A stretch of DNA of 64,000 nucleotides from Antedon mediterranea (Eukaryota > Animalia > Echinodermata). A model generated the notes under the pieces. It did not search any database. It was not told where the DNA came from and saw only the letters and a list, made by a program, of their open reading frames with translations. Made by a program: the position numbers and the translations under genes. The stretch spans positions 496,001 to 560,000 of the forward strand of contig NC_092672.1 in the NCBI RefSeq assembly GCF_964355755.1, read 5' to 3'. Shown here in pieces: positions 1 to 64,000 of the stretch (position 1 is the stretch's first letter; every line of letters starts with the position of its first letter).

Positions 1-1606
1 AAAATGGCGTACCGGCTTAAAATTTGAGGAAAATTTGGAACACTTGTCGGAAGAGAACGCCCACTGGTGGCGCTACGTAAAAAGAAACAAGAGTGTGAGA
101 AGTCTATTAGTATGAGACATCGTTTTCTATGCGCCATTAGCAAGTTTGCAATGTGCCATTATACAATACATAATATATTTGAATATCATAAGATATAATG
201 TAAATATTTAAAATTATGTTATGATTAAATAGACACTAAATATTTATTGTTCTTTTATTTTATATTATTATCTCGTACCATGTTATTTCTCTATACGAGG
301 CAGCTTTTATTTATAACGAACTTTGGACACTCACACAAAAGCACTTGAACAAAAATAAAGAAAGGGATCTTCAACACACATAGATCTGAACACTAAAAGC
401 CGAAACACATAAGCTACGTCTCTTCAAACGTTACACTTAACGTTCTAAACAAATTGGAATCTGCAAATTAACACAATAGAGCAGCACATTGAGACCACTA
501 GACCCCACGTATTTTGTTTCCAGTGGCTATAACACACAAAAATACAAACACTTTCAAGCTAAGCATAATATTAAAGCTTTGCATGATCATTAAATCTCTC
601 AACACGGTGGAGGTATACATGGTATGTGGAGCGAATCGTTATACTGCAATATCCTATACCAACTAAATTAAGGCACAACGTAAATGGTTAAACGGAAAAT
701 ATTTGATTGACAATGTAATTTTACATAGATACTGTAAACATGACAATAATTGTGTATATTTTAATTACAAAACTATAGTTAAGGTGTGTAAAAACCTTAA
801 ACATCTTGTTTTTTACCATGTTCTAATTATCATTGAAACTTTCAGTGGCTAAAAAAGTGAGATATTGATTAAATTTTTTTCATCATCGATGCAAATTATA
901 ACTTGCGTAATAATACTTATAATAAAGCTTACTAGACTACTGAACTAAAGAGTTATTTAATTATATTCCTATTTGCCTATATTTCTTATTGAGTATTTTC
1001 TTAAGGGATATGGTCTTCCAATTTCTAACAAAGAAGAATATTGGTATTATTATATTTATACTGAATTCGTTAAAGATCGATATAACACACAATGTAGCCT
1101 TTTGTGCTCCATTAATTTATTTCTATCATGAACATATGGTTTGATGAATAAAAATAATAGGGTCTAGGGTAGTCCTTGAAAATAAAGGATCAAATCACAA
1201 GTCTGGTTTCAAATTATCATACACATGATAAGGTACATAATTCAGAAGGAATATTTTTGTTTGAGTCATCCACTTCTGTCCATGATTTGTAGAGGCGTTT
1301 AGAACTAAAGATTATACCCCTACATATGAATATACAGCCTATTGATTCTATCGTTCATTTATTCTATCCTTACAATTTATTCGTCATTACAGTGCCCATA
1401 TTGTCATCCGATTCTCGCATAGTAGACCTATATCTAGAGAAAATAAAGAGAGGTGTCATGATATAGGTGTGGTTGTTCATAACCATAATTTCTTTATTCT
1501 TTATTCTTTATTAAAGACAAACCAATTGGCAGCAAATCTGCTGAATTGCATGGTAAGGGACAATATACATTCAAAAGACAAGTAAAGTATAGTCATTATT
1601 AAACAA

Positions 1607-1868
1607 GGGTGTTGTTGTCCTAAGGGCATAGCAGTTGGACTAGAGGGTAGTTTTCCTAGGGGAGGGGGGGGGGGGGATAGTTGTCCTAGGGGGTAGATTT
1701 CCGGGTGGGAGTTGTCCTAAGGGGGTAGTTGTCCTAGAGGGTAGTTGTCCTAGAGGGTAATTGTCCTAGAGGGGTAATTGTCCTAGAGGGGTAATTGTCC
1801 TAGGGGGGTAATTGTCCTAGAGGGGTAGTTGTCCTAGGGGGGTAGTTGTCCGGGTGGTCAGGATACCT
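1607..1868 (+). repeat. G-rich ~15-bp minisatellite (GGGGTAGTTGTCCTA)n, also at ~6206-6466
   Basis: Direct tandem copies; same family as 26725-27150 (reverse) and 28256-28457. Confidence 0.9.
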
Positions 1869-2052
1869 ATTTATTTTACGCATGCGCTAGTGGTGTCTCG
1901 CGTTTATTTGCATTACATTGATCGAATAGGAATTGTGGATCGAGCTTAATTCACGTCACAAAAAATGGACTTCCTAATCATCATATTATTTTCACCCTGA
2001 CGTTTTACAGGTATTTAGTTGTTGTTGCCAATACTAGTTTAGTACCGTACCA

Positions 2053-3170
2053 ATGCACTGCTTTGCCATGTTTTTGATAACTTCTTACATACTTTTGTGT
2101 TCATGTTTACTGCTGCAGTGTACACAAGGGCTTTCTTCAGACCAGGATGAACCACAAATACAAGAAATACAAGAAGTACAAGCATATGTTGGACAACAGA
2201 ACGTGAATTTGGATTGTATCGTAAGAATGCATACCAATCAGATGTTATCATGGCATTTGGTTGACCAAACATCCGATTCTAAACCGACTTCAGACACGTG
2301 GATTAAATACCCAGGTGTGTATGCTCTTCAACACGTCGATATTGTTATAAACGGGATAAGTTACAGCCGTTATACAATGGTTATAAAAAACACGAATACC
2401 GGTATGTTAAATAAGGGATTGTATAAATGCAAAGCTACAAGAGGAAGTGATAGTGTATCTGGCGACGGTGAGACTGTCGTGATAGGCATAGCAAGCTTCG
2501 TAGTTTTTGAACTATCTCCTGAACCAAAGGTTTTATGCGGTATTGCAGAAACTAATGTCAAAGGAAATATCAATTATACAGTGCATTGGCATCTATTGGT
2601 ACTATTCCAGCGAAATTTGAGATAAGGGCTATCTACAGCAATACACCTGATTCTATCGGTAGGCCTGTTAACTCTACATTTTAATAAATGCGGATTTAAT
2701 TGCGTCACAGTGGAAGTAAACATAACCCGCAATATGGATTCATTTCAGTGTGTTGTCTTTCACGATCTTCTGCCAAGCGTGATAACCAATTACACATTCT
2801 TATTCTTATTCTTTTATTGCCAAATATAAAATACATGAAAAACACGACAAAAAACCAAAACAATAGAATCAACTGAGTGAGCTGGCATGGAACACAAAAG
2901 CGAACCTAATCACTATGACTTAAAGCCTGTGTTCCCCACTCACCCAGTTTCACAAGCAATGATTATACCATCTTAAAATATAATATCAAGATTCAAAAGC
3001 TAAGTTTAAATCACAATATAAAAAATATATATAAAAAGTATTTTAAATTATATTCATAGGCCTAACATCACGTATTAATGTAAGTTACCAGCCAACATTC
3101 CAGAATATGCCAACGACATTAGAGTATGACACAGAAGGCGATTTGAAGATACTGATTAAAATAGCAGTGG
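2053..3170 (+). pseudogene. Disrupted Ig-superfamily receptor, copy 1 (paralogue of 31518 gene); intact part is signal peptide + one V-type Ig domain (190 aa)
   Basis: Signal peptide, LDC..LSW..GLYKC Ig core. After frameshifts near 2590 and 2680 homology continues (IGTIPA; VNITRNMDSFQCVVFH), is interrupted at ~2795-3060 and resumes INVSYQPTFQNMPTTLEYD, matching LNVRYSPRFESMMPSTLEYD of 31518. Acceptor ttttacag at 2010. Confidence 0.85.
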
Positions 3171-3592
3171 TACTACTTTTTCTTTGTCATACTTGGCCTA
3201 CTACTAGTGGTAGCCCTACTAGTAGTGTTTTTGATACGGCACACAAAAAAAAAGATTTAAAGGCTATGTTTATATCTTTAAGCAAACCGTTGGGGCCTAT
3301 TAAAGGAGAATTCACGTCGCAGACCCTGTTATATATATAAATTTCAGTATATCACCGGGCGGTTTCGAATTAATGTTCATTGCCTAATGTGTTTATATAT
3401 ATATATATATATATAAAAGTATCTCTCGAGATCCCGCTTAGTGAATAAATATACTGAATTATAGATGAGGGCGTATCAATTTGATCTCTGGTGCGCGTGC
3501 GTACAACTGAGGACTAGTTGTGTTCCAACCGTACCACGCCGAGAATGTTAAAGGGTCGTTATCCGATCAAGTTAAAGAACAATACCATGAAA

Positions 3593-3664
3593 GCCTCAGT
3601 GGTCTAATGGTTAGGGCAACTGCATATCAAGCAGACGGTCCGAGTTCGAGTCTCGGTTGGGGCG
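3593..3664 (+). repeat. tRNA-like cassette within a ~360-bp (TA)n-associated repeat (also 8191-8262, 11824-11893 minus, 12139-12210, truncated 12503-12525)
   Basis: A box TGGTCTAATGG, B box GTTCGAGTC, pairing acceptor and T stems, T5 run directly downstream; flanks shared among copies. Confidence 0.8.
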
Positions 3665-3784
3665 ACTTTTTCTCATTCTCCCAGATTTCCTCATCTTTAT
3701 CGTTTCAAAAAATTAATTAAATAATTTTCAGTGTATCACCGGGCGGTTTGGAATTTATTTCTATGCCTATATATATATATATAT

Positions 3785-4988
3785 GGGCAATTCCATGGTC
3801 ACTCGCATTACACATTACAGTCATTTTTGTTAGTCTAAGCTTTGTACTTTCTATACTAATTGGATTTTTAAGTCAATGTTTTATATGAACATACTTTAGG
3901 TGCAAGTCTTTAATAAAATACTATAAAAAAAATTGTATGTCTTTTACTTCGACAATGACGCCATTTTGATTAGATTTGAGAAGAACGTGTCCTTAAACTA
4001 AAAATATATGAATCAAAAGATCTTATATTTTTAATTGCTGTACTTTTAAAGTATAAAATAGGATAATAAAAAAATTCAACATTACATAGATTTAAAAAAT
4101 ATTTTACATTTTAACAAAAAAGTCCCGTCACTCGCATTACTGTCACTCGCATTACCGTAAGAAATGAAATTAGTATTTACTAAGCAAAGCAGAAAGAAAA
4201 GTAGACAATAATTAAATAATGCAACATTAAACCACTCAAAGAATGTTATATCAATTTTCAAGTAAAAACTTTTATTTCAACTCATTTGGATGAAGTTCTA
4301 AAGGACATCATCTATTTTTAACACTAACAGAATATCTTGATTTTTTACAAACACAGTAACAGAACACTTATACGGTCACTAAAAATGAAAATAGAAAATT
4401 CAAACAGCCATTTTACAAATTATGGAACTCAAAGTTCTTCGCAAACCAGCATCAAGCATTCTTTTTGCCCTGGTAGTGGCTTTAGCAAAGCCATAGCACT
4501 TCTAAAAGGTGATGGCCCGTCTGATGCCAAAGCAGCCTTCTTTGCTCTGAACTAATAGCCACACGTTTTCTATTAGCAACTTTAAGAGCATCAATCTTCT
4601 GCTTCTTCAAAGCTGGTGGCAGAGCTAGAATTTTCTCTTTTCTTTTACTTTTTTACTTCTTTTCGAAATTTCATTTTGTTTGTTTCTGTATGAGGTGTAT
4701 TTTCCCTCGGCTTTCAGTTTTTCTAGGTACTTTCTCTGTCGTTCGGCCATTTCTAAAGGCAGGATGCAAATGTGAATGATATTTTAAAATTATTTTTAAA
4801 TAATAAGCAATTATATATTTTGTTTTTAAAACTACAATGCTTTAGACCTGGTGGTGTAAAATATGCCTAGTAAATAATAATATATAAATAATAATATATA
4901 AATAACTTATTATAGCCTAGGCCTATATGCGGTGTTTTCAAATTATAGAATTTGAAATAATTAACACTAACAATATAAGAAAAAAAAA
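3785..4988 (+). mobile_element. Truncated copy (left part only) of the GGGCAATTCCATG-TIR element, cut by the duplication junction
   Basis: Matches 8383-9586 but lacks the right half and right TIR. Confidence 0.85.
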
Positions 4989-6650
4989 AATAAGAAAGCC
5001 GAAACACATAAGCTACGTCTCTTCAAACGTTACACTTAACGTTCTAAACAAATTGGAATCTGCAAATTAACACAATAGAGCAGCACATTGAGACCACTAG
5101 ACCCCACGTATTTTGTTTCCAGTGGCTATAACACACAAAAATACAAACACTTTCAAGCTAAGCATAATATTAAAGCTTTGCATGATCATTAAATCTCTCA
5201 ACACGGTGGAGGTATACATGGTATGTGGAGCGAATCGTTATACTGCAATATCCTATACCAACTAAATTAAGGCACAACGTAAATGGTTAAACGGAAAATA
5301 TTTGATTGACAATGTAATTTTACATAGATACTGTAAACATGACAATAATTGTGTATATTTTAATTACAAAACTATAGTTAAGGTGTGTAAAAACCTTAAA
5401 CATCTTGTTTTTTACCATGTTCTAATTATCATTGAAACTTTCAGTGGCTAAAAAAGTGAGATATTGATTAAATTTTTTTCATCATCGATGCAAATTATAA
5501 CTTGCGTAATAATACTTATAATAAAGCTTACTAGACTACTGAACTAAAGAGTTATTTAATTATATTCCTATTTGCCTATATTTCTTATTGAGTATTTTCT
5601 TAAGGGATATGGTCTTCCAATTTCTAACAAAGAAGAATATTGGTATTATTATATTTATACTGAATTCGTTAAAGATCGATATAACACACAATGTAGCCTT
5701 TTGTGCTCCATTAATTTATTTCTATCATGAACATATGGTTTGATGAATAAAAATAATAGGGTCTAGGGTAGTCCTTGAAAATAAAGGATCAAATCACAAG
5801 TCTGGTTTCAAATTATCATACACATGATAAGGTACATAATTCAGAAGGAATATTTTTGTTTGAGTCATCCACTTCTGTCCATGATTTGTAGAGGCGTTTA
5901 GAACTAAAGATTATACCCCTACATATGAATATACAGCCTATTGATTCTATCGTTCATTTATTCTATCCTTACAATTTATTCGTCATTACAGTGCCCATAT
6001 TGTCATCCGATTCTCGCATAGTAGACCTATATCTAGAGAAAATAAAGAGAGGTGTCATGATATAGGTGTGGTTGTTCATAACCATAATTTCTTTATTCTT
6101 TATTCTTTATTAAAGACAAACCAATTGGCAGCAAATCTGCTGAATTGCATGGTAAGGGACAATATACATTCAAAAGACAAGTAAAGTATAGTCATTATTA
6201 AACAAGGGTGTTGTTGTCCTAAGGGCATAGCAGTTGGACTAGAGGGTAGTTTTCCTAGGGGAGGGGGGGGGGGGATAGTTGTCCTAGGGGGTAGATTTCC
6301 GGGTGGGAGTTGTCCTAAGGGGGTAGTTGTCCTAGAGGGTAGTTGTCCTAGAGGGTAATTGTCCTAGAGGGGTAATTGTCCTAGAGGGGTAATTGTCCTA
6401 GGGGGGTAATTGTCCTAGAGGGGTAGTTGTCCTAGGGGGGTAGTTGTCCGGGTGGTCAGGATACCTATTTATTTTACGCATGCGCTAGTGGTGTCTCGCG
6501 TTTATTTGCATTACATTGATCGAATAGGAATTGTGGATCGAGCTTAATTCACGTCACAAAAAATGGACTTCCTAATCATCATATTATTTTCACCCTGACG
6601 TTTTACAGGTATTTAGTTGTTGTTGCCAATACTAGTTTAGTACCGTACCA

Positions 6651-7768
6651 ATGCACTGCTTTGCCATGTTTTTGATAACTTCTTACATACTTTTGTGTTC
6701 ATGTTTACTGCTGCAGTGTACACAAGGGCTTTCTTCAGACCAGGATGAACCACAAATACAAGAAATACAAGAAGTACAAGCATATGTTGGACAACAGAAC
6801 GTGAATTTGGATTGTATCGTAAGAATGCATACCAATCAGATGTTATCATGGCATTTGGTTGACCAAACATCCGATTCTAAACCGACTTCAGACACGTGGA
6901 TTAAATACCCAGGTGTGTATGCTCTTCAACACGTCGATATTGTTATAAACGGGATAAGTTACAGCCGTTATACAATGGTTATAAAAAACACGAATACCGG
7001 TATGTTAAATAAGGGATTGTATAAATGCAAAGCTACAAGAGGAAGTGATAGTGTATCTGGCGACGGTGAGACTGTCGTGATAGGCATAGCAAGCTTCGTA
7101 GTTTTTGAACTATCTCCTGAACCAAAGGTTTTATGCGGTATTGCAGAAACTAATGTCAAAGGAAATATCAATTATACAGTGCATTGGCATCTATTGGTAC
7201 TATTCCAGCGAAATTTGAGATAAGGGCTATCTACAGCAATACACCTGATTCTATCGGTAGGCCTGTTAACTCTACATTTTAATAAATGCGGATTTAATTG
7301 CGTCACAGTGGAAGTAAACATAACCCGCAATATGGATTCATTTCAGTGTGTTGTCTTTCACGATCTTCTGCCAAGCGTGATAACCAATTACACATTCTTA
7401 TTCTTATTCTTTTATTGCCAAATATAAAATACATGAAAAACACGACAAAAAACCAAAACAATAGAATCAACTGAGTGAGCTGGCATGGAACACAAAAGCG
7501 AACCTAATCACTATGACTTAAAGCCTGTGTTCCCCACTCACCCAGTTTCACAAGCAATGATTATACCATCTTAAAATATAATATCAAGATTCAAAAGCTA
7601 AGTTTAAATCACAATATAAAAAATATATATAAAAAGTATTTTAAATTATATTCATAGGCCTAACATCACGTATTAATGTAAGTTACCAGCCAACATTCCA
7701 GAATATGCCAACGACATTGGAGTATGACACAGAAGGCGATTTGAAGATACTGATTAAAATAGCAGTGG
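6651..7768 (+). pseudogene. Disrupted Ig-superfamily receptor, copy 2
   Basis: Duplicate of 2053-3170 with the same lesions. Confidence 0.85.
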
Positions 7769-8382
7769 TACTACTTTTTCTTTGTCATACTTGGCCTACT
7801 ACTAGTGGTAGCCCTACTAGTAGTGTTTTTGATACGGCACACAAAAAAAAAGATTTAAAGGCTATGTTTATATCTTTAAGCAAACCGTTGGGGCCTATTA
7901 AAGGAGAATTCACGTCGCAGACCCTGTTATATATATAAATTTCAGTATATCACCGGGCGGTTTCGAATTAATGTTCATTGCCTAATGTGTTTATATATAT
8001 ATATATATATATAAAAGTATCTCTCGAGATCCCGCTTAGTGAATAAATATACTGAATTATAGATGAGGGCGTATCAATTTGATCTCTGGTGCGCGTGCGT
8101 ACAACTGAGGACTAGTTGTGTTCCAACCGTACCACGCCGAGAATGTTAAAGGGTCGTTATCCGATCAAGTTAAAGAACAATACCATGAAAGCCTCAGTGG
8201 TCTAATGGTTAGGGCAACTGCATATCAAGCAGACGGTCCGAGTTCGAGTCTCGGTTGGGGCGACTTTTTCTCATTCTCCCAGATTTCCTCATCTTTATCG
8301 TTTCAAAAAATTAATTAAATAATTTTCAGTGTATCACCGGGCGGTTTGGAATTTATTTCTATGCCTATATATATATATATAT

Positions 8383-10523
8383 GGGCAATTCCATGGTCAC
8401 TCGCATTACACATTACAGTCATTTTTGTTAGTCTAAGCTTTGTACTTTCTATACTAATTGGATTTTTAAGTCAATGTTTTATATGAACATACTTTAGGTG
8501 CAAGTCTTTAATAAAATACTATAAAAAAAATTGTATGTCTTTTACTTCGACAATGACGCCATTTTGATTAGATTTGAGAAGAACGTGTCCTTAAACTAAA
8601 AATATATGAATCAAAAGATCTTATATTTTTAATTGCTGTACTTTTAAAGTATAAAATAGGATAATAAAAAAATTCAACATTACATAGATTTAAAAAATAT
8701 TTTACATTTTAACAAAAAAGTCCCGTCACTCGCATTACTGTCACTCGCATTACCGTAAGAAATGAAATTAGTATTTACTAAGCAAAGCAGAAAGAAAAGT
8801 AGACAATAATTAAATAATGCAACATTAAACCACTCAAAGAATGTTATATCAATTTTCAAGTAAAAACTTTTATTTCAACTCATTTGGATGAAGTTCTAAA
8901 GGACATCATCTATTTTTAACACTAACAGAATATCTTGATTTTTTACAAACACAGTAACAGAACACTTATACGGTCACTAAAAATGAAAATAGAAAATTCA
9001 AACAGCCATTTTACAAATTATGGAACTCAAAGTTCTTCGCAAACCAGCATCAAGCATTCTTTTTGCCCTGGTAGTGGCTTTAGCAAAGCCATAGCACTTC
9101 TAAAAGGTGATGGCCCGTCTGATGCCAAAGCAGCCTTCTTTGCTCTGAACTAATAGCCACACGTTTTCTATTAGCAACTTTAAGAGCATCAATCTTCTGC
9201 TTCTTCAATGCTGGTGGCAGAGCTAGAATTTTCTCTTTTCTTTTACTTTTTTACTTCTTTTCGAAATTTCATTTTGTTTGTTTCTGTATGAGGTGTATTT
9301 TCCCTCGGCTTTCAGTTTTTCTAGGTACTTTCTCTGTCGTTCGGCCATTTCTAAAGGCAGGATGCAAATGTGAATGATATTTTAAAATTATTTTTAAATA
9401 ATAAGCAATTATATATTTTGTTTTTAAAACTACAATGCTTTAGACCTGGTGGTGTAAAATATGCCTAGTAAATAATAATATATAAATAATAATATATAAA
9501 TAACTTATTATAGCCTAGGCCTATATGCGGTGTTTTCAAATTATAGAATTTGAAATAATTAACACTAACAATATAAGAAAAAAAAACTTAAAAATTGTGA
9601 TTAAATATAAATGTATACTTATTCTTACCTTCTTATCTTCACAAAAGATTGTACCAAATTTGTTAAATCTCACCAGATTTAGTGTTTTTTATTTAATGAG
9701 CTCTTATAATGATTGATTTTTCAAATGATTTTTTAACTGCAAAAAGGTCGTTGCTAGGGATTGTGCCCTCAACAAACCTAATGCTATAATTATTATACTG
9801 TAGTGCCTCCAAATAAGGGCCAAATCACACATTGTATTATGAAATTAATGTATATACTAATTCTGGGACTAATTCATAACTAATGATAGATTAATTACTA
9901 TTTTACTTTACAAAAAAAAGAGTTTTAGTAATGTCACTCGCATTACATTGTCCATTTTTGAACGTCACTCGCATTACATGTCACTCGCATTTCACTTTTC
10001 AATGTCTCAACAATTTTGTATTTACGGGGATTTTTTATTTTTATTTGTCAAATTTCAATTGTTCAAAGTAGTATAGCTAAATTATAAAATTTCATTAAAA
10101 AAAATTATCATCATGATGGTATAAAAAAAAAAATCATTTTTTTTGTCACTCGCATTACATACCCTAATATATAACAGAATATACACAGCACTCCTATATG
10201 GGATATTCAACATTTGTAGTTATATCATATTTTCCATACATCTTAAGTGTAGTACCGTATTACTTAGACATGTTACTTTATAAATATTGCTTTGTTGGGA
10301 AAATAATAATCAGTTAACGTAATTACCTATTTTTCACACCTAAAAAAAAATATATATTCAACATTGAATAAACGTAATTTTTTGGCTGCAAAAAGTCATA
10401 AATGAATTGAAAAAGTTAAAAACCTAGTTCCCACATATTCAAAGAGTAACATAAACACAAATTTTGAGCTGACTAATTAATTTGAATTTTTTTGGTCATG
10501 TCCATGTTTGCATGGAATTGCCC
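8383..10523. mobile_element. Non-autonomous DNA transposon with 13-bp TIR GGGCAATTCCATG inserted in (TA)n
   Basis: GGGCAATTCCATG at 8383 and CATGGAATTGCCC ending 10523, AT repeats both sides; repeated subterminal motif GTCACTCGCATTAC; no long ORF. Confidence 0.85.
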
Positions 10524-10634
10524 ATATATATAAACAAATCAGGCACAGAACATTAATTCTAAACCGCCCGGTTATATATATATCCAAAGGCAAATTACTG
10601 AAAAAAATGACAATGCTGTGGGTATCAGTGGCTG

Positions 10635-11757
10635 GTCATTTTGAATGATTACACCAAGAAGCGTCATGTGATCAACTACTTGTAAAATGGAACCACTCAG
10701 ACTAAAAGAAGGCGATATAATATCGTCCGACTTGTCCTTAAAAAAATTGACAACCAAGATATGGCATTTGGAGGGTTTGGGTATCATGTTATCAGATCAT
10801 CTAACATGGATTGCATGGAAGGCAAATCACCTTTGCGAACGACCTCCCCAACAGTGAGGTCATCCACATATTTCCATCATCTGCAGCAATCAACACAAGC
10901 ATCATTAATAAGTACTAGGAAAAGTACAGGGCCAAGCAATGTCCCCTGTGGGACACCACAAGTCAGTGACTTGGAAGATGACAAAATCCCAGCAAACTTG
11001 GTGTTGAGAGAACGGGAAGTGAGAAAGCTGCAGACGATGGGAATTATGGACGACCTCACACCCAGTTCAATCAACTTTATAATAATAACATTATGATTAA
11101 CACGATCAAAAGCTTTAGTAAAGTCAGTGGCACATAGGTTCACATAACATTTACCCTTCTCAACATCTTTGAGTGTAGAGTCAATAAGACTAACAAGATA
11201 GTGAGTTGAGGAAGCCTTTTTCCTACTACCAAATTGACGAGAATCTAATTTACCCTTAATATCTTCAAGAATCCACTTAACAATAAAAGATTCAAATACC
11301 CTGGCAAGAATATAGGTAAGGGAAATAGGTCTAAGGTCAGAGACAGAACTAGCATTCACAGTTTTAGGAATGGGAACTGCAGTAGCCCCTTTCCAAAGGT
11401 CGGGGAAAACACGGGGGAAAACACCATCCTTCAATGCATGATTGAAGATATCCGCAACAGGCTCAGCAAGTTCAGGAGCAAAATCTCTATATAATTTAAT
11501 AGGGGGTTCATCTGGATGGCCAGCTTTGTTAGGCTTAAGATTACAAAGGGCTTTTAGGACCTGACCAGCATATATTAAAGGTGGTGGCCCAGGGGCTGGG
11601 AGATAAGCAGGCAAATCGTTTAAATTAAGAGGAGGGATGGCATTACAAACACTAGAGAAATGGGCATTAATCTCAGAGGCAGTTTCAACTTTGGACAGCC
11701 CAGGCAAGGTGAAATTAGTATTTTTAGTCTTAAGATTACATAGTTGTTTAATACCTT
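10635..11757 (-). mobile_element. CR1/L2-group LINE reverse transcriptase fragment
   Basis: ORF 10877-11707 with DLRPISLT, QFGSRK, DFTKAFDRVNH, GVPQGTLLGPVLFLVLIND; YVDD follows a stop; PSKCHIL/LLGV motifs downstream. Confidence 0.93.
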
Positions 11758-11959
11758 AATATATATATATATATATAATTTTATACGATAAAGATGAGGA
11801 AATCTGTGGGAATGAGAAAAAGTCGCCCCAACCGAGACTCGAACTCGGACCCTGTTTGATATGCAGATGTCCTAACCATTAGACCACTGGGGCTTTCATG
11901 GTATTGTTCGAACTCGATTGGATAGCCCTCATCTTTCAGTATTTGCCTGATTTGTTTAT

Positions 11960-12525
11960 ATATATAAAAGTATCTCTTCGGAGATCCCGCCTCGTGAATT
12001 AAAATACTGAAAGATGAGGGTGTATCAATTTGATCTCTGTTGCGCGTGCGTACAACTGAGGACTAGTGCTGTTCCGCCGTACCACGCCGAGAATGTTAAA
12101 GAGTCGCTATCCAATCGAGTTCGAACAATACCATGAAAGCCCCAGTGGTCTAATGGTTAGGACATCTGCATATCAAGCAGGCGGTCTGAGTTCGAGTCTC
12201 GGTTGGGGCGACTTTTTCTCATTCTCACAGATTTTCTCATCTTTATCGTATAAAATTAATTAATTAAATTTCAGTATATCACCGGGCGGTTTAGAATTAC
12301 TGTTCTTTGCCTGATTTGTTTATATATATAAAAGTATCTCTTCAGAGATCCCGCCTCGTAAATAAAAATACTGAAAGATGAGGGCGTATCAATTTGATCT
12401 CTGTTGCGCGTGCGTACAACTGAGGACTAGTGCTGTTCCACCGTACCACGCCGAGAATGTTAAAGAGTCGCTATCCAATCGAGTTCGAACAATACCATGA
12501 AAGCCCCAGTGGTCTAATGGTTAGG
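11960..12525 (+). repeat. Head-to-tail ~360-bp tRNA-containing units separated by (TA)n
   Basis: Unit starting aaaagtatctc recurs at ~11967 and ~12330; second unit is cut inside the tRNA by the Penelope repeat. Confidence 0.85.
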
Positions 12526-12533
12526 AAAAGTTA

Positions 12534-12573
12534 GCAGACTAGCTTTCGGGCAACACTAGCCCTCCATCAGTGC
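12534..12573 (-). ncRNA. Variant minimal hammerhead ribozyme (core CUGAUGG)
   Basis: Minus strand: gca CTGATGG a GGGC tagtgtt GCCC GAAA gctag TC tgc. Confidence 0.6.
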
Positions 12574-12868
12574 AAGTGAAGGAATTTGGATAACGTCATA
12601 GTATAAAGCTGGCAAGTGCTGCCTGGGTGGACAGGAATAAAAGAAATATAACAAAGGGAGCCAGGGTGGAGTCTGAATAAGAGTAGAAAACAAAGAAGGT
12701 AGCTTGGTAGAGGATTTGAAGATGATTATATATTTATATATAAATAAAGGCAAATTACTGAAAAAAATGACAATGCTGTGGGTATCAGTGGCTGGATCTC
12801 AATGGAGATACAAAAATAAAAAGCAAAAAGCTAAATCAAAACGATAAAGTAAACAGCCTGAAAAGTTA

Positions 12869-12907
12869 GCAGAGCTTTCGGGCAACACACTAGCCCTTCA
12901 TCAGTGC
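12869..12907 (-). ncRNA. Minimal type I hammerhead ribozyme in Penelope terminal repeat
   Basis: Minus strand: gca CTGATGA a GGGC tagtgtgtt GCCC GAAA gc TC tgc; intact core, stem II, gca/tgc stem I, palindromic AGCT stem III. Confidence 0.8.
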
Positions 12908-15819
12908 AAGTGAAGGAATTTGGATAACGTCATAGTATAAAGCTGGCAAGTGCTGCCTGGGTGGACAGGAATAAAAGAAATATAACAAAGGGAGCCAGGG
13001 TGGAGTCTGAATAAGAGTGGAAAACAAAGAAGGTAGCTTGGTAGAGATATAAACAATTTTGGAATGAGACTAAAAAACAGCTTAAATGGTGGTTAATATT
13101 GAAACTTAAATTTTGGTAGTCAATGGAATAATTTTACCGATCTGGGAGTATGTTCCTAATGTTAAGTCCAAAAGGTTTTGTGGTTTTAAGTAGTAATTCC
13201 CAGTGGTTTTCTTTGTCTTTGCGAGTTTTGTCGCTCCATTTGACATCGTGGTCTATTGCAATAACTCTGAAATTTGCAATCGAGTGACCAGCTGAAATTA
13301 AAATGTTCGGCTACAGGTTGATCAAGCTTTAATGTGTTGATAGCTGATCTATGTTGTGTCATTCTCATACGGAGAGTGTTTTTTGTTTCTCCGACGTACT
13401 GTTTGCCACAAATATTACAGTATATGAGATAAATGACGTTTTTGGTATTTATATACTGATACCTTTAACATGTATAAAAATATGTAAGTTTGTTTTATCA
13501 GTTTAATATTTTGTAGTTAATATATGTTTCTTTACCCATTTCTTGTAGCATTAGATACTTTTTAAGGTTTTTAAGGATACTAAAATGGTTGTATATTCAT
13601 GTAAAAATATGTAATTCCCTTTACTAAGTACTGATATATTAATGTACTGTATTGGGTTTGCTCTCAGAAATTATTTTGACAAATACTTGAACATTGGACA
13701 TTCTTCCAATATGAATTTATAACACAATCATTTTTAAAATAATGCGTTGTCTCTTTAACTTAAACGGTAAACCGTTAAAACAGAATGATATGACACATAC
13801 AATCATTGAATTGGTGTGTCAACATTAAATGTGGCGCATGATAGGCATAGGCCTACAGTATAAAGTCTTTGTTAAATCTATAGTTTTTTCATTCAGTTTA
13901 CACAGTGTGATATTGATGCTCTCGTTTGTTTGTTGCACACCTGAAATGTTTTTATGCTGCTTGTTATTTCATATAAAATAAATTATCTTTGTTTAGAATT
14001 AAGTGCAACACATTTTAATGGTGTTTGGTTAACTTTTTCATATTTAATAAGATACTATTATATGAATAAAAAGTTTGAAGGCAAAATATGATATATCTCA
14101 TAAACGAGTCTAATTTTCAATCTCGATTTTTGTAAATTGTGCATTTCTATTGCATACAGCAGACCCCTACAATGGGTTGAAGAGTCAAGGGTGTTTCAAA
14201 AGCCCCCAAGCTGCATAAAAATAACCAGTTAAAATCGGTGTGAATAAATGAACTCCATTTTCTTGGGAGCAGAAACAGGACAAATTTGTGGTAATCGGTT
14301 AAAAGGCAGCGCAAAATAACCCGGTTAAAAACACCCATTCAATTCAGTGTTGCCATTTAACCGGTTATCGCTGTTATCACAAAATAACGGTTATTTGATT
14401 GACAGCTGCTGACCCCGAGTCAACTACACGGTAGTAACGTTTGAATTAACCGCCAGGACCAATTGCATATAGCTTTCGCGTTGTTAAAGCTTCTTATTGA
14501 CTATGTCCTCTGGTAATTTAGCTGCCTAGAGGCGCGGCGGGAAAAACACAAGAATCAGAAATATAAATATCAAACAAAAGGAGGAAAAAGAAAAATAAAA
14601 AAGAAGATATATACATTACATATAATAAAATGTAATATATTAAACAAGATCCAGTTCTTTTCACGTTTCAAACATTCAGGTACACTATTTCATATACAAT
14701 AAATTGTACTTTTTTACAATAAAGTCAATTTAAAATTGAAATCAATAATTGATAGTAAATTAAGTTAATTTGGTCCCATTTGCTGTCATTTAATTACAAC
14801 AATGACAAATACTAATAGCCTACATAGTAGAATTTCATAGGTTTCACTTTGTATTTTAATTAGTAACAAAGCGAGCTGGCCTGCTTTATATCTGCTATGT
14901 GATCTACTAAACTTATAAATAAAATTCAACAGCCAACATTTAGGAATAGCTTGTACAGTATAAGCGTAGCATTACTAGCTTTGTTTCCTTATTTCCCCAT
15001 ATGTGTTCCTGCATAACATCATTGTATGATTTTACACTGATTATTCTTTTCGTGGTAAACGATGCATAAAACATGAATTATTTATTGTTTGGGAAATTGA
15101 TAGAATAATGCTTTCCGTCTGTATACTCTAATAGACCAGCATGTCTAAAAACTAGAATTTTTATATTGTTATTGTGAAATTTGTGATTGAAGAGAAAACC
15201 TACCCATGTCATAAATTAATGAGTGCAGAAGGTCGATGTATGCCATTTTTCATCGTTTATAGTGCTGAATTTTGTATATTGTGTATAGAATAACAATTAA
15301 CGATAGCACAGGTGAAATTACAGGACTCATTCAAATTTGTTCATGAAAATGAAACATGAAAATGACAATTTCGAAAGAGAATTGTCTGAGCAAGAACATT
15401 ACAATTCAAGATAAAATTCAACACGAATAAGCGAGATGCGCTCTCTAATGAATGTGATTATCTACAGTATGACGATCAAATAGAAAACAAATTCATGTGG
15501 CCATATGATGACGTCACAGTTGAGTGATCACGCTAAAAAGATTCTTATGGCCATGGAAAGATACTGTATTGTAAAAAATTGAAAATCATTGAGATTGATA
15601 TTTTTAGATAATCGGTATCCCACATTTCTACAGAAAGAATATAAATAGAAGATCAGGTGACTTACCTGTAATATCATTTTAACCAACGTAAAAGCTGAGA
15701 CAACAATATCGGGTAAAAGGGACTATAAATTCATGATGTTTTATGCGGTATAGATATGGTAGGCCTAATTCTATTTGTGAATTCTGAATTTGTCCTTTTC
15801 AATGATAAATATATTAACA

Positions 15820-16405
15820 AAACTAGAGGGTACTCCGAGAGTACAAACCTCCGCCTACTGTAAAATTCCCCTACATAAAATTCCCCCTGAATATTTTTTT
15901 TTAACATTTTTTTTTATTAGTTCTATGTGTAAATATGTTAACTGCACACTACAAAGTTGTGGATGACAGTGTGGTGTAATGGTTATGTATCCAGCCTCTC
16001 ACAGTTGAGATCGCTGGTTCAAGTCCCACTGAGGGTTCTTTTTTTTTTTTATTATTCTTTTATTTTATTTTTTTTTTTTTGTGGACCTTGATCTTTGACC
16101 CTGACCCTTCAAAATTTAACCACAATTATATGATGTGTCATTGATCATTGTGGCTAAGTTTGGTGAGAATCGGATCAAAACTGTGGTCTCCAGGCAGTAA
16201 AATAGTTTTTTGTTAGTTGTGACCTTGACCTATGACCTTTCCCCCTCAAATTCGAACTCGTCCAAGCTTTTTGGGCATAGATCATTGTGTCCAAATTTGG
16301 TTAGAATCGGATAAAAACTGTGGCCTCCAGGCTGTTCACAGACACACACACAAACACACACACAAACATACAGGGGTGAAAACATAACCTCCTTGGCGGA
16401 GGTAA
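15820..16405. mobile_element. Helentron-associated/DINE-1-like non-autonomous element with internal degenerate tRNA-like sequence (~15965-16035)
   Basis: aactag start, subterminal aacctccgcc repeated as terminal hairpin cctccttggcggagg, (AC)n tract near the end, A/B-box-like TGGTGTAATGG / GGTTCAAGTCC. Confidence 0.65.
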
Positions 16406-17031
16406 CAATAAATATAATTATAATGTTAATGTATTAATAATCATTTGTGTTATCCAGGATCAGTTCTATATTTATTTCAACAAGCTGTAAAACTAGATTA
16501 AAACATATTGCCAGAGAACAGACACAAGTTTATTCACGTCCATCATCTGGACATAAACACGAACTACTAAAAGTAGTTCAGATGATTAATATTTGTTGCT
16601 TTCCCTTTATACATATGATTGATATATAATACATTTTACTAAATTACTACAACTATCATTTTGTAATACCAGCTTACAGTGCCCATTAGCAATATATACC
16701 AGATATACACAATAGATCATTCAAGCGCCTGTGCGATTCTTAGAATAAGCTCCTTTCATTTTTTTGTATTATCAATTTGACGTTGAATATGATAATAATG
16801 TTTAATTTTAAGCACTGCTTTTATGTATATTTTGCAGACAGAAAGACAGACATGCAGACAGAAATATTTCCTCTATACAAACTATAATTATTGAAAGGTA
16901 CAAATACAATGTAAAAATATTTCCGGTTTATTGTTCCATTTACAGAAATGTTCATACAGTAAGTCCCAGATCTATCGACCCGATTGGCTGATACAAAGGC
17001 AGCGGGAGAGGTGAAAGCACTAGAACAGTTT

Positions 17032-18107
17032 TATACAATGTTGAATACAGAACAAGATAGAGCTTTACATGGGTATGTTTTATACAATGTTAAATACAGA
17101 ACAAGATAGAGCTTAATATGGGTATGTATTATACTGTACAATGTTAAATACAGAACAAGATAGAGCTTAATATGGGTATGTATTATACTGTACAATGTTA
17201 AATACAGAACAAGATAGAGCTTTATAATGGGATATGTTTTATACAATGTTAAATACAGAACAAGTATTCTGAATAATACTGGATTTAATCATGTATTTTC
17301 AAATAACATACCTATAGATTCAGCATGGTTTAAATCTTTTAAGTGTGTTAATCGTCAAATGTATGAATTGGATTGGTTTAATAAAAGCTGTACCAAACCA
17401 TCATTATCACTTTATGTTAAATTTAAAAAAAGGCCTGAGTTAGAAAATTATCTTACTGATTTTCATGGTGCTCAATTGAAATTTAAGGCAAGGTCAAATA
17501 CTCTTCAACTTGAAAGTAGATTAAGTAAATGGGATATGAATAATACTGGTAATTGTATGTTATGTAAGTATGAACCTGAAGATTTATATCATTTTATGTT
17601 AAATTGTAAAGTACTACAAGAAGTGCGAATTTCAGAATTTGAATGCTTGGAACAAAACCTTAATGATTCTGGTCTTTCAGATCTATGGAATTCACTCCAG
17701 TTAAATAATTCAGAGGTTATCTTAATGAGTATACTTGGTGGTGATTGTTCTGTTCTCATTCCAACAATGTCGATTAATATGGTAAACAAAGCCCATGACA
17801 TTCTTGATAAATTCTGCAAATCATATCTTAAGAAAGCATGGGCCTTTAGACAACGTATAAAGTCTAACATTATCGCGCGAATGATTTTTTATATTTTTTA
17901 TTGTATGTAATTTGGTTTAGTTATCTTACTTTGTTCTTTTTCTTTTTTTTTATATCAATTCTGTTTACAGTCATCATACAGAACAAGATAGAGCTTTATA
18001 TGGGTATGTATTATACAATGTTAAATACAGAACAAGATAGAGCTTTATATGAGTATGTTTTATACAATGTTAAATACAGAACAAGATAGAGCTTTATATG
18101 AGTATGT
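17032..18107 (+). repeat. 49-54-bp tandem minisatellite split by a LINE insertion
   Basis: tacaatgttaaatacagaacaagatagagc units at 17032-17264 and 17976-18107. Confidence 0.92.
17265..17975 (+). mobile_element. 5'-truncated non-LTR retrotransposon 3' end (C-terminal CCHC-type zinc knuckle)
   Basis: KFKARSNTL..CMLCKYEPEDLYHFMLNC motif; flanked by 12-bp duplication ATACAGAACAAG (17253-17264, 17976-17987). Confidence 0.8.
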
Positions 18108-18110
18108 TCG

Positions 18111-18360
18111 TCGTGAGGTGGTTTCCCGAATGATCGCAAAATCAAAACGGTACTGGGTATGACCAACTAGCGTTCTTGTCACCAACTAGTCATCCATTCA
18201 TAGAAGTACTGATGTAGTAGCCTATCTGTACGGTGATCATAGAATGAATGTGACCCGAGACATGACTAACTACGACTTTGGTGAGTTGGTGACAATAACG
18301 CTAGTTGGTCATACCCAGTACCGTTTTGATTTTACAATCATTCGGGAAACCACCTCACGA
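18111..18360. mobile_element. Foldback MITE with ~77-bp TIRs
   Basis: tcgtgaggtggtttcccgaatgat... mirrored by ...atcattcgggaaaccacctcacga. Confidence 0.88.
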
Positions 18361-20219
18361 TATTATTTTAATTATTATATTAATTTATAACACTAATTAT
18401 TCCAATATGGCATTGTTCTCAATAGAATTAAATTTGCTGAGTGGAGTGGCAGCCATTTTGAGATTTCCAATGCCTGATATTGAGGATGAGATTGGATCAA
18501 GCTCATATGAGGATTAAATGGATTTATAACAATCCATGTCTAAGGTTATGAAAATGTTATGCCAGCATTTTTCAAATAACGTTGAAGCCATTGTTCTCAA
18601 TATAATTGGATTTGGAGAGAGTGGAGTGGCAGCCATTTTTCAATGCCTGATATTGTAGTTGATATTCGATTAAGTGCATTTGTAAATTTAAACAGATATA
18701 TTAATGATAATGATATAGAACTAAAGCTGAATTGCTTGAGAAAACATACATAATTAAACAACTCTATAAACACAAGGAAGCAAAGTTTGAAGAGCAGCTG
18801 AGCTGACCGTCAACCATGTTTGCACAGTCAACATTTTACTTAGGGACTGTTTTCAAATGAGTATCAATGCAATCAATCAACACAAACTTACTATTCATTG
18901 TAAATAAAGGATTCAACTATTAACATTAATCAATTAATATATCACTTTTATAAAAGTGGCAACTCAAATTATATAACAAAAGTAGAGAAACAAATATATA
19001 TAAAGTATAACCAAAATACAGGGCAAGTTTATTGAATTTCATGTGCACAAGGTACAATCCTTCAATCATGAGAAAGACCTAACCTAACAGTCCTTGGTTT
19101 GTACATATTTAAAACTAGAGCAGCCAAAAACACAAAACATAAGGGTCATTTGAGCATTTCAAAATTGTAAAACTTTTTTGCATTTTGCGCACGCACTTGG
19201 GCTTACAGCTCGTACAAAGCGTATAAAAATGGTTTTTGCAATTGATTTTAGTTTTTCATAGCTAAATTTCATTCATTTGAACTTGAATTGCAAAATAACG
19301 ATGCACGTGCACGTTAAACTTAACTTAATAATCATGTGCTAAAGTACATGTATGCAAATTTGTTCAAAAATATACCTATTTTAATCTGTTATAGCTCATC
19401 AGGATGGCTGATTACCTCATTTTATTAAGATGATAGGAAATAAACAAACAAACTTGTAGGCTTTTAAATGTACCAATTGCCTACTTTAAACATAACAGTC
19501 ATCATTGAAACTCTTTTAACTTGTAGAGTGCCAAAATCAAATGTTTTTTTTTTTGTCTTGTGTGGGTTCGTCCAACTTTTATTATCATACTCTATTAAAA
19601 ATATTATATTTTTTGAGCATATTTTTTCCTCTCGTTTATATGTTACAACGTTAAAAGTATTGTCACATGTCACATGTTTTAATGGATGTCTAATATGAGC
19701 ATAGTTCAAAGGTTTATGACCATACAATAGGCCATAATTGGACAAAATGTGTTATTAGACTCTACAGAAACATGTATTTTCTTAACAATTTGACACTAAA
19801 AAATAATTTCATAGTTATGCGATTCTGTCAATAATGTTAGAATCGGCCATTTTTTTTTGCACAAACATGCCATTAAACTAAATATAAATGTGTAGTTTCT
19901 GAACAATTTAAGGACTAGTTTGTATCTCTCCGATTAGTGGTTGCTAATGAAATGAAATCAAGGTTAAATGTCAGTCATGTTAGAAATAGCACTTCCTTCC
20001 ATTCATTTTTTGACAAACTTTTGCATTAAAGTGAATATAAAAAACATATTCTAAAGATGTTGACACCATATCAAGTATCTCTGACTAGCGGTTTTCCAGA
20101 TATCCCCTAATAATCGCATATGATCAACCACATCCAGAACTGATCCATTTAAGGTAAAGTTAGCTGACATATAATCATTTCAGGAGTTTTTGGTTTAAGA
20201 AAATGTATAGTAAGGATGT

Positions 20220-20530
20220 GACACTAGAGGGTTTGGGTACCATTATTAGCAGACACCATTCATTCAGGTAAAGCATTCATAGGGACAACTTCACCAATGG
20301 TGAGGTCATCTACATATTATTTCCAGATCATCTGCAGTTATCAAACAGGGCGTAATTAATATTAATAAGAACGAGAAATAACACCGGCCCAAAGTAGTGT
20401 TCCCTGGGGGACACCACATTTAATGGGAAATGTAAGAGGACTGGGTGCCCGCAAACCTGGTGTGCATTACTCTGCCACTGAGCAAGCTGCAAACGATGGG
20501 AATAAAAGACGACCTCACCCCACAATTAAC
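20220..20530 (-). mobile_element. Degraded CR1/L2 RT fragment related to 10635-11757
   Basis: GPVLFLVLIN and YVDDLTIGEV remnants; nucleotide similarity to 10770-11065. Confidence 0.75.
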
Positions 20531-20958
20531 TTTCTTAGTGATCAATACGATCGAATGCCTTCATAAAATCAATCGCACAGATATTAACATAATTTCCTCC
20601 TTTATCCACATTCCTAAGAATTCAGGGGCGGACGCAGGGGTGTTGCCCCAGTTGACCGGGCAGCACCCTTAATTCATACTAAATTTTTTTTTTCCCACTT
20701 ATTAAATTTAGATCCTATTTCATCGTAAATAATAACCATTAACGTTATAGAATTCCAGGGTTGGAAGAGAATGTAAATTGACAGACTGCAGCAGTCAACA
20801 ATGCCGTGCACATTTTACCAAATAGACTGTTTAAGTTGTGCGTCTCCATGTTTGTAATACGAAAAATAAATTTAAACATGAATGCGTTGATATTCATTGC
20901 AATGAAACCAACTATCGTCCTTTTGAGCCGTCCTTATTTTGTACAATATATACTATTA

Positions 20959-21625
20959 CCGTACTGACGCGGGTATAAGCCCACCCCCCTCGAACATGAA
21001 ATCACGTCAAGTTTGGGGGGTGGGCTTATACCCGAGGATCCAAAAATGCAGATCGTCAAAAACAGCACATGTACACTGTATATTCCACTATGCGAGCGAG
21101 CGCCCTCACGTGTAGGACGTTGCCTCTAAATACACGAGGTGTAGAGTGTCGGAAAATCAAGTTTATAGTTCGTGTAATTTATCGTAAAATATCTTATTTT
21201 AAACATCAATTTAACAAGAATTTATCAAGCAGAAAAGCAAGTATACAATGTTCGTTAAATAGAAATGTACCAAAGAAATTTAATAAGCTTGTTTATGGCA
21301 GCCGATACCAAATAGTGGTTTTCCGTTTTGGCGACTTGTAGCGTCGTGTGTGAAGCGATCTTCGACCGCGATGGAGTGTAAACAAAACAGGACCGCTAGG
21401 CCTCATATGGCCTAGCGTATATTAGCCTAGCTTGGTTATGATCAAAGGTAGGTGTATTCGGTGTATCGACGTCGCCAAATACAAAATAATATATTACGAC
21501 ACACACTGTAGATCTTCGAATTAATGGATGGGCTTATACCCGAGTGCCTAATTTTTCATGAAAATTAGTCAAAAGTTGGGGGTGGGCTTATACCCGAGTA
21601 TGGGCTTATACCCGCGTCAGTACGG
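20959..21625. mobile_element. Tc1/mariner-type MITE
   Basis: 25-bp TIR CCGTACTGACGCGGGTATAAGCCCA, TA target duplication, repeated subterminal GGGCTTATACCCG. Confidence 0.9.
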
Positions 21626-22615
21626 TAATCGGAAACGGAAAAAATACTAGTTCAGAGAGAGCGCACCACATGTTTATTAATTATTCATTCGTTTTCTTTC
21701 AGTATAATAGGGTAACCCTCTCAGTAATAATATAAAAACTGCTCTTTCGAGGGGCCTTACGACATGCACATTTCGTTTTCGTATAGTAGTGTAGCCCTCT
21801 CAGTAATAATAAAAAAAAGTTTGTGATGTCGATGCGTGTCCCTTCCCCCTCCCCCCCCCCTTTCACTTCTTTTGCTAGTTTTTATAACCTTCCAAGGCTC
21901 GGTATAACTAATAGGAGTTCACATCCCTTGGATCTGCCTTTTAATGATGCATGTTATTGTTAAATGCATGCAATGTTTAGTACTTTTGTGCAGTATTACA
22001 GGTCGAAACTCCACGAAATTAATACAGTACAATATCGGCTCTCAACAATTTTATTATAGTATTTTTCAGTTTTTGTAGCACTGTAGCTTATACCTGTCTG
22101 AGAAATCAATCTAAGTCTTAGTTTTTAATAGAGATATCTCTATTAATAGAGATATCTCTATTTAAAACTAAGATATCTCTATTAAAAACTAAGATATCTC
22201 TATTGCTTGAATAAATGACAGCTTAGCGCGCCATACTTTTGCTTAATATGAACACATGCGGAAAGATTAGACCTACGAGAATAAAGAATATCATTTGTGT
22301 AATGTTAATTTTAAATTCTATTCTATTATACAGTACATTGATAAATAAAGGAAACTTTAAATAATCATGTATATTATTACACAAAAGATGGAAATATTAT
22401 AGAACCACGAGAATAAAAAATGTACATATACAGTAGGCCTACTGTATTTTTGTAATTTAATGTAATTTTGCTGACTTACAATTACATAACACACACACAC
22501 AAGTCACACACACCCACACAGTACTAACTAGAATAGACATGGGCTTTAATAAACTTTAGTAATAAATTCTATTAAAAAACACTATAAACTAAAGGCTGAT
22601 TATAATAATAATAAT

Positions 22616-25600
22616 AACTAGAATTTAATTCGTCACTTTGACGAATTATAGGTGATCATTTTTATCATTTTAATGAAATTAACACTTTTTAAACATGCAT
22701 ACGTTAACATACGATCGTAAACAGAATTGATGTACGCCATCCTATGACATGATGCATACGCTTATAGTGCTGAGTTGTGCCTATTAATATGCCATATACA
22801 ATATGTACAGTATATACTGTATATCTATACAGTGTAGCATAGGTGAAATTACGGGACACACATCATGTTCTAATTTTTTGGTATGATGGAATTATCAAAA
22901 TAAACTCGAAGATGACAATTTCGAGAGATAATGAATTGAGCAAATAAATATAAGAATTGGAAGAGAATCTGGCACGTAGAAGCGCTGTGCGCGCTCTTTG
23001 AAATTTGTATAACTTTGACGAAAAAGATGAAAAAACTACTTTTTAACTTCATCTGGCCATATGTTAATGTCACAACATCCGATAGGCTTGGTTTTTATAT
23101 GAATTCATATCTACATTTCATCAGCTTTCATAATAAATTATAATCATCAAGGTAACCTTCAATTCTGAAGAGCTGTAAGATATTCAAATTTATGGCGAAG
23201 GTGAAATTACACGACCTACGTTATTCAACTTTTTACGCGTGATGACGTCATCAAAATGAAAACACTGACAAATTATGAGAAAGATAAATAATTAAGCAAG
23301 CACACACTGAAATTTGCGCGAAAATTGAGCTCAAAAAGCATTCTATTGAATGTGATAACCTACACAAAACGGAAAAAAATCCTAATTTTTAAATTCAAGT
23401 GGCCATTTGATGACGTAATACCATTTTGTACTACTGTACTAATGTGTATATACATTTATTTATATCTACAACTCAATGGCTTCCCGAATAAGTTAAAAAA
23501 CTTAGGGGTCATCGCGCATTCTGAAGAGTTATTTTCATTTTTATTTTTTTTAGCACTTTTGTACAATTAATGTGTGCATTTTGTCATTTGTAATGTGCTC
23601 GTAGAGCACTATTTTAAGTGGAAATGGACTCAAATTTGGTGAATGTACTAAGGATTGCGAGTAGAATGTGATTTATACATCAAATTTTATTTTTTACGCT
23701 TTGTACGAATCGCGTGCGCAAAAACGTGTTTTTGCCCAGTAATCTTTTGAAACACGCAAATGGCCTAATTCATGCTCTAAATTGATCAAAACCTAATTTT
23801 GAGCTTTGTAAAATTTTAACGCGCGATTTCATGCGCATGACCTTTAAACTCGCAGGTTTTTATTTTAATACGTGAAATATTAATGCGCGCTCTTTTAAAT
23901 GTAATGAACTATGACGCAAAATATGAAAATACGACTTTTTTTATTTAACTGGCCATATGATGACGTCACAATATCCGATTGGCAACATTTTCACATGATT
24001 TTGTATCTACAATTCAATAGCTTCCAGAAAACGTTTTAATTGTGATTATCACATTTTATTCTTACGAGCTATAAAAGATTAAAATTTACTGTAAAGATGA
24101 AATTAATGCCATACATAATTTAAATTTGTAGGCATGATGACGTCAAAAAAATTAAAATATTTTTAACTCATGCGAAAGATAGTTGATTAACCTAGACAAT
24201 ATCAAAATCGCGGTAAAAATGGAAACGGATAAGTGGAGATGCGCTCTATTAAATGTGATGACCTATTACGAAAGACACAAAAATCCTAAATTTTATATTC
24301 GCGTGGCCATACGATGACGTCACAATGTTCGGTTAGCCATATTAATACATGATCCGATATCTACAACTCATCAACTTCCAGAATATGTCATCCACAAAAA
24401 GTTGACAGTGTAGTTTAGAAATTACGACTGTTTAAAAAAAGGCATAATTTTGACAAATTTTTGAACTTTTTCATCAAAAACACGCGCAAATTGTACAATT
24501 CGACATGCTCGTATGACGTAACTTTAAGTCGAAATTGTTTAAAAGTTGGTAAAATTACTAGAAAAGGCTGGAAAAACATAAATCACTCGAAAAAATTATG
24601 TTTTTAACTGGGAATTTTTGACATGCTTAAAATGACATGAAACGCGTAGAAAGTTGATTAGAAATTGATTTTTCGCAATATAAAATTTTAACTAACGTAA
24701 CTTTTTGTAAAACATGCCATTTTTAGTTCACTAAAAGTTTGCCCTTGATATGACTTAAATTTTTATAAAGGGTAAAAAAAAAATTACGCTTGGTTTTTAA
24801 GCTATGATCAATCATTAAAAATCATAAAATCGTGCGTAAGTCACGTTGCGCAACTATGACTTCATTCAAAATAGGAGGCGCACAACTTCACGTAAATGCC
24901 CACATGTTGTCAAAGTTATGAAATGTTATGTTTACACATTTTAGAGAAACGTGACTCACAAAAAAATGGGAAAGAAACTAGACATGAAACTCGTCACTTT
25001 GGCGAGTTAGTTATCCGCACGACAAACGCCACGTGCACGTCATACGTTGGAATTTTGCAGAAGAATATGATATGTTGTTAGTGCTGAATTCTGTCAATTT
25101 TGTGTCATATAGTATATGCATGCAAACAGTATAATCTGTATACATGTTACATACAGTGTAGAATAGGTGAAATTACGGGACCCGCCATTTATTCAAATTT
25201 GTAACATGGCGACGGTATCAAGATGAAACACTAAGATAGCAATTTCGGAAGGAAATTATCTCAGCAACAACATATTAACGTGTAGAAGAAATTTGAATAC
25301 GTTTAATATTGATGCGCGCTTTTTAAAATATAATGAACTATGATGCAAAAGATGAAAATACAACTTTTTTTATTTAACTGGCGATATGATGACGTCACAA
25401 CATCTGATTGGCAAAATGTTCACATGATTTCATATCTACAATCCAATAGCTTCCAGAAAATGTTTTAATCGTGATTATCACATTTTATTTTGACGGGCTA
25501 TTTACAGATTAAAATTTACTGTAAAGATGAAATTAATGACCCACGTAATTTAAATTTTTAGGCATGATGACGTCATAAAAATTAAAATATTTTTATCTCA

Positions 25601-26335
25601 TGCGAAAGATAGTTGATTGACCTAGACATTATCAAAATCTCGGAGAAAAAGAAATACGTATAAGCGTGATGCGCTCCATTGAATGTGATGAGCAATAACG
25701 AAAGACAAAAAAATCCTATATTTTACATTCGTGTGCCCATATGATGACGTCACAACATCCGTGAGGTAAAAATTCTGCATGAATTCATATCTACAACATA
25801 TCTGCTTACATATTAAGTTAAAAAAATTAGGGGTAATCGTTGATCCTGAGAAGCTATAAAAGATTCAAAATAGGCATAATTTTGACAACATTTTGTAACT
25901 TTTTCAACTAAAACGCGCGCAAATGGGCTAAATCAACGTGTTCGTAAGACGTTATTTTAATTTTAAATGATGTCAATCACGCGTATGACCCTACGTGCGC
26001 GTGCGTTTTATTAGCTAATATTTTTACCCTTGACCTGAAGTTTATTTATAGTGAAATTCATTAATATGTGATAATGAATTATGGAGATATGATTGATAAT
26101 GTGATTTCACAAAAAATGGTGTATAAATGACGTCACGGATGAGTGATCGCGCTGAAAAGCTTATTAGGACTAAGTTAAAGTATTTGAAAGACATTGTGAA
26201 ATTTTGGTAATCATTGACATTAAACTTTTTGAGATAATTGTTACACAAAATAGTGTACAGAAACAATAAAAACAACAATAAAGATTTCATACAATAACAA
26301 TAGGTGATCATTTTATTCTAAATGATCACCTAATA
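22616..26335. mobile_element. Large HINE/Helentron-like element with long diverged internal tandem repeats
   Basis: aactag start with taggtgatcatt subterminal motif, terminal hairpin taggtgatcatt..aatgatcaccta; internal blocks recur (e.g. ~23880-24500 vs ~25310-25940, many ATGATGACGTCA). Confidence 0.65.
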
Positions 26336-26724
26336 ATACACTACATTTAAATAAAGCTACATGATTGAAATTAGCAGTTAACAGTACGGTTTTAAACTTT
26401 TTTAACTTGTAGAGTGCCAAAATCACATGTTCACAATAATCCACAGTGGAGCTACACTCAGACTTTCTCAGCTTATATCATGTTTAAGTATGATTAATTG
26501 AAAGTGATTACATAAAAAAAAAAAAGGGAAAATGTGGCAATATTTTCCAAAAACTAATTTCTAAAACTGCTGTAGTATAGTAGTAAGGCTAGAGGCCAAG
26601 GCAGCATCGCGGTACATACCTAACCTAGACTCTAGTAGGCCTATTGAATATATCCACGTCTTTCTATCTCGTTAAATTTGACATTTTAGTAGTAATCTCA
26701 TAATCACATTATTACACTGTGAAA

Positions 26725-27150
26725 CCGTATCCGGATATTCACCCCCTGGACATTTACCCCCCGGACAACTACCCCCCGGACAACCACTACTCCTTTAGGA
26801 CAACTACCCCCCGGACAACCACTACTCCTTTAGGACAACTACCCCCCGGACAACTACCCCTTTAGGACAACTACCCCTTTAGGACAACTACCCCTTTAGG
26901 ACAACTACCCCTTTAGGACAACTACCCCCCGGACAAATACCCCCGGACAACAACCCCCTTAGGACAACTACCCCCTGGACAACTACCCCCGGACAACTAC
27001 CCCCTGGAACAACTACCCCCCGGACAACTACCCCCTGGAACAACTACCCCCTGGAACAACTACCCCCCGGACAATTACCCCTAGGAACAATTACCACCCG
27101 GACAATTACCACCCGGACAATTACCCCCCGGACAATTACCACCCATCCCT
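26725..27150 (-). repeat. C-rich minisatellite (GGACAACTACCCC)n, inverted relative to 28256-28457
   Basis: Direct tandem copies, reverse complement of the 1607 family. Confidence 0.9.
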
Positions 27151-27788
27151 TTAGAACACCCTAACCACCCAGACCATTCAACAACCTGACTCTGCAACAG
27201 TGTATAATAGGAATTAATAACTATATTTTAATTCGTTACTTTGACGAATTACTATTCATTATAATTGTAAACAAAAGTAAAAGATTGAACATAAATATAG
27301 CCTGGTATAAACTGAAGATTGTCACACATGATCATAGGATAGTCGAACGTATTATATAGTACTCCCTGTATTTACTGTAAAGACTGGGTTCGCTAATAAT
27401 AATAATAATTTTTGCGTCAGGACAATGCTTCGATAACCACTGGTCTTAAAAGAATTAATTTTTGTCTCAAATTCGTCATATATGTATTTTTGTACACTTG
27501 AAGAATAATATCACTTTTGATATTTGACCTCAATGTTCACTCACCGAATAAACGTCGATCTTTAAATAAATTCCCCTCAAATAAACGGTGACCATGTCAT
27601 AATCGGCGTCTATTTCCATTAGATTATACCCCCTCCCATTGAATAAACAACTTTCTTCCAATAAATGTCAACCTAAAAACCACCTAAACAATAAACAGCC
27701 CAGGCCGTTTTTTTCAATAAATACGGTACTTTAAATCTAGCACATCTAGGGTCTAGCGTGCTGTTAAACAGAATAATCGGTTAAAAAC

Positions 27789-28193
27789 GGGTGTTTCGAA
27801 ACTAGAGACCCGAGACCCAATACGAAAAGGGAGACCTAAATATACGAAAAGGGAGACCCACGTACGAAAAGGGAGACCCCACTATACGAAAAGGGAGACC
27901 CCACTATACGAAAAGGGAGACCCTAATATACGAAAAGGGAGACCTAAATATACGAAAAGGAAGACCCAATTATACGAAAGGGAGACCCAAATATACAAAA
28001 TGGGAGACCCAAATATACGAAAAGGGAGACCCACTATAAGAAAAGGGAGACCCCACTATACGAAAAGAGAGACCCCACTATACGAAAAGGGAGACCCTAA
28101 TATACGAAAAGGGAGACCCAAATATAGGTCTCCCTTTTCGTATTGGGTCTCGTGTCATGTCTCTGGTCTCGGGTCTCTAGTTTCCAAACACCC
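27789..28193. mobile_element. MULE-like MITE with internal ~26-bp tandem repeat (TACGAAAAGGGAGACCC...)
   Basis: TIR GGGTGTTT(C/G)GAAACTAGAGACCCGAGACC, 9-bp TSD GTTAAAAAC both sides. Confidence 0.85.
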
Positions 28194-28255
28194 GTTAAAA
28201 ACAGATGATTTCATTTTTACAGAAACCGGTCCTATATATTTGTCTACTTTTGGAT

Positions 28256-28457
28256 GGGGGAGGGGGGGTAGTTGCCCGGGGGGTAGTTATCCTAAGGGGG
28301 TAGTTGTCCTAAGGGGGTGGTTGTCCGGGGGGTAGTTGTCCGGGGGTTGTTATCCTAAGGGGGTAGTTGTCCTAAGGGGGTAGTTGTCCTAAGGGGGTAG
28401 TTGTCCGGGTGGTAAACATCCGGGGGTAACTGTCTAGGGGGTAGGTGTCCTAGAACC
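28256..28457 (+). repeat. G-rich minisatellite (GGGGTAGTTGTCC)n
   Basis: Direct tandem copies. Confidence 0.9.
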
Positions 28458-29090
28458 TAAAACATGATATGGTTACACCCAGAATGTTTTAATATACTTT
28501 TCGCCCGTCAAAAATAACATCGCGACAATAATATAGCAGATCGCCAGCTGCAGTAGTAGAGTGTGATCCTGAAAAATGTCACGTGATCATACTCCCTAGC
28601 AAAATAAAAACCCAATTGGACCCGAACGGAGGAAAGTGTCTATTAACGCAAAATTGCGCAATTTATAGGCGATAAAAATACCAGAAATAGAAAGATCTGG
28701 AAAAATTACATAAAAAAACATTTTGATTTTTTTTTAAGTGAAGAAATACATTTTTTATGATTATTCAAATATACACCTCTTTTGCATGTAAAAGAATAGG
28801 AAATTACAAGGTATCCCCGCAAAACGCAAAAAGGCGTGATTTTCAAGAAAATCGTACTCATTGAAAAAAAATTCAAAAAAATATGAAGTATGAGGGATGA
28901 TATTTTAAAATAATAGTTTATTTAGAAATTTTCTGGGTGGAGCTCCACTTTTTAATGAAATCGCACGCCGCAACCACGGCGGAGAGAGGCCTAGAATAGA
29001 CACGTTTCGCGCTCGCGAGGTCACCGTCAGTTTGACCTTTTAGTGGGTATACAATGGTAAACAAACACAGCGAGAGGTAGGCCTATGTTA

Positions 29091-29465
29091 AGCCGATTTT
29101 CCACTAGGCGAATTTGTTCGCGCGAATCCAACGTTTCGAAGAGAAAAAAATCGCCTACTCTCTTTCCACTACATGAGCGAATAGCTGCGACGTTCATGTT
29201 CCTCGCGTGGTTGCTGAGCATTTCGATTCGCATGAGTGCTCATGAAAGCGTCATAGCTCATTTCCTGAGCTCTGATTGGTTGCGCAATATTTCGCTTCGC
29301 AAAAAGTAGAAACAATTCGAACTAGTAAATTTCGCTGAAGCGAAAAATCAAAGGAACTAGAATTCGTCGAAGAAGGCAGTATGACAGACAGAAACGCGAA
29401 TACGCATGTGCATAGCATGACGCTTTCGATTCGCGCGAACAAATTCGCCTAGTGGAAAATAGGCT
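29091..29465. mobile_element. PIF/Harbinger-like MITE
   Basis: TIR AGCC(G/T)ATTTTCCACTAGGCGAATTTGTTCGCGCGAATC, TTA TSD. Confidence 0.85.
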
Positions 29466-31249
29466 TTAAAGCATGGGAGAACTGAGAGATGATCATCTTA
29501 AAAAGCAATCGTCAAAACTAGCCTTTGATGGAATGGCATGGTAAGGATGTTATTTATTTTCTAAACTTATGTTTTATATTCACTGTAGAATTATTTGGGC
29601 ATTTGCTTCGGAATCATCGACTTTATTTATGTATTGTCATTTTTGGTTTGACACATATATATTTAGCCTATAATATTACGGTGCATTTAATACATGTTAA
29701 CTGTTGATTTTATTTACAAATGTTGCGTAAATATATTAATTATTATCTTTCATTCTTCTTCATGCTCCTATTGCATCTTCCATGTATTGTGATGTTCTTC
29801 GGCGCTTAAACAGACACCCAAGCCTCCTAGGGGCCTAGGCCTAGTAGACGAAGTACCGCATCAGGCAACGCCACCGGGCGGGCGGAGAGACACGAGCACA
29901 TCGTGGACGTACCTTTCCTTGAAAAATTTCCAAGATTTTGCGCCACTATCCTTCGGAGCCGACGCAAACCACTCAGCAAGTGTTGGAAAATTAAAAACAG
30001 GAATATTATTCAGTGATTTTGTGTAGTTAAATTCACGATTTATCCAACATACATATACAACATTTATGCACCTTGCAACAAAAGCACTCGACAGTCGCCA
30101 TTTCTCAATGCTTCAACACGCACTAAAGGCGAGAGAGGTGTTCGGTTTGTTTACAAATCTATACCAAAGAATATATATCACAAGAATGAGTATTCCGCGA
30201 TTTTTGCATGAGAAATTTGTAACAGAGAGCTCCAGAGAGTGATGCCCGCCCTCATAAGGGCGGATGTATACATACTAAATAAGACTTGATTTAATAGATA
30301 TTATACATGTCACATTAAATAGAATTATGATAATATATATATTTCGCAATTGTAAACTATTTTATAATACATATTTATTAACAAACTAGTGTACATTCAC
30401 TTTTACAGACAATTATTTACTAACATGCTAAATTAGTTCACAAAAAAGGCCTAACACAGCAACACCAAAATCAACAAATCGTTACTCAGCACTGGCCTAT
30501 TCTTTACCATTGCCGCGTACTACTCTACGCCCGGTAAATTAAGTATTGTTTTTATGATATAAATTAGTATAAAATACATGTTATTAATAGGATAAAATGT
30601 TAAATGTCATTAACATTTATTTGTTTTACCAGAAACAAGTTAAATATAGGAATATTATTAAACTATCCTACGTGAAAACGCGTAAACACCAACACGCCCG
30701 GTCACGCTATTGTAGCGCCCGGTTGATAAAGCAAACTGTTTATACGGCAGTTTTTACTAAATAAATTGCATAAAACGAACAATTAAATATCCAAATAGTA
30801 TTTAACATGATGTTGGCATGTAGTTGATAACATTTTTTATCATGAAAATACTACCGGTGGTCCAGCCTTTGATTTGTGAAACCGTCACAAAAAGTTGTAT
30901 ACATCCCATATACATCCACACTTATGGCGGCGCCCTACCACATGGACAATATTACTGTTACAGGGAAAATCGCGGATTACTCATTCTTGTGATATATATT
31001 CTTTGTCTATACCCACTATTTCTGATTGGTCGCGAGCGCGAAACGTGTCTATTAGAATCGTATCGCAGTTATAATCACGCTTGGGTGCACACGGAACAAC
31101 AAAATTTAACTGCTGATGAATTATTCCTGTTTATTTTGTGACGTTTCACGAGAAAAAGCTCGCATCCAAGGCCCTCATTATTGTTGTCATGGTATCATTC
31201 ATATGTATATTACATGATTGAATACTAATTGTGTTTATCTATTGTAGCA

Positions 31250-31346
31250 TATGGAACGTCGTTTACGCAACATTTTGATGATATGAATTTTATGAAAATT
31301 TTATAAAATTCATATCATTGAAATGTTGCGTAAACGGCGTTCCATA
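31250..31346. mobile_element. 97-bp palindromic insertion with 6-bp TSD GTAGCA
   Basis: tatggaacgtcgtttacgcaacattt... mirrored to ...aaatgttgcgtaaacggcgttccata; gtagca at 31244-31249 and 31347-31352. Confidence 0.8.
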
Positions 31347-31517
31347 GTAGCAAATAAAACGTCACTTCGAAATTTCGCAATGGACAAACAAAATCATTTA
31401 TAAAGCCATGTTTTCCTGCGGCGACGTTATTCGATGCTATCGAAATTACCACTCTAGGCAATGATCAGTTTATACTAATTTTCGTAGCATTCTGGACACA
31501 TCTACTAGTCTTTAGCC

Positions 31518-32831
31518 ATGAATTCAATTCGTACGATATGCCTATATTACGTTATTGTTAATTGTGCTTTCTCAGAAAACCCATCTGAATCAACGAGAAC
31601 ATTGCAAGTACTTGTTGGAGAAAAAAACATTAAATTGAACTGTTTAGTTGTCGCCGTTAATGACGTCGCTTGGTATCATGTCAATGAATACAACGATGAC
31701 ACTCATCCAACTCAACTGAGTATCAACAAAACAACAACGTTTGAACAATATTTTGAACTTGCATATTATTATGAGCTGAAAACACATAATTATTGTCTTA
31801 TTATAAAACAGATTAGCCGAAATTTGGAAGGTTTGTACATCTGTAAACTAACATATAAATCAGTTGTTTCTACTGTAGCGAAAACAAATATCGAAGTGTA
31901 TGAGTTGCCTACTGACCCCAAGATAATTTGTGGCATAGAAACAACTGATCTTGTAGAAGGTAATATCGTTACTCTAAATTACACCATCTTTATTGGTGAC
32001 GTTCCAGCAAATGTTACAATCTTTATGTTGGATACCAAAGGAGATTGTTATGTTATGTACAACCTACCAAACAGTCAACTTAGTTTGGAAATTAGTGTAA
32101 CCCGTAACATGAACAGATTTCATTTCAGAGTTTCACATAACTTCCTTCAACAAAGTCTTGTCTGTGATACTCCACAACTTAATGTTAGATATTCACCACG
32201 GTTTGAAAGCATGATGCCCAGTACTTTAGAATATGACCACGGGGATCGTCTCAACATACCGATAAATGTTACTAATTCTTATCCCGCGGCAAACATCTCT
32301 TGGAATTGTTGGAGGAACATTAACATATTATTCGATTGTAGTCAAGCTGAATTAATGTCCAGTAAAATTCCAGGCATCTATAATTTATCTATAGACACAA
32401 GTTACTGTTCGGAGTTTATCATGACGTTGACCGCAACTAATACTTTAGGTAAAGATGTCCACAATGTTAGTTTAAATTGCAGTTACATCTATAATAAGGA
32501 CCATCGAAAACCTTTGAAAGTATCAATGTGTATTCTATGTCTACTACTAGTAGTGGTGGTATGCGGCCTGGTCTATAGATACAAACAATGGATAACCGAA
32601 CGATTGAGTAATGGTAGGTCGAGCTGGAGAGACATAATAACTCGTTGCTCTTTCCGTGTGCATGTAGAGTGTCGGACTGCTGTTGATGAGAAGATGTTGT
32701 CTGTTCATGAGGAGATGTTGCCTGTTGATGGGCAGATGTTGCCTGCTGTAAAGGAGTTGTCATCTGATGGTGAGGAGATGTTGCCTGTTGATGAGAAGAT
32801 GTTGCCTGTGAGGAGATGTTGCCTGCTGTAA
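31518..32831 (+). CDS. Single-exon type I membrane protein: signal peptide, three Ig-like domains, TM, acidic repeat tail (437 aa; original frame extends to 32998)
   Basis: LNC..VAWY..EGLYICK V-type domain, YSP linker, YPAANISW..ATNTLG I-set-like domain, TM ILCLLLVVVVCGLVY then RYK; acceptor ttttcgtag just upstream. Confidence 0.88.
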   Translation: MNSIRTICLYYVIVNCAFSENPSESTRTLQVLVGEKNIKLNCLVVAVNDVAWYHVNEYNDDTHPTQLSINKTTTFEQYFELAYYYELKTHNYCLIIKQISRNLEGLYICKLTYKSVVSTVAKTNIEVYELPTDPKIICGIETTDLVEGNIVTLNYTIFIGDVPANVTIFMLDTKGDCYVMYNLPNSQLSLEISVTRNMNRFHFRVSHNFLQQSLVCDTPQLNVRYSPRFESMMPSTLEYDHGDRLNIPINVTNSYPAANISWNCWRNINILFDCSQAELMSSKIPGIYNLSIDTSYCSEFIMTLTATNTLGKDVHNVSLNCSYIYNKDHRKPLKVSMCILCLLLVVVVCGLVYRYKQWITERLSNGRSSWRDIITRCSFRVHVECRTAVDEKMLSVHEEMLPVDGQMLPAVKELSSDGEEMLPVDEKMLPVRRCCLL

Positions 32832-32998
32832 AGGAGTCGATATCTGATGATGAGGAGATGTTGCCTGTTGATGAGGAGATGTTGCCTGCTGTAAAGGAGT
32901 CGATATCTGATGATGAGGAGATGTTACCTGTTGATGAGGAGATGTTACCTGCTGTAAAGGAGTCGACATCTGATGATGAGGAGATGTTGTCATGCTAA
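32678..32998 (+). repeat. Coding minisatellite, 21-bp subunits in a 63-bp higher-order unit (MLPAVKESISDDEE-MLPVDEE)
   Basis: gatgaggagatgttgcctg repeats; 4-nt deletion near 32810 shifts the frame. Confidence 0.92.
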
Positions 32999-33864
32999 AT
33001 TATAAGTATACGATTATTAGCAGACTGGTGGACATTAATTGTTGTTATGCAAGATTCCAATGGTGCACCCAAACTGAAACGTGAAATGTGTATGCACTGA
33101 AAATAGCGGTTGGTAATTTTATACTGATTTATAGTTCTATTATTCAATTAACTTGTACATACAGGTAATTATTGTATGCACTATTGCAAACAATTAATAC
33201 GATTAATTTTGTTGTTTAAAATAATTCAATTAATTTTAGTATCAATATTTAAAAAAATACTTTTAGACACACGACATCATTTACTATAACATCATTTAAA
33301 ATTGACATAGATGACGTTTTATTGGAAAGAGTTTGTAAATATACTGGTTATTGATGATAAAGATCAACTTACTGTAAAATAACCAATCAAATTTTCAATT
33401 TTAAACTTTATCTCTCACCACTACCAGTTCATCTACACTTAAAATATTGTAGCACTGCTTAGTCGAATCTGTTAACAATATTTTCGATTTAAAAACGTAG
33501 ATAAATAATTAATTGTTTCGTATGAATTTTATCGATTAATGTAGTTTTCAAATAACTTTATTAAAAAAGGTCTCCAATAGAGATATTTTAAATAATAAAA
33601 GTTACAAAAGGTGAATACTTTGAATAATTGATCTAAAACAATATTATAATAGTTTAAATGACCACCTGTTGCATTTGTAATAATAATAATAATAAATTGT
33701 CGCACTTTGTAAGAACTTGTTTAATTTGATTATTTCAAAACCTATATGAATGAATAACTGCAATGTGATTACGCGTTTATTAATACCTTTGCGGCTCGGC
33801 TTACTACCGCGACGCGGTATGATTCTATCAGAGTGTGCTCCAGGTCAATTAGCGTATTTGTAAT

Positions 33865-34601
33865 ATCGTATTAATTTATTCGAATAAAGCCTTCTCGAAT
33901 AAATACCACCGAACGTCATTTTAAAGAAATTCCCCCTCGAATAAACGTCCCCGGGACTCATAAATCATGAATAATTCATTAGAACAATTATGACGTAATA
34001 TATGGGACATTATAGAGGGAGGGCGCTATATAGGCATGGAGAGAAAATTAATAAATAAATTGTGTAAACAGCGTTTGCCAACCGAAATGTTTGGTTTAGT
34101 GGTAAAGGCTTAACATATTACGCTGGAGCCCTCGGTTTGAGGTCTATCAAGAACTTGTTTTTTTTTAATAGTTGCGAGAGATTATTTAGAGGGCTAGGTT
34201 TTGTATATTAAGGAAGTAGATCAGCTATCTTGCAAGTCTTTATAATAGAAAATAATTAAGCTAATGAATTATTCATCATTTCTGCCTTAACCTCATATGA
34301 AAAAAATAATGCCCCCGAGACATATGCATATTACAAAATATTGTATTTGTAGTGGAATTCATTGATTGACATAATCTACAATTGATCAAGCATTTCGATA
34401 CAATTTTTACTGTATTTTATCATTTCTCGATTAATTGTGTTTTCACATATATCTTATATTTATTATTTTATTAGGCCTATATCTTGTATTTATTTGATAT
34501 TACCATACAACCAAACAAATAAACGCCTCCCTCCAATAAACTTCCCTAAAAGCCCTCCTGAACAATAAACGCCCCGGGCGTTTATTCGAATAAATACGGT
34601 A
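33865..34601. mobile_element. Degenerate Tc1/mariner-type MITE (related remnant at ~27366-27728)
   Basis: Ends cgtatt..tattcgaataaa and tttattcgaataaatacggta with repeated aataaacg motifs. Confidence 0.55.
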
Positions 34602-35323
34602 ATACTCATTCAAGTACATAATAGCGCATCGATATTATTGACAGTTTGTTATAAAATCCGACAGGTATTACAAAGTACGACGATACAGAGTGCGACAGTA
34701 CAACAGAATCTAATTTGCTTACTCTATATAATAGTTTTCTGGTCATCTAAATCAATTTCAGTTTTGGCTGTTTGGCACACCCATTCTGGTCCACTACTGT
34801 GCGCCGTCATTGCTGGAGTCACCGTCTAAAAGGCATCTAAACACTATTATAGGTAATAGGAACTTGTTCTTCATTTTGTCTGTTCTCCTTTCTGTATGTT
34901 GTAAGCACTAATGTGCTCGTATATTATATTTTTAAAATGAATACCTGACGTTGGAACAGAAACAGGTCCAGAAAATGAATATTTATAAGAACCGCCTTAG
35001 GCCTAACTACTCATTTATAAAATCTGTGGGGTGAGGCCTGTTTCATTGATTAATACTTCACTGATGAGCATCCAGCGTTCTCAAGTTTCATTACGGCGCT
35101 TTTCTCTAAGCATGAATACAATTTCATTATGAGCTATCCGAGCGTGTAGAGATAAATGCGAGGTGTTTACAAATACGCCTGTTGGATTATTTATCCAATG
35201 GTGACACACCGTGTTAGCTAAATAGAAACTGAGAAGTCAATAATAAATTAAGTTGAAACTTTACCATTTTTCAATTATAGAAGTCAAAAGCGACTAAAAC
35301 AGTCATAAACATAAAACAGTAAC

Positions 35324-37123
35324 ATGAGGCTCAGCAAGAAATCTTCGTTTTTCTCATGCGTAATTTATTTGATATTAAAAGCTGAAGCAGCATATAACGT
35401 AACTGTAACGCCTTCAATGAATATTTTCACCGTATTTAGTACAGCAGAGCTTAGATGCGTAGTTCAAGACACGGAAGTATACGCAGTAAATTGGTTTAAA
35501 TCCAAGTATAAAATTATTGGAAATACAGATGTATTTGATCACACTTACTCTGTTGAGTGTAATTTCACAAGTAAAAGTTTCAAACTGTTAATTAATAAAG
35601 CTGCAGGATTTCATACTGGTATGTACACATGTGAAGTGTGTTTCGATTTGGAAAGAAAAACGTGTGCATTTAGCAATGTTGCAAATGTAACTGTATACCC
35701 GATTCCTGAAAGACCCAAATGCTCTGATGTTGAACACAATGTCAAAGAAGGGGAAGTCATACCTTTCGGGTGTTTTATGATTGGCGGTACACGCTTCCCA
35801 AGTATCTTGGAGGTATCCATTCTTTACAAAAACGGCACATCTCGACCAAACCTGTCGACCTCAACAGACAAAAGCATTTCACACAATATATCAATATCTT
35901 ACGATCTGAACAACGCTGTGTTGTGCTGCACTGCCAGATTTCCAATAATAAATACGACATTAAAGTGTTCAAGTGGGCCATTTAATGTCAGCTACTCTCC
36001 AAAATTTCTTTCAATGACCTACTCAATTGCTGACTCAACCAATGCACCAAGTAACGCATCTTTTACAGTGGCAATCTCATCCAATCCTGAAGCAATTGTG
36101 ACTTGGTCAAACTATGACGGACTTTTTATATACTGTAATGTATCTGAATCTGGAAATTGTAAGTTTTATGTATGTAATATCTATAATATTACAAACGGGA
36201 CAGACGTTATTATTTTAGCTGATAATCATTTTGGTAATATCAGTCAGTCGTTAAATTTGGTTTGGGATCACACTACAATTACACCTATCATAACTATAAA
36301 TACTAATTCTACAAATTATAAAATGGATTATGGTGATAATAAGTTTGCGATAACAATAACTGTTTCTGCTTCTTCAGTGGTGGTTGTGCTTGTTACGATT
36401 ATTATTATTATTGTAATAAAGAAAATCCGGAAGATGAGCCAAATCAAGAATCAAAATATTCGTCTTAATGTTATTGGCGTTTCATCCACACCCAGTCGGA
36501 CACAATCGGCAACACAACAACATATTTATGCAACAAAACTGTACAGAGTAAACAGTGCCGATAGTACAATAGGAGAAATAAATAAACAGGAAAGAAGACC
36601 AATGCAAATGGAAGGACTACCCAACATAGATCTCGGAGCACAAGACATGTTTGTAAATGAAATGTATTCTGAAAATTTAACATACAGTGAAATTGACCAT
36701 CCAATGACTGTAAATAAAGTCGGAGTGACTCGGACAATTGAAAGTGTTGATAACACCGAAGTAGTAAACAAGCATTTTACACAAACTACTGACAGTAAGA
36801 TAATACATAAACATAGGCCTAGAATTATTTGCATTCAACAATGCAAGTTTGACCATGTAATGATGAAGGAAAATCAACTAGAATGCTCACTTTGCCAAAA
36901 ACAATACCATAGACATTGTCTCAAAATAAAGTCAACCGCGACATCCCCCGAAACATGGTTGTGTCCATATTGCAATGATATTCAGGGTACTGTTAAATCT
37001 ATACTTCAGACCAGTTCGGATCAGCAGCAATTGATATCAGACATGGCTTGTAATATCGCTTCATTGACGGCAATGGTAAAAGAACAGAAAGATATGATTG
37101 CAAACCTACAAACCAGCAATTGA
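35324..37123 (+). CDS. Single-exon type I membrane protein: signal peptide, three Ig-like domains, TM, ITIM-like motif, PHD finger, coiled coil (599 aa)
   Basis: LRC..VNWF..TGMYTCE; GC..VLCCTA; YSP..SNPEAIVTW..ADNHFG; TM VVVVLVTIIIIIVI-KKIRK; LTYSEI; C4HC3 CIQQC..CSLC..YHRHC..WLCPYC at 36830-36973; acceptor caattatag at 35280. Confidence 0.92.
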   Translation: MRLSKKSSFFSCVIYLILKAEAAYNVTVTPSMNIFTVFSTAELRCVVQDTEVYAVNWFKSKYKIIGNTDVFDHTYSVECNFTSKSFKLLINKAAGFHTGMYTCEVCFDLERKTCAFSNVANVTVYPIPERPKCSDVEHNVKEGEVIPFGCFMIGGTRFPSILEVSILYKNGTSRPNLSTSTDKSISHNISISYDLNNAVLCCTARFPIINTTLKCSSGPFNVSYSPKFLSMTYSIADSTNAPSNASFTVAISSNPEAIVTWSNYDGLFIYCNVSESGNCKFYVCNIYNITNGTDVIILADNHFGNISQSLNLVWDHTTITPIITINTNSTNYKMDYGDNKFAITITVSASSVVVVLVTIIIIIVIKKIRKMSQIKNQNIRLNVIGVSSTPSRTQSATQQHIYATKLYRVNSADSTIGEINKQERRPMQMEGLPNIDLGAQDMFVNEMYSENLTYSEIDHPMTVNKVGVTRTIESVDNTEVVNKHFTQTTDSKIIHKHRPRIICIQQCKFDHVMMKENQLECSLCQKQYHRHCLKIKSTATSPETWLCPYCNDIQGTVKSILQTSSDQQQLISDMACNIASLTAMVKEQKDMIANLQTSN

Positions 37124-38881
37124 CAACATTCGAAATATGATTTTAATGCGATACAAATTAGACTGATAAATAACAATGTTAGAATATAGGGCTACCATGA
37201 AGAAGAGATTGCATCTCATCTATGCTATATAATATGCCTACGTTTTGAAAACATGAAAAAAAAAACTACTACGGTAAAATCTTATTTTAATCAATAGATG
37301 TACACCCTCAACAGACAAATAGCTGAAGAAAATATATAATTATCAGACTGCTGCTGAGACTTATGCGAGTATATTTGTAAATAATTATGTGTAAAATATA
37401 TATGCAAGTAAATCAGTAGTAAATGTAAATTTTCTTAGATTTTTTACGTGTAAAAAAATGAATACAGTGGAACATTATAAAATAATATTTAACCTATATA
37501 AACAATATTTCACAAATATTAAAAACGCCTATGCTCGGTAGCTTTAAGGTTCTGAATTAAAAAACAAAAAAAGTGAATAAAATCGTTAGACTTAGGCCTA
37601 TAGTGTAAATATATTTCCATAATTTCGTTGTCACATTAGGACAGCAAAAACGTTTTAATCCGCAACCGAGACCAGGCAATTGATGTTTTGTTTTTAATCG
37701 TTTTTTGTTTCATAGCAATTAAAAGAAATGAATATTCAAATATATTGAGTGGTTGTGATTTTCTGATTTGTGTATTAATGACATCACTAACAGCTAAAAG
37801 AAAACTTATATTGGGCCAAAATAAAAACAGAGGGCGCTATCACAGAAACTATCAGCACCTCATGTTTTATACCAATTAATAGAGGGCGGGCTATACATTG
37901 GTAAATGAAAACTATGGAACGCAAAGTGTGCCTTCAGTGAAAACGATAGTATCACAAAATCATTTAAACGGCAGTTACGTGTTTAATTTTTTTACTGACT
38001 GTGTAGAACATTTCCATTTGCGACAATCGTAAACGGTGAGCAGGTTGAGTCTTTGCGATGTATTTTGCATAATCTGCTCCTGCCCAGAATGTGTATACGT
38101 TGTTGTATTGTACATATGTTGAAATGATTTTGAACTACTGTACAATAGTTAGTACAGTACAATAGAATAGACAGGAAAACTACTATACACTACACACTTT
38201 TTGCCGTTCTTGCTATCAGTCTAAACTGCCATTGTGTCTCCGCTGTTGATTTGAAAATACAGTACAAAGAAAACCAGATTACAATATAGTACTGTCATTT
38301 AATGACGTACATATGACTTGCATTGCAGTGGTACCGATAGTGTAGAAGGTTTAAATGCAAATGTACAAGGGGTGGGTATAAACATGGAGTAAAGAATTAC
38401 TCCATGGTATAAATGGAAAAACTGTTTTTTGCAAACAATACAAAATAATATACAGAATACTTTCCACAAGTACTTTATTAGCTGTAATGCCAGTATACCT
38501 CTAAAATATTTACATCTCTACTGTCAATATAGATAAACATAAATTTATAAATAAGAAAATTGGGTTAAAATTATCCCCAAAATAAATCGTATTACTGTAT
38601 CTAACTGTAGATATCCAAAATGTGACCAATGTTTAAACAATTTTCAGAAACCCTTAATCCCATTAAATATGTACAATGATTTCAAAGACAAATATCTATA
38701 CATCTTCAAGCAAAGGGAAGAGATTTGAAAATGAGTCTTCCCATAAATTGTCACAGAAAGGACTAGCATCATTGCTTAGTGGTGAATTTGGAGCGTCACT
38801 GAAAGCTGAATCACCAGAGTCACTCATAGTAGAATACGATGGAGATGGTGATAGCGGATCAGTACTGTTAAGACCCAGCAA
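37032..38881. repeat. ~1.85-kb diverged direct duplication, copy 1 (copy 2 40593-42448)
   Basis: Collinear similarity from tgatatcagacatg to agacccagcaa with scattered substitutions and indels. Confidence 0.95.
38696..38881 (-). pseudogene. XBP1: Orphan duplicate of XBP1s C-terminus
   Basis: LGLNSTDPLSP..LWEDSFSNLFPLLEDV, same as 42263-42448 except last residue; cut by satellite. Confidence 0.9.
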
Positions 38882-40260
38882 AGTTTATCCTATTCTTTAT
38901 AACTGTTCTCAAGTATACCAAAATGACTATAGTTGAGAACAGTGTTAAACTGGATCGTACATTAATGTCTTTTGTTGTATATTGTTAAGTTTATCCTATT
39001 CTATCACTGTTCTCAAGTATACCAAAATAACTATAGTTGAGAACAGTGTTAAACTGGATCGTACATTAATGTTTTTTGTTGTATATTGTTAAGTTTATCC
39101 TATTCTTTATCACTGTTCTCAAGTATACCAAAATGACTATATTTGAGAACAGAGTTAAACTGGATCGTACATTAATGTTTTTTGTTGTATATTGTTAAGT
39201 TTATCCTATTCTTTATCACTGTTCTCAAGTATACCAAAATAACTATAGTTGAGAACAGTGTTAAACTGGATCGTACATTAATGTTTTTTGTTGTATATTT
39301 TTAAGTTTATCCTATTCTTTATCACTGTGCTAAAGTATACCAAAATGACTATAGTTGAGAACAGTGTTAAACTGGATCGTACATTAATGTTTTTTGTTGT
39401 ATATTTTTAAGTTTATCCTATTCTTTATCACTGTGCTCAAGTATACCAAAATGACTATAGTTGAGAACAGTGGTAAACTGGATCGTACATTAATGTTATT
39501 TGTTTTATATTATTAAGTTTATCCTATTCTTTATCACTGTGCTCAAGTATACCAAAATGACTATAGTTGAGAACAGTGTTAAACGGGATCGTACATTAAT
39601 GTTTTTTGTTGTATATTGTTAAGTTTATCCTATTCTTTATCACTGTTCTCAAGTATACCAAAATGACTATAGTTGAGAACAGTGTTAAACTGAATCGTAC
39701 ATTAATGTTTTTTGTTGTATATTGCTAAGTTTATCCTATTCTTTATCACTGTGCTCAAGTATACCAAAATGACTATAGTTGAGAACAGTGTTAAATGGGA
39801 TCGTACATTAATGTTTTTTGTTGTATATTGTTAAGTTTATCCTATTCTTTATAACTGTTCTCAAGTATACCAAAATGACTATAGTTGAGAACAGTGTTAA
39901 ACTGGATCGTACATTAATGTCTTTTGTTGTATATTGTTAAGTTTATCCTATTCTATCACTGTGCTCAAGTATACCAAAATTACTATAGTTGAGAACAGTG
40001 TTAAACGGGATCGTACATTGTTGTTGTATATTGTTAAGTTTATCCTATTCTTTATCACTGTGCTCAAGTATACCAAAATGACTATAGTTGAGAACAGTGT
40101 TAAACGGGATCGTACATTAATGTTATTTGTTGTATATTGTTAAGTTTATCCTATTCTTTATCAATGTGCTCAAGTATACCAAAATGACTATAGTTGAGAA
40201 CAGTGTTAAACTACATCGTACATTAATGTTATTTGTTGTATATTGTTAAGTGTATTCTTT
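38881..40260. repeat. ~106-bp satellite, ~13 copies, each with an internal 17-bp inverted repeat
   Basis: Units start 38881, 38987, 39091, 39197...; CACTGTTCTCAAGTATA-N10-TATAGTTGAGAACAGTG. Confidence 0.95.
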
Positions 40261-40592
40261 ATTCTTATTAATTGTACTAAATTATTAAAAGAAACAGTAG
40301 TAAGCATAACATTTCCCCACTCCTACATTAACATGGTAGGACATTGTAATGGTCGCAGGTGGCTCAACTTTATTACTGCAATGGGATGGACATGGTCCTA
40401 CTACCACCTTACCATCCAATAGGATTCCAGTAAATTTCCTTTACTACCAATCATAATTCAGTAATTAAATGACCCCTTAAGTTAACAAGGAAATCAGCCT
40501 ATCCCATTATACCGGTAGGCTTCGTCGTTACAGGCGTACTGCGGTAATAGTTGAGAATTTTCAACTAGCCAATTTGGTATATTTTATATACC

Positions 40593-42448
40593 TGATCTCA
40601 GACATGACTTGTAATATCGCTTCATTGACGGCAATGGTAAAAGAACAGAAAGATTTGATTGCAGACCTACAAACCAGCAATGGACAACATGATATGATTT
40701 TAATGCGGTACAAATTAGACTGATAAATAACAATGTTAGAATATAGGCCTACCATGAAAAGGAGAATGCATCTTATCGATGATATAGATTTTGAAAAAAC
40801 ATGAAAAAAAAAATACTTCTGTAACATCATATTTTAATCAATAGATGTAAACCCTCAGACAAATAGTTAAGAAAATATATATTTATCATACTCTGCTGCT
40901 GAGAACTTTCTATCCGAGTAAATTTGTAAATTATGTGTAAAATATATGCAAGTAAATCAGTAGTAAATGTAAATTTTCTTAGATTTTTTACGTGTAATGA
41001 ATACAGTGGAACATTATAAAATAATATTAACCTATATAAACAATATTTCACAAATATTAAAAAGGCCTATGCTCGGTAGCTTTAAGGCTCTGAATTAAAA
41101 AACAAAAAAGTGAATAAAATCGTTACGACTTATAGTGTAAATATATTTCCATAATTTCGTTGTCACATTAGGACAGCAAAAACGTTTTAATCCGCAACCG
41201 AGACCAGGCAATTGATGTTTTGTTTTTAATCGTTTTTTGTTTCATAGCAATTAAAAGAAAAGAATATTCAAATATATTGAGTGGTTGTGATTTTCTGATT
41301 TGTGAGTAATACTGGACTAAGATAATGACAGGCCGAAACATCAATTTTAGTTGATTTTGTATTAATGACACATCACTAATATAACAGCTAAAAGAAAACT
41401 TATATTGGGCCAAAATAAAAACAGAGGGCGCTATCACAGAAACTATCAGCGCCTCATGTTTTATACCAATTAATAGAGGGCGGGCTATACATTGGTAAAT
41501 GAAAACTATGGAACGCAAAGTGTGCCTTCAGTGAAAACGATAGTATCACAAAATCATTTAAACGGCAGTTACGTGTTTAATTTTGTTACTGACTGTGTAG
41601 AACATTTCCATTTGCGACAATCGTAAACGGTGAGCAGGTTGAGTTTTTGCGATGTATTTTGCATAAACTGCTCCTGGCCAGAATGTGTATACGTTGTATT
41701 GTACGTATGTTGAAATAATTTTGAACTACTATACAATAGTTAGTACAGAACAATAGAATAGACAGGAAAACTACTGTACACTACACACTCTTTGCTGATG
41801 AGGAAATGTTCTTGCAATCAGTATAAACTGCCATTGTGTCTCCGCTGTTGATTTGAAAATACAGTACAAAGAAAACCAGATTACAATATAGTACTGTCAT
41901 TTAATGACGTACATATGACTTGCATTGCAGCGGTACCGATAGTGTAGAAGGTTTAAATGCAAATGTACAAGGGGTATAAATGGAAAAACTGTTTGTTGCA
42001 AACAATACAAAATTACATACAGAATACTTTCCACAAGTACTTTATTAGCTGTAATGCCAGTATACCTCTAAAATATTTACATCTCTACTGTCAATATAGA
42101 TAAACATAAATTTATAAATAAGAAAATTGGGTTAAAATTATCCCAAAAATAAATCGTATTACTGTATCTAACTGTAGATATCCAAAATGTGACCAATGTT
42201 TAAACAATTTTCAGAAACCCTTAATCCCATTAAATATGTACAATGATTTCAAAGACAAATATCTATAAATCTTCAAGCAAAGGGAAGAGATTTGAAAATG
42301 AGTCTTCCCATAAATTGTCACAGAAAGGACTAGCATCATTGCTTAGTGGTGAATTTGGAGCGTCACTGAAAGCTGAATCACCAGAGTCACTCATAGTAGA
42401 ATACGATGGAGATGGTGATAGCGGATCAGTACTGTTAAGACCCAGCAA
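40593..42448. repeat. Duplication copy 2: decayed 3' end of the Ig-PHD gene plus the functional XBP1 3' end
   Basis: DMTCNIASLTAMVKEQKDLIADLQTSN at ~40601-40681; rest collinear with copy 1. Confidence 0.95.
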
Positions 42449-44451
42449 GTCCGACAGCTCGTCAGTAAACCCATCGTCCACTTGATCACAATTCAGGATA
42501 TCACTAATGTCAATTTTGTCTTCATTAGTAGTAATTTCAGCAACAGGTTCAACAACCATTGGAATGTCATAAGGTACAGAGAATGTTTGTTCATCTTTGT
42601 CGTCGGTGACTAACATGAGAGAGGCAACTGGCGGCTTGGAGTACTCGTGGTCGGTAAGGATCACTTCTTTGATGGATTCCACGTCTTTTGATGAGCTCCC
42701 CACCAGATCACTAGAGGATTCTGTGTTGGAACGGTCTTTTGTTGTTGTTCCTTTGGTCTCGAAGCTATTAGTGTTTGTTGAGATGGCATGCTCGGAATTG
42801 AGCTGCTCGATAAGTTGAAGAAGGACATCAGACTGGTGAAAAAAAAAATTGAAAATTGTACAATATTGCAGCATACAAAAAACTTATTGGTCTAATGCTC
42901 TGTCTACACTATCAAACTTAAGTGTGATATGCCCAAATATGGTGGTAATAATATGACATCATCGTGTCCATATATGGGCACATCACATTTTGTTGTCACA
43001 TAAAGTTTGATAGTGTAGATAGAGCTCAATAATGTACCCCGTATGAAATTGTTTATATAAATAAAATAAAGATCGATATCTATGGTTAGAACACTGAACC
43101 CAACAGCTAATAATTACCAACAATAATCAGTACTCACCTCCACATCAGAATGGTCGTTAACATTGTTGAAAGCTGTTGGATGTGCACCTGCGGCAGAGGG
43201 GCTATGAGTACGGCAGACTCAGGGGATCCAACTTCTTTCTTTACAACCACACTCGTGGAGTCTAAAACCTAAAATAAAATCAAGAAAATCTGTTAGAAAC
43301 AAAGTCAACAAACATACATAGGCAAGGCTAGTTTTGATTTAACTTTATTTGCCACAAAAAGGACAAAAACCATGAGCTATGCTAGTTAGGTGTATGTATG
43401 TATCATCATTTTAACTGTTGGTCTCTAGTTCAATGAGGGCAATTCATTCCACTTAAACCCTCAAACAACCAGCTACAGACTTGAGATACAACCACCTTTC
43501 ATGCATTTATTTACCTTTTCCTTATCCATATTGTTTGAGCTCAGGAATAGCTTCAGACAGGCTTTCAGTTCTCTGTTTTCATTTTCCAAGGCATCATTTT
43601 GTGACCGAAGGAGTTTGTTTTCTTTTGTAAGCTTAGTGTTTTCATCTTTGATGGCATTCACCTCGCCTTCTATACCGTTTACGTAATCTTTTTTCCGATC
43701 ACGCGCTGTCTGTGCAGCTACTCTATTCTTTAACTTCCTGTAATAATAAAATCATAAATATCTACATTTAGCCTGTTGTTGAAAAATGATTAGCTTAGCC
43801 GCTAGGTGAATAAATATTTGATTAAAAAAATTTATAACGGCATTTATATATGGAAAAAATGGTTTATTTTACAGTTTCTGAGCTGAAAAAAAACAATATT
43901 TCCTTTTCTTTAACTTTCATTTTAGTGAAACATGGAATAATGGAAGCTACTCTACAGTCTACATTATTTTGTAGGCTATGCCTAAATAAAGTAAAATTAT
44001 CAAAAAGAGGCCTTTCCGGTTCCAACTACAAACAACGTCATCCAGTGATTAAATTACCATATGGTAGATATTGTTTGTTGGTTTAGGGCTAGGCCCGAGA
44101 ACACCAGTTCCGGTTTTTATAGAAATTAATTTTGGCTATGAGCCTATGGTTTTTTATACAATTAAAATAAGTTTTCAGATTCTACGATACATACCTTCTA
44201 GCCATTTTTTGTTCAGGCGTAAGATGTGTTAATCGCTGCCTTTTTCTCGGCATTCCTTGTTTTGTGTATTGAGTATCAAATTCTGTACTATCAATACTTG
44301 GAGTGAATGCCAATCGCTGGGCCAGTTCAATCGATCTCTGATCCATCTCCTCGTTACTTCGTTTCTGTGTTGATGTCGGGCTAGACGAAACTAACATTTT
44401 AATCGGTGTCTGATTCTGGGAAATCTGGGCAAGTAGTATTCTAGAGGCCAT
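42263..44451 (-). CDS. XBP1: X-box binding protein 1 (spliced form ~386 aa, unspliced ~260 aa)
   Basis: Exons 44451-44195, 43737-43515, 43268-43138, 42832-42263, all GT-AG and in phase. RKRQRLTHLTPEQK..RRKLKNRVAAQTARDRKK bZIP; SDVLLQL and WEDSFSNLFP motifs. Confidence 0.97.
42897..43025. mobile_element. Small MITE in XBP1 intron 3 (partial copies ~55465, ~62200)
   Basis: gctctgtctacactatcaaactt ... aagtttgatagtgtagatagagc. Confidence 0.8.
43194..43213 (-). other. XBP1: IRE1-cleaved unconventional 20-nt intron
   Basis: tgagt CTG|CCGT actca and cct CTG|CCGC agg stem-loops; removal joins ESA-AGA and opens the XBP1s frame. Confidence 0.93.
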
Positions 44452-44602
44452 GTTGACAATAACTAACCAAAAATATCTGCAATAAGATAAAATGGGCCAA
44501 AAAGCCGAGACAAAACACAGCTACTTTTCAGAGTTCTCACATACTTCGCCTTTCTGATATTTAGCAACTACTTATGTGACGATCTTGCAATCGGTAAATG
44601 TT

Positions 44603-44621
44603 CGTGTCCTTTTTTGATTGG
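44603..44621 (-). promoter_or_regulatory. ERSE-like element CCAAT-N9-ACACG upstream of XBP1
   Basis: Exact 9-nt spacing, one mismatch to CCAAT-N9-CCACG, ~150 bp from ATG. Confidence 0.55.
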
Positions 44622-45385
44622 CCAATACAACTAGCTTCTATAATACTGGTGGCGCTTTTCGAGTGTGTGAAATATATATCTGTTTGCATTTGTTTAGGTA
44701 AGCTATAATTACGTCATTGTTTTCCAAAAATAGTAGTGTATTGGAGGAATAATAGACCGAAAACGTGGAAGTCTGATGCAACGGGGTGTGATATTGTTGA
44801 TTGTTGTGTACGACCCGTCTGTTGCCAAAATATTGCGTAAGCAATCGAATAATAAAAACATCACAATCACGCTAGAATTAACGACTAGAATAACGATAAT
44901 GTTGTGTGAGACTGGTAATTGCCACGTCTCTGAGATTATATCTATGTGATTGAATTTTAAATTGAACGAGAATAAATACGTTAGTGACAGCTAAAATGAA
45001 ATTAAAGGCCTATAAATTTTTGATTTGTTCTATATATGTGGCGGGCGGGACCGCACCTGGGGAATTACTCGCTACTTTTAGCTGAAATTTCCAATTGGTG
45101 GTTTATACAAGATAATTAAAGCAGTGATGTGATTCTCTTATCTATCTAGTTTTAATCACGCATTTCACTTTTATAAAACGTCTTCTGACAGAGTGCATAG
45201 CCTAAGTAAAGTGGTACCACAATTAGAATTATTTTGGGATCATTGCTTTTTAATTTTATAAATACACTCTGCCCTGATAGTCAATGGTAGTGTAATAATA
45301 CGATGATAACACAACAATTATTTGGTGGTTCTCACACTTCTGTATGCCTACTTCAAAATGAACTTCAAACCAATTTTAATGTTAA

Positions 45386-46011
45386 AGCCCCATTCCCTAC
45401 GTTTTTTAGATCTAATTTAAGATCACAAACTATATTTAATGTAAAAATAATACTATATGGTCCTATTGCGATAACTTTTTTCATCTTTAAACGGTTAAAA
45501 ATGTGAAAAATAAGTCGATTCTAATCATTATAGCGGCCCGCTATAAATCCCAAAATGCATTGCGCGCGGATTGATATTTTTGTTTTTCACCTGTAATTCG
45601 CCCACTTTTCGATCGATCGTGAGGCCAAAACAAATGGAAGACTCCTAACTTTTCAGCGAAAATACCGGGTTTTCCCCAATTTGTATCAACGGAGTCTGGC
45701 AAAAATAGAAAGACAATTAATGCAGCAACTATACAACGTCAGGCTAGGTATATAGCTCGCGTACGATGTTCGTACGTTACCGATGTTTACCAGCTAGGCC
45801 TACAAAACTAAGCCTAGCTAGGCTAGGCCTAAGACCGTCCACGAGAGGTCGATCGCCGCGAGCTACTTAGGTAGTGCATTGTTTCTCACTTTTTATCATA
45901 ATTTATCATAAAACGTACATTTAAGACAAGAAATGACATGGTTTAATGTTTTTAAAGTGATATATATGTATTATTTTCCAAAAAACGTCCAAAATTGCAG
46001 GGAAGGGGTCT
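45386..46011 (+). mobile_element. Kolobok-like MITE, copy 1
   Basis: TTAA TSD, AG..CT ends, imperfect TIR AGCCCCATTCCC/GGGAAGGGGTCT; near-identical inverted copy at 56277-56887. Confidence 0.85.
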
Positions 46012-46595
46012 TTAATGTTTGTTACTTGTTTATAAAAAAATAAACTAAACTAATTTTATGGTTTTAGGAACTTCCCACTTTACTTCCCAAATTGTCCAAC
46101 ATTTCCCTTGATATACGAAAAAAATGACATTAAACAGGTTAAATTAAATATCTTCTGTAAATTTTGAAATTGCACATTCATGGGCTTAATTTACATATTA
46201 TTGAAAATACAAATATCGGCAAAAATATCAAATAAAATTGGTCGACGTTATTCTCAGTGCACAAGAAGTAGGCCTAAATCAAATAACAATAATGGAGCAA
46301 AATGGGAGACAGGTACAAAAGGCACAGGATCATTATTTAAGACATGAATAATCTTCCAAACAATATAACAACAACATTCAATGAATCCCTGCAACATTTT
46401 TTTAAATCATAACTGTAATGTTGAATTTTTCTTTCGCCACTTTTGCCTTTTGGACCTTTTAATTGTTAATTATATTTTCTATTGCATTATTTTGTCTTGT
46501 AGCTTTTTATTTTGTTTTTTGTTATAGGTCTAGTGTAAAGAATATAATCTGTGATCCATTTTAAAAAATCAGTACTGTAATACTAAGTGTATCTA

Positions 46596-46704
46596 AAACA
46601 AGGCCAACAGCCATAAGTCGCGTGCTAAAACGCATAGTGATACCGGACAGACCGACAGACCGACAGACATAGTGAACTATAGAGTCGCGTCCACGCGACT
46701 AAAA
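46596..46704. mobile_element. Short HINE/DINE-1-like element
   Basis: agtcgcgt subterminal repeat, (GACAGACC)n tract, terminal hairpin agtcgcgtccacgcgact. Confidence 0.65.
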
Positions 46705-47115
46705 AGACAGAAAAAAAGTGCATAACTCGTAGTGGTCCATGCGACGATCGACGACGCATCATGACATGAAATAAGCGTCGGTCGTAAACACCTCACAACC
46801 ATAACTACGTATACTGACAGTTGGATTTCCTGTGCAGCAGAACACAATAATAAACGCCATCCTTGTTTGACTTCGACTAAACTAAGTAACATAAATATTG
46901 CAATCAGATCTGTGTATGCCTATACACAGTACTACACCCGAGTTTTGACTAAACATAATTCACATTATAATAACCCGCCTATATAATGGTATGTGCCGTC
47001 TGTCCAATGATCAGATTTCCTATCTCAACGGTCACAAGACTTCAGTTATCCTAATAAATAGAGGTTCGTTTTTTTAGCTGACCACACCTCCATTACTCTG
47101 CCAGCTAGGTACACA

Positions 47116-48063
47116 ATGTGTGATGTAAATGTACGATCTGAATGGCATTCTCTAGCCAAACGAGTCAATGTGTTGGAATCGTATATGAGTTATTATGATT
47201 CCAATCCAGATAAAGTTGACGGAAAGTTCTGTGTAGTTTTTGTTCACGGAAATCCGACATCATCATACCTCTGGCGCAACGTCATTCCGTTCGTGGAATC
47301 AAAATACCGATGTTTTGCTCCTGATCTGATCGGCATGGGGATGTCTGCGAAGTTACCTGGAGGCAGTCAATACACATTCATGGACGTATTTCGGTATTTG
47401 TCCGAGTGGTTCACGGCAGCTTGTGTTCCGCAGAAAGTTGTTCTTGTTTGCCATGATTGGGGATCAGCTTTGAGCTTCAATTGGGCTTACAAGAATCAGG
47501 ACAGGGTCGTTGGAATCGTTCATATGGAAAGTCTTGTTTCACCGATTCCAAGTTGGGAGTTTTGGGAACAAAACTTTAAAGACCCGACACTGAAAGACGC
47601 ACCGGAGGGCACTCCTGGAGTAATCGACGTCTTCAAATCATTTCATACTTCGGTTGGCGAGAAAGCAATACTGGATGACAATGTATTCATCGAGAAGCTT
47701 CTAGGAGAAGGAATAATTCGAGATTTATCTAACGAAGAGTTGGATATTTATCGAAAACCTTTCCTGGAGCCAGGTGAGTCTCGTCGACCTATGCACACCC
47801 TGGCATGCTCTCTTCCGATTGTAACACTGGGTGGAGAAGTCGTCCAAATCGTGAGTGCTTACAGTAAATGGCTATCAGAAAGTTCTGATGTGCCCAAGTT
47901 GTTTTTGAACGCCGAACCTGGTTTCTTTTCGCCAGTGATCAAAGCCATTACAAAGGATTGGCCTAACCACCGAGTCGGAACTTGTACTGGTTTGCATTTT
48001 GTTCAGGAAGATTCTCCAGATATTATTGGGAAGCAAGTGGTGGAGTTCTTGGATGAGTTGTAA
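47116..48063 (+). CDS. Renilla luciferase-like / haloalkane dehalogenase (alpha/beta hydrolase), intronless, 315 aa
   Basis: HGNPTSSYLWRNV, APDLIGMG, HDWG nucleophile, HMES acid, GLHFVQEDSP base; PGESRRP, PKLFLNAEPGFFS. Confidence 0.96.
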   Translation: MCDVNVRSEWHSLAKRVNVLESYMSYYDSNPDKVDGKFCVVFVHGNPTSSYLWRNVIPFVESKYRCFAPDLIGMGMSAKLPGGSQYTFMDVFRYLSEWFTAACVPQKVVLVCHDWGSALSFNWAYKNQDRVVGIVHMESLVSPIPSWEFWEQNFKDPTLKDAPEGTPGVIDVFKSFHTSVGEKAILDDNVFIEKLLGEGIIRDLSNEELDIYRKPFLEPGESRRPMHTLACSLPIVTLGGEVVQIVSAYSKWLSESSDVPKLFLNAEPGFFSPVIKAITKDWPNHRVGTCTGLHFVQEDSPDIIGKQVVEFLDEL

Positions 48064-50709
48064 GTTCTGAGTAGCACTCTTTGTATGCAGAATGCAGAAC
48101 ATTATTTTCCACACATTTAAACTATTTAGTGTCAAACGGAAAACAATATATTTGGTCACGTACTCTAACAGTGATATCAAATAATCAACTTGCTGAAACG
48201 ATTGGCGATTATTAACAATACTTATTTTCGATTTCGATTGGCCTACTTAACTAGCTATCAATACATTTTGTTGAACTATTAACGCTACTGCTTTTTTCTC
48301 ATGCTACATGTAATTTGCTAGCGATTATGTATGTATTTAGTATTTAGAATAATATTTTAATTCCGTTTTACAAAATAACGTAAAATGTAAACCATTTCGC
48401 TACAGGAATGCGTACTGTGAATAGAAGCGCCAGCTAAAGCATGTAATATTTGTTAAAATAAAATGTAACGGTACATAAAATATATATTTTTTATTTTGCA
48501 CACTTGTTTCCTTGTTGTAGCCTACTACACTTGTATGGCTTGGAATTCAATGAAGTCGCTGCTCGGGGAATAAAAACACGGTAAAATGGAATGTGACATT
48601 TTATATTTTAAAAGAAAACAGAATGTGTAGGCCTATTTCCTGATACAAAAAAAAAATTGTATCCAGCGAATAGGTAAATTGTGTGACCGTCAAGCGTCAA
48701 CAATCATAAACAAAAAGCACTGTTAAATTTGCATATGGATTATAGACACGTTCAGTCAACCAATGAAAACATTAATTGAATGCATGTGGTGGTGATGACC
48801 ATGATATCATCATCACCACCACCGAACCATACATATCTATCTAAACACACTAGGCCCTACCAACCAAATTTGAATTTAAGAGTTGACGGGCTTCATCCAT
48901 ATTATTATTATTATTATTAAATCGCCTGTATCGTTTTAATCATAATTCAGACGACTAGCCTCCAAAATGTGTATAACCTTCTAGGCCTCCGCTACTGTTT
49001 AGGCTAGCGTGCGTAGGCTAGGCCTACAACACTAACTGTATTGAAAGTAGCCATACTAGCTAGCAGGACTCCCACACATCAAGGCCTAGGCTAGCTAGCT
49101 AGAGGGTAGGCCTGGACCTACTCGCTCCTCGCTTGCTTGGATATGCCTAGACTGTCTACTACCTACCTCAAATGTGTGCTTGGCCATCAGCAGTTAGTCC
49201 AGGTCTTCTATTATATTCCACATTAAAGCTTTTTTCATGAATAAGGCAACTGAATTTTACTGTTTTACCGTGTGTGTAGCCTCCGACGTAAAAAAGCGGA
49301 GATCACGTTGCACTTTTCTGACGATGATTTTGCCGCCCATGCGCCAACCAACCAAACGAGAGCCATCGATGACGTCGGCTCACCGTGCGTGATTGGCCAG
49401 TAGTTAAATGCGCAAGATAATAATAATACATGCATTGACAATTACAGTGCGAAATCAACAAATATACAGTTAGTTATGCAGCCTTTTATTTATTGTTTTT
49501 TGTGTACAATATCCTATCGTATTTTAAATAACAGTAATACGATAATTGACAAAAATATAAAGTAATTCTTTTAAATCTACAACAGCCATAGTTCTCAAAT
49601 GTAAGACTATTTGCAAACAATATGATCTTATGATATGATATGATGATATAATCGTGTGTACAAACATTGTACACACGATTTAATACAGTACAATCTCAAC
49701 AGGTCAAAGTTCACAACCGTGTTAAATTGGCATAGATGACAGTAACACTGTCATCTATGCCAGTATTACTGTAGTTCATCTATGTTTATACACTACAATA
49801 GTTCTACTAATTTGATAGAAGGTTTACAAAATATAAATAAATAAAAATACAAAAATATAGAAAAAAACAACAAAGACTTTGAATATTCGCTGCTTGTAAC
49901 ATTGTTATTTTATCAATGTAAAGCAAAAACATTAAAAATGTACAACAAACACCAACTCCTAATGGTAACATTTCCTTTAATAGGTCAGTTGGTACTTAAT
50001 AAATCATTCATGTGCTTGTAACATTTTTATGTATCTCAAGGTTATTGGAATTCAACAATTCTTCATAATACATTCACATTAATGTTTTAATCATTTGGAA
50101 AATAAAACATTATTGACTATCAATAATTTATTTGCTGCAAAAAATGTTATTTGTCATTATTTGGAACATCATGAATGATAATGTAGCATATATGAATCTA
50201 TTATTACAAGAAAATACTTTTGAATTTGGATTATAATCTTCTGTAGTACTACCTATAAATGTTACAAGCACCATAGGAGTTGGTGGCTGTTGGTACACAT
50301 TGTAATATTTCTTTTCTATGGCTATTGTACATTATTATTCTACAACAGTGTTATGAATAGAGCAAATAAATCTATTCTATGTAATATTTTTACTTATTCA
50401 ACTTTGCACTATGGTTGTTTGAATGGCAGGAGATAACAAGAGATAGTCTATAGGATATCAGAGGGGGTGTGTATTAATATTGCACAGAAAAATCCAATGA
50501 CATAACATCCTCCCTCTGCTGCCACCCTTACAAAAAAAGTTTTAACAACCAGTTGCTCCTCTTTACATTTGGTCTCAATAACAGATTCATTCCATCATCG
50601 CTTAGTATTATACGTTGATAGCTGTATCGCTCCAGACTATCCTTACTTTGCGATTATCAGTACAGTATCTATTTTCATTGTGTGCTGATTGTTGGAATTG
50701 TAGGACAAT

Positions 50710-52784
50710 TCATGTTTTGCGAAGGCGATAGTACTCATCCTCTTCATCACTTAGGTAGTGTGCTGTATGGTGCTTACTGGAACTGCGGGACAGTTCATAT
50801 CCATCGCTGCCGTCCCAGCGTTCGTACAAAAGGATGTTTAACGTTTCTTCTAAAATTCTAGCTTCAGGAAACTCAACCTTTAAAAAGAAGCAAAAAATAA
50901 AATTTAGAATTCAATAATAATTTCTTCTTTTACAAAGTGTATATTTAATTATGAAAACCACTACTGGTATGTATTGTTGGTTGGAAACACTAACTTCATT
51001 CTCTACAGAAGAGATAACCATGTTAAAACTTTAAATTAAAATGCTGCTTCTTAGGCCTACTAGAATATTATTTAATACAAAAATATATGACATTCAAACA
51101 TAAAGATACAAGAGGATTCTTAAAAGTAAAAATTCTCAAACAGATTTAAAAAAAGAGACAACATGCATATTGGAAAACAAACTTCCCTGTGTTTTTGGGA
51201 GTGTACAAATATTTGTGATGTGTTCCTCCTTACCTTTGTCTGCTTTCTTTCACTTGTATACACAATAGATGTACAACTGATTTCTGCAACTTTCTTATTA
51301 TGTCCATAAAATGTCCAACAACAAATTTCCTCACTTCTTCCTGTCACATCTTTGACGAATACCACCCGACCGTTGAACCGTAACGACAACTTATCAAACA
51401 TTTCTATGTTTTTTAATATGTTATCATCTGAGTTACTAAAAAGAAAATGTACAGATGAATATATAGTTAGTAAGCAATAGAATGTTGACATTTTAGCTTG
51501 AGTCTTTTATTTATCAAGATGAATTAGAACTTTGATGAAGCTGGATTTATGTATATACATCATTAAAAAGTAAAATATAAATTTGATGATTTCGTTTCTT
51601 ACCTTGTATACGAATATTTATTATTTTGCCTGTTGTACAACAGTTTAACGATAGGCTGAAATGACAAAAATTAAAACTAATTTGATTGAAATATTAATCA
51701 GTACATATTATTTGTATAATTTCTTTTGTGCTTATATCGCTGACAAATATATATGTAAATTGAAGGGATTTCAGAATCCATTTTAGAATGACATGGCTAT
51801 TGAATTGCTTAGTTTCAACTTCAGGCCTTGTCTTTTAACACACTCCTAAACTGCTCTTGAGGAGTGCTATTTACAACATGCCTTAATTTGGTAAACTTTT
51901 ACACACAAAAATACAAACAGCACACCTTCAGCACCCCTGAATGTATTGAGGAGTGCAATTTGTAGCACACCTATGATTTTCAAAAGACAAGGCCTGCAAC
52001 TTACTTTACAGGATGATGATATCAGCTTCTGAGCCTCCCTCGGTGAAGTGACAACCGGTACCCTACATATAGGCTCATACTCGTCATCTTTTCTTCGTCT
52101 CAATGTCCGTGCACAGTTATCAACTAGTCCTTGTACTAAGTAATATTTAGCCTCGCACAGCAGTTCTTCGATATCTCTTGTTGATTCCGGTAAAGGGGCT
52201 TGGCCATCTCGTAGATAGTTTAGAATGACACCAAAGTGTTTGCCACTTCTGTCTATCAAAATCCAACCTGAAACATGATGTCAAATAAATCCAAAATGCA
52301 ATAATTATGCCATGTTATTATTGTTAACATTAAAAAGTTCAATTTAGTAGTACAGACAACATATATATTACATTAACAATTACATTAATTGTCATTTAAC
52401 AAATTTTACTTTATTATATTAGCCTACTAATATTATATAGGCCTATTCGTATTGCTTAAACAACATTTTTAATCCAAAAAAAGAAAATATTATTGAATAC
52501 AAATTACAAATACCTTCTGAATCTGTAAGAACCTCCATCCGGCCACTAAACATAGCACGTAACATGTTATCTTCTTTGGTCAGGGTATCAATGGTTGTGT
52601 AATGCAGAGAGCCACCAACATTTAGCTTCACATACTTACTAGGAGCACCCTTCACACGGCGACTAGTTGCAGGGGAACAGGTCGACGAGTGGCCTACCGA
52701 GCTCGTTGCGGTTAGGCCTGGAAGTGAAATCGTACTGCCAGTCGCTGATGTACAACTCGCCATTGGGACTGCTTCGGCCGACAT
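50710..52784 (-). CDS. KCTD10: BTB/POZ adaptor of the KCTD10/KCTD13/TNFAIP1 (BACURD) family, ~318 aa
   Basis: Exons 52784-52514, 52267-52005, 51655-51603, 51435-51234, 50877-50710. [43 protein letters not shown]. Confidence 0.95.
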
Positions 52785-53909
52785 ACCGAATTAAAAGCAA
52801 AATTCTAGCTAACCTACGTCTTTAAGGAAAAGCTGGACTACCTAAATGAACTAGAAATCGTTTATTGTGGCATTTAATTTGCCATAAATTCACGGTGACA
52901 AATATAAACCTTTTCCGACTTCCATATTTTCATCGATGATAAATTTTGGAAACACCCAAAAACGTTGGTGGCGCTATAAACAATAATTAAAACAAAAGTG
53001 TACACGCCTTTTTGTATTGTAATGATTCACCATCGGAAGTAAAGTAAATAATCTTATCTTAATAATTTAATTATTATTACAACAAATCTATTAATAGATT
53101 TGTTATAAACATATAAATTAAAACGCAACCACAAGCTAGACCATTAAAAAGAGTCCAAGGAAGGACACAAGATGAGCCAGAGTGCTTGACAGAATAAAAT
53201 AATTGAATTGAGATTAAGATAAAAGAATGCCATATCCAAAAAAAAAATTATTAAAATAAAAAAAAAACAAGAATTAATTAATATTTACATAAACATATAA
53301 TAATATTGTTACAAATTTTAAGGTTTTTCGAAAGAAAGCAGAAAGATTAAAGCATATTTTATATTAAGTCAAAGAGGATTTATTTCAGTTATAAAGTACA
53401 TATTGTATCAAACTTGTCATTTTAACTGTCTATAGAAATATTAAATACAAATTTAGTATTAAAATATGTGCGTATATAAATTGTATAATAAACAGCTATT
53501 AAAAATGTTCTGAAAGATTAAACTTATATAAAGTTACACATATAAATATAATAAATAAGTGAAAATGTTTAAAGAATGTTGTGTCATACATATTGCATAT
53601 TTTTTTGATAAAATATTCGGTAAAATAACATGATAATTTCCCTAAAAAATGATAAGTTTACATCATAATTGGCTCAGAATTTTACAAATTATTATACAGT
53701 TGGGGCAGTGGTTTCAACCAAACAATTTGGTGGGCTTTTCTTCTACTTAATTGCATGTTAGCAGCATGGAAAACATTAAATTGCATTTTAAAAACACAGT
53801 TAAAAAAAGCATCACATATTATAATTTTTGGTCTGGACAATGATTTTCAGAATCCCCTCATCAACATTATATAATTCTGCTTGATGAAGTGATCTCTTTT
53901 AAATATATG

Positions 53910-54034
53910 ATACAATGGACTCTCCCAATACCAGACACCTTTGACCTGACATAATATGTCTGGTTTTATGGAAAGTCCGGTATTTGGAGAGTTTCCAGTT
54001 TTCAAAGAGTCCGGTATTGGGAGAGTTGACTGTA
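53910..54034. mobile_element. Small Tc1/mariner-like MITE
   Basis: actctcccaatacc ... ggtattgggagagt inverted repeat with TA flanks. Confidence 0.6.
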
Positions 54035-54097
54035 TATTGTTAATTTGCATATCAAATGTATTATGTGTTACAATATCAAATGTTAAACTAAAACTGT

Positions 54098-57000
54098 TTA
54101 ATCATTGTGCTTTGTACCGTAACCATTGACAGCACTGAATTCACTTTGTTTGGAAGTAGTTACCATCTGATCTGATTTTAATCTCGATTTCACCATCCTC
54201 ATACCCGCCTTCATTATCAAATAAAACCATCCTAACTGAATAAGTAAAAAGAATAAGTTTCCTAAATTACAATGCCATGGAATTGATGTGAACGCTTCTA
54301 GAAAACTAATCTGTTTGTACGCTGAATAAGAGTAATACATAAAAGGAAAAATTAAAAGACGAAAAACTATGAACGTTGAAAGCAGCAAAATGTTGACTAA
54401 TGTGTATAATCTTGTGTTCTCCTTTTGAATCTGAAATTTAAATATGAAATTCAGTTTGAATTTAGATAAATAAGTTTTTGGTACTAATAATCTAAGTACA
54501 GTATGACTCAATTACAAATGGTGTATTCAATTTGAATCTGTTGTACTCTACAGAAAATCTGTTCTTTTACTACTGTAGTAAGTTAAACACATATAAAGGT
54601 CAATGTACAGACAAGTGTTAACAGTGATTGGTAAATGGTAAGTGGAAAACAGGCTGTATTCAGGTGTGGAGTGAGGATGTCCTAATATCCTCACAATGAA
54701 TTAACATGACGTAGTTTGGTTGTCTATCATCACAAATCAAAAACTCCCTAGTATTTCTAAAAATTCTTATAAAACATAAATTTAAATTGTAATTAATAAA
54801 AATTACCTTTTTCATTAGTGCTCTTGCATTAAAAAATGGTGTAGTTGTCTCGGATAACAAGTAGCATGCTAAAAAGAAGTCTCCAAGTCCTTTTCTAAAA
54901 TACTGAAATACAGGAAATAAGAATGGGTTCTTAGTAAGTGCTTACAGTTGAGTTAATTAATATAGTTTGGCACAGTGTTTGTCTAAAGTCAAAGTAAAAT
55001 ATATTCATCCTTAAAAGAAAATTGGATTGAGATATAAATAAACATATAACATTCAATTTCTTTCTGGCTGTTTTATTTTATCGTTTTGATTTAGCTTTTT
55101 GCTTATTTTATTTTATACTTACTAATATAACTGGAGGACCACAAAGAACAATGAGAATATGGTGGTAAACAAATATCCCTCTGGCATTCACAAATTTTCT
55201 CACTCCTGTCCAGTATGGTAATCTTAAAATTTCCAATTTAGAATGTCGATACACGATAAACATTGTATAAATATCGTAGGTGAAGTAAGCTGTGTTTATG
55301 ACACTGTATGGCTCAACCAACCACCATCTGTTGAACAATTAATTTAAATTAACATATTAAATTAAATAAACATAACATATATAAATATAAAAATAACCTA
55401 TTATTATATTATTACCTAGTGATTGTAGTCTAACATTCTCAATAAATTATGCTTTTGCATTAAGCTCTGTCTACACTATCAGTATCAAACTAGTTTGACA
55501 ACAAAAGTGTGATGTGCCCAAATATGGTAGGGATATGTCCAGATATGGTAGTGATATGACATCTGCCAATCTGTGTTCCTGGAAATTTAATTTGATATAT
55601 AATACAGTTACAGTATATGGCACTAATAGAAGGTGTGGCCAGATCAACGGATGTTCTGTCTTCTTGGTAACAAAAAACTAGAATGACCTACCTGTCATGA
55701 ATGACATCTTGTTTGCAAAATACAACAGCAGTCAAACCAATGATAGATGCAAGTATGCCTTGCAGGATGCATACTAGCCTAAATAAAATTAAAACAACAC
55801 CGTGTTAAAACAATCAATTTAATACAGTCAGTAGTTTCAATGATTGTCAGACGATCGGGTCTATTTCAATACGATTGTATGTGGTAACCCATTTGAATGG
55901 TTGAGTGTCACAGTCATGCAAAATAATAAGATGGCAAAATAAAAAAAATAGGAGGCCTCTCAGACCAGACTTCCCAACTCTATCGATATTTTGTGTCATC
56001 ATCCGCTACAACATGGCTAAAAAATACAATTTCTCAAGATTTTTGGAATAAACATAAAATATATCCAATTTAGAGCCTACTTTCTATGACCTCTAGGCTG
56101 TAAATGGATAAGAATTAAGGGGTTTATTAAAAGGATAGGCTTTATTCGGTCCACAATATTAAAAAGATCGTTTAAATTCATGAATTGATTAAATAATATA
56201 GTGAAATATTGAGTTGGTAACTGATTTTCCTGCCTTTGATACATCATTATTAATATACCATCATGTTTACTATTAAAGACCCCTTCCCTGCAATTTTGGA
56301 CGTTTTTTGGAAAATAATACATATATATCACTTTAAAAACATTAAACCATGTCATTCCTTGTCTTAAATGTACGTTTTATGGTAAATTATGATAAAAAGT
56401 GAGAAACAATGCACTACCTAAGTAGCTCGCGGCGATCGACCTCTCGTGGACGGTCTTAGGCTTAGTTTTTTAGGCCTAGCTGGTAAACATCGGTAACGTA
56501 CGAACATCGTACGCTAGCTATATACCTAGCCTGACGTTGTATAGTTGCTGCATTAATTGTCTTTCTATTTTTGCCAGACTCCGTTGATACAAATTGGGGA
56601 AAACCCGATATTTTCGCTGAAAAGTTAGGAGTTTTCCATTTGCTTTGGCCTCACGATCGATCGAAAAGTGGGCGAATTACAGGTGAAAAACAAAAATATC
56701 AATCCGCGCGCAATGCATTTTGGGATTTATAGCGGGCCGCTATAATGATTAAAATCGACTTATTTTTCACATTTTTAACCGTTTAAAGACGAAAAAAGTT
56801 ATCGCAATAGGACCATATAGTATTATTTTTAAATTAAATATAGTTTGTGATCTTAAATTAGATCTAAAAAACGTAGGGAATGGGGCTTTAATATTATACT
56901 ATAGATTCCAACATATGTCGTATTCGATTTAGACTTTCACCGTTGGCGTTGAGTACAGATTTTCCATTGAGTACTTCTTTAAACGGAGTATTTTGAGCGT

Positions 57001-57459
57001 TGAGATTGTTCTTAACGAAAAACCTTTCGTTGTCAACGTTTTCTATTCGAATGACTTTCTGTTAAGCACAAATTTACAATTCGAATACAAAAAGTACTCA
57101 ACGAATCTTTACGTTGACAACGAAAGTTCCCAATCGAATACGACAATTGTCAATTCTATTGACTTCTATTTTTTAATAGCGTCCTCTATGGTTCCTCAAT
57201 TAGTACAACATACACCTGACCTATTTTTTTAAACAGGCGAATACGTGTGTCTCGCCCTGAACGTGATTTACGGTAGGCCCCAACACACAGCAAGCCTAGG
57301 AAGGCTGAGAAAAGGAAACAACACAAACCTATTTGCAACTTCGGTTGTAACACCTTCTGAATTTTCAAACTTTCTTGTGTAAGGTCGTAAGATATTGCAA
57401 AACAAACCAAATAGTAAAAAGAAAAGCACTAAAGATGATATAAACAAATTCAAAAGCAT
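54098..57459 (-). CDS. TLCD3: TLC-domain membrane protein, TLCD3/FAM57-like, ~283 aa
   Basis: Exons 57459-57329, 55778-55692, 55327-55123, 54902-54807, 54430-54098 in phase. YFTYDIY, YHH, RKGLGDFF, ETTTPF, RLLIFPFMY, IPWHCN motifs. Confidence 0.9.
56277..56887 (-). mobile_element. Kolobok-like MITE, copy 2 (TLCD3 intron 1)
   Basis: Reverse complement of 45386-46011, TTAA on both sides. Confidence 0.85.
56916..57144. mobile_element. MITE-like inverted repeat element
   Basis: tgtcgtattcgatt ... aatcgaatacgaca ends. Confidence 0.6.
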
Positions 57460-57717
57460 TTTCTCTCTCGGCAGTCGATCGACGACCAAAACAGAAGTCG
57501 AGCGAGGGCTTGTTGGCGCCCTCTACAATTCTTAATAATAACAACAACCAGCCAAACACACATCAACATTGACATCCAAAAAGCAGATAGCTGCATGTTT
57601 CTGTAGATAAGAGCATGTCACTCCACCACCAGGACATCAGCAATAATATGTGTGTACTGCAAGCACGAGACTTACCTAGTAGTAGTAGTACTTGGGAGCT
57701 ACAGTGACATTTTAACC
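57460..57717. promoter_or_regulatory. Bidirectional promoter region TLCD3 / TUBD1
   Basis: Divergent start codons only 258 bp apart. Confidence 0.65.
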
Positions 57718-59431
57718 ATGTCCATAGTTACTGTTCAAATTGGACAATGTGGCAACCAAGTTGGTCTGGAGTTGTTCAACACTGTAATGGAAGATGTGAG
57801 CAGTGACTCTACCAAACATTCCACCTTCAATGACCAAACACTCACAAGGTTCTTTGATGTCCCAGAGAGCAGCAAAGAGAAAAGACCGGTTGCTAGAGCA
57901 GTCCTTGTCGACATGGAAACCAAAGTGATTCAGAATATGTATGAGGCATCAGAAAAGTCTGGCCGATGGAAATATGGAAACCATCAGTATTTTTGCCAGA
58001 AGCGAGGCTCTGGTAATAACTGGGCAAATGGATTTTCTGTACATGGACCCAAGGCTGAGGAAAGTGTTTTAAACATTGTGCGGCGGGAAGTTGAGAAATG
58101 TGACAGGTTAACAGGTATGACAACTGTATATTGTGTAAACACTCACCTAAACTTAGTGAAGACTTTAGTAAAAACAATGAAGATTTTTTTTTTTTTTCAG
58201 GCTTCTTGAATCTGATGAGTCTTGCAGGTGGTACTGGATCAGGCGTGGGTACCAGATTAACACAGAGTCTCAGAGACAACTATCCACAAAACTTCATTTT
58301 AAACCAAGTTGTGTGGCCTCATAGTAGTGGAGAAGTCTGTCTCCAAAACTACAACACTGTATTGTCACTGTCCCATTTGTACAAATCATGTGATGCAATA
58401 CTTCTTCTAACCAATGACAACCTGAATAAGATCTGTTCACAACTTCTTGGGATTAAAAATGTTGGGTTTAAAGACATGAACAAGGTCATAGGTCACCAAC
58501 TTGCGTCAGCTTTTCAACCAGCATATGTGCATGGTCAAACACTATGGTCATCTGTTGAGGAAACCTTTGAACATTTGGTAGCACATCCAGAATATAAACT
58601 TGTAACATCAAGGTGTGTTCCACAAACTTCTGAACGATCGATGGAGTTTAGTACGTACAATTGGCCAAGTCTGTTGAAGTACTTACGACAGATGTTGATT
58701 GTTGATTCCTACATGGACGAAGGTATATGTCATCTGCTGTCATAAACACACACTTTATTTTGTAGTCTGCCATGCACCAGTCTAGTAATTTCATGGGAAT
58801 CATTGCTATAAAGCAGAGAAAAAGTACATTTTAAAATTTTGCTAATCAAACTGAATTTAGTCTAGAAATATTTTGTATTTGTATGCTTTGCTATACAATT
58901 TTATGTGGAGTAGTAAAGCAGATTTGTATAGCTTTTTTTAAGGTTCAATTGCAGTAGGTGTGAAAAGTATTCATACTGTAAATTTTAACCCTATTATTAC
59001 AGCACACTTTGTTTATTTTTATAGGTGTTAATTGGCACGTTAAGGTACCACCTGCATCTTCCAACCAATCAGCATCCAACTACATCAAGTCCATTAGTAA
59101 TCAACTCATCCTTCGAGGAAAAGATGTCACGCTGGCAGACTGCCAACATTTCAAAGACACCGCTTTATATGCAAACTGGATCCACCCAGACTCCGCCATG
59201 TCGGTTCTCTCACACCATCATCAATTCCTTAAGTACGAGAAGTCTGCAACTTTGCTAAGTAACTGTCAGTCCCCGGTAAAACCTTTAGGGAAGTGTCTGG
59301 ATAAAGGCTGGCAGATGTTTGCGATGAGGGCGTATGTTCATTGGTACACTAGATATGGCATGATGGAGGAAGACTTCATTGACTCATTTGCTTCTCTGAA
59401 ACAGGTGCATCATAGTTATGCAAATATTTGA
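57718..59431 (+). CDS. TUBD1: Delta-tubulin, ~441 aa
   Basis: Exons 57718-58114, 58201-58722, 59025-59431. MSIVTVQIGQCGNQVG, ARAVLVDMETKVI, GSGNNWANG, MSLAGGTGSG, RAYVHWY. Confidence 0.96.
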
Positions 59432-61884
59432 TGTCTCTCATTGAAAATGTAAATATCTGAAAGTAATTGTAATAACTGTATGCAGTAATATAATAAAATA
59501 AGCAAATACAGTAAAATGTAAATATCTGAAAGTAATTGTAATAATGATTAATAATCAAATATAAAAACAAAGACTTGTTAGACTTTACTATATTCATGTT
59601 ACATTTATTTCATATTCAAATTTTTATTTACAATACATTAAATATACATTTTCCGATCTAATTTGCACATTTTACGCATTCTAACTATAATTCTGAGCTG
59701 GTACAAGAAATGGGCAAGGGTTATTGGTAGTTCTGTTGGTGTTATTGTTAGTTTTTTTATTATTTGATAGCATTGCACTGAGTGTAACTGATAAATTAGG
59801 ACTGCATTTGTTTTGTATTTAGAGTCAGATTTTCTTTGTGCATTTTCTACCATCCATGACATGGACCTCAACTGTTTTACATATTCCTAATATGGGCCTC
59901 AACTGTTTTACATAATCTTTATGTATAGGCGTAATAGTTTTAAATATTCTTATAGTAATGGAATGGTGGTTATCAACAATATTACAATAGGGTTACCAAT
60001 TTAATAGTTATATAACAGACAAAACATTCTTGCTTATTTTTAATAATAATCATATATTTGAGTTGTTTTTTTATCCAATACAATTGTTTTCTTTATTTAA
60101 TATGGTACTTAATTTGATCAACTATCGTAATGCTCATAAATGCTTTTTAATGATTTTTGTGTTTGTTTGAGATACTAGGGTAAAGCACATTTACAACACC
60201 AAAATATTTTCTTTTTTGTTGATCTAAAATATTACTACTAATATATACTCCATCTTACAACAACCGAGTAAACATTTTACTTTTTATTATTACAGTATTA
60301 GTGTATTTATTATTACAGTATTAGTGTATTTATTATGAATGTTATTTGTTCTTATTGCTTTATTTTATCTCTTTTGTTATTGTAAAGTGTTTTCAAATTC
60401 GTCCCACTAGCTTCATTTATTACTAGCTTCATTTATTATACTAGCTTCATTTCAATCAAATATCTTAGAATTTTATTGTTGCCTCAAATATCATGAGAGA
60501 CGCTACATTAAATAGAAATCAGAGTATACAATGTATTAATTCTCTCAACGCTCCATAAAAGGGTAGAGCAGTCCCCTTTGTGGTCTCTCCACTTAATTAG
60601 ATTAGACCCTCTAAATTCTATCACTTTGCAGTAGAATATTACCAGGGATATGAATATTCAGTACACATGATCCAATCTAGACAACTACCTTGCTTACCAA
60701 ATACGTGGAAGACATATTCATACAAAACAAGATTCTATAAACTTATTCTAAGCATGGAGGTATAACCATGTACTAAGTATACATCCTTTACACTTTGACA
60801 TGGTACTTAGGTCATATTTAATTATTTCAGCGTTAAACTAATGATCAATAGTTACGGCGCAATATAAGTTGACAGAACTAAGTGGGTTACGGTTACACAC
60901 CACAACACAATTATTATTGTTTGATAAAAAATGACTGGGGTAATAATGTGAAGCACTTCAATGCTTTGGGCATTTATGTAAGACCAACATATTATTACAC
61001 AAGCCAAACTAAGTTTAGAAAGCATGGATTAAGTTCTCATCTTTCAAGCTAATTTGCATAACAGATATTATATATAAAATGATAGATATTAAAAAACATG
61101 CAATTAAAATGTCCAAAGAAATATAAAATAAAATCTTAACTTTTAGTATATTTTTATAGCACATACAAATAATTGTGACCAATATCATATTTCATTGTAG
61201 TACCATAATATATTATACACTACCTATATATAAAATAAACTGATATATTGGGGTAATTTCTTCAAATATTTAATATTTAACAATCATTTCATAAGGTTTA
61301 TCGCAAATAGCTTGATTTCGCCAAAAACGATATGCGGTATAAAAAAAAGTATAACTGAATTTGTAAACTTCTTAAAAACATAATTAAGGGTAAGATACAA
61401 TACATATAATATAACTTTTTTTAGATTATTTTTAATAGAAATATTTGGTAATGAACATTTAAGGAATGACTATAAAGAAAGTTTAACTAGCAACTGAGAC
61501 CTACTGCAGCAACTAAATGCATCATTTACTGCAGTAGTCTCTATTATATACTGGTACAAAATATACATTTTGGTATATTATGAAAAGAGGGCTCCAGCAT
61601 GGTGGGGTTCAGGTGGTTTTACCATCAATCAGCACCCATGTCCCTTCCCTACATGCACCATTGACTTGTTTACTATGGGCAGCCATTTGTGCCAAAATGC
61701 TCCAGCTACTGTATTAAATCAGCAAAATAATATGGTTTTGAAATCACTTATTATTACTCATATTAATTATATTTCACAATTCTGTTTTATATTTGTGAAA
61801 CAAAAGACATTTCAGATTGATTGTATTTTCTGAAAAGTATACAAGTTAAAATACTGCAGTAACTGCAGTAGAATAGTTGACTGG

Positions 61885-62714
61885 TCAAGAATCTGGTGCT
61901 GATGGAAATCCAACGCCAGTATTATGAGTTTGCATGTTGACATCTTTAATAATCATCTGGGCTACTTTCCAAGCCATGTCTTCTTTTGTCTACAGAAAGA
62001 GAAAACAAATTAGTCAATTTGCAACATAAAAATAAATAATTATTTTACTGTGTTCGAAATAGTTAGAAACAATAAATCTATGTTACACACCTTATCTTCT
62101 TCTTTGGTTACTAGTTTCCGTAAAGAAAATTTCCCTACAAAAAAACCAAAATGAGTTTTGTTTAAATTTCCATAAATCAAACACCATGTTGTCACATACA
62201 GTTTGATAGTGTGAACAGAGTTTAGATACCTTTTGCCTTGTGTTGTGCGACCTCTGGATCAGGTTCATATTCTGCTACAAATTGTCCCAAAGAATTCACA
62301 GTACCAAAGCTCATAGGCCTACAAGAAAAAACAAGATTAAATTGATGAGTTGACTTTCTTTTATTGTTCTAAAAATGAATACAAAATGTTCTAGTAATAA
62401 ACTATTAAGAACAATAATTGTAAAAGTGTGTCTACTAACGATTGGTTTGGCCTTGTCCACAAAGAGCTTGGGTTCAAAACTCCCGAGTCTATTGTAAAAT
62501 CATTCATTTCAAATAAAGTCTTCACTTTCCCTTCTGCTAATAAAGTATTCTTATTAGCTGATTGGTCAGTAGTTGACTGGCCTGCTCCACTTGTGTTGGA
62601 GGGGTGTGTGCTAGTATCTGATGAAGGAACTTTAATTTCACTCTTAATTTGGTTTACTAATTCAGATAAGAACAGGTAGTATAAATCACTTGTGAGAAAG
62701 CCAGGAAAATGAAC
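61885..62714 (-). CDS. AKAP10: A-kinase anchor protein 10 (D-AKAP2), last four coding exons; 5' part beyond window
   Basis: Exons 62714-62440, 62318-62230, 62134-62091, 61989-61885. FPGFLTSDLYY (RGS end), MSFGTVNSLGQFVAEYEPDP, EDMAWKVAQMIIKDV (PKA-binding helix). Confidence 0.9.
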
Positions 62715-63087
62715 CTATGAAAAAATCAATTAATAAAATTCACTTGAGAAAAAAATCGAACAAGATCAAATCAATGCTTTGGTAATAATTTGTACCTTCT
62801 ATCTGTAGATAAATTTTTCTTTCTTCATAATTTTGTGTATTTAATTTTTTTATTTCATTTAAAAACACATCCAACAGCAAGAAGCCAATTAGTTTTACAG
62901 GATGCCTTATATTATAAAACAATATAAAACAACAAAGCAGAAATATTTAAATGTCATATAAAATATCATAATACTTATAGAAATCATTACAAGAATGATA
63001 ATATTTATATAAATACATAGATTAAAGGTGTTTCATTGAAAAGTGGAGTCTCTTGGAATACTAATAAGGAGTATTTCCTCTCTATAG

Positions 63088-64000
63088 AATCAGCAAGCAA
63101 AAATTATTAATGTACGTAAATGGTCTCCTGAAGCCGAGGAAGCCCTGATAGCGGAATTTGAATCTACCGATTGGGATATTTTTACGGAGGATGAAGATTT
63201 GAATAGTATTACTTATGCAGTGAGCTCGTACATAAACTTTTGTATTGATAAATGCGTTCCAGTTAAAAAAGTGAAAATCTACCCTAACAACAAGCCATGG
63301 ATCACGAAAGGCGTTAAATTACTGTTGTGTGAGAAACGTAAAGCCTTTAAGATGGGCGACTCTAATCGTATGAAAATATTGACTAGAGAGATTAAATCTG
63401 AAATAATGAAACAGAAGAACATTTATAGGAAAAAAGTTGAACATAACTTCAGGTCTAATAATATGAAACAAGTTTGGCAGGGTATGAAACTTATGAGTGG
63501 TTACACAAACGGTGGTAATACACCCACCTCGATTCCGAATGTTACTGTGCAATATGTTAATGAGTTAAATGAATTTTATAACCGTTTTAATGTTCATGAT
63601 TTTAAAAAAGAAAGAGAGGCTCTATTTAGCTTGTGTCGGGTGACTGAAGATGATCCCAAATTTAGTATAAGCATTTCTGATGTACATAACGAATTCATGA
63701 AACTCAATTCATCGAAGGCTGCTGGGCCGGATAGAATCCCACCACGAGTACTTAAGGTCTGCTCTCCTCACCTTGATGGTATATTTACATTTATTTTCAA
63801 TATGTGTCTTTCTTATCATGCGTTCCCGGATATTTGGAAACTTTCATGCATAATACCGGTACCTAAGAAACCTAAGATTAACTGCATGAATGATTTGAGA
63901 CCCGTTGCACTCACGTCTGTCGCGATGAAAATATTGGAACGTATTATTTTAAAAATTATGCAACCTTATGCTGAAAAAGTGTTAGACCCGTTGCAATTTG
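63088..64000 (+). mobile_element. 5'-truncated Rex1/Babar-like LINE ORF2, in AKAP10 intron, running off window
   Basis: Frame reads WSPE..FESTDWDIF..SYINFC..YPNNKPWIT..KAAGPD..IIPVPKK..NDLRPVALTSVAMKILER. Confidence 0.9.

Follow-up and report, generated by a model that had tools for sequence, protein, structure and literature searches.

In esterase-type ORF1 proteins of non-LTR retroelements (ZfL2-1, CR1, RTEX and Penelope-like), a coiled coil precedes an SGNH esterase (PMC3905857). A PHD finger is found in another described group, the ORF1 proteins of CR1/L2 elements, where it lies in the N-terminal half, is followed by a coiled coil in the subgroup CR1_3, and is paired with an RRM or Tnp22 (PMC4120745). 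Pieces of a LINE ORF1 that include a coiled coil are also known on host proteins, namely in the L1 ORF1p-host fusions Lyosin (MYL4), L1-RFX5, NUP42-L1 and USP4-L1 and in L1TD1 (PMC12129022). According to the same source, such fusions are rare, a vertebrate RefSeq screen having found four genes; they are alternative exons of vertebrate genes that carry the L1 coiled coil and RRM, and in two of them the L1 piece is the C-terminus. The words 'transmembrane' and 'PHD' are absent from its main text. Since ORF1-host fusions are already on record there, the process itself is not new.

Among receptors, the ITIM-bearing members of the Ig superfamily (CD22/Siglec, nectin and fasciclin-3 types, and the allorecognition receptors of Botryllus, PMC12582321) combine an Ig ectodomain, one transmembrane helix and an ITIM-pattern tyrosine and are multicopy with many amino-acid differences, all of which recur in the receptor described below. 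We know of no ITIM-bearing Ig receptor with a terminal PHD finger. In the MARCH or RING-CH membrane E3 ligases, a membrane protein likewise bears a C4HC3 zinc finger; in contrast to these, the finger studied here points to a PHD in the fold search, lies C-terminal to a single transmembrane helix and shares its protein with an Ig ectodomain.

Here, we analysed a 64,000-nucleotide stretch of the genome of the feather star Antedon mediterranea (the window) and describe a gene at 35324..37123 on its forward strand. Our preferred explanation, to which we give about even chances, is a predicted Ig-type surface receptor whose PHD finger and predicted coiled coil probably came, in frame, from the ORF1 of a retrotransposon and would serve to cluster receptors and dock partner proteins. 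Unlike in the L1 fusions, the ORF1 piece lies in the same exon as its host, is the PHD and coiled coil of an esterase-type ORF1, belongs to an invertebrate membrane receptor and is multicopy. Neither the literature nor the Atlas yielded an Ig-TM-PHD receptor or a receptor-captured ORF1 (with subscription papers and bioRxiv supplements outside the scope), in agreement with the first-pass annotation, which knew of no characterised Ig receptor with a PHD finger, and the layout was absent among 54 relatives of the tail drawn from 1.84 billion representatives. The case thus differs from the recorded fusions in its donor, its host, its form (the same exon) and its fate (amplified).

A single-exon Ig-type receptor frame

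The frame runs from an ATG at 35324 to a TGA at 37121-37123, has an in-frame stop immediately upstream of the ATG and encodes a predicted type I membrane protein of 599 amino acids, so that the uninterrupted exon noted at first pass was recovered at the same coordinates. The chance of 599 codons without a stop is ~1e-20 at the composition of the window, and most of the ORF is spanned by contigs of the same organism that have no gaps. One of them (36175-36907) joins the membrane helix to the finger with 0 differences; thus, the join is not an assembly error, and an assembly chimera was ruled out.

The N-terminus (aa 1-23; 35324..35392) is signal-peptide-like, with a basic start, a hydrophobic core, an A-x-A end and a hydropathy peak of 2.36 in an 11-residue window; the signal peptide proposed earlier is upheld by eye and hydropathy, without a predictor. 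Of the three Ig-like domains proposed with it, the first, a V/I-set domain with C45-C103 and W57 (35393..35698), is matched by Pfam I-set over aa 39-114 with E 1.5e-6, over the cut-off. Domains 2 and 3 (aa 126-316; 35699..36271), which contain many N-glycosylation sequons, are only probable: Pfam gave zero matches on this region, and the assignment derives from motifs, from 23% identity to a neighbouring receptor and from weak look-alikes in the Atlas. These Ig-superfamily likenesses have Atlas scores of 0.81-0.83, which is the level of a lead, and a PHD family occurs in none of the 10 clusters shown.

An S/T-rich stalk leads to the single predicted transmembrane helix, which was placed by hydropathy at aa 343-365 (36350..36418; values up to 3.1, peak at aa 347-365) in line with the first reading and is directly followed by KKIRK. 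A 130-residue linker separates this helix from the finger. Among the tyrosine motifs named at first pass, LTYSEI (aa 452-457; 36677..36694) fits the ITIM pattern, while IYATKL and MYSENL are of the form YxxxL. The protein thus has an Ig ectodomain, a single transmembrane helix and one (I/L/V/S)xYxx(I/L/V) match in its tail, as ITIM-bearing Ig receptors do, and a single such match in a tail of this kind is not rare by chance (an estimated ~1 in 5). An ITAM reading of the tail was dropped, as a motif scan found no ITAM.

A predicted PHD finger and coiled coil at the C-terminus

A complete C4HC3 finger had been reported at 36830-36973, and its zinc ligands (C503, C507, C521, C524, H529, C532, C547 and C550) run exactly there. 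These eight ligands and W545 are invariant in 30/30 rows of the tail alignment; their spacing is PHD-like, with the Trp two residues ahead of the seventh ligand. Over aa 502-550, Pfam returned PHD (E 2.5e-3) and PHD_4 (E 2.8e-4), both under their cut-offs: the PHD score was 18.2 bits against a curated cut-off of 24, and most donor-type relatives likewise fall under it. An AlphaFold model of the tail, computed with 29 relatives as alignment, reached a mean pLDDT of 86, as compared to only 52 when the tail was folded as a single sequence. Foldseek searches with the model gave no match at E<=0.001; among the 40 rows shown, 33 carry PHD in their title (probability 0.85-1.00, best E 0.017), most of the remainder are UHRF1, Pygo or ZMYND8 chains, and none is a MARCH or RING-CH ligase. 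A wider structure search (VIA) of the tail returned generic helices only, at Z ~6.3. As modelled, the finger is a PHD fold.

From the finger to the stop codon (36974..37120), the tail is predicted to form a coiled-coil helix. The heptad-like character remarked on earlier is borne out by the best register, in which 69% of a/d positions are hydrophobic, and by AlphaFold, which draws one amphipathic helix of 50 residues across aa 548-598.

PHD fingers that read H3K4me3 have an aromatic-cage Trp before the His ligand. In the receptor this position is a Gln (QYH), from which the absence of an H3K4me3 cage had been proposed. The Trp is indeed missing, and it is equally missing in the SGNH-bearing relatives of the alignment; the QYH is thus inherited from the donor family and is not an adaptation of the receptor.

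A very probable retroelement origin of the tail

Homology to retroelement ORF1-type proteins covers aa 500-598 (36821..37117), and the similarity to 25 such proteins is limited to this segment. A phmmer search of 1.84 billion representatives, with the C-terminal 110 residues as query, found 54 matches at E<=1e-3. Pfam scans of these relatives (33 at E<=0.01, 21 at E<=1e-5) found Lipase_GDSL_2 in 26/54, including 10 of the 11 matches with E<=1e-10, and an Ig family in 0/54. The best match, at 57/97 identical residues (59%) over aa 500-596, is XP_071963312.1, an uncharacterised protein of Antedon mediterranea itself with the layout PHD-coiled coil-SGNH esterase; the next ORF1-type rows have 21-38% identity to the receptor tail, and another relative belongs to the crinoid Anneissia japonica. 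The first 58 residues of the Antedon protein have no match in the receptor linker, and its model may itself be a damaged relative of the receptor locus. In a tree of the tail, the receptor is grouped with this protein at a support of 81/94 only, with a long-branch row inside the group.

What kind of protein is the donor? Its family has a Cys ribbon, a PHD, a coiled coil, an SGNH esterase and usually two CCHC knuckles. A profile of 23 family members matched best the ORF1 esterase of ZfL2-1 (4C1B, E 3.9e-15), followed by a cellular SGNH protein (E 1.9e-10); the knuckles match HIV NC, Lin28 and copia Gag. The order of coiled coil and SGNH esterase is that of esterase-type ORF1 proteins, and the transposon-specific His and Ser of the latter (PMC3905857) align to columns invariant in 23/23 donor-family rows. 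Compared to the esterase-type ORF1 proteins described in PMC3905857, the donor family adds the N-terminal Cys ribbon, the PHD and the two knuckles, and whereas the CR1/L2 proteins of PMC4120745 pair their PHD with an RRM or Tnp22, the donor family pairs it with an esterase; the receptor has kept the PHD and coiled coil only. The combination of Cys ribbon, PHD and CCHC knuckles is not in Table 1 of PMC4120745, and the PHD-esterase-CCHC layout was not found described in the literature. The donor-type family is widespread and mostly unnamed (proteins P0003-P0053; loci L001:614-2065 and L002:147-1760).

The genomic surroundings were followed in 27 metagenome loci, comprising 2 full-length relatives, 5 loci in which an esterase ORF precedes one of APE type, and a further 20 that were short, unrelated or uninformative. 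In the five esterase-only loci, the ORF that directly follows has APE-type motifs (4/4 of those scanned match a Pfam endonuclease), and RVT_1 follows in 2 of them. The contigs of both full-length PHD-SGNH-CCHC loci end <=180 nt past the stop, before any ORF2 could appear, and no reverse transcriptase linked to the donor family was retrieved, so that CR1/L2 is only one possible clade of the donor. Based on the closest relatives of the tail being PHD-coiled coil-SGNH proteins, often with CCHC, on 4C1B as top match, on the knuckles and on the conserved His and Ser, we consider it very probable from homology that the tail derives from a retroelement ORF1. The capture of a LINE ORF1 PHD and coiled coil put forward at first pass is thereby supported, with the donor specified as esterase-type (PHD-CC-SGNH-CCHC x2) and not RRM type.

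Beside the receptor gene, the 64-kb window contains no remnant of the esterase, the knuckles or a linked reverse transcriptase, and a recent insertion of a full LINE was ruled out because none of its six frames holds an SGNH or CCHC remnant. A scan of viral contigs gave no relative of the tail. Word-index searches for homologues at E<=1e-3 returned none for the full length, none among shorter proteins with aa 300-599 and none among longer proteins with the tail; these searches also missed the 59% phmmer match and are weak evidence of absence. Atlas leads for the tail are unnamed short PHD proteins (0.91-0.92) and proteins with PHD and Baculo_FP (0.76-0.77). At a great distance from the receptor, and with no link to it, LINE ORF2 fragments lie at 10877-11755 (-) and 17218-17910 (+) (RVT_1 E 3.6e-13, zf-RVT E 5e-7).

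Copies and transcripts

Eight sequencing runs from two organisms and three studies contained the stretch in whole or in part, and contigs from four of them were aligned. Each aligned run holds several divergent copies of the receptor, and the in-frame fusion recurs in related organisms and paralogues, as contigs from organisms A and B, together with an RNA contig, bridge the transmembrane or ITIM region to the PHD. Judged from these sequences, two related organisms have the Ig-PHD fusion as a small gene family. Summed depth was ~10-14x the single-copy level over the PHD and ~8-9x at the Ig peaks, compared to ~40,000x over a high-copy repeat in a nearby intron; summed depth is not a copy number, and the contrast is no more than a rough one.

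That run X8 is RNA follows from three introns of a nearby XBP1-like gene, all with GT-AG ends, which are skipped in X8 alone, and from the zero cover of the DNA upstream; in the intron bins that lie outside the repeat, the depth is 0-7. X8 is also not from the window's own population, as it has 17 of its 22 listed exon variants of the XBP1-like gene in common with organism B. One of its contigs (2770 nt, depth 32.7) represents a paralogue that is colinear from Ig2 to PHD with no intron in the aligned pieces. It matches, in order, 35570-35775, 36173-36272, 36669-36766 and 36825-36974, which cover Ig2, the end of Ig3, the ITIM stretch and the PHD, and between the matched blocks it has other letters of similar length, which is not excision. 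Its offsets (+18, +21, +18 and -3, then a -42 event that equals two heptads and is also found in X1, X5 and X6) amount to five length changes that are all multiples of three (chance 0.004). The PHD and ITIM stretches are 82-84% identical to the window copy (84% for the ITIM-containing stretch at 36669-36766), while no alignment at 80% was obtained for the transmembrane and juxtamembrane stretch. A transcript spliced or ending before 36830 had been named as the observation that would speak against a PHD-bearing receptor; in this one transcribed paralogue, the PHD is not spliced out. The transcription of the domain together with the host part is seen for a paralogue: none of the 8 aligned X8 contigs is >=95% identical to the window copy, and no RNA run was listed with the exact copy.

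Another contig of X8, 853 nt long and at depth 155, contains the helix together with one half of the PHD and continues into the same 3' flank; six deletions are listed for it there, of 11, 1, 17, 2, 1 and 2 nt. C-terminal ends vary among copies. A loose contig end at 37111, read by hand in frame, continues for ten more codons, of which 6/10 match the next residues of the Antedon protein; thus, some copies retain more of the donor helix than the window copy, and the contigs with the longer helix could be receptor copies or elements.

Locally, 40593..42448 (+) is an 89% tandem duplicate of 37032-38881 that holds the last 30 codons of the receptor gene and its 3' flank only. The duplicated 1.85 kb include the 3' end of the receptor gene as well as that of the XBP1-like gene, and the two copies are separated by a 106-bp minisatellite array (38881-40285). 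Upstream, a single-exon Ig-type receptor at 31518..32831 (+) is a distant paralogue with 23% colinear identity, the same ectodomain layout and no PHD; its tail runs into a 21-bp minisatellite.

Possible selection on the PHD segment

Is the tail maintained? Of eight distinct net length changes in the coding sequence, 7 keep the frame (insertions of +4 at 36014 and +2 at 36016 are not assignable to contigs and were left out of this count), as compared to 0/6 listed deletions in the 3' flank. An orthologue contig from organism B preserves the net length of 36001-36907 with 8 gap letters that sum to zero. The 28 listed coding substitutions comprise 7 synonymous and 21 non-synonymous changes against a neutral expectation of 23% synonymous (P=0.48), and zero stops among them has a chance probability of P=0.25; they are a non-random subset, being those listed, with 297 further substitutions and 38 indels beyond the listing, and the events are not independent. 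Eighteen of the 28 lie in the ectodomain and only 2 in the PHD and coiled coil, and diversifying selection on the ectodomain would give the same substitution picture. With 27-54 neutral substitutions in the tail, the absence of a stop has P 0.12-0.014. Stops in the PHD of orthologues had been set out at first pass as a counter-sign: one haplotype of organism B has a net +8 in the PHD, which is a frameshift (records 14 and 23), so that broken copies exist. Because frame-keeping indels stand against neutral-looking listed substitutions and a frameshifted copy, purifying selection on the PHD is only suggested by these sequences.

Discussion

We propose that an intronless Ig receptor family came first, of the kind represented by the PHD-less neighbour at 31518-32831 with the same ectodomain layout. 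A retroelement would then have inserted in sense into the tail of one such receptor; only ~100 of its codons would have stayed in frame, the remainder being deleted or left behind a stop, and duplication of the fusion would have followed. The coiled coil of ZfL2-1 ORF1 dimerises (PMC3905857). If the captured helix kept this ORF1 self-association, it could bring receptor tails together, and tails paired in this way might present their single ITIMs in pairs to SH2 phosphatases, with the cage-less PHD capping the coiled coil and offering a putative docking surface. That a feather-star receptor family was built by grafting an ORF1 self-assembly module onto an Ig-ITIM receptor, and that this module is selected and does clustering or signalling at the plasma membrane, is a proposal that we think could equally well hold or fail.

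The module could also be a tolerated passenger, i.e. an ORF1 piece that came to lie in frame at the end of the tail and has since been translated without function and copied as the family expanded. The neutral-looking synonymous share of the listed substitutions, the frameshifted PHD in organism B, the variable C-terminal ends and the adjoining PHD-less relative would all fit such a history, which we nevertheless regard as rather unlikely: the eight zinc ligands and the Trp have survived a divergence of ~40% in amino acids from the nearest donor-type protein (part of which arose in the element), indels in the coding sequence mostly keep the frame, against none of those listed in the 3' flank, no stop is seen under the 27-54 neutral substitutions considered for the tail (P 0.12-0.014), and the PHD of the transcribed paralogue has kept its sequence better than the transmembrane region has. 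The same conservation pattern weighs on the idea of a nuclear messenger, in which ectodomain shedding and gamma-secretase would free the tail, KKIRK would direct it to the nucleus and the PHD would bind chromatin. The fold does resemble chromatin-reader PHDs, the S/T-rich stalk, V/I-rich helix and basic cluster have the right order, and LINE PHDs may target chromatin, for which no functional study was found (PMC4120745). However, paralogues are least conserved in the transmembrane and juxtamembrane region, the tail has no DNA-binding or activation domain, and, with no cage Trp and with basic instead of acidic residues ahead of the first Cys, it departs from the signatures of H3K4me3 and of H3K4me0 readers alike; we find a released messenger quite improbable. 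Since type I membrane proteins in general have V/I-rich helices with basic residues behind them, the signature cited at first pass is no specific evidence for the gamma-secretase release envisaged there.

Could the tail instead act on its parent element, its PHD and coiled coil pairing with the ORF1 protein so as to hold particles at the membrane or to report them via the ITIM? Self-association is predicted for just the piece that was captured, Antedon has a donor-type protein 59% identical to it, and the domesticated L1TD1 associates with L1 ORF1p (PMC11925450), but a variable ectodomain would be needless for such a trap and the binding is purely putative, which makes it highly doubtful. Barely credible, finally, is a host origin of the finger, either as a MARCH-type RING-CH ubiquitin ligase or as a PHD shuffled from a chromatin protein. 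It would account for a C4HC3 pattern beside a membrane helix and for the 21 of the 54 tail matches that are not of the PHD-coiled coil type, mostly multi-PHD host-type proteins; these matches, however, are weaker (best E 2.4e-9 vs 5.1e-27) and mostly confined to the finger, the Trp two residues before the seventh ligand is PHD-like, and the Foldseek rows shown name PHD in 33 of 40 cases and MARCH or RING-CH in none, with none at E<=0.001.

A captured ORF1 module at work in the receptor tail would mean that a PHD finger acts at the plasma membrane and that a LINE-type ORF1 has been domesticated as the tail of a receptor. Retroelements would thereby be shown to be a source of intracellular modules for immune-type receptors of invertebrates, and there would be a handle on what the PHD of a retroelement ORF1 does, a point on which no functional study was found as of 2014 (PMC4120745).

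Further features of the window

Between the receptor and the end of the window, a bZIP gene at 42263-44451 (-) matches bZIP_1 with E 8e-11, and its four exons are confirmed by spliced contigs. We take it to be XBP1-like, and its exon 3 presumably contains, near 43180-43220, an apparent IRE1-type short intron motif, which is unspliced in the contig examined. A short palindromic intron repeat at 42890-43026 is very abundant and MITE-like, with a summed depth of ~1.9 million vs ~40 for single-copy sequence in run X1. An intronless frame of 333 aa at 47062-48063 (+) is a candidate luciferase-like gene, whose closest matches are ancestral haloalkane dehalogenase / Renilla luciferase constructs (E 2e-104) and Renilla luciferase (E 7e-76).

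Near the start of the window, 2038-2625 and 6636-7223 (+) are identical frames with a signal peptide and an Ig domain, in a near-identical tandem duplication of ~4.6-kb spacing that represents either a recent duplicate or an uncollapsed haplotype. An inverted pair of ~630 bp at 45377-46016 and 56272-56896, 98% identical and ~10 kb apart, encloses the luciferase-like gene together with BTB and TLC-domain genes.
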